Positions 1-64,000 of a stretch of DNA of 64,000 nt are shown in pieces; within the stretch, counting starts at the first letter, position 1; each line of letters opens with the position of its first letter. The translations under genes and the position numbers were made by a program. The notes under the pieces are model-generated. The model saw nothing but the letters and a program-made list of their open reading frames with translations, searched no databases and was not told where the DNA came from. Source of the stretch: Mytilus trossulus (taxonomy: Eukaryota). Where the stretch lies: positions 80,972,001-81,036,000 of the forward strand of contig NC_086379.1 of the NCBI RefSeq assembly GCF_036588685.1, written 5' to 3'.

Positions 1-678
1 AGTAATCTAATTATCATTTTAAAACATCTTCAATAGACGTAAATGTTGTCCCCTACTTATCAGATGAAGACATTATGTAACCTATCAGATTGGTCAATAA
101 AATCAACATATTATACATGTAACATCACAAATGTTATTTCATAGCTTGTAGGCAATTTTTATAAATTATAGGATTGTCCCAAATTTTATTCAGCTCTATG
201 ATATATACTTGCCTTGAAGTTAATCACCTCATCCTAATCCTTGATCCTGCTTTTTTAAATGGTTTTGTTTGTTTTAGTCCCATCTTCTGTCAAATCCTGT
301 TATTCATAGATCTAGTTAATAGCAATAAAACAAAATGTAGAAGAAAATGTCAGCCAAATGGAGTTGATTTTAATTGTAGTGTTTTTCACTCCAAATGATG
401 TGAAAAAGAATAATGGAATGCATACTTATGTTTTTTTCTAAGGTCGGGTTGTTTTCTCTTTGACACATTCCCCATTTCCATTCTCAATTTTATTATGCTG
501 AGGTTAAGATTTATCTTGCTATGTTGCCTGAAATCCTCTATACAGCTTTGAACTTTCAAAGATGAAATTTTGATTTGAAATGGAGAACACGTTACATGTT
601 ACATAGAATATTTAAACCAAAGTTTCCTTTCAAGAATTATTAACTACTTATTTGATTTTGTATCATATTTTATTTCAG

Positions 679-3600
679 CCTAAAGGATTACACATTTTGG
701 ATAAAAATGAAATTACAGCAGAGAATCTTGATCACCACCTTTACAAACAACAGAATTTACGGGTAAAATATTTTAGATGCATGTTCCAAAATACACTTTG
801 TCATTCATTATTAAGTTGTAAATATCAAATTATTTAGATTTTTCTGCCATCAAATGTAAAATGTATATGCATACTTCTCACTTGAAATAAATGATGCAAG
901 TGCGACCAAGATTTTACAAACTCACCAAAGATGAGTTTTTATCCAGGGTCATGTAATAACTTGTGATCCCAGTATTTATACTGTTGTCAACTGTTTCTTG
1001 TTTAATGAGAACTTTGACTGGTTAAATTTTTGAGGTTTGGTCTTTTTTTCGAATGCTATATGCAATAAGTCAACTATACTAGGTGTATGGAAGAATTGTT
1101 AGCTGTATATGCCTGCCTGTCATGGTTCATCTGACCTTGACCTCATTTTCACGGTTCATTACTCAGTGTTAAGTTTTTGTTTTTTGGTCTGTTTCTTAAA
1201 ATAAAATCAAAAGGTCTACTTTATTTGTTCTATGGAAGAATTGTTAGCTGTATATGCCTGCCTAGCATGGTTCATCTGACCTTGACCTCATTTTCATGGT
1301 CATTGGTCAATATTTAGTTTTCTTGGTTAATGCTGAGTTTATGTGACAGTTGTAATAAAGCTTTATATTAAAGACTATCAACATAATATCAATGATTAGT
1401 AAGGAAGGCGAAACATTTCAGTGTGTGCACTCTTGTTAATATTAAATTAAGGTAATGTGGTATGATTTCCAATGAGACAAATATATAGAAATGAGCTTAG
1501 TCCAAAGGACCAGGATTTGAACAACTGGTTGTTAAACTACAGCCTTAAACATTTAGCAGTGTTCGAGGAACACAACATAATTAGAAATATAACACAAAGA
1601 CAAAGTGCTTATGTCCCCTTTAAATTAAAATTGCTGTTCCTATTCTTTAGTATTTTGATTTTCTTATTGTATCATTTAGGACAATATTTATTATTCAGAT
1701 CAGAAAAAAATAGTAAACTTGTTATTACTAGACTTTTAAGGATAATTTAATCTTTATCACCCTAACTATTTTTAGCCTCGTTCAAAAGATAAAAGAAATT
1801 TTAACGTTGGGATCCTGGATTCCCTTTGGCCAAATGGAATTGTACCTTATATTGTTAAACATAGTAAGTATAAACTTTATTATTTTACACAATCAGGAGG
1901 GGCATTGACTAGTTTCTTCAAACAGATCCTTTTCACAGGTTTTCAATTAGATTAATTTGAACGGTTTCATGCTTAGTTTTAGGCATGATAAAGTTTTCAC
2001 ATACTTAAAAGTATAAATAATAATTTGTGCTTGCAATTTTATTATTTTAAATTTAAACTCATTTGAAAGTGCTGCAATTTTTTGTAATAGTATATTAAAA
2101 CAAATTCATGAATGGAAATATTTCTAAATGAAAAGAGACTTGCATTCAAGCATTGTATTCATTAATTTACAGGCAATGGTGCATCTAAGACCTTGATAAC
2201 TGATTCAATAGAAGAATTCAATAAACACACATGTGTCCAGTGGATACCAAGAGATGATCAGACAGACTATGTATCATTTGAAGAAGGGGGAGGGTAAGAT
2301 ATCATCCATCAATTAACTTTTATTGAATAATAAGCAACATTTCTATGGCAAGATAATGCAATTTATATATAACAAGTAAGACGAAACACAGTTAAGTTTG
2401 AATAAAACTTGAACATTACATGCAGGGCTCACGCTACCAGGCGACTTGGGCGAAGAAGTCGCTTTCCAGACCGTCACTTCGTTTTCCCCGACCCTCAAAA
2501 GCGAAGACAAGTCGCCCTGTTGTTTACGATACTCGCTTTCAGTCGCTTCTGTCATCGGACATTTTCAATTTTTACCAAGTTCTTTTTATTAATAATCAAA
2601 GAAATTTAGACATAAACGATTAATTATCTCATGAAATGAGGTTGAAGCATCGTTTTTGCAGTGTTTAGCAAGTTATTTGATAAAAATACAACTTTTTATC
2701 ACTTCGTGCACTTCCGAAAGTTCCGGTGCTTGTTACTTGAAAACGTACATCAACCTAACTTTCGGCTGCAAAATAAGTTTGTTACTTCATTTAAACTTGA
2801 TAAAAGTTGCCCCCAGTATATATTCAATCCATTTATTGCATTAAAAACGTCATGGTCCTTTCCAAATAACTTGTCAAACATCGTTTATTTTTGTAAATTT
2901 TCTTGCAATCGTCCGCCATTGTCCGATATCTAAACTACGGATCGGAAACGGACCAACTATGACGGAAATCCGTATTTTTACAAAAATTACTACGGACGCA
3001 CGGATGGAACAGCTGACAGAAGAATATTGATCCCAAAAGGAAAAATTACACATTCCAAACACATTAAAAGACTTTTGGTTACATCTTAATAAACTCATCA
3101 TTGATTGGTGTATATAATTCCCTATAATTTATATGGATTGTTGTAAACTATTGTAAAGTTGCTTAACTCTTATACTATTACACTAATATCAATTTATTAT
3201 GGCCCAGCTTACCTTTACATATCTTTTGATGAGAAACACTGATTTCATACACAAGATATTTTTCCATTAAATTGTAATTGATATATTATAAATTCTTTAA
3301 ATTTAAATTTTTTTTAAATTTTTTTTTAGTGCTAGACATTTAGTTGGTAGTTTCTCACAAGGACCTTAGTAAAATTTAAACAACTTTTAATTTGAAATGT
3401 TACTTTAATTGAATACTCAGATATGAATTGAACAATATAAAAAGAACATTATTTACAAATGACTGTTTATACTACAGTAAAATCCAAATATTGTAGCGCA
3501 CCGCGCGAATGAGCACTTCTCTTTCAAATCTCACCACTTCTCCCTATCAATTTCAAAAAGAGAAGTCACTTCTCCCTATAATTCTGAAGTAGTGTGAGCC

Positions 3601-6600
3601 CTGTACATGTATGTATAAATAAACCAATCACATGTGTTTGCAGTATCAATTTTACCATAAGGAGGTCTCAAAGTTGAAGAAACATAATATGTTCTTAAAC
3701 TTTTCAAAACTTGAGTCTTAATGCAGATGTTTGTCAATTAAACAGTATTATAATCATGTTATAAATGACAATTCTAGATTACAGCTTTCCGTAAAAGCAT
3801 GCAAAGCAAACCATTGATTAACTTGCTTGCTATATTGGTTTGGATGTTTGTAAACAAAAAGTAGGTAGTCTATTTCAGTCTGGAATATGATTGGACAATA
3901 AACATTAAATTCATTTCATGACAATTCTTATTGTTCAATCAAATCTCATTAATAATAACAACAGACTGAAATCCTCCTACCTACTGTTTGCAAACAACCA
4001 AGCAAACATAGCAAGCAAGTTGATCAATGTTTTGTTTTGCATGCTTTTAGAGAAGAACTGTAAAAGTTTTTCAATAAGATGTGTATTGCTACTTTCCTAG
4101 GCAATGTCAATGACGATGTCTTATAAACTGTTATTGTGTTTTACTCTTCTTCCCTGAGAAAAACTATTTTCAGTCAAGTATCTTGATATGGAAAATTATT
4201 ACAAATAGATCTAAGCAATTTATATTTAGAAAAAAGCTTTAATGGTAATTTTTCAGAGATGTGACAATAAAATCAAATGTTGAATTTATTTAATCTTAAT
4301 CAAACAAAATATAATTCAAACCAAGATCAAGAAATAAATCAATTTTGTTGAAAATAAGTTTTTTCTAAACATTTAAGTATTGAAACAATATATCTGTAAC
4401 TTTTCTTGTTTAAAATATTGCCTATGTACCCTCTGCCTTCTGATTACAGATGTGGATCTTGGATTGGTATTGTTGGTGGTAAACAAAGCATTACACTACA
4501 AGATCCTGGATGTATAAACGTAAGTTTTATTAGTTTGACAGAGCAGACAAAACTTATTCAAGCATATACTGTATTGTCACTACTTTGTATAAGTATAACC
4601 ATATAAGTTTTAAAGGGACGAGATGAAAATTGAGAATGGAAATGGGGAATACGTGAAAGAGACAACAATCCGACCAAAGAGCAGATGACAGCTGAAGGCC
4701 ACCAATGGGTCTTCAATGCCGTAAGAAAATCTGCACCTAGAAGTTAACCTCAGCTGGCCCCTAAATAAAAATATTTACTAGTTCAGTAAAAATAGACTTC
4801 ATACTTATCTTCAAAACATAAATGAAATAAATTTAAAAAACATACAAGACCAACAATGGCCAGAGGCCCCTGACTTGGCCATGCATAAAAATGTGATCAG
4901 GTTCCAAATGTTTTGTGAGATCTCAACCTTCCTGCTATACTTCTAGCCAATGTAGAATAAACAAACATACAGTATACACACAGTAAAACTCAGTTATGTA
5001 TTGTATTAGGACTTGTAACATTGCAGCTTTACAGTCTGTCATGAAATGCAGAACCTTAATATATTTTGTTACCTAATATCAAGATTCATATTCAGCAATT
5101 TTGTTCCAGTTTTATTTTTTAAATTCATAAATGCAAATAGATATATAAAATCCTGTTTATATCATCATATTAAATATTTATTTCCAGGTTGAAACAGTGA
5201 TCCATGAAATGTGCCATGCTTTAGGACAGTTACATGAACAAAGCCGTTATGATAGATACCCATATCTCAGAACCAACTGGCAAAATATACCAGTTATGTG
5301 GGCATACAATTTTGATATGGCTTACACAAACAACCATAACCCATATGATCAGCATTCTGTTCTACAGTATAGCTTGTCTGTAAGTATTGAGAATGATCAG
5401 CCATAACCCATATGATCAGCATTCTGTTCTACAGTATAGCTTGTCTGTAAGTATTGAGAATGATCAGCCTTAACCCATATGATCAGCATTCTGTTCTACA
5501 GTATAGCTTGTCTGTAAGTATTGAGTTTGATAAGCAACTGTATAAAATAAAAAAAATATCTAATCACATACCTGCAAATTTTTCAAAATGTCCATGGGGG
5601 TTTTACGTGCAAGATGGCTCTTATAGTCCTGAAAAACCTTCAAGGGGGCCTTCAATTACATTTTAATGTTGTTTTTTGACTTCGTCATACTTTTGAGCCA
5701 TTGTAAAATTACTTGTTTTGTTTATAATTGTGGTCAAAATTGCTCTTTCAAAATTTCCCTTTGGGAGCCTCCATAGGGGAAATCCCACGCTAATAGTGAC
5801 AGTTGGCAGGTATGTAATCATTCCATTTTAAGCCTAAAACTTTGACTGGCTTTGATAAGATTAACACTATCAAAGTGAGTATGCTCAACAGATAAAAATA
5901 TATTTTAAAGATGTCTAAGTGGATTTAAATTTTTTCATGGTATTATTTCTTTCATGTTCAAACTGTGGTTGTCTTGTCTTCAGTTCTTCATTTGGTAAAA
6001 TTCAGTTATTATATTTCCTTCATGTCTTTGCTCATATTTATCTGAGACTGATTGATAGTTGGTTGCTTAACGTCCAGTGGCAAATATTTCATGCATGTTC
6101 ATGACAATTTTTATCTGAGAAAGAATAGTAAACTTTTATAAACTTTATATTTAAAGACCCAAGCAATGTGTATATCCCAGATACTCTCATCTTTGGAGAT
6201 TTTTTTTCATGTATACTGTACATCACTTTTTATTCATCTAATATGTTATATTGGTATTGATAGGGATTATGTTTTAGTACTTATTTAAAAGTAATTATGT
6301 GATTTCAGTCTTTCAGTACCAGTAACCAGAAGAAGAGTATGTACCTGACGGATTCTAAACTTAATTTCCTCACAGAACAGACAAGGAACCTCACATTCTA
6401 TGATATACAAGACATAACTGATACTTACCAGTGTACTAGTAAGTTATTTAACTCAATTCGAATTATCTAAGAAAGTACCTGGTCAAAATAATTTTTCTAA
6501 TAGGTTAGTAGTATAACTCCTCTTTTCCTGACAATTCCCTGAAAGAGTTACGTATATAATATTGTTTATTTTTTGTCATAGCTAAGGTCAGAGAACGATA

Positions 6601-9600
6601 AATATGGTCTGATGAAAGTGAAGGACAATGCTCAAGAGAAAATATAAGAAGGATATTAGTTTATGTATAAAGTCATTTTCTGTTTAATTCAAATTTGTCT
6701 GTATCATCTACACTTTATTTTGTTTATATTAACAGAGGATTGCAGTGAACCTCCAGTGTGTGACAATGGTGGATATGTAGATTTTAAGTGTCAGTGTTTA
6801 TGTCCAGAAGGACTTAAAGGTCCAACATGTACTGAAACAGAAGGAAGTAAGAAGCTTTGTTATAATGTTTTTACTTGAGCTTTGATTTTATACTTTCACC
6901 AAAGCTTTGATTTTATGTCCTCACTACAGCATGGTCTTGTCAGTCGCTTAACCATCCCAGAACAAAACAGTTGTCTACTTTTTGCTTTGCCTGGTAAGCA
7001 GACATTGAGTTTTATTATGATAAATTGTTTATCTTATAGGGAAAATCTGATAAAAATCTGGATTCTTTTTTAAATAGTTGGTTTCTAAAAAAAGGTAATT
7101 TTGGATTGTATTTTTTTCAATTAATCTTTTTGTATTTTAGACTGTGGAGGTATAGTTGACTTAACTGTTGGTACACCTTACATGATCAAATCTTCAAATT
7201 ATCCATCACCATACAATATTGGGGACAACTGTGTTTGGGCTTTGAAGGTATGTATTTATGTTTTATTTCTTCTTCTTCATTTAAGTTTCAAATTTTGTTT
7301 CTGCACACTAACTTTAAGTACTCCTAATCCAAATTTTAAGAAACTCCTACGCACTGCTAAAGACCAAAACTAGCAAACAGAATTCGAATTTGGACAGTGA
7401 GTCATCTACCCTTCTAGAGATTTGCCCCTTTAAAACTTGAAAAATTGCCAAAAAAAATTGTTTTTACACTTGAACTTCAAATTTAACTCGTTAAGTTATA
7501 ACTCATCCAAATTTTATTATCTCATACACAATAATTAGAACCAAAATTGCAGACAAGAGTTTGAATTTTGGCAGTGAGTCACTAACCACTTTAGAGTTAT
7601 GCCATTTATAACATGGAAAACTGAAAAGCTTCAGCAGGTGCAGTTGTGTCCTCAGACACATTCTTCTTTTATTTTTCAATTTTCAAATTGTTTCAATAAA
7701 ATCAGTTATGTATATCTGTAGGCTCCAGCCGGTGCTAAAATAAAGGCCACAATAACAGACATGGACATAGCTTATAATCATGAACTGACTAGATGTTATC
7801 ATTGGTTAGAAGTTCAGTATAATTTGATTGGACAACCAGGAATTATGTAAGTTTGTAGAATCATGAACTGACTAGATGTTACCATTGGTTAGAAGTTCAG
7901 TATAATTTGATTGGACAACCAGGAATTATGTAAGTTTGTAGAATCATGAACTGACTAGATGTTACCATTGGTTAGAAGTTCAGTATAATTTGATTGGACA
8001 ACCAGGAATTATGTAAGTTTGTAGAATCATGAACGAACTAGATGTTACCATTGGTTAGAAGTTCAGTATAATTTGATTGGACAGCCAGGAATTATGTAAG
8101 TTTGTAGAATCATGAACGAACTAGATGTTACCATTGGTTAGAAGTTCAGTATAATTTGATTGGACAGCCAGGAATTATGTAAGTTTGTAGAATCATGAAC
8201 GAACTAGATGTTATCATTGGTTAGAAGTTCAGTATAATTTGATTGGACAACCAGGAATTATGTAAGTTTGTAGAATCATGAACGAACTAGATGTTACCAT
8301 TGGTTAGAAGTTCAGTATAATTTGATTGGACAGCCAGGAATTATGTAAGTTTGTAGAATCATGAACGAACTAGATGTTATCATTGGTTAGAAGTTCAGTA
8401 TAATTTGATTGGACAACCAGGAATTATGTAAGTTTGTAGAATCATGAACGAACTAGATGTTACCATTGGTTAGAAGTTCAGTATAATTTGATTGGACAAC
8501 CAGGAATTATGTAAGTTTGTAGAATCATGAACGAACTAGATGTTACCATTGGTTAGAAGTTCAGTATAATTTGATTGGACAACCAGGAATTATGTAAGTT
8601 TGTAGAATCATGAACGAATTAGATGTTATCATTGGTTAGAAGTTCAGTATAATTTGATTGGACAGCCAGGAATTATGTAAGTTTGTAGAATCATGAACGA
8701 ACTAGATGTTATCATTGGTTAGAAGTTCAGTATAATTTGATTGGACAGCCAGGAATTATGTAAGTTTGTAGAATCATGAACGAACTAGATGTTATCATTG
8801 GTTAGAAGTTCAGTATAATTTGATTGGACAACCAGGAATTATGTAAGTTTGTAGAATCATGAACTGACTAGATGTTACCATTGGTTAGAAGTTCAGTATA
8901 ATTTGATTGGACAACCAGGAATTATGTAAGTTTGTAGAATCATGAACGAACTAGATGTTATCATTGGTTAGAAGTTCAGTATAATTTGATTGGACAGCCA
9001 GGAATTATGTAAGTTTGTAGAATCATGAACGAACTAGATGTTATCATTGGTTAGAAGTTCAGTATAATTTGATTGGACAACCAGGAATTATGTAAGTTTG
9101 TAGAAAAGTTTTCAATAAGTGTTCACCAATTAGAAAAATAGATACAAGATCATGTTTGAACATTGGGTCTGAAGGTATATGGATGTTCATAGGATTTTGA
9201 TTTTAAATTTCTATTAAAAGATGCAGCATTGATAAAATTCAAGTCAAATTTATTCATCTGTCTTTCTGTCCATCTGCCTGAAAACAAGTTTGCAGTCAAA
9301 TATTTTCATAGAAACCAGCCCGAATAAAATTTTTAGTAAAGGGCAGCTATTACATAATATAGAAATTATTATTTTTTCCAGAAAATGTGGAGAGCTTCAA
9401 GGTGGACAAACACTAGAATATGAAACAACTAATAATGGAGAATACAACTTGATGATGTTTAAATTTGATAGTCAATTTGTAAGCAGTAAAGAGCCAACTA
9501 GGGGATTCTTTATGATTGTGGAGGCATTCAATGCTGGTATGAAAATTTCATTTACTCTTAATGCTCTTCTCTGAAACAAAATGAGCTAAATGGAACTAAA

Positions 9601-12600
9601 CCTGACCAAATTATCCCTTTTCAATTGAGTTTCAAAATTTGACAGGTAATTTTGCTGAACAACCAACATTACCCTTGTTGCTACAAAAGGAAGTACAATT
9701 TACAAATATGAAGCTCTGATTTGTTATTAGATATTATTTTCATTTCAAGTGTTATACATAGGGCAATGAGCAGCAAATGTAGTAAAAAGGAGTATTTATG
9801 ATGATATATTTGACATGTACATGCTTAGAAATATTATACAACACATTCCTTCCCAACAATGAAATGGAAATGCTATCAATATGAAGGGATGGAAATATTT
9901 TTTTTTACATTCTGATTTTATTTCAGGTTGTCATAATAACCCCTGTGATTCTGGAGGAACCTGTTTAGAAGGACCAGGGGATGGAACCTTTGTTTGTTTA
10001 TGTTTACCTGGCTACAGTGGAACTACTTGTAACAAAGTGACTGGTAAAGTTATTTTATATTAGCTCACCTGGTTTTTATGCACCAGATGAGATACTGTCA
10101 TTACTTATGAACAAATTTTAACCAAACTTGGGCTGAATGATCTTTAGTGAGTAGTACAGCCAAATAATTTTCATTTATGAATGAGAAAAAGGAAATTTAA
10201 AGTTAAAATTTAATGTACTCTATAGAGAACAATAGCTATTTAATTTATTCAATGAGACATGTCAATTTCAAAAATTAGATTGGTTTCCATCCTTACTCCA
10301 TATAAATTCTTACACTGGCTATATATTTTATTTTAGCCACAGCTGTTGTTACATGTGACTTTGAAACAGATCTACTTGGGAATTGTTTTATGGATTCTGA
10401 CAGAACTACTGATATAGAATGGAGCATGTTATCGGTATGAACAAATGATGCTAATTTCATTTCCTTTATTTTTTGCCCCAAAACATAATTAAATATTTGT
10501 TTCCTTCACTTACAGACACTCTATAACAGTTAAAACATGAGCATTTTTTAATAGTATACGCAGTGGCTGTATTGCCTAATCCACATTATATTGTACACTG
10601 TATTCAGCATTACTGGTATAACTGTAGGTAATTCTGAGGTGTAACAGTATATAAAGTGTAACATAACTGTGTGACTGCATAAAGGTGTATGGTGCAGTTT
10701 ATATTTATTGCGAAACTACGAAAAACAAATTAAGAGTCTGGAAGGTTCTTGTAGTAGTATTTACATTACTTAGTTGTATAGCTAGAGGTGTTATATAGTA
10801 TGATAAAATTTTCAGATTTTATTTATTGTATACATATATACACATTATTTTGTAGGCATTTTACATGAGTTCCAGAACAGTTTACCCACAAACAGGTCAT
10901 ATTATGGCTGGTTTATATATTTATAAACTAACATATTATGGGGATGTTGCTCGACTTGTAACAAATTTAGATTTTGAAGGTAACATTGTGCTTGTATAGA
11001 AATTACCCAAAAAACGCTTTGAATTGCATTGTTTTATAGAAGTCATACCTGCCAACTGTCACTATTTGCAGGGGATTTCCCCATGGAGGCTCCCAAATTG
11101 AAATTTTGAAAGAGCAATTTTGTCCACATTTAAACAGAACAATTAATTTTACAATGACTTTAGGCTTTTAAAAGTATGTAGAAGCCAAAAAAACAACATT
11201 CAAATGTATATGCAGACCCCCTTGAAGGTTTTTTAGGACTAGGACAGTCATCTTGCACGCAAAACCCCCATGGGCATTTTGAAAAATTGGCAGGTATGAG
11301 AAGTTTCAGCCACTGGCTTTTTTTAGTTTCTCTGTTATGTTTTTTAATTAGTATAAAGAGATAATAGAAAAACTGATATATGTCCAGAGACCAAAACGTC
11401 TGAAAAATGTTAATATTCTTATCATTTTTTTTTTGTAAAAAAAACTGCAGTGTTTGTCTTTTTATACCAGGTTCATATTGCTAGATAATTTTTTGCAACA
11501 ATAAACAAGTAACTTTTGATTGACAAAAGGCTGGTGGTTGTGTATTTTCAGAACTAGAAGTATCTAAAAGTATCTATTTATTTTTCTCTTTTCATTAAAA
11601 ATAGTATACTGTAGGTTAATAACATTTGTTATTGTCTTTAAAATTCTATCATTTAACTTGTTGATATTGTTTGACTACCATTTATATTGTGCACTATACC
11701 AGAGTATGGTTAAACTTTTATTAATTATGATACAAATTATAAAGAACTTTCTTTGATTTACTATCAGAAAAAAACCATCAATGATTAACAGTCATAAATT
11801 AATAAATTTTAAAGAAATATTTCTCATGGATCTTTAACCAAAATATTTTATTATCAAATTAAAAACAAGCCTGAAAGAAAGTGCAACCATTTAAGTACTT
11901 CATAAAACATTTTTTTTGTACTTTTTCATATATAAGCTGGAGATAGATGTTTACAGTTGCTATACCAGATTACAGTTTATGCAAATGATCCTAATTTCTA
12001 CTTGGATATAAGTTACACTGGTAAAGATCAGTCGAAGACATCACTTTTATACCAGAAAGCAGATACTTCAAACAAGTGGAAAAGTTTAAATCTGGATATA
12101 CCATCAGTTGAGGATTTAAAGGTAAAGCAGTGAACATAAAAAATGAAAATTTGAGTCATGGATACCCTCTGTACATGAAATGTTTGCCACTGTTTAAGAG
12201 CCAATGGGGTATACTGTGCCTGACATTGCAACTCCTTGTCTCTTTGATTTGTATGTTGTTTTAACACATTTCTTATATTTGTGCCAATGAGCAATTAAAC
12301 AATAACATTTGACTTTAAGGTACATGTATCAATTTAAAGTTGAGAAAGATAATGGATGTTGAACATTTACTATGACTAATTTTCATCACACTTATATTTG
12401 ATATTCATGTTGCTTTATGTGTTACCTTACTATTTTCAATGATTTTAAATATTTTTGAATTTAGAGAATGTTGTTTTCTTTGTCCTAAAATTGGTTGATT
12501 GTTTAGAATCCATTGACAGTCCTATGATTGAATGTGAAAGATACATCAAAAGAAAAATGAAACGCCACATACCTGCTGTTTGTTTTGTTTACTGCTTTAG

Positions 12601-15600
12601 TTCCATGAAAATGTACAGGAAAATCCTAGGCAAGATTACTTGAATATAAAGAGGGAAAATAAGAAAAACCTGATATGTTAAATTTGATTTCAGATTACCA
12701 TAGAAGCTGCAGTTGGTGATCGTGAAGTGATTATTGATAATCTAGTTCTGTTACCGGGACCATGTAGTAAGTCTTTGCATAAATTTTCTACCTCTTATTC
12801 ATATTGAGAATGTATTTAGATAATAAAGTTAAAAGGTATAAATCTTAATATATAGCCCCATTGCTTTCTATGTTAAATTCTGCTAAATGGCTACTTTGTC
12901 TTTAGTTCAAACTAAGTGGCAATTTTCTGTCAAAACTATACCTTATCCTGACTTATGCTGAAAAATTTAGCATAGCAGACAGGGATTTCCATGGTGGAAT
13001 TTTCACCATCACAAACAGTGATGACGCCGTACAGTGTAGCGCGATCGAAATTTATTTCATCCCTCCACACAAGGATTGGTGAACATGCTTATTCATTGCT
13101 TATTTAAATTATATTTATTTAACTTTACAATATAAATAGAAGTATAAATATTTTCAATAATTGCCGTTTTTAACCTATCAAAGACCAAGCCTTTGTCCAT
13201 CTTTAGATAGTATTCTCCTGTCTGGTTTGTTGAAGCCTGTACAAGCCGACAGGTACAAATGATTAGCAATCTTAATCAGGATATTCCTCAGGCATTAGAA
13301 CTGTATTGGATTTTAATATAAAAAAAGCCCAAGGGTTATAAATGAAATTACATGCATTTGATTATAATTGCTAAAAAAGATGGCGTCTGGCTATAAAAAC
13401 GATAACAGTTTTGAAAGATGGCGGAAGACAATTTAACGAAGGTGCAGGTCATTTGACGATGGCGCAAGACATTATGTTATATCCGACTGGGCCTGAATTA
13501 GTGGTTCTATACCTATAAGGTGTAACAAATTTAAAGTGAAGTTATTTTTCACTCAATTAAATACCAATATTGTGATATCATTGCAAAATGGTAAAATCTG
13601 TTAAATTTGCTCTTTGGTATATAATTTTGATGATACAAAATACCTCATCATGTAAACATAATAATAACCAGGCTTACCATTACAATGAATATTAACATAT
13701 TGTCTCCAAGAAAGTTATTGTCCCAACACTTGAAAGATGAACATCAGCATGATTGTGAATGCTGTAGAGCATATCTCTACCATAGGCTAAGTTATACTTA
13801 TTTTTCAGGTGGACCATGTGCAGCTACCAGGCCCTGTCAGAATGGAGGAGTTTGCATTCCCAATGGTTCTACAAAATACACTTGTCAATGTGTTACAGGA
13901 TTTACTGGTGATGATTGTTCACTCACAGGTGGGTAAATCAGATTCTTCATTGAATAAAACACTCATGAAAATAGACAAAAGCAAATACCTCTTGCAAAAG
14001 GCTGCCGATGCTATAATGTTTTCACCTGTCGGTCTTTCATCTTTTAGTTATAGACAGGATAAACACTTCTTTTTTTTGTTAGATCCTCTACAAAATTGAT
14101 GAAAGTTTCCACTCATCAACAGCTCAGTAATTTATAAAATTTTCTTAAAGGAAAAAATGAAACTTTCATAATTCCAAATCTGACTTATTAAAAGAAGATG
14201 TGTTATAAGTCTGGTCCTAACTATGTCAAATAAGTTATGGTTTAATGGATGCGAGAGGAACTATTTTTATGTCATTCCAGTATTTAAATTGACTTTATGT
14301 ATTACATATACAATTTTTACTGGTCAAATTTATTAGTAAAAACGTAAATTTCATTACAATGTGCATTGTAAAAGATCAAACTACTTTACATTATGAATAA
14401 GACGGGTGTCAATTTCTCTAATACGATCCCACTAAGTAGGCTTATTTTTTCATAAAACTTGCTTGTCAGCATTAATCTAAGATTCAAAAGAGAAATTTAG
14501 ATTATAACATTGATTTCAATTTACTGGTATGCTAATTTTAACAATAACGAACGTATAAAGAACATTATATATATTGAAGTTTAAATTTAATAAATTTATG
14601 AAATTATGAAAATTATTCAGTTGTCAAGATGTGTAGAGTAATTTATTTATGTTTTGTAGGAGTGTCAACCATATACAGCTGTACATTTGAAGATGGTTCA
14701 GATTGTTTTCTGTCTCAATCCAAGTCTGGTCAAAAGAACTGGATTGTTACATCTGTAAGTTTGTTTTAGAATTCCTTCATTTGATAAATAGTTATCCTGC
14801 CTGGAACCCCGCAAAAAAGAACTTTGTCATAAAGTTTCTTTTTAGTTTTTTATTTTTTATTTCAAAAATGTTTACTAATGGGATTTAAAATCTTTTTTGT
14901 TTGCCTATTTTCAAAGAAAATATAAGTGGTTTATATGTACATGTATGTCAGATCAAGTATAAATTTGGGTAGCATCACTTTTATTGTTCTTCAGTTATCT
15001 ACCTTTATAGCATTACTGTGGATTCATTAATTTTCTTTGGATACCAATTTTCGAGGATTTCTTGGGGACAGGGAAACCAGGAATTTAAATGTTCAAAGAA
15101 TTACAAATTTCCTAAAGGAATGATGTATGCAGACTTTGCCAAAACCACGAAATTAAATATCCACGTATATGCAAGTTTTCTTCAAACCACGAAAATTGGA
15201 ACCCACGAAAATAAATGAATCCACAGTATATGTTATGTAAGATAGGGCATCATCTGTGTCCATTCCCCATTTATTTTGTTCAAGAACTTAAGAAAAAAAT
15301 CACTTCTCATGTTGTCAGCAGTTGATGATGACAGTGATGAGTAATAAAACTTAGGATCTTGCAAACTTATACTTTTGTTTATATGTTAAATGCTAGTTCA
15401 GATATGATAAGCATAATAAAGTGTGCAACTGTTGTTTACTTTTAAACATAAAAAGTTGTTTCTCATACACATACACAAACTTTGAAAGCCTTAACTGCAT
15501 GAGATAATGACGCATATTGATTGTTGTGTAGTGTATTATCAATTTTAAGGTGGTACCTAACACTAGAGGGAGATAACTCGTTATATTTAGCCAAACGTTT

Positions 15601-18600
15601 TAATTACGTTGTCTTGTCAAATGAATATTAAGCTTCTCAATGATCAAAATTAATTTAGGTTTTTGTTATGAACTGTAGTTCAACCTAGATTGTAGATATA
15701 TATGCTTTCATTGTTTACATACAGAAACCAACACCATCAACAGTTACTGGGCCATCATTTGCTGCTGAAGGATTATTCTTCAGTTATTTAGAGACATCAT
15801 CGACAAACGAGGGACAAAAAGCCATTTATCAATCAAATGTTGATCTTCAAGGTAATTTTTTTCTTTAATCAAGTAAATATAAATATCTTACACATTGGAT
15901 ATGCAGCATAATTGAACTGATTATTGATAACATCTGCTTCCATAGAAAAAAGTAAAAACAAAAAAATACTGAACTCCAAGGAAAATTAAAAAAAGGAAAG
16001 TTCAAAATCAAGTGGCAAAATCAATAGTTCAAACACATCAAACAAATGGATAACAACTGTCATATTCCTGACTTGGTACAGGCATTTTCTTATGTAGAAA
16101 ATGGTTGATTGAACCTGGTTTTATAGCTAGCTAAACCTCTCACTTGTATGACAGTCACATCAAATTATAGATGAAAAGGTTGTCTCTGTACAGTATGACA
16201 CTGCTTTATAAATGTATTCTTGTTTACATGATATCTTAGTATACATTGTAATTTTTTTGCAAATCACTATAATTATCAATAAAACAATCTGTATAATGAA
16301 CAGAAAATAACTTTCTTTACTTTGAAAAAAATCTTATGAATAAAGAGAAACATTTTCCTTTTCATCAAATCATTTTGATTTTATATATACATATTTGGTA
16401 TAAAGAAGCATTTTAAAGATGATATATTGACATTAATTATTTTACAATTATTATTTAGCCACTGACAGATGTATGATATTCAGCTATCATATGTTTGGAT
16501 TATCTGTAGCCAGTCTAGCAGTAAAAGTAAAGGGCGATAAGATGGAAGAAACAGTTAAATGGATCAAATATTACTCACATGGTAACAGGTGGCACCAAGC
16601 TGGAGTATATATTCCTGCCATGGCTGGTCTTGAGGTAGAATATAACTAACAATAATGTATGAATATATAAAATGTGATGTTATTTTCATTGAGACAGCAA
16701 TGCAGCAACACAAATAAATCAAAAGAAACGATTTAAAAGGTCAGAATATGGTCTGTAACAATAAACAGTGACATGCTGGAGATAACACATGTTTAATCTT
16801 TTAGAACACTGTTATTAGTGAGCGTTAAGCTAGTTATGTATATTGCAAAGAGTTAACCGTATAGTTATGTCCTTATGAGGTCAAGTAGGTCAAAATTTGA
16901 GTTTTTCCCAAAATAAGAATTGGTGCTCCAAGTTCAGCATGAGGAGAGGATGAATCAAAAGAATATACATATAATATAACCCAAAGGTAGAGACTTCAGA
17001 GCAATAACTATGTCTTTTTATGCTTTGATAAAAGTGGTAACTGTAGTTCATACCACACATGGATAAAACATCTATGTATTCTACTAATAATATTTTCACC
17101 AAATTTGATGTTCATTTAATTTATATTTATACATATAGATATACATAGAAGCTTCTAGTGGTGGTGATTATATGGGAGACATTGCCATAGATGACGTACT
17201 ACTTAGACCTGGACTTTGTCGTAAGTATTTTAGTATTTTGTATAAATTTCAAGATTGTGATAGTTTTATAATAAGAATAGATTGACATGATCCATTTTAC
17301 AATGTGATCATACTGATGAAGGATGTCTGTTATCTGATCCATTGCCCCGTAAGATTAATCGTTGACTATTATTCAGTCATTTTATATATATAAATATACA
17401 TTTCAGCCACTGAAAGCTTTATTATGAAGTCTAGGTGGACATGTAGTTCAGTGCGCTGGATACAGTGCAGGCGATTTGGTGTCACAATTTCTCAATAGTG
17501 TGGGTTCGAACCCGGCTGGGAAGAACTAAAAATTTAGAAAAATTAACATTAATGCACTTTAGAGTAAGAATAATGTGTTTGAGAAGTCATGTCACCATGA
17601 GAACAGCCTTTCTTGTTATTGTTTGATCAAGTTTACTAGCATTTTGTCCTTCCATTATTTCAGTATGTGATTCCAGTCCATGTATGTTTGGTGGAACCTG
17701 TATCCCTGTTGACAACTCCACTTATCAGTGTTCATGTGCAGCTGGATTTAGTGGAGAAAATTGTCAAATTGTTGGTAAGATATTACTCATGCTAATGCAA
17801 GTGAAATGGTAATTATTTCACTTCTTTGTTTGAAAACGGATACCTTTAAAATTCCTTTTATCAGTTAATTAAAAATGTTTGTGCACTTTTATGCCATTGT
17901 TATATTTAAAGATTACAACTGTTGTTCTAATAATATATGTTTAAGTTCCAAAAAGATTTTTTTTTTTTCATAAATAGCTAACTTTTGCTGTATATGAATG
18001 TACCTTTGTTCATCACTTTTCCTCATAACTTTGTTTTATTATTTGTAGATACTGCAGCTTTGATTTGTTCATTTGAGAATACATTTTGTTCTTTCCTGGA
18101 GCAAGACCAGACCAATGATACAATAGACTGGAAATTAAATGATGTAAGTTTCTTTAGTTTCAACTGGTTGTATGTAATTTTTAGTTTCACTTGTTTAATT
18201 TGTATGTATATTTATTTTCACCTGATAGATTTCAATATATTAATTCACCTGTTCATATTTTATGTATATTCAGCTTCACTTGGACAATTTATACATATAT
18301 GATATTCAGCATTTTTATAAAACTGTTAGGATACTTTTTGATTTTTTTTGTATGAATATAAATTTAATGGATTGACTTTATAATGTGTGGAAAAGCTAAT
18401 GGAAAAAGAGATTGTTTTATTATGAATATATACTCTTAGATACAATGAGTTGAATAATACCTCCTGTATATAATTAAAGGGACACACATCAACATCAGGG
18501 ACAGGACCTTCTAGTGCGGCAGCAGGGACATACTATCTGTACATAGAGGGGAAGGGTAACACAGACTCTACTGCCAGACTGAACTCACTACAACTTTCAG

Positions 18601-21600
18601 GTATTACAAACAATTAAAATATACCCAATTGATTGGTTTAAATTCATGAAGAAAGAGCTTAACTGAACGGTTTAAATTAAAGTTATGAAGTTTTTTTTAA
18701 GTTTGAGGAAAGAGCCTTTTATATAAGTTTACCATATGATAAATATCTTTAATTGCATGTTTCCAGGGGTAAGTAATTAACCTGTATGAATAACCTTTAT
18801 CATTTTATCATTAATAACTGATTTTAGAAACCGAGCACTGTATGAAATTCTCCTACTATATGTATGGTGTGAATACTGGTTCCCTGAATGTGATAACAGA
18901 TGGTGGAGTAGGGGAGATAACTCAGTGGACAAGATCTGGAGATCAAGGTCAAAATTGGCATCAAGTTGAAATTGATTTAAACTTTACTACAACATCTAGG
19001 GTAGGTCTGGTATATTAATGCATAATTTAAGATTTAACTAGATTTCCAATGAAAAATATCAGTCATTAATTTGGTGATGTTCGGAGGGTAGGCTTGCTTC
19101 TGCATTACAGTGTCCGTGCAATAACTTGAAAATGCTTTGTTGAGTTGTATACCTGTAAATAACAAAAAGTGATACTTAGAGTGTTGTCCATCAATAACTA
19201 AAAATGTTTTGAAAAAATCTTTTTAAATTTAGGTATGTTGTTTCCTGTGACTGAATGAAGGTCAAGTTGGATATTGCTCTTATTATAGTTGTTGAGTTGT
19301 AGACCTTTCAGTAAGGAAAAGTGATGCTGTAGTGTAATAAATTGAAAGCACTTTGATGAAATCTCTTCATATTGAAAAAGAAGTTTAGATTAACAAATGT
19401 AGCAGTCATGGTATCAAGTTATCATTCCTTCAAGTATTTTTTCAATTAATTTTTTAACACAAATTATTTTTTAATAGTTGACTTATATTTATAAAAGTGC
19501 ACAAATGTCATCTGATTTCTTGCAGATAATAATAGAGGGAATTGTGGGAAGTGGAGACAAGTCTGACATTGCTGTAGATTTTATTTCAATATCACCTTTG
19601 ACTTGTGGTAAGTATTTAGGTCAAGTTTATGAAGTAGATAAAAAATCAAAACAAACAAAACTTAAAATGTTTTTTTTCTTCAAAGTGAGAAAGAATTACA
19701 CTAGTAATTGTTGGGGCCTTTATTTAGTTGTAATCTGAAAAAACTCTTTTGAGAATAGGATAGCAATGCTAGTGACTATTTGTCAATTATTGCATATATA
19801 TGTATGGCAACATTGTCTTTTGATATTTTATGGATTTCTTTCCTTGATATCATATTGTATGTTCCTTGTGTATTATTAGGACTAAGAATTTTTCCCTCTA
19901 AATAAAATAAGTTAAATCATTTTCTCAATTCAATGTGTATTTTGAAAATTCATAATATCTAATTGTGTGAAATCTAAACTGAACAAAACTTTCAGAGAGA
20001 GACCAATGCAACACATTAAGTAAAAATATAAAAAAGTCTTTAATATATTTTATACATTTGGAATTCATTATGCCTCATTCTAAACAAAAATATTATTTTT
20101 TATACCCCAGCTTTAAAAAGGGGGGGGGGGGTAATACTGTCTTACCTCTGTCTGTCCTTCCGTTAGTTAGTCTGTCTGTCCCATGAATATTTTTTGTCGC
20201 ATTTTTCTCAGGAACTACAATACAAGGATTTCTGAAATTTGGTTTCAGGGTTTATCTAAGTCAGCCATACCGTGTGAAGGGTTTTCAGATTGATCATTTG
20301 ACAACTTCCTGTTTTTTTACCGAACACTTGTATGATTTTACACATGAAAGCCAAGTTGAAAATTTTCGTCACATTTTTCTCAGGAACTACAATACAAGGA
20401 TTTCTGAAATTTGGTTTCAGGATTTATATAAGTCAGCTATACCGTGTGATGCGTTTTCAGATTCATCAATTGACAACTTCCTGTTAACCGAACACTTGCA
20501 TATTTTTACACTATTAATATTATCCACTTGCCGCGGGGGTATCATCAGTGAGCAGTAGCTCTCAGTTTCACTTGTTTTATAATTTTTTATATATTTTAGA
20601 TCAGAACTCATCTTTTTGTTCTCCAAATCCATGTCAGAATTCAGGAATATGTACGGAAACAGCCCTGTCTTTCACTTGTAGTTGTAAGCAAGAGTTTACA
20701 GGAAACATTTGTGAATTGGATGGTAAGTTGATATAAACATTTAACTTGGGTAATAAGTATGAAATGGTTGAACATTATAATTCAAAGTCAAACTGTCTGA
20801 TGTAAGAGTCACCTTAGTGCACAAGTTACATCATGTATTTCTCTTTCTTACTATACTTTGTTTTGCCAACCAGGTATGTTAATTTTCGAAATCCAACTAC
20901 ATCAAAGATACTTGAAAAACAATTTGAATAATGGAGAAAATCTTTTTAATATTACTTTAATAAATTAATTTGAAATTTTAACATTTAATTCATCTTATTG
21001 TTCCCAATAGCTGCAGTCCTTTTGTACCATTTAAGATTTGCATCAAATCAGTGATTTTCTTTTCAATGATATCTGGATTCATGACGATAGTTTATTGAAA
21101 TTAATGTTTTTCATTCTTAATGTTCTTAAACTGGGGGTTCATGATATGTGCATTTTTCATAAAGACGACTTCTATATTAATAAAACTTTTTTGTAGTGGT
21201 GAATGGTAACTGGGGATCTTGGACAGATGGTTTATGTTCTGTAACATGTGGTGATGGACAAATAACTAGGACTCGTACATGTGATAATCCACAACCAGCC
21301 AATGGTGGAGCTTCTTGTGCAGGATCAGCCAATGAAATTCAAGTTTGCAATGAAGGGGCATGTCCTCCAGTCAATGGTAACTGGGGATCTTGGTCTGATT
21401 TTACTTCCTGTTCAGTGAGTTGTAGCGGAGGAACACAGGCCAGGATAAGGTCATGTGATGATCCTGTTCCAGAGTCGGGAGGAATATACTGTATGGGGTC
21501 ATCTACAGAATCACAGTCCTGCAATGATGAAAAATGTCCAGGTAAGGATCATTGTTGATTTTGTTTAAAAAAATCTGTAACATTAGATGAAGCCAATAAT

Positions 21601-24600
21601 ATTTAATATCTATTCATAATTTAAAGAAAAAATAACATGTTGCCAGTAAACTTGATTTGCGACCGTCAAATCGCCTATTAGAAACTATTACAAAATAATA
21701 TATTTTCATAAAATAATTGTATTAGCATAGATCACTCACCTGCTCAAGATAACCTGTTTTCGGAACATACACAAACTTATACATAATGTGACTCATGACT
21801 TTATAGAGAAAAATAATAATTATTGATATCAAACATTTTGATATAAAAAGTCCATTACCAATTACTTAACTCTCAGAATCAACTCTTTGTCTAAATAATG
21901 CATGAATCTTTAGGAGTTTAGAAGTAAGTTATTATTTTTCAGATGATGAAACGTTTACTTGTACATTTGAGGCCAGCGATAGTTCTTGTTTTCTGACTGA
22001 TGAGAAAAATCTATCAAGAGATATATTTGATTGGACTACAAACTCAGTAAGTTTCTTTTTTGTACCAAATAGATTTTACTTTGCTTTCTAAAAATATCTT
22101 TTATATAATGCTACTCAGCATTGAATTTTGACATTGGTCATTTGTCATTTATGGTAGTTTATCATTTTATGATTTGATTTGATTGCTTGGTGTTTAATGC
22201 CACGTACGGGATTTGAACTCACAACCTCAATGTTGACTGACTTGTGGTACAGTAGTTCAACTACTTAGACCATTTTGCCAAAGAGTTCCCTTCATTTAAT
22301 GTCAGCAAAATAACTCTGACACAAGAAAGTGTTGGGTTTTTTTGTTGTTTTTTTTTAAATATTTAGGCTGCAAGCCTCACTGAAGAGACAATAATAGTTG
22401 AAATACCATCTAATGCAGAAAAATTATTACTTTTTATTTGATCTGGTTAAACAAGGTACAACATTGTCATTTTTTTCTTAAACAGCTATTTTCTTGATAC
22501 ATTTATAGGGTCCCACTAAGATAAAGAAGACTGGACCCTCATTTGCAGCCAGTGGAACATTTTACAAATACATAGAAACTTTGAAACCCAGGAAGAAAGG
22601 ACAGAATGCAAGGCTTGTCAATTCACAGAGTCTTAAAGGTATTTTTTTAATGAATGGCCAATGCAGATAAAGTATATATGTGGATCTTTATAGTCCTTGC
22701 TATTTTTTATTATGCCCCATTTAACTCCACTGTATTGATGTAATTACTAAATCAGTCTATCAATCTGTATACTGTGGATTCATTAATATTCGTTGGATAC
22801 CAATTTTCGTGGATTTCGTGGATACCGAAGAACCACGAATTTAAATGTTCAACGAATTACAAATTTTCTTAAGGAATGTATGCAGACGTTACAAAAACCA
22901 TGAATTTAAGTATCCACGAATATGCAAGTTTTCCTCAAACCACGAAAAATTGGTACCCACGAAAATAAATTAATCCAAAGTAGTTATATTATAGCCATTA
23001 CCATACTAAAGGTCAACTGTTTTATTTTGAATTGCTATAAAAATGTCCAAACTAAGCTCATTTATAGTTTTTCTTTTGATAAGTTTCTATATTCATAAGA
23101 ATCACACATTATGTGAATAAAAACATTTCATATTCAGTAAAATATTTGTGAAATTGCAATATGTTTGTAGGAAGTTTCCATGGGGGAGATAATTGTATTT
23201 TGGTTTCAAAAAGTCTTTATTCAAAAGAATAGTATTTAAAGTTATCTCCCCAAAGAAACTTATCAATAACATATTGTTATTTCACACATATTTTACTGAA
23301 TATTTGATGTATTATTTTAAGGGATATATGATTCTTATAAATATAAAATCCTTTTCGAAAGAAAAACGATATATAAGCTTAGTTTGGACATTTTTATAGC
23401 AATTCAAAATAAAACAGTCGACCTTTAGTATGGTAAAGGCTATAATATAACTATACAGATTGATAGACTGATTTAGTAATTACATTATTACAGCAGAGTT
23501 AAAGTCCTATAGGATTGTAAGTATGATTTATTTTTTCACCTTGCTCTTTCACATTTTGACTGAAAAATTTGTTCAAATTTGTGACCAGTTGAACAATTTG
23601 GTTTAATAAAACAAATTGCAATTTGGTCAAAATTTTGAATGAGTTGCAATTGGTGGAGAGCAACACTAACAGTCAAGTCATACACCTTATCGCTATTTAT
23701 CCGCCATTGCTGGATTTCACACAGGTTCCCGTAAAATGTTGACGTCATAAAACAAAATATCTGACGCCACAATGGAAAAGTGATTGTTGTTGACGTCAAA
23801 AGTTCAAGCGGCAGGGTCAGCCGGGATTAGCGATAAGGTGTATTGTAATATTTAAACATCCACAATAGAAAATTAAAGAGAATGGGACATCCATCCATAA
23901 CACAAAATCAGTACATGCACATCAAGTAACACACTAAAAGCAAACGAACAGCACTTTTAATTCTATGGATTTTTTGGGGGCCTTGGTGGCTGAGTGGTCT
24001 AAGTAGTTACTACTGTAATTTCTAGCCACTCAACACTGAGGTTGTGAGTTCCAACACCTCTCATGCAGGTGCACTGCACTCCAATCTAAATTGACTAGGA
24101 TTTTAAGTCAAAGGTCGGTGGTTTTCCTTGAGCACTCTGGCTTCCTCCACCAATAAAAACTGACCACTACCAAATAGCCTAAATGCTGTGCTTGAAAGTG
24201 GCGTTTAAACACCAAAAATCAAATCAAATCTATTAATTTTGTAAGATGTAGCAAGCTTGTTTTTACCTCTAACAAATATTTTTGTTCTCCATTTTATCTT
24301 AGTTAATTGTTTATTTTCAGCTCTGAGTAGATGTCTCAGCTTTTCGTACAACATGAATGGTCCCCAGATAGGATCTCTGAATGTTCTTAGCATAGATTCT
24401 AGTGCACAGGAAACAATTTTATGGAGTAGAAATGGAAACAAGGGAAACGTGTGGAGGCAAGGAAGTGTTAATGTTAATACTTCACCAGATATGCAGGTAA
24501 TTTATTGAAATCCGTTGAAAAAAAACATACTAAGTAGGAATCAGAAACCATAAATCAAATAAACTGGCAATAGTTTGACTGAAAGTAAAAACATAATAAG

Positions 24601-27600
24601 ACCATGATTTGTGAATGGTATTTGGTAAGCAGTTGTTCTAGTAATGGCTGTTTTCATTTCCACGAAGATTGTTTGGCCCAGCATCCTCAGTCATTGATTA
24701 TCAACTTGGAGTATTTACATTTTTATTAAAGTATTGCTGTTTAAATTTAAATATTTGCCTTACACTTTCAAAATTATACTCAAATGAGACATATCTTTGT
24801 GTAAACTATTTATTTTTTACTATAAATTTTAAAGTACATTTTGCTATTGTTTTGTTCCGTTTTACAGCTCGCAATTGAAGGTGTAGTAGGTGGAAAAAAA
24901 GGACACATTGCTGTGGATAATATTTTACTGAAACCTGAGGAATGTCGTATGTATTGTTGTTACTTTAGGTTTAAATGACATCTGAATGTTACCTTTGGTT
25001 AATTATTTGTAAGCATAGTCCCAACTGGCCAAATGAGCTATTACAATTAACTTTATTTTAATTATAGGTCAAACAAGGTCATTTTTTTTGTTGATATCAT
25101 GGAAGCATAATCACCTTGAGAGAAGGAAGTTGAGGATTCAATCCGTGGCTGAGTGAAGTCAATAACTAAAGCATGTTTTTTACTGCTTTTCTGCTAAGCA
25201 TGCAGCATTCAGTAGTAACCTCAAAGATCTGTTGGCTTAGAGTCAGAATAATCTAATAATAATTTTTATAGGATGAAATATCTTCTTTTTGAATTTTCTT
25301 GTGAACCAGACTCAGCATGTTTGTTCAGTAGAGAGCATGGTTCCTGTCTCTCTAACATATTCTCATACCAAACATTAATATTTGCATGTAATATTTTACC
25401 AATCAATCCATCCATCATTTTATGGCCCCATCAAAGATTCTATATACTGACACTACAGCTTTATATTTAAATGAAAATTTTTTTTTTTATTTTTCTTAAT
25501 TACAAAATGGTGTAATGGTTACAAAAATAATAAACAGAATGCTTTTTTGAAACTTTAAAGACACTTTTAAGACGAGTAAAATGTGGATAAGAAATATAGG
25601 ATGGTTAGATATACTACTAACCTGTGTTAACTACTAAATAGTATCCTTTTGTTTTAGCACCCTGTGATGTTGAACCCTGTCAGAATGGAGGAGTTTGTTC
25701 TGTGACAGGGGATACGTACACATGTACCTGTCCTGCAGGATTTGGTGGTCCTAACTGTCAGTATATAGGTATGTATATCTACATAGTGTTATGATTGGTG
25801 ATTCTTACACATGTACCTGTCCTACAGGATTTGGTGGTCCTAACTGTCAGTATATAGGTATGTATATCTACATAGTGTTATGATTGGTGATTCTTACACA
25901 TGTACCTGTCCTGCAGGATTTGGTGGTCCTAATTGTCAGTATATAGGTATGTATATGTACAGAGAATTATGATTGGTGATTCTTACACATGTACCTGTCC
26001 TGCAGGATTTGGTGGTCCTAATTGTCAGTATATAGGTATGTATATCTTCATAGTGTTATGATTGATGATTCTTACACATGTACCTGTCCTACAGGATTTG
26101 GTGGTCCTAATTGTCAGTATATAGGTATGTATATGTACAGAGAATTATGATTGGTGATTCTTACACATGTACCTGTCCTGCAGGATTTGGTGGTCCTAAT
26201 TGTCAGTATATAGGTATGTATATCTTCATAGTGTTATGATTGATGATTCTTACACATGTACCTGTCCTGCAGGATTTGGTGGTCCTAATTATCAGTATAT
26301 AGGTATGTATATGTACAGAGAATTATGATTGGTGATTCTTACACATGTACCTGTCATACAGGATTTGGTGGTCCTAACTGTCAGTATATAGGTATGTATA
26401 TCTACATAGTGTTATGATTGGTGATTCTTACACATGTACCTGTCCTACAGGATATGGTGGTCCTAATTGTCAGTATATAGGTATGTATATCTTCATAGTG
26501 TTATGATTGGTGATTCTTACACATGTACCTGTCCTACAGGATTTGGTGGTCCTAATTGTCAGTATATAGGTATGTATATCTTCATAGTGTTATGATTGGT
26601 GATTCTTACACATGTACCTGTCCTACAGGATTTGGTGGTCCTAATTGTCAGTATATAGGTATGTATATTAACATAGTGTTATGATTGGTGATTCTTACAC
26701 ATGTACCTGTCCTACAGGATTTGGTGGTCCTAATTGTCAGTATATAGGTATGTATATCTTCATAGTGTTATGATTGGTGATTCTTACACATGTACCTGTC
26801 CTACAGGATTTGGTGGTCCTAATTGTCAGTATATAGGTATGTATATCTTCATAGTGTTATGATTGGTGATTCTTACACATGTACCTGTCCTACAGGATTT
26901 GGTGGTCCTAATTGTCAGTATATAGGTATGTATATCTACATAGTGTTATGATTGGTGATTCTTACACATGTACCTGTCCTACAGGATATGGTGTCCTAAT
27001 TGTCAGTATATAGGTATGTATATCTTCATAGTGTTATGATTGGTGATTCTTACACATGAACCTGTCCTGCAGGATTTGGTGGTCCTAATTGTCAGTATAT
27101 AGGTATGTATATCTACATAGTGTTTTGATTGGTGATTCTTACACATGTACCTGTCCTGCAGGATATGGTGGTCCTAATTGTCAGTATATAGGTATGTATA
27201 TGTACAGAGAATTATGATTGGTGATTCTTACACATGTACCTGTCCTGCAGGATTTGGTGGTCCTAATTGTCAGTATATAGGTATGTATATCTACATATTG
27301 TTATGATTGGTGATTCTTACACATGAACCTGTCCTGCAGGATTTGGTGGTCCTAATTGTCAGTATATAGGTATGTATATCTACATAGTGTTTTGATTGGT
27401 GATTCTTACACATGTACCTGTCCTGCAGGATATGGTGGTCCTAACTGTCAGTATATAGGTATGTATATCTTCATAGTGTTATGATTGGTGATTCTTACAC
27501 ATGTACCTGTCCTGCAGGATATGGTGGTCCTAACTGTCAGTATATAGGTATGTATATCTTCATAGTGTTATGATTGGTGATTCTTACACATGTACCTGTC

Positions 27601-30600
27601 CTACAGGATATGGTGGTCCTAATTGTCAGTATATAGGTATGTATATCTTCATAGTGTTATGATTGGTGATTCTTACACATGTACCTGTCCTGCAGGATTT
27701 GGTGGTCCTAACTGTCAGTATATAGGTATGTATATCTACATAGTGTTATGATTGGTGATTCTTACACATGTACCTGTCCTGCAGGATTTGGTGGTCCTAA
27801 CTGTCAGTATATAGGTATGTATATTAACATAGTGTTATGATTGGTGATTCTTACACATGTACCTGTCCTACAGGATTTGGTGGTCCTAATTGTCAGTATA
27901 TAGGTATGTATATCTACATAGTGTTATGATTGGTGATTCTTACACATGTACCTGTCCTGCAGGATTTGGTGGTCCTAACTGTCAGTATATAGGTATGTAT
28001 ATTAACATAGTGTTATGATTGGTGATTCTTACACATGTACCTGTCCTACAGGATTTGGTGGTCCTAATTGTCAGTATATAGGTATGTATATCTACATAGT
28101 GTTATGATTGGTGATTCTTACACATGTACCTGTCCTGCAGGATTTGGTGGTCCTAACTGTCAGTATATAGGTATGTATATCTACATAGTGTTATGATTGG
28201 TGATTCTTACACATGTACCTGTCCTGCAGGATTTGGTGGTCCTAACTGTCAGTATATAGGTATGTATATTAACATAGTGTTATGATTGGTGATTCTTACA
28301 CATGTACCTGTCCTACAGGATATGGTGGTCCTAATTGTCAGTATATAGGTATGTATATCTTCATAGTGTTATGATTGGTGATTCTTACACATGTACCTGT
28401 CCTACAGGATATGGTGGTCCTAATTGTCAGTATATAGGTATGTATATCTTCATAGTGTTATGATTGGTGATTCTTACACATGTACCTGTCCTGCAGGATT
28501 TGGTGGTCCTAACTGTCAGTATATAGGTATGTATATGTACATAGTGTTATGATTGGTGATTCTTACACATGTACCTGTCCTACAGGATATGGTGGTCCTA
28601 ACTGTCAGTATATAGGTATGTATATGTACAGAGAATTATGATTGGTGATTCTTACACATGTACCTGTCCTGCAGGATTTGGTGGTCCTAACTGTCAGTAT
28701 ATAGGTATGTATATCTACATAGTGTTATGATTGGTGATTCTTACACATGTACCTGTCCTGCAGGATTTGGTGGTCCTAACTGTCAGTATATAGGTATGTA
28801 TATTAACATAGTGTTATGATTGGTGATTCTTACACATGTACCTGTCCTGCAGGATTTGGTGGTCCTAACTGTCAGTATATAGGTATGTATATTAACATAG
28901 TGTTATGATTGGTGATTCTTACACATGTACCTGTCCTACAGGATTTGGTGGTCCTAATTGTCAGTATATAGGTATGTATATCTACATAGTGTTATGATTG
29001 GTGATTCTTACACATGTACCTGTCCTACAGGATATGGTGGTCCTAATTGTCAGTATATAGGTATGTATATCTTCATAGTGTTATGATTGGTGATTCTTAC
29101 ACATGTACCTGTCCTGCAGGATTTGGTGGTCCTAACTGTCAGTATATAGGTATGTATATGTACAGAGAATTATGATTGGTGATTCTTACACATGTACCTG
29201 TCCTGCAGGATTTGGTGGTCCTAACTGTCAGTATATAGGTATGTATATCTTCATAGTGTTATGATAGGTGATTCTTACACATGTACCTGTCCTGCAGGAT
29301 ATGGTGGTCCTTACTGTCAGTATATAGGTATGTATATCTACATAGTGTTATGATTGGTGATTCTTACACATGTACCTGTCCTGCAGGATTTGGTGGTCCT
29401 AACTGTCAGTATATAGGTATGTATATGTACAGAGAATTATGATTGGTGATTCTTAACAGTAATGACCCTATAGTATTTTGTTGATACTGACTTTCAGAGT
29501 ACAGGTGTGTATCTACACAAAGCTTTGTGACAAGATATTCTTAACGGTATTACTTTCATTAAGTATTTGTTAAAAAGGGGGGGGGAGAAAAAAAGTATTT
29601 GGTAAAACTTACTGTCATTATATAGGAGTTTATCTTCACAGAGCTCTGTGACAAGATAGTCTTTCTTACCTGTGTGACTATCCTTTAGAATGTAGTGATA
29701 CGGACTGCCAATACCTATTAGAGCTTTGTGACATGATATTTTTAACTGTTTGGGTGGATTTGTTAAAATTGGAATGATAAATGTTATAAATCATTTTCCA
29801 TTCATTGTTATTGTTATTGATATGAGAAGACTTTTCATTTTGTTTTAGATGCTGAAGGATATTGCTCCTTTCAGATGTCTGATCCAGATTGTTTCCTCAT
29901 ACAAGATGTTACAGATAATTTTGATTGGTCAAGAGATAGTGTAAGTTAACTTGTTTACTTAATGCCATCTTTTTGCCCCACCTACGAAAAAAGTACACAT
30001 GTGCCCTATGATATGATCTTTCTAATTTTAATGCAAAAATAGTGTTTTTACCCCAAGTTCAAGGCTCACTGAACATAGAAAATGATAGTGCAAATTGGTC
30101 AAGGTAGTTTTTGATGAAGTTGAAGTCCAATCAACTTGAAACTTAGTATACATGTTCCCTGTGATATGATCTTTCTAATTTGAATGCCAAATTAGAGTTT
30201 TTACCCCAATTTCACGGTCCACTAAACACAGAAAATGATAGTGCAAGTGGGGCATCCGTGTACTATGGACACATTCTTGTTTTGATAAATCATTTCATAG
30301 AAATTGATCCAATATCCACCCATTTAGGTGCAAATCATATCTCTGGCCTTACATTGATACTGTGCTATGTACGCAATGTTTCAGGTTATTTCGGAAATGT
30401 TTTTATTCCAGGGAAACCTTCATCAGAGACCACCCCTATTGTTTTTGTTTTGATTTGTTTTGATTTTTTGATTTTTGATTTTTAGTTTATTTCTTTTTTA
30501 TTTCTTTTTTATTACTATTTTACTTTAATTTTTTTTAATTCTAAATATTTTAAACATTTTCTGAATTGTGTTTCTGTTTCTTTTGAACCCTATTGATAGG

Positions 30601-33600
30601 TTTTTATGGAACTTAGCACCTATTGTAGAATCCGTTTTGATAAGATGCCAGTATTTCCTGAATACTTTTTGAAGTTTTTCTGCTTGAGGATGATAATTTG
30701 TAATGAATGATACATTGTATTTATTTTCAACTTTGTTCTTTTTCTTTAATTTAATTTGTCTGTCTTGGAATTTGATTTTTGATAGAATTTGTTCTACCAA
30801 TTTCCGTTTATATCCTCTTACTAACAGTTTTTCAATAAAGAGATTTTTTCTGGTTTGAAATTCACTTTCATTGTTGGTGTTTCTAAGTATACGAATGCCT
30901 TCGCCTTTAATAAAAGATTTAAAGTTTGAGATGGGATGGTTTGAGTTTTTGTGATATTGGAATTTTTCAGTTTTCTTTGTAAAACATTTCAGGTCTAAAA
31001 CACCAGTATTTTTGAAGCGTTCGCCCTTGAAGATTTCTAGGTCTAGAAATTTTATGGACTGTTTATTGCATTCGTAAGTGAACTTTAGCAGGTCATGTTG
31101 TTTATTTGCATTTTCAAACATAAAGTCAATTTCAGACTCTTTTGCTTTCACCATTAGAAGTCCATCATCTCTCATTCTTTTATGAAAAATTATTTTTTCA
31201 GAGATTGGAGAGTTTTTTAGGATTGAATTTATGTGATTGTAAATAGCAATGTCACATATTTCAGGGGAAGCTGTTGCTCCCATTGATGCTCCAATGATTT
31301 GTCGATATGAATTTCCATGAAAGGTAAATTCATTATTGGAAAGGATGAGTTTTGTTATTTCAATCAAAAAATTGTTGGTAGGTTTTGTTACAGAATATTC
31401 AATTGTGTCATGTTCATCAAGCGCTTTTTGTAATGCTTCTGTGATTTCTTCAAATCTGAGATTGGTATATATAGTGATGTTATATCATATGTAACAAGTA
31501 GTACATTATTATCAAATGTACAGTTTTCAATATTTCTGATTAAGTCACCTGTATCAGATATGTATGTTTTTTGTGTTTTCACTAAGGGAAGCAAGAAATA
31601 ATCTAAGTATCTCCCTAACCTTTCAAGTGGTCCATTACACTGTGATATTATTGGTCTACCAGGGACATTTATAGTTTTTATTTGATTGTTCTCGTTTTCA
31701 ATGTTTTGTAAAACTTCACGGTCTAGTTTGTGAATTTTAGGGAGGAAGTATGCAAAAGGTGTTTTTATATAATTTTGTTCATTTTTAATGTATTTGAAAG
31801 ATATTTCATCAATACAGTTTTCTTCTTTCATTTTGTAGATTATTTCATATACCTTTTTCTAAGTGTTTTTAAGATTTATATCTTGGATTTGTTCATAATG
31901 TATGTTATCATTCAATTGTTTTTCACCTTCTTCTAGGTAGTCAGAAAGATTTTGAATGACTGTTACATTGTTTTTATCTGCTTTATGAATGATTATATTT
32001 TCATCGTGTTTTAGATTTTTCAGACAATTCCTTTCTTGTAGTGAAAGGTTAAATTCAGTTTTAGGGACATATTTAGATAATTCCATTTTCGTATAGAAAA
32101 TATATTTTTCAATAGGGTTGTCGGCAAATGTCGGCACCGAAAATTTTGATTTCTCCTTGAAAGGATGAATTTTACTGTGTATATTTCGATTTTCAAGGAA
32201 AAAGTATGAGAGTCTCAAATTTCTTTCCGTTTTTTTAAAATCTTTCATTATTTGTTTTGTGGATGTTTTTGTTGTTGGAACAAAGTTTAGTCCTTTAGCA
32301 AGAACTAATGTTTCTGGATGTGATAATGTTTTAGAGGATAGGTTCAGCACAAATTGTTTTGCAATTTTAAGCTTGATTTCTTTTTTATGTAGTTTTATTT
32401 TATTTTTAACTGCTTTGAATTTTTCAATGTTTTTATACTTTTTCTTGTTTTTATTAAGTCTTCTATGTTTTCCCATGCTTTTATTTTTGCATTGGTAATA
32501 ATTTTATTTTGTAGTATTTCATATACATAAATATGATTCTGTATCACTATTCTCATTGGATGTTTTTAATTGTGTAATGACCACAACACAAGGGGTGTGT
32601 CCTTCTTCATTATTGTTTGGTCAGTATCTATAATTGCTATCTAGATCAATCGTGGATACGCAGTAGGCAATAAATAAACAAACCTAGGGATAAAATATTC
32701 CCAGGTTTATTGATTTACTGTCATTAATTTGCAATATATCAACAATCCAAGTAAAAGCAAAGGTAGAGTTTAGGTATTTCAGTAACCATTTGATAAAAGA
32801 CAAAAGTTTGATATAGATTCTATATGGTTTAAATAATTTCATAGAAATTGATCCAATATCCACCCATTTAGGTGCGAATCATATCTCTGGCCTAATTTTC
32901 ATAGAAATTGATCCAATATCCACCCATTTAGGTGCGAATCATATCTCTGGCCTATCCATATGGATTAAAACGAACAGTAATTACAAATTTCATAATTATT
33001 TCATGTGAGATAAATCTGTAATTATTACTAATTAAACCATATCGAATCTATATCAAACTTTTGTCTTTTATCAAATGGTTACTGAAATACATAAACTCTA
33101 CTTTTGCTTTTACTTGGATTGTTGATATATTGCAAATTAATGACAGTAAATCAATAAATAATATTTTATCCCTAGGTTTGTTTATTTATTGCCTACTGCG
33201 TTTCATAGAAATTGATCCAATATCCACCCATTTAGGTGCGAATCATATCTCTGGCCTAATTTCATAGAAATTGATCCAATATCCACCCATTTAGGTGCGA
33301 ATCATATCTCTTGTTATTGATCTAAAGCATACTTGTAGAAATTCATAAACTCTTAATAAAGTAGATACAAAAACAGTATATGGAAAACTTATAAAACAAC
33401 ATTTCTTTTATTTCAAAATATTACTGACTTCAAAAGAATGAATTAAAAAACACAGCTTGCATTTATGAATACTTGAAATTTTTATCAACTTTAAACTTTG
33501 AACTTTAAAGATGCTTTTCCCGTTTGAATGGTTTTACACTAGTAATTTTGGAGCCCTTTATAGCTTGTTGTTTAGTGTGAGCCAAGGCTCTGTGTTGAAG

Positions 33601-36600
33601 GCCGTACTTTAACCTATAATGGTTTACTTTTTAAATTGTTATTTGGATGGAGAGTTGTCTCATTGGCACTCACACCACATCTTCCTATATCTATTTAAAC
33701 ATATCCTAGTGTTATCGGTTCTCTATAGTGTAACAAACTTTTGCTCTGTAGGGCCAGTTCTTCAAATAAATGTGGTTAAAGCTGATTGTGTTAATTTAGT
33801 AGATACTTTTATTCATTTCCTGTTATCCTCACAATTTTCTCTTGCGTTATTCAAGAAAAGTCAAAACATCTGTTGTGCTCAGTTTTGACATTGTGTGCAG
33901 TACGTCATCAGTTCTCGATAGTTGTGAAAAGTATAGTATGGTAAGTGAGTTTGATATGAATAGAAGATTTTGAATGACGCAAATTGAAGACAAGTATCAT
34001 TTGTCTCTAGAGAACATGTTTTTTATTATGAATTTTAGCTTTATCTATCAATTAAGGCATCTTTAACTGATATCCTAGGAATTATCACACAAGGACAAAA
34101 ATATGCATTTGATTGGTTAAATATTTCTCAGTGTGTTTGAATTTGTTTGATAGCCTTTTGGTCATGACTGTTTGTCTCTAATATTTAATTAACTGTGCAT
34201 TTGTATTCAGATATCGCAGATCAAATTTATTCGTTCTTTGTGTAATCATACGTTTTTTGATTGAGTTAAGTCTGCTAATTGATATTTTATCGTATGTTTT
34301 TATATGTTGTGATGTTATGCTATTGTTTCAGAAAAAGGGAGAAGGTTTGGGCCCATTAAAACGTTTAATCCCGCTGCAAATGTTTGCACCTGTCCTAAGT
34401 CAGGAATCTGATGTACAGTAGTTGTCGTTTGTTTATGTAATATATACGTGTTTCTCGTTTCTCGTTTTGTTTATATAGATTAGACCGTTGGTTTTCCCGT
34501 TTGAATGGTTTTACACTAGTAATTTTGGGGCCCTTTATAGCTTGTTGTTCGGTGTGAGCCAAGGCTCCGTGTTGAAGGCCGTACTTTAACCTATAATGGT
34601 TTAATTTTTAAATTGTTATTTGGATGGAGAGTTGTCTCATTGGCACTCACACCACATCTTCCTATATCTATTGAATATTAATTTTATATGAATTCAAATT
34701 ATTGAACAAATCCTAATATGTTATAAGATGTTGTCACTACTGTTATTAATATTTTTCTGTCACAGTAACAATATTTAAGGGCATTACTTTTCTGATAATT
34801 GAATTGAATTAAATTTTATAGTTGATAAGATATGGCCCAAACTGTGTTCCATAGATTTTTTTTCCCATAGCGACGTCACACCACATCTTACAATTGTGTA
34901 TTACGTATGTGGACTTGACCTTCTTTTCGAGCTCAGTTTTTTTAACATTTAAAAACGTTCTATTTATGAAATGAGGGGATGCAGTATTTGGGAATAAGGG
35001 AAAAGAGGCTAAAATTTGAAAATATTAAATCGTCAAATAGAAAACATTTGCGAATTCGCAAACTTCTTTTATTTTACCCATGCGCATTGCTTGAGAACTG
35101 ATTACTACATGATACAATTTAGAATTTGCTGGTCTTCAATTGCTATGTGTAAATTGAAGCAACAAAGTTGTTTATTTAAATTAAAGCTAAAAATGTTCAA
35201 CTCACCTGGATTAATTTAATGTACATTTTTACATATTTACATTTCAGAGTACTAGAACTAAGAATACAGGTCCACTCTCCTTTTTAGCAGGGAAATATTA
35301 CTTTATTGAGGCCAGTAGTAAGCCAATTGGTTCTAAAGTTCGATTGATCAGTAATGTGCAATACTCCGGTAAGTTGTCTATCACTCAAATAAGGAACTTT
35401 TTGATAAAAAGTGTATAATTATCACTTATATTATGTTTGATAAAATTCTTTTACTCATAAAAAAATAAATTTGAAATATGTGAGTTATTTTCATATTTGT
35501 CCATCTGTCATCTGTTTTAAAACATTTTACAAATCTTCCTTTTCTAAACGGGACACCTTTCATCTGTTCTAAAATATTTGACAAACCTAGTTTTATGCTC
35601 CACTAACAATTCTATGGGGCTAAATATTTCCCAATATTTGCATCCCTCCATTTGTCCCATTTTAGGTTAAATTGTTGGTTTGATGTTGTTTACCATGAGA
35701 TTGTAATCTCATCAACCTGAAACCTGACTAGTGTGTTCATTATAATGTTAAATTTTAAGATATTTGCCTAATTAGAACACTGTACATAAAAATGTGGTAG
35801 TCAGAGCATGGTCTGGTGTTTATGTGGCCATCTGACATTTTCTGTTTATCTATTGTAGTTCCCACAGATATGGAAACGCATTTATCTTTATTTTCATATT
35901 ATACATATTTTTTTATTTTATTTTTTTAGATAAAGCAAGATGTTTAACTTTTAACTACAATATGTATGGAGACCAAACTGGGGAATTAAAAATCTCAACT
36001 TTGGATTCCGATAATACAGAAACAAAACTATGGTCAGTGTCTGGAAACCAAGGAAACCAGTGGACAGGTCAGATGGTCAGTGTACAGACACAACCTACAT
36101 CTAAGGTATGCACTTGTTTTCAGAACCAAAGAGGAGAGGAAAAATGTTGTTGAAACTGCCTGTGCTGTTTGGTATAAGCACATATCAAGAAGCAAATTTG
36201 CCTCTAAATTATATGTGAATAAGTCAGTCATGTTATATTGTTTATCTTTGCAACTCAAATTCCTTATTTTACAGACATGAAATTTTGTGAATATTATAAA
36301 AGCTAAATGAAACAGATACCACACTCCTTTCCAATTATGAATTTTAAAAATTAAAATGAAAAGCTTTATGAATTTGATTTAGGGAAAATAATATCAGTTG
36401 AAGTACTGAAAAGTTGGGGTATGTGGATCCACATGTAATGAATCTCATGACAACTGAAGGTGTATGTTATTGGACATATCTTGGTTCTTGCTTCTTGTTT
36501 CATTTTGTCTAATATTTAAAAACATCAATAAATGAATTTCTGATTAGAACAATGGAAATGTATGATTTCAGATTGTTTTTGAGGCCTCAGTAGGGGGTGA

Positions 36601-39600
36601 CAGAGGAGATATAGCCATTGATGAAGTCAGACTTCTAACTACAGACTGTAGTAAGTACTGAGTATTTAAAATACAAATTATTTTAAAATCAAGAAGTATA
36701 ATGACATCATTAAAAGATATTGTGAAATAATGGATCCATGAAGAAGAATTTGATTAAAAAAGAAAACAGAACTCATTGTAATTGGAAAATATTTTTCAGT
36801 CTGTGCATCCGTTCGTTTGGCTGTCAGTTTGTCAATTTGATCAATTGTTACTCAATTCATTTGTTCAATCCTTCATCTGTCTGTCCCACTTCAGGTTAAA
36901 GTTTTTGGTTAATATAGTTTTTAAAGAAGTCGAAGTCCAATCAACTTGAAACTTTTTTCCTATGATATTATCTTTTCAATTTTAATGCCAAATTAGAGTT
37001 TTGACCCCAACTTGTCCACTGAACTGAACTGAGTGGGGCTTCCATTTACCATTCATGGACACATTCTTGCTTTCTTTATCATTTCAATTACATTTAATGA
37101 ATTCAATTATGGGAGACCACATATTGAAGATTTTTATTACAATTTGCAAAATAGACTGCTGGGTTGGTTTGACATTTCCTAGGAACTTTCTCCTGGAATT
37201 TATGTTTGGTAATACTTATATAATGATATTCTAAATATGTTGTTAAAACATTTGTTATTTCAGGTCCATGCTCACCTATAAACCCTTGTAGAAATGGAGG
37301 CTTCTGTTCTGTGTCAGGAGATACTTATACATGTACATGTCAGTCAGGGTATGATGGTCCTGAATGTCAATATATAGGTAAGTTCAAAGCTGGATACATT
37401 TTCAATATATCAAATTTCAGGGAGGAAATAGTAGCATTTTACAAATAAGTTTGTATTTAAAAAAAGGTTTTTCAGTTTGTTAAGATCTACTGATATTGTC
37501 TATTAAAATACTGTCGGTACATATCAGTTTGATGAAGGCTGGCATACTATGTCATGGTCCTGTAACTTTAAATTAATTAGCAATTTTGCTGTTCATACAA
37601 TTATCTTTTTTCTGAATTTTCTGCAGACAGACAAGACATATATCTGTGTCAACAGTTGATATTATGAAGGTTTTGTTAACTTTATTTGTTTCAAGGACTA
37701 TTGCATATTTTGATGTCCCCATTTTATATATCTTCAAACTTGCATTAAAATTAAAGCATTTATTCTAAAGAAACTTGTACTAAATGATATTTTTTAAAGA
37801 AATACATGTTATATTTTAGATTCCCAGAGATCTTGTTCCTTCGAGAAGACAGACCCCTCATGTTTCTTGGTACAAGATCAAATCAGTGACAATTTTGATT
37901 GGAGTAGAAGTAGGGTATGTGTAGGGCATTTACCAATACTCATTATATTTTAGAAATATTTTATGATGATGAAGAGTTATTCTGTATACAATTATTTAGG
38001 AGTAAAAGCTATGGCAAATACTTCTGAACATTTTTATTAAATTGATCTAAAGGGAAATGATATCAAAATGATTTTTTTAAGGAGAATTAAATATCATGGA
38101 ATCAGGTTTTAAAAGCTTAAAGATCTTAATTTTATGCCACCCAAAAAAAGATGTTTTGATCAATGTTACTCTGATTTTAAATGCAAGCATTGCTTCATTT
38201 GATCTTATCTTTTACTGATGCTGGTGCCACAAAAAAAGATTTAAATTACATTTAATGATATATTGAAAAAGGTATGTCAGGCCATAAAAAAGAATAGGTT
38301 TGTTTGCCCAAACGCTACCTACCTAGAAAAAAGCTGCCTACTCAAATTCTTTTATTGTCCTGATATGAAGAAGTTTTTTTTTAATCAGATATGCATGAAG
38401 ACTAATAAACACCCGATACTTCAATTTCTCTATTTGAAAAGAAAAAAAGTAAATGCCTACCAACCTACCCACTGTCTCAACCTTTGGGTAGGGTTTGGGC
38501 AAACCAAAATATTTTCAATTGTAGCCTCATTTGTCCTATTCCTATTTTGTGTTTTTACTTTTTTGTGTATTTGACAGAGAACACCCACTACAGCCACTGG
38601 TCCAACAAAAGCAGCAGATGGAATCACATTTTACTTCATAGAAGCATCTAAGCCATCTATAAATACCAAAGCCAGACTCATCAGTGATGTCAAGTTCTCA
38701 AGTAAGATGGGAATATTTTAGGAGTACTGTTTAATGAGTAAAAATTACAATCTGTAATGAATTTTATTTCTCTATTAGGTTCACATAAACTTAAATCAAA
38801 CTTACTTGAAATGATCCGAGGAACATGTTTGTGTTTATGACTATGGAGGCATATGATATATTTAAAAATGAAGGCTAACTATAAGGTTTAACTTTAAAGC
38901 AAAATATATTGATTGAGAAATGGATTGACCAATGAATTTTCAGAACTTATTTTGTTGAGTGTTTGAAGGCACTTCAGATATGAAGGACAGTAGTTCTCTG
39001 TAGAAATCATTCTTGAAAACTTGATGAGAATGGCTTATTTATCAAGGATAATAGGCTACATGTTATAATCCACAATGATTTTGTGCACAGAGGGGGGGGG
39101 GGGGGGGGGGGGGGAGAAAATATTATTATTGGCACAGAACTATCAAAATATTTTCTACCTTACAGCTGATTATGTCCCGTCTTTTTCACACTAAATCTAT
39201 CCTTGGTCAATGCATATGTTAATTTACAGAGATTTCAAGTTATATAGAGCGAACACATTTCTTAGTACTGAGGTGTAGATACATATTATTATTTTTTACT
39301 ATTCCAGATAAAACCAGATGTTTTACTATGTCATATCACATGTATGGAGAGCAGATTGGGACATTAAGAGTTCTTACCATGGACTCTGATAACACTGAAA
39401 CAGAACTATGGTCTGTGTCAGGGAATCAAGGAAATCAATGGATAGGCCAGATGTTCAGTGTTCAAACTTTGCCTGACTCTAAGGTTTGTAACGGCCTCAC
39501 TTTCATTTATTTGGTTTATCATTATTTGATAATGCTTTGTACTATCTAAAAGATAATATAAAAAAGAAGATGTGGTATGATTGCCAATGAGACAACTATC

Positions 39601-42600
39601 CACAAAAGACCAAAATAACACAAACATTAAAACAACTGTAGGTCACCGTACGGCCTTCAACAATGAGCAAAGCCCATACTGCATAGTCAGCTATAAAAGG
39701 CCCAGATAAGACAATGTAAAACAATACAATATATATAGAAGCTAATAATTGTACTAATATGATATACAGAAGCTGAACAAAATGTCTGATTTAAAAGGTT
39801 GAGACATGTTAAAATAAGGAACATACTCTTGATTCTGTTAAGCTTTTAAGAGGGTGGTAAAGGGGGACCCTGAACACGGAAACACGTGAAATAAAAATTT
39901 TAAATATTCTGGGAACACAGAATTTAAAACAATCTGCGGACTGACTTTGAATTTAGTCCAGGTTTACTTTTTAATCAAATCCGGGAAAAACACAAGATAT
40001 TAAGAGTACAGACACGAAAAAAAGATTACCAACACGAAACACAGAAAATAAATAAACGAAAACATGAGGCACGCACATGGAACAAAACCCTAGAAAACGA
40101 GAAATAAAACGTCTAAATATGAAAACATGTGAAATACAAAGGCCAGAAATGTTGCATGAAAATAACACTTTACCATCCTCTTTTATTGATTGATTGATTG
40201 TTGGTTGTTTAATGTCCAATGGCTTTTATCTGTCAAGTTTTCTTAAAGTGTAGAGATTGTGGCACCCTCTCTTCAAGAGGTGTTGCTATGTAATTGTGCA
40301 CACCTCATAGCCAAACAAACTGCCTACGTTGGCAAGGGTTATACCACCAGTCAGAAGAAGACCTAAGTGACCATATTTCTATTCCCCAGTCTCCCTTTGG
40401 GTAGCTTTTATGTAGAGAACCAACAGATTTAGATGTTAAATATGATAATATTTTTGTTGTTTTATTTACAGATAGTTATTGAGGGTTTAGTAGGAGGAAA
40501 TAGAGGAGACATTGCTATAGATAATATCATACTGTATGTCAAAGATTGTGGTAAGTAATTACTTATGATTGCCCAAGTTCAGTTGAAGACAAAGATAAAA
40601 TTTCATTATATTTAACAAATCTAAACTGCCATAGTATTTTTGGGCAAAATTAAGATGCATTGTAATTGAATAATGTCCAGAAAACTAAGATTGACATTTT
40701 TTTTCTTAAAACAATACTTCATAATAGAATTAAGTCAAAGAAATTTTCTCTAATTGTTGTACTATTTCCACATCTCCTGACTGATGTGAGAAAAATATTT
40801 CTCCTCACTAGGGAACAATCTGTTCTCTGCAAATGATTGGTTGAAATTCAATTGTGATGTTAAATTTTTCTTGTTTTCTTCTGAATATTCTTATTGTGAA
40901 GTCATGAAAAAGACGACCCTGCCTGATGACGTCAATCAAAAGTACACAACGTTCCTCAAATCTCTGCAAAGAAAGGATAAGAATCATAAGAGAAACAGAT
41001 TCCACCACTGTAACTCGTGTATTACGACATTTCTCCACTCTCAACAGTTAAATTTTGATTATTTAAAAAGCTCGCCAAGCTTCGCGCTTTAAATATTAAA
41101 ATTTAATTGTCTTGAGTGGAGAAATATCATACTGCACTTATTGCAGTTGTGGAATCTATATATCTTTAATTGTATAATATGGATATTACAATGAATAAAA
41201 TTGAAAGTAATTTATCCCACCAATAAAACTGAAGAAAAAATATAACTTAAAATTTGTGCTAAATTTAAGTTTAGTCTTTTGACATTCATTGACAGACATA
41301 TTTTTTTTTAGTTCCATGTGGACCAATAAACCCTTGCAGGAATGGGGGATATTGCACTGTCTCTGGTGATTCTTATACTTGTAATTGTGCTGCAGGATTT
41401 GGTGGACCAGAATGTCAGTATATAGGTATGTGAATCGGATTGTTTACATGTAACTGTCCTGGTATATTTTGATGTACTAGAAGTCAATATATGGATATGT
41501 TTGTCAGTCAATGTTGATTCTTATACAACTACCTGCCATGTTAGTTTTGACAGACCAGAATATAAATGAACAAATGTTTTTTGTTCTGTTTGAAGAGAAT
41601 TTTACTGATTTAGCTGAAATATTATATTCTGTGGTTTGTGGCAAATTTGACTTTTATGCTCTGCAAACAAGATATAGTAGAACAATAAAACTGTAACATA
41701 TCTGAAATATTCAAGCATTCGTTTCTGTAACTCTTGTACAATTAGTAGCAGTCTTGGAAGATTTAGTTGACCAAAATATGTGCTAAAAGTAACTGCTTTT
41801 TATCTATATAAAATATTATCAAGCTTGTTTATCCTTTTTACATATTTTCCTTGCAAAATTTCACAATATCCAAACTTGTTCTCCACAGTTGACAAATGAT
41901 AAGCAAAGGAAAGAATAAACCAAAAAATAAATAAGCTACATGTTGAATTTATAGAAAGCTGCACAATGGATTAACAGTTATACAGAATTTAAATACTTTA
42001 TATTTACTATTGACAGATGCAGTGAAAACATGTAGTTTTGAGAATTCTGATGATATGTGTTTTCTAACAGACGAGACAGCTGACAGCTTAAATTGGAAAA
42101 GACACAGGGTAAAATATTTTCAACATGATTTTTATGTTTAAATTGCAATAGTAGATAGGTACTTTGAGTTTTCATTTTATTTATCCATCTTATTGCAGGG
42201 TTTGAATAAAGTTATGAATTACATAGAGTAGATAGATGTGATTTATCTCTGCTATGATGCTATCAAACTATACACTAAATAACAGATACAGTCAACATAC
42301 TGTAAACCAACTTATTTTTTATGAGTGATTTTATTTTCGTGACTTTCGCGAGTTGAAAAATACTGCAAAAAAACTAGGATATTTCCTTAACAAACCACAT
42401 CAAGTAAATCAGAAAATTGCGAAATTAAATAGCCTTGAATAGGTCTAGAAAGGGTAAAACGCAAAATAAAGTATTCGCGAAAATAAGTTGGTTTACAGTA
42501 TTAATTTTCTTGGTTTTGTTAGTATTGAAATTATTTAGTGTACATGTTTTATCTTCAGGTTCTACAATACATGCACAACAATATTAATTCTATATATATA

Positions 42601-45058
42601 AAATTCAATAGTATTACTTTTTTTATTAAGGATACTATTGCAGAATTAGCCCCATAGAAATGTTTGGTTTATTTAACAAAACTAATTTTTTACTTTTAAA
42701 AAAAAGCCATGTGGACATTATGTTGCTCATTGATCAGCCTTTTCATTTTAGTTGAGACATATTAATTTAGTGGCTAGAATATATATTGGGTTTTATCAGT
42801 CTTATCAATTTAAAGTGAAAATCATAGTATATAATTGTTGTTTTGTTTGTCAGTCCAAAAAAAATAGGAGTTTATGGATATAAGCATGAGTATCATTTTA
42901 ACTAATTTGAATAACTAAAATTAAGATATAGGTGGAAGAAGCCTATTCATTTTGGGTTTAATAAGACACATGTCAAAAATACATGTGAAAAAATGTTTTG
43001 TTTCAAGAAAATTATCTTGTGTAATTTACTATTTCAGGGTTCAACAAAAACCAGCACTACAGGACCATCAGGTGCTGCCATTGGTAAAAAGTATACTTAC
43101 CTGGAGTGTACAGGACAAAGTATTGGTTCTAAAGTCAAACTTATCAGTAATATTCAATTTTCAGGTAAGTTTATATTATAGAACCTCACTCATTTCAATT
43201 CAAATCAAGATAAGTAGTCAACTTTCTAAGAATTGTGCTATAATTGAAAACTTGCCTTTTTATAAACTGCAGTAACTTTGGTAAGACAAAACAAATTGTT
43301 TTAGAAAATGGAAAAGGATCTTTTGTTCTTTTCTTTTATTTTTGTAAGCATTTCATGATAATTTGGTTTAAGCAAATTTAAGATATCATACAAAGTGTTG
43401 ATATATAGACAGATGTACTATTATAACTACAGTATACCGTAATATAAACATGTCCCATTTACACACATTTGCAAAAGTTGTTGATCCCTCACTTTTCTAC
43501 ATTAGAAAATGCCTGTACCAAGTCAGGAATATGACAGTTGTTATCTATTCGTTTGATGCGTTTGGACATTTGATTTTGGACTTTCCTTTTTTGAATTTTC
43601 CTCAGAGTTCAATATTTTTGTGTTTTTACTTTTTGATCAGTTTTTCCATCACTCGCAATAGAATATCACTTGAGGTAACAATTAAAGGAACCTGTGATTG
43701 GGTTATTTCACTGATCTCAAGTTGTGTTTTATGAATAAGTTACAGCAGTTGACCTGAGGTCAATCAGCCTAAACAACATCATTGAACAATCAGTGTTTAG
43801 TGTGTAATTAGGATAAGCATTGTTATATAGAAAATTAACAGGAAAATGTAAGATTTTAAAAGTCATCTATACATTTTGAACTACCATTTATAATGTGACA
43901 AGTCATTCATTTTGCAATAAAAACATGTCTTTTCAGATTCGACAAGATGTTTGACCTTCTGGTATCACATGTATGGTAGTGAGATAGGAACATTACGTGT
44001 CATAAGTAGGTCAGCCTCTTTACAGGAGACAGAACTGTTGAGTATGACTGGTAACCAAGGCAACCAATGGCTATTGAAGTCTGTCACAGTGTCTACATTG
44101 CATGGTTCAAAGGTAAGATATATTGTTACATACAGAATATATTTTTTTAGTTTCTAGAAGGAAATTCATCCAAGCTTTACTATTTCTAGTGAATTCTAGG
44201 CATTTGTAAGCTGTAATAACTGTAAAGATCAATGAATAAAGAATATATTCAATAATTCTGCACAATAATGAAAGTGATATTAGACCACATCACTTCTAAA
44301 TGATTTATTATGTAAAAATCAATGAAGTATTATAAGCTTTTACTTTAATAAAACATGCAGATTTTTTTTTTACATTTCAGCTGATAATAGAAGCATCTGT
44401 AGGCGGAGACAGAGGAGATATAGCACTAGATAATATAAGTCTGTCCACTAATCCATGTGGTATGTGTTGATTTAAAATGATAGTAATCTATATATACAAA
44501 TAACATTGGAGATATAGCACTAGATAATATTAGTCTGTCCACTAATCCATGTGGTATGTGTTGATTTAAAATGATAGTCATCTATGCACAAATTTCGTGG
44601 GAGATATTAAACCATTAGTATTCATCTCCAGTTAACAATTGTTTCTTTTTGTCAGATTTTTATGGCCCCGCAACGAATTTGTTGATGCCATATAGTTCAA
44701 CCCTTGTCCAAAATTCAGTAATTCAGCAACATTGTTACATTAATCTAAAGATCTGTATGATTTTTGGTGATAATTCAAAATTTCATTTTTGAGTTATTGA
44801 GTATTTTGTAAAAAAAGGGGAGTTTTTTTGTACATGTCGCGCCGTAAAAAACAATTTATAATTGTTCCCTCAAGTCTCAAAAAATATATCTGGTTATTGC
44901 TTAAAACTTTCTCAGAAACTATTTATGATTGTTGCATAAAACTTTCACACCAGACGACGGGTGTATCATGTACTCATGGCGCAGCTGTTAATTCTAGTGA
45001 TAACTTTTTATTAGTTTAATCCTTATAAAAAATTTCGTCCTTTTTAGGAGGTGGATGA
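679..45058 (+). CDS. Multi-exon astacin-family (M12A) metalloprotease with 8 EGF, 1 CUB, 7 MAM and 2 TSP1 domains; 5' end lies upstream of the window
   Basis: 47 AG/GT-bounded exons join in one frame (5,685 nt including the stop): 679-762, 1776-1863, 2173-2293, 4450-4519, 5188-5379, 6309-6438, 6736-6846, 7141-7247, 7722-7846, 9382-9536, 9927-10043, 10337-10434, 10856-10979, 11937-12121, 12694-12766, 13809-13928, 14660-14754, 15725-15851, 16459-16634, 17139-17220, 17664-17774, 18049-18143, 18480-18600, 18828-19000, 19526-19607, 20600-20722, 21197-21541, 21943-22046, 22509-22638, 24321-24496, 24868-24946, 25658-25768, 29849-29940, 35248-35368, 35930-36105, 36572-36650, 37264-37377, 37820-37914, 38578-38701, 39308-39483, 40472-40550, 41312-41425, 42017-42108, 43038-43164, 43937-44112, 44381-44459, 45048-45058 (ends NPCGGG*). 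No signal peptide or start codon is seen in the window. Confidence 0.9.
1776..6438 (+). CDS. Astacin catalytic domain exons (5 exons) of the protease gene
   Basis: KR|NF maturation-like site, [35 protein letters not shown], zinc motif [18 protein letters not shown] (HExxHxxGxxHE), Met-turn region YDQHSVLQY, and C-terminal [15 protein letters not shown]. Confidence 0.93.
2423..3603. mobile_element. Non-autonomous DNA transposon with 15-bp TIRs and a 6-bp TSD
   Basis: cagggctcacgctac ... gtagtgtgagccctg (1 mismatch), flanked on both sides by tacatg. Confidence 0.8.
5334..5525 (+). repeat. 67-bp tandem repeat (about 2.9 copies) spanning an exon 3' end and its donor splice site
   Basis: Unit ccataacccatatgatcagcattctgttctacagtatagcttgtct|gtaagtattgagaatgatcag starts at 5334, 5401 and 5468. 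Confidence 0.95.
5567..5814. mobile_element. MITE with CATACCTGCCAA-type TIR and a 6-bp TSD
   Basis: catacctgcaaa...ttggcaggtatg flanked by taatca; a second copy lies inverted at 11044-11298. Confidence 0.85.
6736..10043 (+). CDS. EGF - CUB - EGF exons of the protease gene
   Basis: [24 protein letters not shown]; [49 protein letters not shown]; [22 protein letters not shown]. Confidence 0.9.
7776..9105 (+). repeat. 83-bp tandem repeat (about 16 copies) spanning a CUB exon 3' end and its donor splice site
   Basis: Unit aatcatgaac..ccaggaattat|gtaagtttgtag = 71 nt exon + 12 nt intron; copies are near-identical. Confidence 0.97.
10337..20722 (+). CDS. MAM1-EGF-MAM2-EGF-MAM3-EGF exons of the protease gene
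   Basis: Each MAM is split over 4 exons (C-x-FE..C..W / TGP..Y.E / C..F.Y.MYG..W / IEG..GDIAID..C). Each EGF is a single phase 1-1 exon. Confidence 0.88.
11044..11298. mobile_element. MITE, same family as 5567-5814, opposite orientation
   Basis: catacctgccaa...ttggcaggtatg flanked by the TSD agaagt. Confidence 0.85.
15014..15228. mobile_element. TA-flanked (Tc1/mariner-like) MITE
   Basis: tactgtggattcatt...aatgaatccacagta; a second copy is at 22770-22982. Confidence 0.8.
20096..20578 (+). mobile_element. Helentron-associated (HINE/DINE-1-like) non-autonomous element
   Basis: T-rich insertion site, tatacccc/ggggtat subterminal inverted repeat, gtct/gtcc microsatellite, two core repeats of about 170 bp and a 3' hairpin ending cttgtt. 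Similar architecture occurs at about 985-1437, 29970-30283, 36790-37070 and 47090-47528. Confidence 0.7.
21197..21541 (+). CDS. Exon encoding two thrombospondin type-1 (TSP1) repeats
   Basis: [36 protein letters not shown] and [41 protein letters not shown]; phase 1-1 exon. Confidence 0.93.
21943..45058 (+). CDS. MAM4-EGF-MAM5-EGF-MAM6-EGF-MAM7 and terminal exons of the protease gene
   Basis: Repeated 4+1 exon cassette, e.g. [53 protein letters not shown]; stop TGA at 45056-45058. Confidence 0.88.
22721..23502. mobile_element. Foldback element with about 125-bp TIRs and TTAA ends; a MITE (22770-22982) is nested in the left TIR
   Basis: 22721-22770 plus 22983-23058 together are the reverse complement of about 23376-23502; the inserted MITE matches 15014-15228. 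Confidence 0.8.
23681..23842. mobile_element. Short MITE
   Basis: TIR tacaccttatcgcta...tagcgataaggtgta. Confidence 0.8.
23976..24230 (+). mobile_element. tRNA-derived SINE with a V-domain-like core
   Basis: A-box tggctgagtgg, degenerate B-box gagttccaac, core ggtggttttccttgagcactctggcttcctccacc and an (aaatc)n tail. Related partial copies lie at about 22170-22290 (-) and 50035-50146 (+). Confidence 0.75.
25717..29455 (+). repeat. 89-bp tandem repeat (about 42 copies) spanning an EGF exon 3' end and its donor splice site
   Basis: Unit tacacatgtacctgtcctgcaggatttggtggtcctaactgtcagtatatag|gtatgtatatctacatagtgttatgattggtgattct; 3739/89 = 42. Confidence 0.97.
30344..30432 (-). ncRNA. Type I hammerhead ribozyme in the 3' end of the Penelope-like element
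   Basis: Minus strand reads uggucu-CUGAUGA-agguu[loop with ggaa/uucc hairpin]aaccu-GAAA-cauug[loop]caauG-U-A^aggcca. All three stems pair and the core is intact. GUA cleavage is predicted between 30350 and 30349. Confidence 0.9.
30525..32476 (-). pseudogene. Penelope-type reverse transcriptase, disrupted by two frameshifts
   Basis: [119 protein letters not shown]. Confidence 0.9.
32837..33311 (-). repeat. Four extra copies of the element's 57-nt 3'-terminal unit, flanking an inverted fragment of its 5' region
   Basis: tttcatagaaattgatccaatatccacccatttaggtgcgaatcatatctctggcct at 32837-32893, 32897-32953, 33201-33257 and 33260-33311 (5 nt short); the terminal copy is 30293-30349. About 33031-33200 is the reverse complement of about 32659-32831. 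Confidence 0.95.
33515..34670. repeat. Two copies of an interspersed repeat end (33515-33692 and about 34490-34670)
   Basis: Near-identical ttttcccgtttgaatgg...acaccacatcttcctatatcta; a related inverted copy lies at about 39565-39725. Confidence 0.75.
40997..41157. repeat. Imperfect palindrome of about 160 bp (hairpin-type repeat)
   Basis: agattccac..tttctccactc..ttaaatttt pairs with aaaatttaa..gagtggagaaa..gtggaatct. Confidence 0.75.
42298..42500. mobile_element. TA-flanked MITE
   Basis: tactgtaaaccaacttattt...aaataagttggtttacagta. Confidence 0.8.
44414..44607 (+). repeat. 94-bp tandem duplication spanning the last MAM exon 3' end and its donor site
   Basis: ggagatatagcactagataatat..ccatgtg|gtatgtgttgatttaaaatgatagt at 44414 and 44508; a degenerate third start lies near 44600. 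Confidence 0.92.
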
Positions 45059-45658
45059 TGAAGAGTGATACAAAAGAAATACTATGATTCTATTAATGCA
45101 CATAAGGAGTGATGGACAATGGACTTCAGGAGGAATGGAAGAACATTTCTAATCTACAGATAAAAATTGCTATAAATATTTAATAACCAACCTTTTTACT
45201 TGGAGATAAATCAAATTAATAACTCTTATCATTTAGGCACAATGTTTTAAATTTTACCCTCCAGCAATTTATTCTCTGTTCTGTAATATGCTTTCCTTTA
45301 AATGTCTCATTATATTTTGCTCAAGTTAATTTTGTTTTTTGTTTTTATAAAGTCATATCTTGTATATTACAATGTAAATTGTTTGTAAAATGTTATATTA
45401 TAATGTCTGATGATCTTTGTTTAATATAAACAAGGCATGCATATGAAAATATTTTTCATAATGAGATTATGTACAGTAAATATATTTAAATGATATAAAT
45501 GTTTATTCTTTAGTCTTATCTTTTGTTTTTAACTTGTGTACAGTTTAAAGATCAGGTTCTATTAACTAGATATATGATGCATATATGCATGATATGGAAG
45601 TTGTCCTACACCAGTCATGTTTTCTTTGACAAATAAAGGTCAACAAGTTATACAGCTA

Positions 45659-45784
45659 CAGGGGCGGATCCAGTCATTTAAAAAGGGGTGGGGTCCTGAC
45701 ACAGGATAAAAAGGGGGCTTCCAACTATATATCCCTATTCAAATGCATTGAATTGCATTGCCCCCTCTCCTGAATCCGCCACTG
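45659..45784. mobile_element. Short MITE with a 5-bp TSD
   Basis: caggggcggatccag...ctgaatccgccactg flanked on both sides by agcta. Confidence 0.7.
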
Positions 45785-45799
45785 AGCTATTAGGGTTCT

Positions 45800-46930
45800 T
45801 TATTTTATGCCCCACCACGATAGTAGAGGGGCAGTATGTTTTCTGGTCTGTGTGTATTTGTGTTCATCCGTCCTTCTGTCTGTACCGCTTAAGGTTAAAG
45901 TTTTTGATGAAGTTGATCTTTCAAATTTTTTGGCCAAAATATAGTTTTGACCCCAATTTTACAGTCCACTTAACATAGAAAATAATGGTGCAAAGTTCAG
46001 TTTAAAGTTTTTGGTCAAGGTAATTTTTATACGCCCGTCAAAATTTTGATGGGACGTATTATGGTATACAAATGTCCGGTGTCTGTCCGTCCGTCCGTCT
46101 GTCCGGCGTAAACATGTCGCACCGTAACTTGAGAACGACTTATCCAAATTTTATGAAACTTAACTTGATTATGGCTTAAAACTTTAAACACTTCTTAGTT
46201 ATATTAATCTTAATATCTGTATACTTTTTGGTGATGATTCAAAATTTTATTTTTGAGTTATTGAGTATTTTGTAAAAAAAGGGGAGGTTTTTTTTACATG
46301 TCGCACCATATCTCAAAAACGATTTATGATTATTGCTTAAAACTTTACACATGTCTTTGTTATATTAATCTAAAGATCTGTATACTTTTTGGTGATGATT
46401 TAAAACTTTATTTTGGAGTAAATGAGTATTTTGTTAAACAGGGGAGGGTTTTTTTACATGTCGCGCCGTATCTCAAAAATAATTTATGATTATTGCTTAA
46501 AACTTTACACACTTCTTTGTTATATTAATCTAAAGATCTGTATACTTTTTGGTTTTGATTAAAAAATTTATTTTAGTGATATTTAGTTTTTTGTAAAAAA
46601 AAAAACAGGGTTGGGGGTTTCACATGTCCCGTTGTGTCTCAAAAACAATATATGGTGATTGCTTAAAACTTTCTCAGAAACTATTTATGATTATTGCATA
46701 AAACTTCCACACAAGACCGTGGGCGTAACATACGCTCATGGCGCAGCTGTTTATTGATGAAGTTAAAGTCCAATCAACTTAGTAATGGAAACTTAGTACA
46801 CATGTTTCCTATGATGCTCTTTCTATTTAGAATGCCAAATTAAAGTTTTGACTCCAATTTCACAGTACACTGCACATTGGATTTGATAATGCGAGTGAGG
46901 CATCGGTGTATTATGGACACATTCTTCTTT
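45800..46930 (+). mobile_element. Nested HINE-like elements with internal tandem core repeats
   Basis: An outer element (tttatgcccc...ggacacattctt) is interrupted at about 46025-46752 by an inner one (tttttatacgcccgtc, (gtcc)n, repeated cores, end ggcgcagctgtt). The inner family also occurs at about 44655-44990. Confidence 0.65.
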
Positions 46931-49900
46931 CATTATTGATGGTTTGAAAACAAACAACCCATAAATTACAATAAATATATATCTTGAAAAAGTTACAAAG
47001 ACACAACACTTCAAACAGTTGCAGGTATTGTTTATTTGTCAATCTTTTAGTGTACCAGAAGCTGTCATCAGGGTAAATGCTTAATGAGTATTTTTATGCC
47101 CCACCCACCTACGATAGTAGAGGGGCGTTACGATTTCTGATCTGTGCATCGTTCCGTCTGTTCGTCCCACTTCAGGTTAAAGTTTTGGGCAAGGTAGTTT
47201 TTGATGAAGCTGAAGTCCAATGAACTTGAAACTTAATACACATGTTCCTTATGATATGATCTTTCTTATTTTAAAACCAAATTAGACTTTTGACCCCATT
47301 TTCATAGTCCACTGAACATAGAAATTAAAAGTGTGAGTTTCAGGTTCAAGTTTTTGGTCAAGGTATTTTTCGATGAAGTTAAAGTCCAATCAACTTGAAA
47401 CTTAGTACACATCATCCCTTTTGGTTGATCTTTTTACTTTAAGGCCAAATTAGATTTTTTACCCAATTTCACAGTCCATTGAACATGGAAAATGATAACA
47501 CGGGTGTACTTTGGACACATTCTTGTTCTTCCTTGTACTAAATCAAAGTACAAAATGTACCTCAAGGATGATTTAAAAAAAAAATAATATTTTCCATAGA
47601 TAGTAAAATTTTATCAGTGAGAGGAATATATACGGGAAAAAGGTTTGAAAAAGTAAAATAATGTACATGTTTGTAAAAATATTGTCAGTTTCCTGTTGTA
47701 TAATTTTTTCCAAATTTGTACAATGCTTTTCTGGCAATTCCTTCCATTTTAAATAACTTTACATGGCCATAGGTACAACAATCAAATGTATATGGAATGC
47801 TGTGAAGAGTAGGAATAGATTAACAAGTTTATCTAGATTACTCTATTGTGTTTGAAATATTACACTCATATACAATTACACACGTCTTTCATAACACTGT
47901 CACCTAGTTCAAAAACTACATACTTATTAAGTATTTGTTCTGGAATTTGAAAAACTGGAAAATCATTGTACTTTTAATGTGTTAGTAAGAAACTGACCTC
48001 AATTAAAAAATAAGATGGTCCTAGACAATGTCCAAAAGCAAGTGAAATGACAAGCGCTTTAGAAAATGACTGGCTGGCTGACGTAAATAAACTTAAAGTA
48101 TAACTAAAAAGATGCCCACCTAAATTTTGCTCACCATAAAAACAAATAAATCTAACAGTTCTAAACCAGCTGGCAACAGTTATAATTCATGTTATGATAA
48201 TTACCTGATTAATGCAAAAATATTTTTGAAACTTAGCTCTACCACACAGCTGTGGTCTACAGCCATATCATTCAGCAATCTAAGGTTAGTTGACTATATC
48301 TTGAAAGACTAAGGTTCTGATTCATTCCTGTCATTAAAAGTATATTAGAAGATGAAATTTAGACCGCCTTCTGTAGCCACTTGATGAATGGCTTTGATCT
48401 ATAGAAGTATGGTCAATAGAGGTAGTTCTCCTAGCTGTTTTGTCGTAATGACGAAAGAAATCCATGCTGGTGGTATCTCATCTATAACAGTTGTACTCCC
48501 TGTGGATAAGCAGCATCAATGTCGTAAGCACTTTCTTCAATGGTTGACCCTTACTTTTTTCAGGCTGGACATCACCGTATTGAAGGAAACATTATGTGGG
48601 TTATTTTTGTCTCATCGACAGGTGTTTCAATGGTCGATGTAGTATTGCCTATTAAGTATTATATCCAACATATAATTTCATCCACTGAAATTATCCCTGG
48701 ATTTACTTAAAGTTGTCCAATGAGTAGATCGATTGATTATCAGTGTGCTTGTGCTGTGTACTTGTTTGGCTGTTGGTTGCTACAGGGCCTATCTGATGAA
48801 GTAGTCGATAATAACCAGTATGATCATGTTACCTTTATTAAATGGATTCAGTGTAAGAAAATGTACTCTCTGAAGGCTGGTTGTATTTCTGTAAATACAT
48901 CTGCTTATTATTAACTGCTTAATTCTTTCCTTTTTCATATTGGTCTATCCCAAGGTAGTCAAAATTGTCACATCAGTCGTATGCTTCCCACGATTACCAT
49001 GTCGTTGTGAAGTGCCTCCAATATTAACTTTACCTATAGTTGCTGCTGGTTAAACCGAACTGTGATTATCTGTGTTCTCCGATAGTAAATTATCTGTGAA
49101 GTACCATATTTCATCTCTTTCAACTGTATCAGGTGTCGTTTTCCTTCCATCTATGTACTTTACAAGAGACTTGTTCGTAGATTGATAATGGTGCTTGGTT
49201 AACGGCAAGTTATATCACGACTTGCTAGTTATTATTACATAGAATGGATTAGCATCATTTAGAATTGTTGCTCCCGTAGATGTATTCCTTACACTTATTG
49301 CATATCACCCACTTCAGTGCTAGAAATCCATTTTGTTCTGTGGGTATATTAAATTCGACTTTGTCAGACCTCAACTGGCGAATTTGGATCCCATGTTGCT
49401 TCTTAATAAAACTGCTTCTAGTGCTTTCCCAGAAGCGGAAAGCATGTGCAATTCATAAGATAAATTGTTTTGGCATAACCTGGTATTGGTGGGATATAAG
49501 GAACTCCTTGACTGCAATTTCTCAAATAATAAGTCCTGTTCATGACCTTATTTCCATGATTTCAGTTGGTGTTTATTAGGGGACCTTTCAGTGTTGGATA
49601 TGTCTTCAAATCAATAAGCCGTTTTCTGATTTAAGCTGTTCCATAAATTTACTGCAGTAGCCAACAAATAATAAAAAATTCTATCATCTTCCATGTTGAT
49701 TGGTCTGGCCATCTTATCTGGACAGTCCTCATCACTATTCAAAAAAACATCACGGACGATTCACTTGAGTCCTCTTGAAGAATATTTGTCAAGTGCGAGC
49801 ATCCTGTTACGGAAGTAAATCCTGTTTAGGACAATGTAGAGCTTGTCTAGTTGTCCGTCGAGAGATATATTTTGATGTGAATCAGATAAGCATTATATCG

Positions 49901-50239
49901 TCATCCTCTGGTAAACTTGGTGACCGCGTAGTCTTAAGAAATACATCTGCAGCAATCGCTAGCCTGCCAACACTAAGAATGTACTTTCGAATACGACTTT
50001 AACTGACTAAAATTTACAGTTTTTATGCCGAAAATCGGGGGTTCTCGCCGGGCACTCCAGTTTCCTCCACCATATGCAATAAAACTTACCGCCAATATAT
50101 AGCTAAGGAAGCTGAAAGTGGCGTTAATTAATAACAATCAATCAATACCTGGCAAGGCATAGCTTTCTTTTCTTGTTGAGTAGTTCATGCGACGATAGTC
50201 CATGCTATTTCTGGAGTTTCCAGCTATTCTTCCATTTGA

Positions 50240-51530
50240 CAGTAGTTATCGAAGGTGTGACTTCATGAACACACGATGCTGGTAACCATGTTAATGCTGG
50301 TTTCCTGGACTTTTTAAAAGCTTTGACATCATGCCACACAACAATTTTTTGCACAAACTTGATAAATACCGTTATGGTGTGATAAGACCACTGAATAAAT
50401 GGCTCGAAATATTTCTCACTCGGGGAACTATGACGATTGTCATTGATGAAGAGAAATCTGAAGAAACTGCAGTGGACTCATGAGTTCGACAAGAAACCAT
50501 ACCCAAATCCCTTCTTTTTTCTGCCATATCAACGACCTTCCAGATGCAGTAAAATCAGCTGCTGCAGTGGACTCATGAGTTCGACAAGAAACCATACCCA
50601 AATCCCTTCTTTTTTTCTGTCATCTCAACGACCTTCCAGATGCAGCAAAGACCTCTTGCTGATTACTGTCTGCTATACAGAAATACAAACACACGTACAA
50701 CATATGCATACTCTATTACAACAATATCTGGTTAGCCTAGAAAAAAGTGCCTTAGACTGGGGTATGCGCTTTAACGCAAAGAAATGTTACATCCTGAGCA
50801 CTGACAAAGGCCAGCGATGGACACATACTCTAACAAGTCCAACAGAGTCCATACTTTGGGCTACGAACATCGGAAGATCTAAAATTGACCATCCACATTT
50901 CAAATGTAGCCAATAAAACAAATTCGACACTATGCTTTCTAAAATGCAATTTCAGATTCTGTCGAAAAGACTGCAAGTAAACATGCACACATCTCTTTGG
51001 TAAGATCTACGATGGAATATGGGGCAATTGTATGGGACCCATATACAACAAACAACACCCGCCAATTAGTAAGGATTAAACTAAGAGCTGCACGATTCAT
51101 CACAGTGGATTACAGATCTAGAGAAGAAGGATCGGTCACCAAAATGCTTACCGTACTGGAACTAAAAAACCTTCAGTCCAGAAAAACAAGACAAAGACAT
51201 GTATTTATGTACAAAGTGGTTGAGGGTTTGGTCCCAGTTATCAAACCTGGCGAATTTTTGGTAAAAAGCAATGCCAAGTCGAAAAAATTAAAAAAAAATG
51301 TAGACAACAACTCACTTAAGAACGATTAAAAGTCAATCGAAAAAACAAACTGCATTCTTCGTTAAGTCGGTGATTCTTTGGAACCTTCTAGGAGAAGACA
51401 CAGTGGGCGCCAAGTTAGTTAAGAGCTTCAAAACAGCTCTCCAATGCCGCCAATAAGCGCTTGCTCTCTCTCTCTCTCGTCGAGTTTGAAAAATCAGAGT
51501 TGGTACCCCCGACGTAATGATACAGATACA
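50240..51530 (+). mobile_element. Decayed, 5'-truncated CR1/L2-group LINE (RT and C-terminal part)
   Basis: Broken motifs LDF.KAFD..PH (about 50305), VDS.V.Q.T...LLFFCHINDLPDAVKS, AD.CLLY, WGMRFNAKKCYIL, VRSTMEYGAIVWDPY, RAARFI..DY..SVTKML, MYKVVEGLV; (gataca)n tail at about 51519-51532. Confidence 0.85.
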
Positions 51531-51666
51531 GACTTGACTTCATCATACATAACTGGAGAACTCGTTGCACAAATTATCTTATTACTCACATCAATACGAT
51601 GTTTAACATCAGTGATTCAAATATCTTCATCATTATTGCCAAATAAATCTTCAAATGGCCTGATGA

Positions 51667-52392
51667 ATAAAATTGAGAATGGAAATGGGGAATGTGTCAA
51701 AGAGACAACAACCCGACCAAATAAAAAACAACAGCAGAAGGTCACCAACAGGTCTTCAATGTAGCGAGAAATTCCCGCACCCGGAGGCGTTCTTCAGCTG
51801 GCCCCTAAACAGATATAAACTAGTTCAGTGATAATAAACGCCATACTAATTTCCAAATTGTACACAAGAAACTAAAATTAAAATAATACAAGACTAACAA
51901 AGGCCAGATGCTCCTGACTTGGGACAGGCGCAAAAATGCGGCGGGGTTAAACATGTTTGTGAGATCTCAACCCTCCCCCTATACCTCTAACCAATGTAGA
52001 AAAGTAAACGCATAATCATACGCACATTAAAATTCAGTTCAAGCTAGCTAGAGAAGTCCGAGTCTGATGTCAGAAGATGTAACCAAAGAAAATAAACAAA
52101 ATGACAATAATACATAAATAACAACAGACTACTAGCAGTTAACTGACATGCCAGCTCCAGACTTCAATTAAACTGACTGAAAGATTATGATTTCATCATA
52201 TGAACATCATGCACAATCCCTCCCGTTAGGGTTTAGTATCATACCATCATAACATATATGAGAAGAACATAACCCGTGTCATGCCAACAACTGTTTTTAG
52301 AATAAATGTGTTTAGTTCCGAAGCAAAGACCTTATCAGTGACTCAATATTAACGCCAAAATATGCAATCTTTAATGACTTGACAACAGTATC
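51667..52392 (+). repeat. Interspersed repeat family starting aaaattgagaatggaaatggggaa
   Basis: Diverged copy at about 4626-4995 and an inverted fragment at about 443-494. Confidence 0.75.
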
Positions 52393-52461
52393 GATGAAAC
52401 ATATTTCTCTGTGTCTTTATCTTCCATTTAGTAACTTTCGTTAATTTCTACTTGCTCTATT

Positions 52462-52748
52462 TTTTGTTGTTGTTCTCTGTTCACTTGTTGCAATTCACAT
52501 AAATAAGCTTGAGGGTGAAGGGTGAAAGTCCTTAGCAATATGATCGTATATCTTTCAGGAATTTGGGTCCTCAATGCTCTTCAACTTCGTACTTTATTTG
52601 GCATTTTGTTGTTGTTCTCTGTTCACTTGTTGCAATTCACTTAAGTAAGCTTGAGGGTGAAGGGTGAAAGTCCTTAGCAATATGATCGTATATCTTTTAG
52701 AAGTTTTGGTCCTCAATGCTCTTCAACTTCGTACTTTATTTGGCATTT
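52462..52748. repeat. Tandem duplication of about 142 bp
   Basis: ttttgttgttgttctctgttcacttg...cgtactttatttggcatttt starts at about 52462 and 52604. Confidence 0.9.
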
Positions 52749-52769
52749 TAAACTTTTTGGGATTCGAGC

Positions 52770-52813
52770 CGTTACTGATGAGTCTTTTTTTTAGACGAAA
52801 CGTGCGTCTGGCG
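52770..52813 (+). ncRNA. Minimal type I hammerhead ribozyme (retrozyme/PLE-type) inside an interspersed repeat
   Basis: cguua-CUGAUGA-gucu[U-rich loop]agac-GAAA-c gugc GUC^uggcg: stems I and II pair and stem III is minimal, with a near-palindromic loop. Confidence 0.8.
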
Positions 52814-52940
52814 TATACTAGTATACTGAATTTAGTCCTGGTATCTATGATGAGTTTATTTATCCACCATCAGTGTATCTTTAATCAAGAGGTTTCGGTT
52901 CTATATTCAAATATTTCCTGTCTAATTCAGATTGATGTTT

Positions 52941-53280
52941 ACGTGGTCTACTACATTATTTGGTGTCTCCTCGTCAATGTATCACGTGATCTACTACATT
53001 ATATGGTGTCTCCTTGTCAATGTATCACGTGGTCTACTACATTATATGATGTCTCCTTGTCAATGTATCACGTGGTCTACTACATTATATGGTGTCTCCT
53101 TGTCAATGTATCACGTGGTCTACTACATTATATGGTGTCTCCTTGTCAATGTATCACGTGGTCTACTACATTATATGGTGTCTCCTTGTCAATGTATCAC
53201 GTGGTCTACTACATTATATGGTGTCTCCTTGTCAATGTATCACGTGGTCTACTACATTATGGTGTCTCCTTGTCAATATA
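52941..53280. repeat. 43-bp minisatellite, about 8 copies
   Basis: Unit cacgtggtctactacattatatggtgtctccttgtcaatgtat; it explains the three overlapping repetitive ORFs at 52664-53350. Confidence 0.95.
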
Positions 53281-56200
53281 TCATTCAATCTTTCTGATTG
53301 AAATCTGGCGAAAAACTCGTTTGTACACATCAATATTAACTATCCTATAGCTAATTTGTACCAAGTCAGGAAAAAGACAGTTGTTATCTTATAGTTTGTC
53401 TCTGTGTGTCACGGTTGCATCTTAGTGCTTATGTTGTGTCGTTGTTCTTCTCTTATATTGGATTATTTTTTTCTAAATCGATTTTATGAATTTCTATAAA
53501 CAGCGTTATACTAAATAAAGGCAACAGTAGTAAACTGCTGTCCGAAATTCATATAAAATCGAGTGAGAAAAAAACAAATCCTGGTTACAATTAAACTAAA
53601 ACTGAGGGAAACACATCAAATATAAGAGGAGAACTACAACACAACGGAATCACAAAATTAAAATGTAATACACAAAGAAACGAACTATGATATAACAATG
53701 AACATTTTCCTGACTTGTTACAGGACATTTTAAGAAAAAAAATGTTGCTTTTATTTAAAACTCTCCAGATAAAATGACAACGCAGAAAGACATTTCTGTG
53801 GGTATATTCTTGACATATAAATACAAGAAAGATACCAAAAGGGACATTCAAACTCATGATTTTTTAAAAGAATATTTGGCCTTTTCAAAGGGTATGCAAC
53901 AAAATTTTGTTATTTTAAAATTAAAGTTTGACCAAAACGATTTTTTAAACATTGCCTAATTGATACATGGCCAAACCGGCTATGTCGTCTTGTTTCCGTA
54001 CAATCAGGAACATATATATTAGATATACTGTTCCCAGGTACAATGCAACTTTAAAATAGCTTTATTTCACTATTATAGTTATATATATAAGCAATATTTC
54101 GAAGTTTTTAAACCTTATAAACATTCTATCCATTTGTAGGTTCTATTTGGAAAAAAAGAAGATTATATCTCTGGAAATCTATATTATATTACCTATAGCT
54201 GTACAATGTCACCTATGGGATGCAACAAGAGTATAAATCTCAACAATCGAAAATTATACCATAGCTCTCGATGGTATAATTTTCACAAAAATACCATGGT
54301 TTTGTTTTATATGGTATCCGAAAAGAAAAAGATAGGAAGACCTTGCCGTGGCCTCTTGAATTTTTTGACACAGTAACAACGGAGTCAGTGCAGGGCCCGT
54401 GACTAACTAAACTGTCCGCTTTGCACCAGCCGATATATAGGCATATCGATATATGAAAGCCTAGGTGGGAATCGAACGATCGCACACTAACTCCGTTTTC
54501 CTATATATATTTAAATTATTGAAAACTCGCTCTCATGCAGAACGAAAAAAAAAAAGTTTGAAAAACACATAAATGTGTCAATATCATATTCACATATTCA
54601 TATATTACTGGAAAATATCCGTTGATTTACATTTATTAGAATGTATACTTAGATTGTATCCTCATAGGCTTCACTGTACAGCCTCTACATGCATACAAGG
54701 TTTTAAACCAAAACGATTTTTGTAGGGGGTACGTTGCTTTTGAGGAGCTTCATATACGGCAAAAACATTAGACTTTAAAAAGAAGAGGGGCAATAGAGAG
54801 TCCGTTAACATGTTAACAGCACCTCGATTTTGGCAAAAACAATTAACAAAAAATACAAAAATGTTGATAACAGTTAACAAAATGGGTTAAAAACAGTTAT
54901 AACAACACCTTTAAAAAGACCAAAGCAGGTTAATATAAAAAGGTATTGCTCCACCTATAAAAAGTATTGTTCAAAATGTTGGCTTGCTGGATCCCCCTTT
55001 CAAAATCCTGGAACCACATCAGATTTGTTTTTAGACCTATAAACGTAATTTTAGGCCGTTGAAATACAATCTGTGGCTTATCTTGCGTCCAAATCCAGAA
55101 AATCTAATTCCGTTAACAGTTTTTTATCGTTTGCAACATAATCCGTCACCAATGTAATTGTGCATCCATTGCTGTCCAAACATCAAGTCTAACTGATATT
55201 CCCGCTATTTCAGAAGCCCGTGCTTATTTTAAGAAAGTAGACGAAGTTTTGTGTATGAGGCTCGAAAAAGGTTATTTAACTTATTCTTATCAAACTTATT
55301 TTAAAGTAAACAAACAAACAAAAATGACATATACAATGTTAAACTGCAAAAGATGCAATAGGTTAAAACAGATATTTCATATTTTTGGGATAATTTTGCG
55401 GTGTTTCGTAAATTATACCGTAGCTTTTTGTTAAAACCCTCGGCAACCTTTCTTGACTCCGTCTCGTGAAGTTATTGTCGAGGCTTTCAAAAAAATCTTG
55501 GGTGCAATTTACGAAACACCGCAAAACTATTGGCAAAAGAAATGAATTATCTATAACTTATACTGCCACAGGAACCCATTTTCGATATAACACTTTTTTT
55601 TTCTTTTTGTTCCTTGTTCCTTTTTTCTCTTTTCGTTGTGTTCGGTCCTCGTTAGGAGGTACTGACAACATGCCTCCACATAATTTACAATCCCGATCTT
55701 CATAAAAGGACACAAGCAAACAAAAAGGTGACATAATCGCAAGACATCTAGAGGGCAGTATACAGACACAAACTACAGAAAGAATGAATTGGACGTCGAT
55801 TTGTAAACCAAAAAATGCATCTCATGTTTAAAATAGTTCATGAGCTCATACGGATAAATGAAAACCATGCAGCACTGGCAATTGGGAACAGCCACATTTT
55901 TGTCTGTGATTATTTTATAATTCATAGAACTATAATTAATCTGATATTTATAAAATGAATGTTTCCTCAATAGTTAAATGTTTGAAGTGGCTATTCTGTC
56001 CTCTCTTAGGTGCTATTTTACCGGCTTCGTCAAAATAACCTTCTTTGCTAGATATTTTGTAAGCTGGTTCTCGGCTGACTACTACACTTTGTTCATAGTT
56101 TGTTTGAGTGAAGCGAATACAAGCGGATTCCAGTTTAGATATTTTGCCGCATCCGTCAAAATAGAGATTTATAAAAAGTTTTACCGGTTTTCATGATAAA

Positions 56201-58624
56201 ATAAAAAAGAAAATATAGAAACATACATTTCAAAAGAAAATTTCTAAAATATATGCCTTTTTAAAACATTTATACATAAGCAAAGCATTCATGTATCAAA
56301 AGTGATATTTTTCACTTTTATAGGAAGAAAATATACATGTGTTTAAAAAAAAAAATACAAATTATGTATGTATACTAAAATAGAAACTTACAAACACGAG
56401 TCTATCAAATATAAGCGAAACGCACACACATTTATTTTGGCTGTAAGCAAAACTAAAAGAACTTGAATTATTTGGCGATTATATTGTAACATTTGTCAAA
56501 AATGGCTGTATTCGTACTCCGCAATCGGTTAAAGTTTTGGGTAGAAACCGTAGTTTTCCAAATCATAATTCACTTAAAACAACAGTTTAACACTATAACA
56601 TCACACCAAATTTAATCATGACGTTTTTAAACAACAATCATCCAATCATCCAATCAATCGTATAAATTTCCCGAAAAGATTGATACGGGATCGGACGAAA
56701 AATACTTAATTTATATGTGGTTTGTTATGATGCCAAAAAGAGGCTCAGCGCGAGACAGAAGAGATTGACAAGTTACACCAAAATGTTTTCATAAAAAAAC
56801 CCTTCATATAATCATCAATTAAGGTTAATATAATTTAAGAGTATTGCTTTATACTTATCTGACATCTTTCAAATGTTATGAAATGGCAATATCATGATTG
56901 TAAGCTTGATGAAAGTTATAAAGTTGACGTCTGCGTGTCATGTGCTTTTCCTTTTCACGGTTTTGATTTCATCATTGTTTTATCTACCCTAAAATAAATG
57001 AATACATTTGTGGGACCCTTTGCTGTAGAGTTAGTTATAGTCTTTGTTACACTATAGTGGTGTACACAGCGACTTGTCTAAGAAAACAAAACCTGTTGCA
57101 TAACAACATTTGGTTAATTTTTTTGGGTACAAGTCAAATTGGCACCCATAGAAAAAGTCAATTCGGCAATCTATAATATTTTTCTACTTTCTCAGTTGAC
57201 AGGAGATGTTACAGACGCCATTTAACCATATCAATGATTCAAACAGTACAATCAACACCTTTATTTATACAAATGTACTAATGATTTTTATACAATAGCG
57301 ACATAAAATTTCCAGAGTGATCGAAAATACAGAGAGATCAGGGTATGGTATTAGCAGGGGACTACCGGTACTTCGAGTTACTAAATAACACTGAATATTC
57401 AAAAAACACTTGTAATGACCGAATAACACATATTAGCACATATTGGTGACTTTTAAACTTTGATTGTTGAATAATACAAATTCTAATTCAAGTATTTTAT
57501 TGGACAAAGCACATATGATACAATGCTTATTCCAAGATACAAACACATGAAACATGACAATTTATGCAAATTCAACTTCAAGAAAACATTTCAAGTACTA
57601 ATTATATATATAATATCACAGTATTACACAGTATTATACTTATGGTAGACCAACTGACATTAGATTTTTTAAGCTTGACTTAAATAATTACATATTTGTC
57701 TGGTGTCAACCAGATTTACTTGGTTAAGTCAATAATAATTATATATTATTACATTGGTTGCAATAAATTACATTGATTTCCCAGTTAAATTAAAACCGAT
57801 AATTTGTCATACAACAATAGGCAAGGTCAGGACGTCGATAACGTCGGTTCAAAACAAATTGTGAATGTGTAGGAAAAACATGTAGTTCCTTACATTTTCT
57901 ACATTCATTTCATAAAAAAACAACATTAGCCAATGTAATAAAAAGTATAACTAATTGCCCTATTTGAAAATCTAAAATAAGACAACTAGTGACTGAACGC
58001 CGCTGTCTTTAAATCATTATTAAGTTATAAAATGCATCGATTATATATTATTATTTAATAATCAATGTTTTAAAGTCTTCAATATGTGCTAATATTGAAA
58101 TTTCAAGTGTTATTCAGATAATAACAGTGTTACTTGGGGCCCCTCAAATTTGGTGTGGGCTACTTAAATTTCTGCTTTTCTTATGTAGGACTTTATACAT
58201 GTATGTGCATTTATCATTTTTTCGCAAATTGCAAAAATGGTCACCGCCAGCAGAAACCCTGCTATATCTGACCATGTTTAGATTAAAGTCCCTGATTGAT
58301 TATCGTCTTGGAAGGAGTGAAATACGTAAAACCTAGTTTATATTACCTCCAATGTCAGAAAGGAAAAAGTCCTGTGATTTAAGAGCATGTCCAAAGGTGT
58401 AATGTAATGAAGGCAGCAATAGCTTACATTAAATATGGTTTTAATAAGACGATAATCAAGTTAAATGTAGCTTGTAACATGATTGAAATTTTTTCAGTTG
58501 ATCAGCTTTTTGTGCAATATATTTCCCCAAGACTGATAAAATAAGAAAAAAAAGTATTGATGAAAATGGAAATGATTATAATTAGATTTCTTTTTAATTA
58601 CTTTAAGGAAGTAAAAGATCTGAA

Positions 58625-61600
58625 ATGGCTACTGGTGGGTTTGGAAGAGGTGGAAGAGGGGCAGCTCTACTTCAGGCTCTGAAAGATGGAACTCGTAAAC
58701 CAGGAGATCAGGATGAGGTACATGTGACAGAGTTAGCAGAATCTATTTTTCCCTGGTGGTCCTTGAAGAAAATCTGCCTGTCCTCACTATTGATTCTATT
58801 AAAAAATACTAAAATTTTGTCAGTCCTATGCAAAATTTTGGTGGTAAAATCCTGAGGACGGCAACTTTTCACGAATTCTGATGTGAATCATGACCATAAT
58901 TGTGCTAAGTCTTGAAGTTGATGGCAATATACATGTAGTAAGGCATGATTTTTGTATCAGCTAGTTAATCTGACTTGTGCTGAATATTGTATCAGCAATT
59001 TAAGCTTAACAAACACTGATTTTTGTATCAGGAACTGGAAGTCAAGCTGGACTTATGCTACCGATTGAGGGGCAAGTTTTTAAAGCAATTGCTTTCATGC
59101 CGTCGCGTATGGCCATCTTTGTGACCCAGATCAGAGACTCCGCCCAGATCAAGCCATAGTATTTTGTTAAACAGGCTCCTGGTCTGTCATTCTTAAACAC
59201 CTATGTATGTTTTCTAATGCAATACATAGCTTGAAACTTTTGAAAAAAGTTATTGGATTTAAGAAGTTTCAGCATACGTTCTTGTAGATGTATTTTTGTA
59301 TTTAGGGGGACAACCGTTTGACTATCAAAAAACATAGACGTTCGAGTGAAAAAAATGCATTTTTATACCTGCGATTCCGTTTTCCTTTCGTACGATGTTT
59401 CAACAAAATATGGAATCATTTCAGTTGTTGATTTAGTATTGAAAATTTGACTGAATGATCTTTTATAATATACGGTTTTATAATTTAATTGGTGTTTTTT
59501 AAGAAAGAGGTCAGGTGCTCTTGTTCATTCATAAAATTGTCGTTCATTCATAAATTTATCGTAAAATCAAAATCACTACACAGGTTATCAGGTTATACGT
59601 AGTGTCAAATGATTACCTGTAATCTAAAAATAGACAAAGTTAACTGACCTATTTTGTTGATTTGTTTGCGCAAATAATTTAGAGGAACGAAACCCTTGTT
59701 AAAAACACATAACAATAAGTTTGTTTTCCTTTTTTGTCATAACTCCGTAAGATTTATCGATCACCTTACTAATGAAATGGACCGGTCCAAACGTGATAGA
59801 TGCCAAGTCCAGATGAAGAGATATTTACAATTTGGAATTTTCTAGTTTCATAGATTAAAAAAAGTACATCCTTTTTGGATATCATATTCAAAATTGGGTA
59901 TGCATGACAAATGATGAAACCATTATCCTCGTCTTTCCAATGGACGAGTCTACTACGTTTGTTGACCCTCGACGGTCCACCGTGTTTGCAATTTTATTTC
60001 ACATGTTTTCGAAATATTGAAGATCATTTTCACTATGTTTCCTGAAAATTGGATAAATATCAAAGCAACTTAGAGATGTTTGTTCTTGTTCGTGTAATGA
60101 CGATTTAATGTCATGTTTGTCTGTGATGGCCCCTCTTTTCGGGATTGCATGAGAATTATAGTTATCTCGTACCGCATGAGGATGACACATATCAACTGAG
60201 CAATAATGTTTGGGACTTAGTTTTTAAGAAATGATGACAAAGTAACATTATGAAAATATTTTTAGTCAGCTGAAATATATATTTATTTTTTACATGTTTA
60301 TGACTTTTTTTCAACATTTGCGTCTGGAAAGTTGAAATGTTTTAACTGAAGTGTTAATTTTAAATTAATTATGAAAATTAAATCAATAAAGGAAATTATT
60401 GCCCAGTTACAAACACTACTAGGGGATAATCCATAATAATTTTTCTTGGAGTTATATGTTTCAGCACATGTATATTTGACCACAACTTTAGCCTGGTAAA
60501 CATGTTGTCTCCTTGTGAAATATAAAACATATTAAAAATGACTTTCTGCTAAAGTCTTTAATTGATATAAAGTTAAAACCTTCTTAATTCTCACTAGACG
60601 ACACTCCTGTCATGTTTGATTCTTAAATATATGTGGATGAAAAAAAAGTCCCCAAAACATAAACATGGCAGCAATTGCTTTGACAGCCTTTCAGGCTTTG
60701 ATTTTTAATTATTTCAATTGCAAGCAAGAAATATTACAAAACATGACCTGTCAATTAAAACAAAAATAATTTTAATGACAATCATATTGGTGGTCTTAAA
60801 TCTTATGGTAGCATGTACACCTCAAATGCAGGATGTCAATGTATCAACACCAGGCTTATTTGTTTCCTTGTTTCCGAATCCTTTTGTAATATGTTATCAC
60901 TGTATTTATATGTGTATGCCATGTACATGATTTTTTGAAATAAAATATGTTTAAAGTAACACCAGGCTTTAACAATTCTATCAAATTAAGTCTTGATAAT
61001 TGTAAGCCAGAAATGTAACAAAACATAACCTATCAATAAAAACAATTTTTATATAACAATCATATTGGTGCCAGTTGGTCTTAAATCTTAGAATGCACAC
61101 CTCAAGTATCACGTCAGTGTGTCAACATCAGGTTTTATCAATTCTATTAAATTAAAGTCTTGATGATTGGTATTTGCTTCTCCTCTGCAAAGATAGTGTT
61201 TTTACTCGACATGCCAACCACTCAAAATCTTCTTGTTTGCTAACATGGATGGTTTCTTGTTTCAATAGTTATAATTTTTACCCAAATTTTGATAATCACT
61301 CAGTGTTTTTTTTGTTGCAGAAAACAGTTGGAGTTCAGCCAGCAACACAGCCACCTCCTATTGCTATGGGTAGAGGTGATATATTGAGGGGTTTGGTTGC
61401 TGCAATATCAGCTCCACCACCTACACCAGGAGGTGAGATAAAGATAGAATACTTCAAAAGTTTTATTTATCAGCTTTAGTTTTGGTAACAAGATAAAAGG
61501 ATAAGGGAATGTTCTTTTTGTTCATTGTGAAATGTCGTTTTCGAGAATAGTCTGATTATTATTAAATGTTCATATTAACATGGCTTATAGAATAGCTACC

Positions 61601-62022
61601 TGTAATTGAAGAACTCAAATATTGAAAAGTATTAGAACAACACGTTAATTCAAGAATATGTGTAGTACATGATATAATTATCAGTATTTTTTCTTTCACA
61701 ACTTGAATATTTTTCAATATTAAAATGCTTTGATTAGTTATTCTTTAAATTACATTGACAATGGGCTTTTTGATGGATATAAAGTAGAAAATGCGAGAAT
61801 CTATATCTTTTTCAAAGCATTTACAATTTGTGTAGAAGCAATGTTGTTGATGTCTTCTTGACAACACTTATTGTGAAATTATTGGTTTTGAATTCCCTTA
61901 GAAACCATGGTAATTCACTACAATCAAGGTTATAATTGTTTTGTTTTTAAAGGTGCACCAGATCAGGCTCCTATAGGATTAGCAAGAGGAAGAGGATTGG
62001 CTGCTATGCAAGCCCTTCTGCA
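58625..62022 (+). CDS. PIWIL2: First three coding exons of a probable Piwi-clade Argonaute (PIWIL2/Ago3-like); the gene continues beyond the window
   Basis: Exons 58625-58717, 61321-61432 and 61953-62022 join in frame: MATGGFGRGGRGAALLQALKDGTRKPG..PIAMGRGDILRGL..PIGLARGRGLAAMQALL. This GRG-rich N-terminus resembles invertebrate Piwi2 proteins (recognised from memory). PAZ and PIWI domains are not in the window, so the identity is provisional. Confidence 0.65.
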
Positions 62023-62419
62023 GTATGTATTTATAAAGTTTAAGTGTAGGAATAAAAATGAGAAAATGTGTCAAAGCGACAACAACCTGACCACAGAGCA
62101 TTTTAGAGTTCACCTGCATAATTGGCTTACAGGTGTCCTTTTTAAGGCATTGAATGATTGCTGAAAGCACACCTCACACTTGTGAAGGGTTTGTTTGAAA
62201 AAGGTGCCTCCCATCTCATTACATTGCTGTCAAAAGCCTTCGTATGATACACAAGGAAACCTTAATAAAATGAGTTTTTAGTCAATTATTCAAACTGCTG
62301 TTTGTACATAAATTAAAAGACTGACATTTGTAAAGAAAAAGATAAAACATTGTTATATGCATTTCAAGTCTTTCACTAAAGATGGAGTTTACAATTTTTT
62401 TTTTACCATTCCATATTAA

Positions 62420-64000
62420 CCCTTTCAAGGCGAACAATGCATTGAGGCATCCCCGTAGCCAGGCTGAACAATGCGTTGAGTCATCCCCGTAGCCAGGCCG
62501 AACAATGCTTTCATGCATTAACAATCACGTGATGAAAATAATTTTCGTCTTTTTAACTCATTTCCCCCGTAACCTACGTTTAACCCAATAAATATCAAGG
62601 TTTTCAACAAGCTTGCATGTTACAGTATAAGAATACGTATTCTTACTGAGTTTGACGCCTAATATTTACCATAGTACAATGAAAGATCGGTAGCGTCAAC
62701 AAACAAAATAAGTCGTCGCCATTTTGTACAAGACATGTGATGAGAACATGTGACCTTTTAGGTCAAGAAAATGTTATTTAGAAGGAAAGTCAAATATAAT
62801 TTCATTATTATTTTGATTTATATAATGATTAGAATAACGAAAAATGCTTTTCAAAACTTCACGGAGAATAAAAGTCAAGTAATAATTGGACTTCCGTGGG
62901 CGCGGCTATTCCATTTTCCCACGAGTGCAAAAGGTCGCACTCCTTTTATGGAAAATCTAAATAAAACTATCCAATCACTTTCCTCTCCCACTTGCTCGGT
63001 GTCAAGGACGCCAAAATCGTAGTAAATATAGTAAAATGTCGTCTGTAACATTTTGAAAATACAAAAATGTCCGACACTTCAGAGGACGAGTTTGAGGGGT
63101 TTTCGGCGGGTGAAATCGAACTTGCATGCCAAAGATATCAAGTACAATTAGCCCAAAACGGCATTGGTGATGATTTTCTGATAAGTGATGTTGAAAGTGA
63201 ACTGTCTGATGATGAACCACAACTTGTTGACGTAAATAATGCCGGTGATGCACCCAACAATGATGGATGGCACCAAGGGTTTGACATTTATGAAAGAGGT
63301 CTCCCCCATCTGTTTCAACCCAGAAATACTACTGGTCCACAAAATATATTAGGCCCAGAGAAGGAAATAATTGACTTTTTCCAACTGTTCTTGTCTGACC
63401 ACCTTTTACAACAGATAATTGAGAAAACTGATAGCTATGCACAGATGCAAAAAGATTTGAATCCTGACCTAAACAAGTCAGCTTGGTCTTGTCCTTCCTT
63501 GCCCGAGATGAAGGCTTTTATTGGTTTAACTTTCCTAATGGGTATTGATGTGAAGCCAGATTTAAAATCCTACTGGTCTAAAGATTGTCTGGAAACCCCA
63601 TATTTTGCCACAGTTTTGGCACGTGACAGGTTCATGCAAATTATGAGGTATCTACACTTTACTGATCCTCACCAGCGAGTTCCACAAAGAGGGGAGCCTA
63701 ACTACGACAGTACTTACAAAGTCAGATACTTTATGGAAGCTCTTAACCAAAAAATGAGGGATCAATATATACCTAAAAGAAATGTATCAATCGATGAGTG
63801 TATGATACCATACAAGGGAAGGGTTGCCTTGAAAAAATACATGCCTGCTAAACCAACAAAATGGGGAATTAAGCTCTGGGCGTTGGCAGAGTCTGACACT
63901 GGGTATATGTCATTTTGTAAAATCTACCAGGGCAAAACAGATAGAACGCAAGTAGGGTTGGCTAGCACTGTCGTTATTTCCTGTCTTGAAGGTGCCAATT
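62420..64000 (+). mobile_element. piggyBac DNA transposon (left part; runs off the window)
   Basis: TTAA target at 62416-62419, then a CCCTTT terminus; 34-bp subterminal direct repeats at about 62429-62508; transposase ORF downstream. Confidence 0.9.
63067..64000 (+). CDS. piggyBac (PGBD4-like) transposase, open to the window end
   Basis: Stop-free frame from ATG 63067 (absent from the ORF track because no stop falls in the window): acidic N-terminus MSDTSEDEFEGF, DFFQLFL, EMKAFIGL..MGI, YWS, RDRFMQIMRYLHF, VSIDECMIPYKGR, YMPAKPTKWGIKLWALAESDTGY. Confidence 0.93.
   Translation, partial: MSDTSEDEFEGFSAGEIELACQRYQVQLAQNGIGDDFLISDVESELSDDEPQLVDVNNAGDAPNNDGWHQGFDIYERGLPHLFQPRNTTGPQNILGPEKEIIDFFQLFLSDHLLQQIIEKTDSYAQMQKDLNPDLNKSAWSCPSLPEMKAFIGLTFLMGIDVKPDLKSYWSKDCLETPYFATVLARDRFMQIMRYLHFTDPHQRVPQRGEPNYDSTYKVRYFMEALNQKMRDQYIPKRNVSIDECMIPYKGRVALKKYMPAKPTKWGIKLWALAESDTGYMSFCKIYQGKTDRTQVGLASTVVISCLEGAN

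Follow-up and report, generated by a model that had tools for sequence, protein, structure and literature searches.

A dead intronic Penelope-like element in Mytilus trossulus and its large, likely Neptune-derived branch, with a telomerase-like reverse transcriptase alone and a probable spread without DNA cutting

The window, a stretch of 64,000 nucleotides of Mytilus trossulus DNA, holds at 30293..33311, on the minus strand, a whole insertion of a Penelope-like element (PLE) without endonuclease (EN), a decayed copy of what we call family A. Because host exons flank it on both sides, the copy is intronic and antisense. No TSD was found, the best word common to both ends being 5 nt long and offset, so that the predicted intronic position and lack of a TSD both stood. 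The original prediction had taken 30432..32476 as the element and as one uninterrupted reading frame (open reading frame, ORF). The minus-strand PLE reverse transcriptase (RT) is indeed present, from an ATG at 32476 to a stop codon at 30525-30527, but its frame is broken into three pieces. The first (31859..32476) encodes a basic N-terminal helix, in agreement with the basic leader noted before, with GLNF and ADKN motifs, and is terminated by an in-frame stop at 31859-31861. The second (31466..31858) covers the RT fingers through motif A and is terminated by a 2-bp insertion near 31466. The third (30525..31465), with one codon missing near 30952, covers palm and thumb and contains motif C, which reads HKRMRDDG at 31161..31184 as had been reported.

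A 231-bp deletion peculiar to this copy has its junction within this last piece (30569..30573), with AAACA as microhomology. Downstream on the same strand follow an A-rich remnant of the 3' UTR (30432..30524), a full-size type I hammerhead motif with CUGAUGA and GAAAC cores and three stems (30345..30431), which confirms a hammerhead close to the ORF end, 93 nt past the window stop, and a 57-nt tail (30293..30349). The hammerhead cut, predicted from the sequence, falls after GUA between 30350 and 30349, with the tail 3' of it. On the other side, the 5' UTR (32477..32835) adjoins two tandem copies of the tail (32837..32955), an inverted, plus-strand copy of the 5' UTR (32941..33204) and two further tandem tail copies, again on the minus strand (33201..33311), which form the outer insertion boundary. 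The hammerhead had no Rfam match at gathering score, and Pfam searches gave no match for the three ORF pieces, nor for P0001, a protein of another sample with 97% identity.

With one stop, one 2-bp frameshift and one 231-bp deletion, the copy in the window is dead. Because the deletion took away the true stop, the window frame ends in KKN* and only about 95 nt separate it from the hammerhead. The family ORF ends in KRTIK*, 335 nt 5' of the hammerhead, and GIY-YIG is still absent. Among 17 family ends found, 14 read ...K(RT/RA)I(K/Q)*, two stop earlier, and the window end was found in the window only. The claim that there was no room for a C-terminal GIY-YIG therefore falls, as it rested on the copy-specific deletion. 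The related claim, that the ORF stops just after the thumb, holds for undeleted copies, although the window's own end is a deletion product.

The state of this copy, its deletion-derived C-terminus and the EN-less proteins scattered inside EN-bearing (EN+) groups speak for simple decay, with an ordinary EN+ PLE as parent and the missing EN and the MRDD motif as its remains. This is contradicted by the undeleted copies, which likewise stop past the thumb, by RMRDD in 8/8 family A copies and in P0001, and by the common end point of an entire branch of 53 EN-less proteins. We consider decay refuted for family A and the reading barely credible. Copies with GIY-YIG and YxDD, the outcome that would have spoken for it, were looked for and did not occur. 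The main proposal, a lineage without endonuclease, holds: in nine stretches of seven nuclease-free families the GIY-YIG profile was negative, matching only the shared thumb-end motif (control, 169 bits). The MRDD motif is fixed too, but less odd than it was said to be, close relatives having RFRDD and RYRDD and human TERT RLVDD at this position.

The 53 proteins form the nuclease-free branch with an SH-aLRT of 94, in a tree without named references or outgroup and with a weak root, in which the closest EN+ relatives are Neptune-type. All three catalytic aspartates are invariant, and 50/53 proteins carry (Y/F/M)(R/K)DD, so that the arginine is a mark of the branch and the methionine a variant of a sub-branch; one may speculate that the arginine of RxRDD holds an unpaired primer. 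In a search with a branch profile, the best 45 matches all lacked PF01541 and GIY-YIG proteins began at rank 46. Intact relatives measure about 640-660 aa and end just past the thumb. A structure model of the family B protein (pLDDT 91.7) predicts an RT, a thumb and N-terminal helices, and its top Foldseek matches were TERTs (E 1e-10).

The wide spread of young copies (below) and an additional upstream ORF of 295 aa in family F, to which no function is assigned, would fit a protein with unrecognised nicking activity, or an EN on a separate family RNA, in which case the elements would not be truly nuclease-free. We find this very improbable, given that the 2564-bp unit of family C has no second long ORF, that the EN profile is negative, and that the model contains only RT, thumb and N-terminal helices, the fold matches listed being all polymerases.

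Type I hammerhead folds with conserved cores are predicted in families A, B, C, E, F, G and H. In every family unit examined, a short tail of fixed sequence (56-59 nt for families A and C) comes after the hammerhead motif, copies terminate at the last bases of this tail, and the tail and the tandem and inverted insert structure are present in nuclease-free families. Since several copies (L067, L072, L215 and L220) start exactly at the predicted cut, the RNA is probably cut by its own hammerhead. In the window, the 3' end of the tail at 30293..30349 is the fixed element end, suggesting that reverse transcription starts there, and the tandem tails at 32837..32955 suggest repeated re-initiation. 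One RNA run, of which about 6% was read, had almost no reads on the element, which is not evidence of silence.

Insertion sites were available mostly from a sister family, family C (motif C, RYRDD), and less from the window's family A. Family C has an intact 649-aa frame at 26/35 ORF starts, with 0-7 differences, and 92 exact tails spread over many chromosomes; it is very young, recently active, dispersed and non-telomeric. No telomeric repeats of (TTAGGG)2 or longer were found in family C regions, in the family C unit or in the window element. Family C junctions showed no base consensus, and a short TSD word was absent at 17/27 family C sites. These sites lend support to the proposed non-telomeric, TSD-poor insertion. 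At a paralogous empty site about 3 bp were lost without duplication. Flank duplications of 332, 706, 246, 537 and 169 bp were rejected as giant TSDs, being pieces of other nuclease-free PLE families; those remaining measure 224 bp (matched to a paralogue), 111 bp, 40 bp (family A, L210) and 2724 bp, the last split across assembly gaps and uncertain.

The genome also holds many intact EN+ PLEs, with 150 Neptune-type copies scored of 2884 candidates and frames up to 934 aa, and the nuclease-free families could be semi-autonomous, using their own RT on nicks borrowed from an EN+ PLE or a LINE of the same cell. Reads yielded a single empty allele (C10:45.84 Mb, on one contig), which has a short (TA)n with a duplication of about 8 bp and resembles the product of a Neptune nick, and L216, a family A mini-insert, shows a 6-bp duplicated word. 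Among the read joints listed, none represented an empty allele of the window copy. The target data point the other way. Control Neptune-type EN+ loci had (TA)n at 16/17 resolvable sites (20 fetched; background 0.6%), in contrast to 1/49 non-self 3' junctions of family C and 1/30 of family A, counts that are not independent, as they include segmental duplicates, EN+ loci from few families and about 7/49 junctions on other PLE families. This comparison covered Neptune-type elements only, among possible donors that include Penelope/Poseidon, Naiad, Hydra and LINE nucleases. Fifty EN+ loci contained no piece of a nuclease-free family, which, like the lack of a base consensus, speaks against borrowed nicks; we regard them as unlikely.

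In contrast, nuclease-free families are joined to one another. Of 35 family C loci, ten carry a junction with another such family, and at six joints a family C end is followed by family F, G or H, which starts from its own tail; reverse cases also occur. Inverted ends are likewise seen in EN+ controls and among rotifer Penelopes (PMC3846280), and a TSD is missing from one EN+ insertion of rotifers; taken by themselves, such features therefore fail to show EN independence. For the same reason tail-out inserts were weakened as proof of break healing, although the second arm runs beyond the tail point in 11 EN+ controls and family C arms stop at it.

Our preferred reading, which we hold to be probable, is that the window carries a dead copy from a large, likely Neptune-derived PLE branch with a telomerase-like RT alone, which likely spreads without DNA cutting. 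The best reading of its priming would be on existing 3'-OH ends. The hammerhead would cut the element RNA, and the RT would initiate internally at the tail end, by analogy with measurements on Poseidon, for which PMC11167929 gives hammerhead cleavage as not required in vitro. The primer might be any free DNA 3'-OH, at a chromosome break or stalled-fork end, which would place insertions at internal breaks, or else the end of a fresh cDNA from the same or another nuclease-free family. Extension of both break sides followed by joining would yield tail-out inserts with few bases lost, and a one-ended break rejoined upstream could give the rare flank duplications of 40-2724 bp. Whether this amounts to an old, diverse animal branch that has abandoned DNA cutting and spreads by a break-healing RT, working telomerase-style on any internal 3' end, with unrelated families of the branch continuing from one another's cDNA ends at a shared break, we judge evenly balanced.

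PMC8557442 divides PLEs into EN+ ones, mobile within chromosomes, and EN-less ones, generally confined to chromosome ends. This rule is broken by a diverse EN-less branch whose intact, nearly identical copies occupy dozens of internal positions. The branch offers a compact RT of about 650 aa and a defined RNA with which to ask directly whether unpaired DNA ends can serve a telomerase-like RT as starting points, which bears on the origin of telomerase and on RNA-templated break repair, and, if the reading is true, an extant non-telomeric model for the ancestor, free of endonuclease, of PLEs and telomerase. The copy in the window is no more than a dead member of the branch. In the literature searched, we saw this dispersed branch described nowhere; some families may already be filed in Repbase or PMC8557442.

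Nuclease loss in PLEs is already published for MjPLE01, Athena and Coprina. MjPLE01 of the kuruma shrimp, cited as proof of EN loss inside EN+ clades, is described in passages of PMC8557442 and PMC13159263 as a single case and filed by one of them with the telomere-associated Coprina; like the branch it is EN-less and Neptune-like, a likeness by description. Athena and Coprina likewise combine an RT without EN, a hammerhead, an ADKN-like motif and an upstream ORF (here in one family), and prime on an existing 3'-OH, as the branch may do. According to PMC8557442, they attach to telomeric overhangs via reverse-complement telomeric repeats, whereas the branch has no such repeats in element or flanks and sits internally along chromosomes.

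Judged by eye, the RT and thumb-end motifs match the Neptune alignment printed in PMC8557442, where hammerhead, tail and tandem and inverted inserts are also shared. The motif C given there, (Y/F)(I/L)DD, differs from that of the branch, and Neptune's CX2-5CxxC linker and C-terminal GIY-YIG are absent from the nuclease-free families, whose closest EN+ relatives have both CxxC linker and GIY-YIG. In Poseidon PAc of Anolis (PMC11167929), reverse transcription begins inside the RNA without target homology, likewise leaving a fixed tail after the hammerhead; PAc cuts its own AT-rich target by GIY-YIG, and no reads ended at its ribozyme cut, whereas genomic copies of the branch start at the predicted cut. 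Hydra has DKT and RWK motifs plus GIY-YIG at the C-terminus, unlike family A with ADKN and no EN, and in place of the N-terminal GIY-YIG (EN profile negative) and CxC motif of Naiad/Chlamys there is a basic helix of 40 residues. The RT of telomerase, the best match of the modelled structure, also has a motif C without tyrosine, and the tandem tails resemble repeat addition onto a DNA end; the branch differs in using its own RNA as template and in its internal sites. In the tree without named references or outgroup, P0019 takes a sister position on a long branch with support 86, although the EN-less group around it ranks behind EN+ proteins in the search with the branch profile, outside the top 120.

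On the minus strand of the window, translation between 32476 and 30525 reveals a PLE-type reverse transcriptase (RT) split into three pieces. Contigs of other samples carry neither the stop codon (31859-31861) nor the 2 bp inserted near 31466, and they keep a codon that is missing here near 30952, showing that this copy of family A is decayed. Downstream lie a type I hammerhead ribozyme (30345-30431, minus strand), predicted by motif and fold, with a fold z-score of just -1.5 and no Rfam match, and a 57-nt minus-strand tail ending at 30293; four further copies of the tail, together with a 5' UTR in inverted orientation, carry the insert on to 33311. On both sides the copy is flanked by exons of a plus-strand gene that encode EGF, MAM and TSP1 domains, and its placement is therefore intronic, as originally predicted. 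In the same host gene, an 89-bp tandem array (27477-29450, plus strand) consists of repeated EGF-domain exon pieces with a splice donor.

The original prediction also had the ORF ending just after the RT thumb, a short gap before the hammerhead. Other copies carry 231 extra bases at 30569-30573, and the KKN* C-terminus of the window copy is a deletion product: among the family A ends compared (17), 14 finish with ...K(RT/RA)I(K/Q)*, two are cut off by an earlier stop, and the window copy alone reads through to KKN*. The short gap thus did not survive, the true 3' UTR being 335 nt, but a stop without GIY-YIG holds in the other copies. A profile built from 44 C-termini of endonuclease-bearing (EN+) proteins, scoring 169 bits on the control, left the GIY-YIG core unmatched in all 9 stretches tested, which represent 7 nuclease-free families. 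Its hits there were confined to the shared motif at the thumb end (profile positions 2-61, at most 22 bits), which bears out the absence of an endonuclease. RMRDD is fixed in the family, being kept in all 8 copies that cover the motif (three of them from one array) and in P0001, an RT protein from a different sample with 97% identity. Overall, what had been observed is partly confirmed, and its interpretation as an endonuclease-independent lineage is largely right.

The same genome holds intact nuclease-free families of about 640-660 aa, namely B (RMKDD), E (RMRDD), C (RYRDD) and F, together with families G and H, known from pieces. A set of 134 proteins, each 480 aa or longer, was drawn from database searches plus three genome families; 123 of the 134 were classed (52 EN+ and 71 EN-less) and 11 were left out as incomplete. 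In a maximum likelihood tree of 97 proteins (all 71 EN-less and every second EN+ one; weakly rooted, without named references), a branch of 53 rows with SH-aLRT 94 has zero EN+ members, and within it the 9 rows with M(R/K)DD group together at support 100. As other EN-less proteins are placed among EN+ ones, the sequences suggest either that the endonuclease was lost more than once or that some of these proteins are truncated. When the branch profile was used as query, the best 45 matches lacked PF01541 and GIY-YIG proteins started at rank 46. Oysters are the source of the few named members. The three catalytic aspartates are invariant (45 sequences), and the family B protein model (pLDDT 91.7) has telomerases as its best structural match. 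Given this likeness, the motif (Y/F/M)(R/K)DD in 50 of 53 branch rows and the RLVDD of human TERT at motif C, likewise without tyrosine, the tyrosine loss is not striking and the arginine is the mark of the branch. A second large group of PLE RTs of 500-700 aa (P0019 and P0309-P0400), mostly without GIY-YIG and with one named member, from coral, is possibly Coprina-like.

Family C, a very young sister family with a 2564-bp unit that holds no second long ORF, has 92 exact tails and about 35 loci; the loci were fetched for analysis, some arrays in part only. An intact 649-aa frame follows 26 of 35 ORF starts, with 0-7 differences, and no family C region has runs of two or more copies of the telomeric repeat TTAGGG. 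The branch is active and chromosome-internal. Published EN-minus PLEs, in contrast, are mostly at chromosome ends; PMC8557442 describes them as generally confined there, with EN-minus families arising occasionally inside Neptune and Chlamys (MjPLE01 is named). In the open-access literature searched, no EN-less bivalve branch with dispersed copies is described, and RMRDD, RFRDD and RYRDD are absent from the searched part of the PMC8557442 supplement text. In the family C unit (L063) the hammerhead lies directly 3' of the stop codon, with an AT-rich insert of ~130 nt in stem II. Several copies of the family (L068, L074, L077) share a 5' end at a TCAG motif about 60 nt upstream of the ATG, which may mark a splice acceptor or the start of transcription.

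Intact Neptune-type elements are abundant in the same genome, and nuclease-free families might borrow nicks, which we consider improbable. (TA)n stands at the ends of 16 of 17 resolvable Neptune-type EN+ loci (20 sampled, read by eye), compared with 1/49 non-self 3' junctions of family C and 1/30 of family A (background 0.6%); for family C against the EN+ control, Fisher's p of 3e-13 is overstated since junctions are not independent. The targets of nuclease-free families thus differ from those of the control. At 17 of 27 family C sites the ends share no word of at least 5 nt, while at the remaining ten they share words of 5-8 nt that are offset. A paralogue of the site at C5:0.12 Mb indicates about 3 bp lost and zero duplication. 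The sole empty allele recovered from reads consists of a short (TA)n run; it shows filler bases and a duplication of ~8 bp, and counts against priming from breaks. Long flank duplications were seen at two family C sites, one of 111 bp and one of 224 bp, the latter matched to a paralogue, and once in family A (40 bp). On chromosome C12, an identical 2724-bp segment lies next to two family C arrays, at 16.98 Mb and 18.45 Mb, in opposite orientations; both arrays end in assembly gaps, and the segment may represent a target duplication of great length, split by a scaffolding flip or a real inversion. Further candidate long duplications at family C loci were rejected, the flanking pieces being other nuclease-free families.

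Six joints have a truncated family C end and, exactly on it, the start of family F, G or H at that family's own tail; in several reverse joints family C starts on a truncated piece of one of these three. Such composite inserts occur at 10 of about 35 family C loci (8 by base-level check, 2 by tblastn), with zero nuclease-free pieces in 50 EN+ loci. Nuclease-free families probably hand over DNA ends to each other. Tail-only inserts start at the predicted ribozyme cut, and tail dimers are present in the window, L003 and L004. One locus (L022, 2309-3057) carries a tandem repeat of about 460 bp composed of the 3' UTR, hammerhead and tail of family A, an element-derived retrozyme-like unit.

In summary, these families combine an RT-only protein, a hammerhead with tail, a fixed 3' end, internal sites and composite inserts, and no target consensus was found for them. 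Reverse transcription may start internally without target homology, as measured for Poseidon in PMC11167929, and the primer would probably be a 3'-OH that already exists, whether at a break, at a fork or on another cDNA.

Two further families showed features of their own. A palindromic MITE-like element with (TTTTCGCG)n repeats has an inverted family B fragment at its centre (L081, about 2735-4928, and L082-L100); about 22 near-identical ORF matches on many chromosomes suggest that this element spread the fragment. Family F (G000:C2, about 43878570-43879460; L067, L102) has a 295-aa ORF upstream of the RT, ending in an RG-rich tail, whose putative protein recalls ORF1 of Athena/Coprina.

What the first reader, a model, noticed from the sequence alone, without database searches (positions are those of the whole stretch)
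30293..33311. Short DNA repeats that start exactly at a hammerhead cleavage site: a ribozyme-released 57-nt RNA appears to be copied repeatedly by a Penelope RT
Seen: a complete hammerhead on the minus strand (30432-30344) is predicted to cut after GUA, between 30350 and 30349. The sequence from that cut to the element's 3' end is 57 nt (30349-30293). The same 57-mer recurs four more times at the element's 5' end. Three copies (32893, 32953, 33257) begin on the exact nucleotide after the cut and the fourth is 5 nt shorter. Adjacent copies are joined by 2-3 nt A/T spacers, and none includes any upstream ribozyme sequence. The 57-mer can fold into a hairpin (agagau/auuucu, ugauuc/ggauca, cacc/ggug). 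Established: PLEs carry hammerheads in their terminal repeats, form partial-tandem and inverted insertions, and have RTs related to telomerase. Inference: the genome records in vivo self-cleavage, and the RT used the short 3' cleavage product as a template several times (template jumping or telomerase-like repeat addition).
Basis: partly seen in the sequence, partly recalled or inferred. Interest (0 to 1): 0.9.

Follow-up and report, generated by a model that had tools for sequence, protein, structure and literature searches.

The report
Ribozyme-cut retrotransposon tails copied repeatedly
In a mussel genome, short DNA copies of the last 57-60 bases of a Penelope-like retrotransposon begin on the exact base where its hammerhead ribozyme is predicted to cut. 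This is a genomic fossil showing that the ribozyme cuts in vivo and that the reverse transcriptase copies the released tail RNA.

Summary
On the minus strand, 30432-30344 has a full hammerhead core and three helices, with GUA^A between 30350 and 30349. Rfam's hammerhead models do not score it. Four compensatory pairs in a sibling family support stems I and II.

Genome-wide (Mytilus, 1.3 Gb) about 60 copies exist. About half follow the ribozyme. About 15 of roughly 26 independent junctions that lack it start within one or two bases of the cut.

Clean cases include a tiny insertion with a 14-16 bp target duplication and a head-to-head pair joined at GGCC. The sibling family shows the same tail-to-tail junctions.

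The 2-3 nt "spacers" are templated: they are the first bases of the sequence that normally follows the tail.

Best reading: the ribozyme cuts in vivo. The downstream product keeps the RT start module. The RT runs off at the cut end after 57-60 nt and then integrates or restarts on another RNA.

"Telomerase-like repeat addition" is not supported, because arrays never exceed two to three copies. No RNA data could be obtained. The result is new evidence within a known framework.

The parts
30293..30349 (-). 3'-terminal tail (57-mer) of the Penelope-like element. It runs from the first base after the predicted ribozyme cut to the element's end. It carries one CpG-to-TpG difference from the other four copies.
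30344..30432 (-). Type I hammerhead: stem I 30432-30427/30349-30344, CUGAUGA 30426-30420, stem II 30419-30415/30387-30383 with an inner hairpin, GAAA 30382-30379, stem III 30379-30374/30356-30351 plus a 4-bp extension, and GUA 30352-30350.
   Evidence: Sequence, fold, pair counts with four compensatory pairs. No Rfam hit.
30349..30350 (-). Predicted self-cleavage site, after A30350 and before A30349.
   Evidence: Hammerhead numbering applied. It coincides with the 5' ends of DNA copies.
30433..30524 (-). A-rich 3' UTR with 11-nt periodic repeats.
   Evidence: D2, D5
30525..32476 (-). RT open reading frame of PLE type (FLPKIHK, GRPIIS, MRDD). It is broken into three pieces: 31859-32476, 31388-31831 and 30525-31367. 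There is no GIY-YIG endonuclease.
   Evidence: Pfam is blank on the fragments.
32655..32836 (-). Arm B, the leader between ORF1 and ORF2 of the canonical unit. The window copy is 5'-truncated here. It lacks about 1.2 kb of 5' UTR plus ORF1 that are present in the C11 tandem units.
32837..32893 (-). Tail copy 2. It starts on the cut-site base and is followed by tta(t), then arm B.
32894..32953 (-). Tail copy 3 (32897-32953) plus the spacer att (32894-32896). It starts on the cut-site base after unrelated sequence (ccatatggat).
32954..33200 (+). Fragment of the canonical leader (75 nt plus arm B) in the opposite orientation. It forms the inverted repeat 32655-32835 / 33029-33204.
33201..33257 (-). 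Tail copy 4. It starts on the cut-site base after the spacer tt.
33258..33311 (-). Spacer tt (33258-33259) and tail copy 5 (33260-33311), which lacks the first 5 nt.
30275..30286 (-). Possible target-site duplication ATCAAAACAAGA. Its partner ATCAATAACAAGA lies at 33309-33321. This is tentative: there is one indel, and 6 unexplained nt lie between the tail and this copy.
   Evidence: Read; flanking repeat.

Best explanation
The region is a 5'-truncated, endonuclease-less Penelope-like element (PLE) of a Mytilus genome with a monomeric type I hammerhead 57 nt from its 3' end.

Proposed mechanism:
1. In vivo, the ribozyme cuts transcripts after GUA.
2. The downstream product has a 5'-OH and begins AGGCC. 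It still contains the conserved tail module where the PLE RT starts cDNA synthesis, 0-12 nt past GAAA and usually after tt or tta.
3. An RT that starts there runs off the cut end after 57-60 nt.
4. The short cDNA then has one of three fates. It is integrated alone (solo tails, one with a 14-16 bp target duplication). It is extended after the RT restarts at the start site of another RNA (tail-tail and tail-body junctions, as in the window). Or it is joined head-to-head to a cDNA primed from the other DNA strand (inverted tails, palindrome at GGCC).

What is shown: the anatomy, the sharp peak of junctions at the cut site, its replication in a second family, and the templated nature of the spacers.

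What is inferred: cleavage itself, the RT start site, and template switching as the joining mechanism.
For: - All hammerhead core bases and three helices are present. In family B, stems I and II keep pairing through four double changes. In total 91.9% of cells pair, against 25-46% when partners are slid.
- Genome-wide, about 60 tails exist. The junction table and left-end scan give 10 events that start exactly at +1. About 5 more are ambiguous by 1-2 nt, 3 lie at +3 to +6, and only about 8 lie elsewhere between -74 and +33.
- L038 holds a small insertion made of an inverted 29-nt tail piece, a full tail from +1, and ttatgt. It is flanked by ACAGATAATGTAGC on both sides.
- L035 holds two tails head-to-head sharing GGCC.
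- L032 and L033 equal L014 minus 596 nt, and the right breakpoint of that deletion is exactly at the cut.
- In family B, 60 of 75 exact tails follow GTA. The non-ribozyme junctions are mostly AATTT|AGGTCGG, which is tail-to-tail at +1, and a few start at +4, +6 or +8.
- The canonical downstream sequence ttatgtctagat is seen in the C11 tandem array, and variable lengths of it follow tails elsewhere.
- No extra G is seen at the junctions, which argues against a capped 5' end.
- Published biochemistry fits. A PLE RT initiates internally downstream of the hammerhead, an RNA truncated to just upstream of the cut site is still a template, and both DNA strands are cleaved and extended (PMC11167929).
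Against: - There is no RNA evidence.
- Rfam hammerhead models do not match.
- In 18 of 20 family-A copies the pair closing stem II (10.1-11.1) is A.C. Only the window copy (A-U) and family B (G-C) have a standard pair.
- In Anolis, no reads began or ended at the PLE hammerhead site, and ribozyme mutants inserted normally in vitro (PMC11167929).
- Some +1 junctions may be inherited from a donor with a doubled tail rather than being independent events.
- The inverted leader fragment (32954-33200) between the two tail pairs is not explained by a simple run-off and restart path.
- The family encodes no endonuclease, so the origin of the target duplication is unknown.
Confidence: 0.7

Rival explanations
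1. The RNA species is the same (the ribozyme-cut tail), but the doubled tails arose by separate insertions over time. Each new tail cDNA would be primed at a nick in the AT-rich end (AAATTA) of a tail already in the genome ('homing' to the element's own terminal repeat), not by template jumps within one event.
For: The PLE endonuclease prefers ATT in its own terminal repeat (PMC11167929). Solo tails exist, so single-tail insertions do occur. In L020 a family-A tail sits directly after a family-B tail.
Against: The four upstream tails in the window are identical to each other. A possible single 12-13 bp duplication flanks the whole 3-kb composite. The family has no endonuclease of its own.
Confidence: 0.2
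2. The RNA is not cut. The RT stalls at the folded three-way junction of the intact hammerhead and switches template there.
For: Structured RNA causes RT pauses. The ribozyme helices are stable in the fold.
Against: The boundary is exact to the base in 10 or more events, and it lies past stem I's 3' strand. The RT would have to unwind that strand first, so a stall would be expected near +7 and would be spread over several bases. About half of the copies read straight through the ribozyme.
Confidence: 0.05
3. Position +1 is a transcription start site of a promoter in the terminal repeat, so the short copies are cDNAs of a capped transcript.
For: PLE terminal repeats are reported to hold promoters (PMC3846280).
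Against: The start would have to coincide to the base with a site fixed independently by the ribozyme's geometry, and it would have to do so in two families with different stem I sequences. There is no initiator-like motif at gtaAGG. No extra G from cap copying is seen at any junction.
Confidence: 0.03
4. Telomerase-like iterative copying: the RT holds one short RNA and adds repeat after repeat.
For: PLE RTs are the sister group of telomerase RTs (PMC8557442). Tails do occur in tandem.
Against: No locus has more than two full tails plus one partial. Each unit is a complete run from cut site to start site, not a permuted repeat. Tails also join to unrelated sequence.
Confidence: 0.03
5. DNA-level events (replication slippage, unequal crossover, deletion) or a pre-existing 57-bp host repeat into which the element inserts.
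For: L032 differs from its paralogue L014 by a 596-bp deletion.
Against: There is no reason for DNA breakpoints to pile up on the ribozyme's cut base. The 57-mer occurs only about 60 times, almost always with this PLE, and it supplies stem I of the ribozyme.
Confidence: 0.03

Closest known systems
Penelope-like elements with hammerhead ribozymes in their pseudo-LTRs (Cervera & de la Pena 2014, PMC4209133; Craig et al. 2021, PMC8557442)
   Same: It has a PLE-type RT and a hammerhead near the 3' end. It forms tandem, partial-tandem and inverted insertions. Its 3' ends are variable.
   Different: The hammerhead here has a long stable helix III and should work as a monomer, unlike the minimal dimer-dependent animal PLE motifs. 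No GIY-YIG endonuclease is encoded. DNA junctions map to the cut site. Those papers describe the ribozyme's role as unproven in vivo.
Internal initiation of reverse transcription and the 'tail' of PLEs (Frangieh et al. 2024, PMC11167929)
   Same: The RT start lies downstream of the hammerhead cut site. An RNA that begins near the cut site suffices as template. Both target strands can prime, which explains the head-to-head forms. Variable start points give short optional extensions.
   Different: That study found no reads at the cut site and no need for cleavage in vitro. Here the genome shows copies that end exactly at the cut. The published 'tail' is the stretch between two RT start sites, not the stretch from cut to start.
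HDV-like ribozymes that define the 5' end of R2, RTE and L1Tc non-LTR retrotransposons (PMC3774820, PMC3383444)
   Same: A self-cleaving ribozyme sets the RNA 5' end, and that end is visible as the DNA 5' junction.
   Different: There the ribozyme lies downstream of its cut and stays in the element. Here nearly all of the hammerhead lies upstream and is lost, so cleavage separates the RT start module from the coding body.
Non-LTR retrozymes: small tandem repeats with type I hammerheads, proposed to be PLE-dependent (PMC7229834; bioRxiv 10.64898/2026.07.22.740005)
   Same: They are short non-coding units derived from PLE terminal regions, occur in tandem, and are found in mussels.
   Different: Each retrozyme unit contains a whole ribozyme and is thought to circularise. 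The 57-60 nt tails contain only stem I's 3' strand and cannot self-cleave or be released as monomers.

Membership tests
Hammerhead ribozyme, type I | Conserved core: CUGANGA, GAAA, and an NUH cleavage triplet with the A15.1-U16.1 pair | tested here: met
   CUGAUGA 30426-30420, GAAA 30382-30379, GUA 30352-30350. The core is invariant or nearly so in 20 copies.
Hammerhead ribozyme, type I | Three helices around the core, with helix I open (5' and 3' ends in helix I) | tested here: met
   The fold gives helices II and III. In total 91.9% of cells pair and there are four compensatory pairs in helices I and II. The closing pair of helix II is A.C in 18 of 20 copies.
Hammerhead ribozyme, type I | Match to the curated Rfam covariance models | tested here: not met
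   There is no hammerhead hit at gathering score or at E<=10, even on 111 nt. The long inserts in helices II and III are the likely reason.
Hammerhead ribozyme, type I | Self-cleavage at the predicted bond | not testable with these tools
   The only evidence is indirect: DNA junctions pile up on the predicted base.
Penelope-like element | RT of the PLE/TERT-related clade | tested here: inconclusive
   Motifs typical of PLE RTs are present (FLPKIHK, GRPIIS, RDD, FLD..IFKG). Homologues carry RVT_1. No tree was built, there was no PDB relative, and Pfam was blank on the fragments.
Penelope-like element | GIY-YIG endonuclease (canonical EN+ clades) | tested here: not met
   The ORF ends about 60 aa after the thumb region in all copies. 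ORF1 of the C11 unit shows no obvious GIY-YIG motif by eye but was not scanned against any profile library.
Penelope-like element | Tandem or partial-tandem and inverted insertions, with a hammerhead in the terminal repeat | tested here: met
   There is an array of four 3.3-kb units on C11. Inverted arms occur in the window, L048 and L015.
Non-LTR retrozyme | Every repeat unit carries a complete hammerhead | tested here: not met
   The tail repeats hold only the 3' strand of helix I.
Telomerase-like repeat addition | Long arrays of a short templated repeat | tested here: not met
   The maximum is two full copies plus one partial copy.

The most novel reading that the evidence does not exclude
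Hammerhead cleavage would be a built-in step that shapes PLE insertions in general. The cut would release a 57-60 nt RNA that is by itself a complete RT substrate, making it the smallest retrotransposed unit known. Run-off at the cut followed by restart at the internal start site would be what builds the pseudo-LTRs, tandem copies and head-to-head inverted ends that have puzzled the field. This would finally assign an in vivo role, or a cost, to PLE hammerheads.
Probability: 0.3. Interest if true: 0.8.

Novelty: new variant of a known kind. Interest (0 to 1): 0.66.

Why it matters
Hammerheads have been known in Penelope-like elements since 2014. The papers read here state that in vivo evidence for cleavage is lacking and that the function is unclear (PMC4209133, PMC8557442). 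The one biochemical study found no reads at the cut site (PMC11167929).

Here, two families in one genome carry DNA junctions that fall on the predicted cut base. This is an in vivo record that needs no RNA data.

It also shows that the RNA downstream of the cut is a sufficient RT template. It gives a concrete and testable route to tandem and inverted PLE structures.

The test carries over directly to any genome with PLEs: histogram the 5' junctions against the predicted cut sites.

Tried and rejected
- Rfam scans at the gathering threshold and at E<=10, on 64 kb, 3.3 kb and about 110 nt, found no hammerhead. I kept the hammerhead call on the core, the helices and covariation.
- Pfam on the three ORF pieces and on a 346-aa and a 560-aa relative found nothing in the local copy. 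A PDB sequence search found nothing relevant.
I did not seek RNA evidence by another route.
Junctions of family B were therefore read from IUPAC pattern matches only. Two pattern calls failed on the 35-place limit and were shortened.
- L039 was fetched by mistake. It is C12:1-9000, which is telomeric repeat, not the tail at C12:24157.
- I first thought the C11 units shared the window's 'inverted tail plus leader' junction. Reading the sequence showed that BLAST had extended over a chance match, and the junctions are independent.
- The target duplication around the whole window composite is suggestive only.
Full report
**What is in the window**

Read on the minus strand, 30432-30344 contains every element of a type I hammerhead:
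- Stem I: uggucu pairs with aggcca, 6 bp with one G.U.
- CUGAUGA at 30426-30420.
- Stem II: a 5-bp helix that continues into an inner hairpin.
- GAAA at 30382-30379.
- Stem III: 6 bp including A15.1-U16.1, plus a 4-bp extension.
- The triplet GUA, ending at 30350.

RNAfold recovers helices II and III. It recovers helix I in a slightly shifted register.

Rfam does not report a hammerhead at the gathering score, nor at E<=10 on 3.3 kb or on 111 nt. The same holds for the sibling family. I attribute this to the long inserts in helices II and III. It remains a failed membership test and is recorded as such.

**Support for the ribozyme from comparison**

Twenty distinct copies were aligned and the pairs were counted.
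- 91.9% of cells form standard pairs, against 25-46% when the 3' partners are slid by 1-3 columns.
- Four pairs change on both sides. All four changes come from a sibling family ("B", L020). Its stem I is cgacct/aggtcg instead of uggucu/aggcca, and its stem II is gaguu/aacuc instead of agguu/aaccu.
- One weakness: the pair closing stem II is A.C in 18 of 20 family-A copies. It is A-U in the window copy and G-C in family B.

**The repeats**

The repeat finder gives five copies of the 57-mer at 30293-30349, 32837-32893, 32897-32953, 33201-33257 and 33260-33311. The last copy lacks 5 nt. The spacers are att and tt. None of the four upstream copies carries ribozyme sequence.

**What the element is**

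The best named protein relatives are Mytilus galloprovincialis and M. edulis reverse-transcriptase proteins.

The ORF has the motifs I know from PLE RTs (FLPKIHK, GRPIIS, RDD) but no GIY-YIG domain. In the window the ORF is broken into three pieces.

A tandem array of four 3.3-kb units on C11 shows the canonical order:
- ribozyme
- tail
- ttatgtctagat..., a 5' UTR that contains a short antisense remnant of the ribozyme
- a small ORF1
- a 75-nt stretch plus "arm B"
- the RT ORF
- an A-rich UTR
- ribozyme
- tail

Against this unit the window copy is 5'-truncated at arm B (32836). The fragment 32954-33200 is the 75 nt plus arm B in the opposite orientation. This produces the inverted repeat.

**The spacers are templated**

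In the canonical unit the tail is followed by ttatgtctagat. Elsewhere, tails are followed by 0, 2 (tt), 3 (tta), 5 (ttatg), 6 (ttatgt) or 9-12 nt of this string before unrelated sequence begins.

The tt, att and tta between adjacent tails are therefore the start of that string. The copied unit runs from the cut site to an RT start point a few bases past GAAA. Family B behaves alike: its 62-nt tail ends ATAATTT(A).

This matches the internal initiation shown for an Anolis PLE. In that study, an RNA truncated to just upstream of the hammerhead cut site was still a working template (PMC11167929).

A 29-nt core pattern finds 60 tails in the 1.3-Gb genome and none for the reversed control. I fetched 50 loci and tabulated what precedes every tail.
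- About 30 tails follow the ribozyme.
- Ten distinct junctions without it start exactly at +1:
  - three in the window
  - C5:35468750
  - C2:6356748
  - the C5:72961821 group
  - the C5:72958586 group
  - C10:49207959
  - C6:46675136 and C65:1339911. These two belong to an ATGCC subfamily whose ribozyme-linked form is seen in L040.
- About five more are ambiguous by 1-2 nt: C3:46702435, C5:35467116, the two halves of the L035 palindrome, and L020.
- Three start at +3 to +6.
- About eight lie elsewhere between -74 and +33.
- Under a uniform spread over about 130 nt, a 3-nt bin would hold about 0.6 of 26 events.

Some tail-tail junctions may be inherited from a donor with a doubled tail, so I regard 12 as a safe lower bound of independent +1 events.

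**Clean single cases**

- L038 (C10) is a small insertion made of an inverted 29-nt tail piece, a full tail from +1, and ttatgt. The same 14-16 nt (ACAGATAATGTAGC) lies on both sides, which is a target-site duplication.
- L035 (C6) is two tails head-to-head that overlap at the self-complementary GGCC of the tail's first bases. That is what two run-off cDNAs primed from opposite DNA strands would give if their 3' ends annealed. Priming from both strands has been shown for a PLE in vitro.
- L032 and L033 equal their paralogue L014 minus 596 nt, and the right breakpoint of that deletion is the cut base.
- In L048, an inverted arm carries the ribozyme from -16, a tail, tta, a second tail, ttatgtcta, and then a partial third tail.

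**Replication in family B**

Family B is young: its copies are 99% identical, and they typically form two inverted ribozyme-tail ends about 1.2 kb apart. Loci could no longer be fetched, so I read the junctions with IUPAC patterns.
- Of 75 exact tails, 60 follow GTA.
- Nine are preceded by T. Six of those nine were listed with upstream context, and all six read AATTT|AGGTCGG, which is tail-to-tail at +1.
- Six follow CA or AA.
- Single cases start at +4, +6 and +8.

The peak at the cut site is thus seen in a second family whose stem I sequence differs.

**Mechanism**

Shown:
- the anatomy
- the sharp boundary at the cut site
- its independence from any one locus
- the templated 3' extension
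- a target duplication around a tail-only insertion

Inferred:
- The hammerhead cuts in vivo.
- The downstream product keeps the RT recognition and start module. A block, GGGTGGATATTGGATCAAT, is conserved across four tail families.
- The RT runs off after 57-60 nt.
- The cDNA is then integrated, or the RT restarts on another RNA, or the cDNA is joined to a cDNA from the other strand.

In the window, all five tails are antisense on the plus strand, as expected if one cDNA strand copied the tail RNA repeatedly. The inverted leader fragment between the two tail pairs has the opposite polarity and is not explained by this simple path. A possible 12-13 bp duplication (33309-33321 and 30275-30286) around the whole composite hints at a single event but is weak.

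**Rivals**

- Successive insertions at the tail's AT-rich end would use the same cut RNA and cannot be excluded.
- An RT stall at the folded ribozyme is unlikely. The boundary is exact, and it lies past the 3' strand of stem I.
- A transcription start at +1 would have to coincide with the ribozyme's geometry in two families, and no cap-derived extra G is seen at any junction.
- Telomerase-like addition is not supported, because no array exceeds two to three units.

**Literature**

The papers I read describe the in vivo role of PLE hammerheads as unproven (PMC4209133; PMC8557442). They report no reads at the cut site in Anolis. Two full-text searches found no report of PLE junctions mapping to hammerhead cut sites. 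The library is incomplete, so this is not proof of novelty.

**Limits**

Noticed in passing
L020:470-640 (-); about 40+ loci listed: Sibling family B is 99% identical at 20 or more loci. It usually appears as two inverted ribozyme-tail ends about 1.2 kb apart. It looks like a young, probably recently active non-autonomous PLE derivative.
   Followed up: partly
G000:C14:51143378-51143914 (-): A mini-array of 121-130 nt units (partial hammerhead plus 62-nt tail), some with doubled tails. It resembles a very short retrozyme-like satellite.
   Followed up: no
L039 (G000:C12:1-9000) and G000:C12:24157: The start of contig C12 is CCCTAA-type telomeric repeat, and a family-A tail lies about 24 kb from this chromosome end. 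This is of interest because endonuclease-less PLEs are usually telomere-associated.
   Followed up: no
window 30525-32476 (-); L011, L050: The RT has MRDD in place of the usual Y/F-x-DD motif, and no endonuclease domain is present in any copy. Yet a tail-only insertion (L038) has a 14-16 bp target duplication, which suggests an endonuclease supplied in trans.
   Followed up: partly
L050:7030-7075 (-): The 5' UTR of the canonical unit contains about 35 nt that are antisense to the ribozyme's helix III and cut site. This could pair with the ribozyme and modulate cleavage.
   Followed up: no
L050 and L006-L009 (G000:C11:2552808-2562914): A tandem array of four 3.3-kb units that share a 677-nt deletion in the RT ORF (window 32018-31343) and carry a small ORF1 of about 140 aa.
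   Followed up: partly
window 29992-30278: The DNA flanking the element's 3' end belongs to another repeat family that begins caagaatgtgtcc. It includes a 153-nt tandem duplication (29992-30101 / 30145-30254). Paralogues lie at window 36905-37086 and 46751-47527.
   Followed up: partly
tails of families A and B, and of the C2:3461xxxx and C4:6119xxxx copies: The block GGGTGGATATTGGATCAAT is conserved across diverged tail families better than the surrounding hairpin stems. It is a candidate RT recognition site.
   Followed up: no
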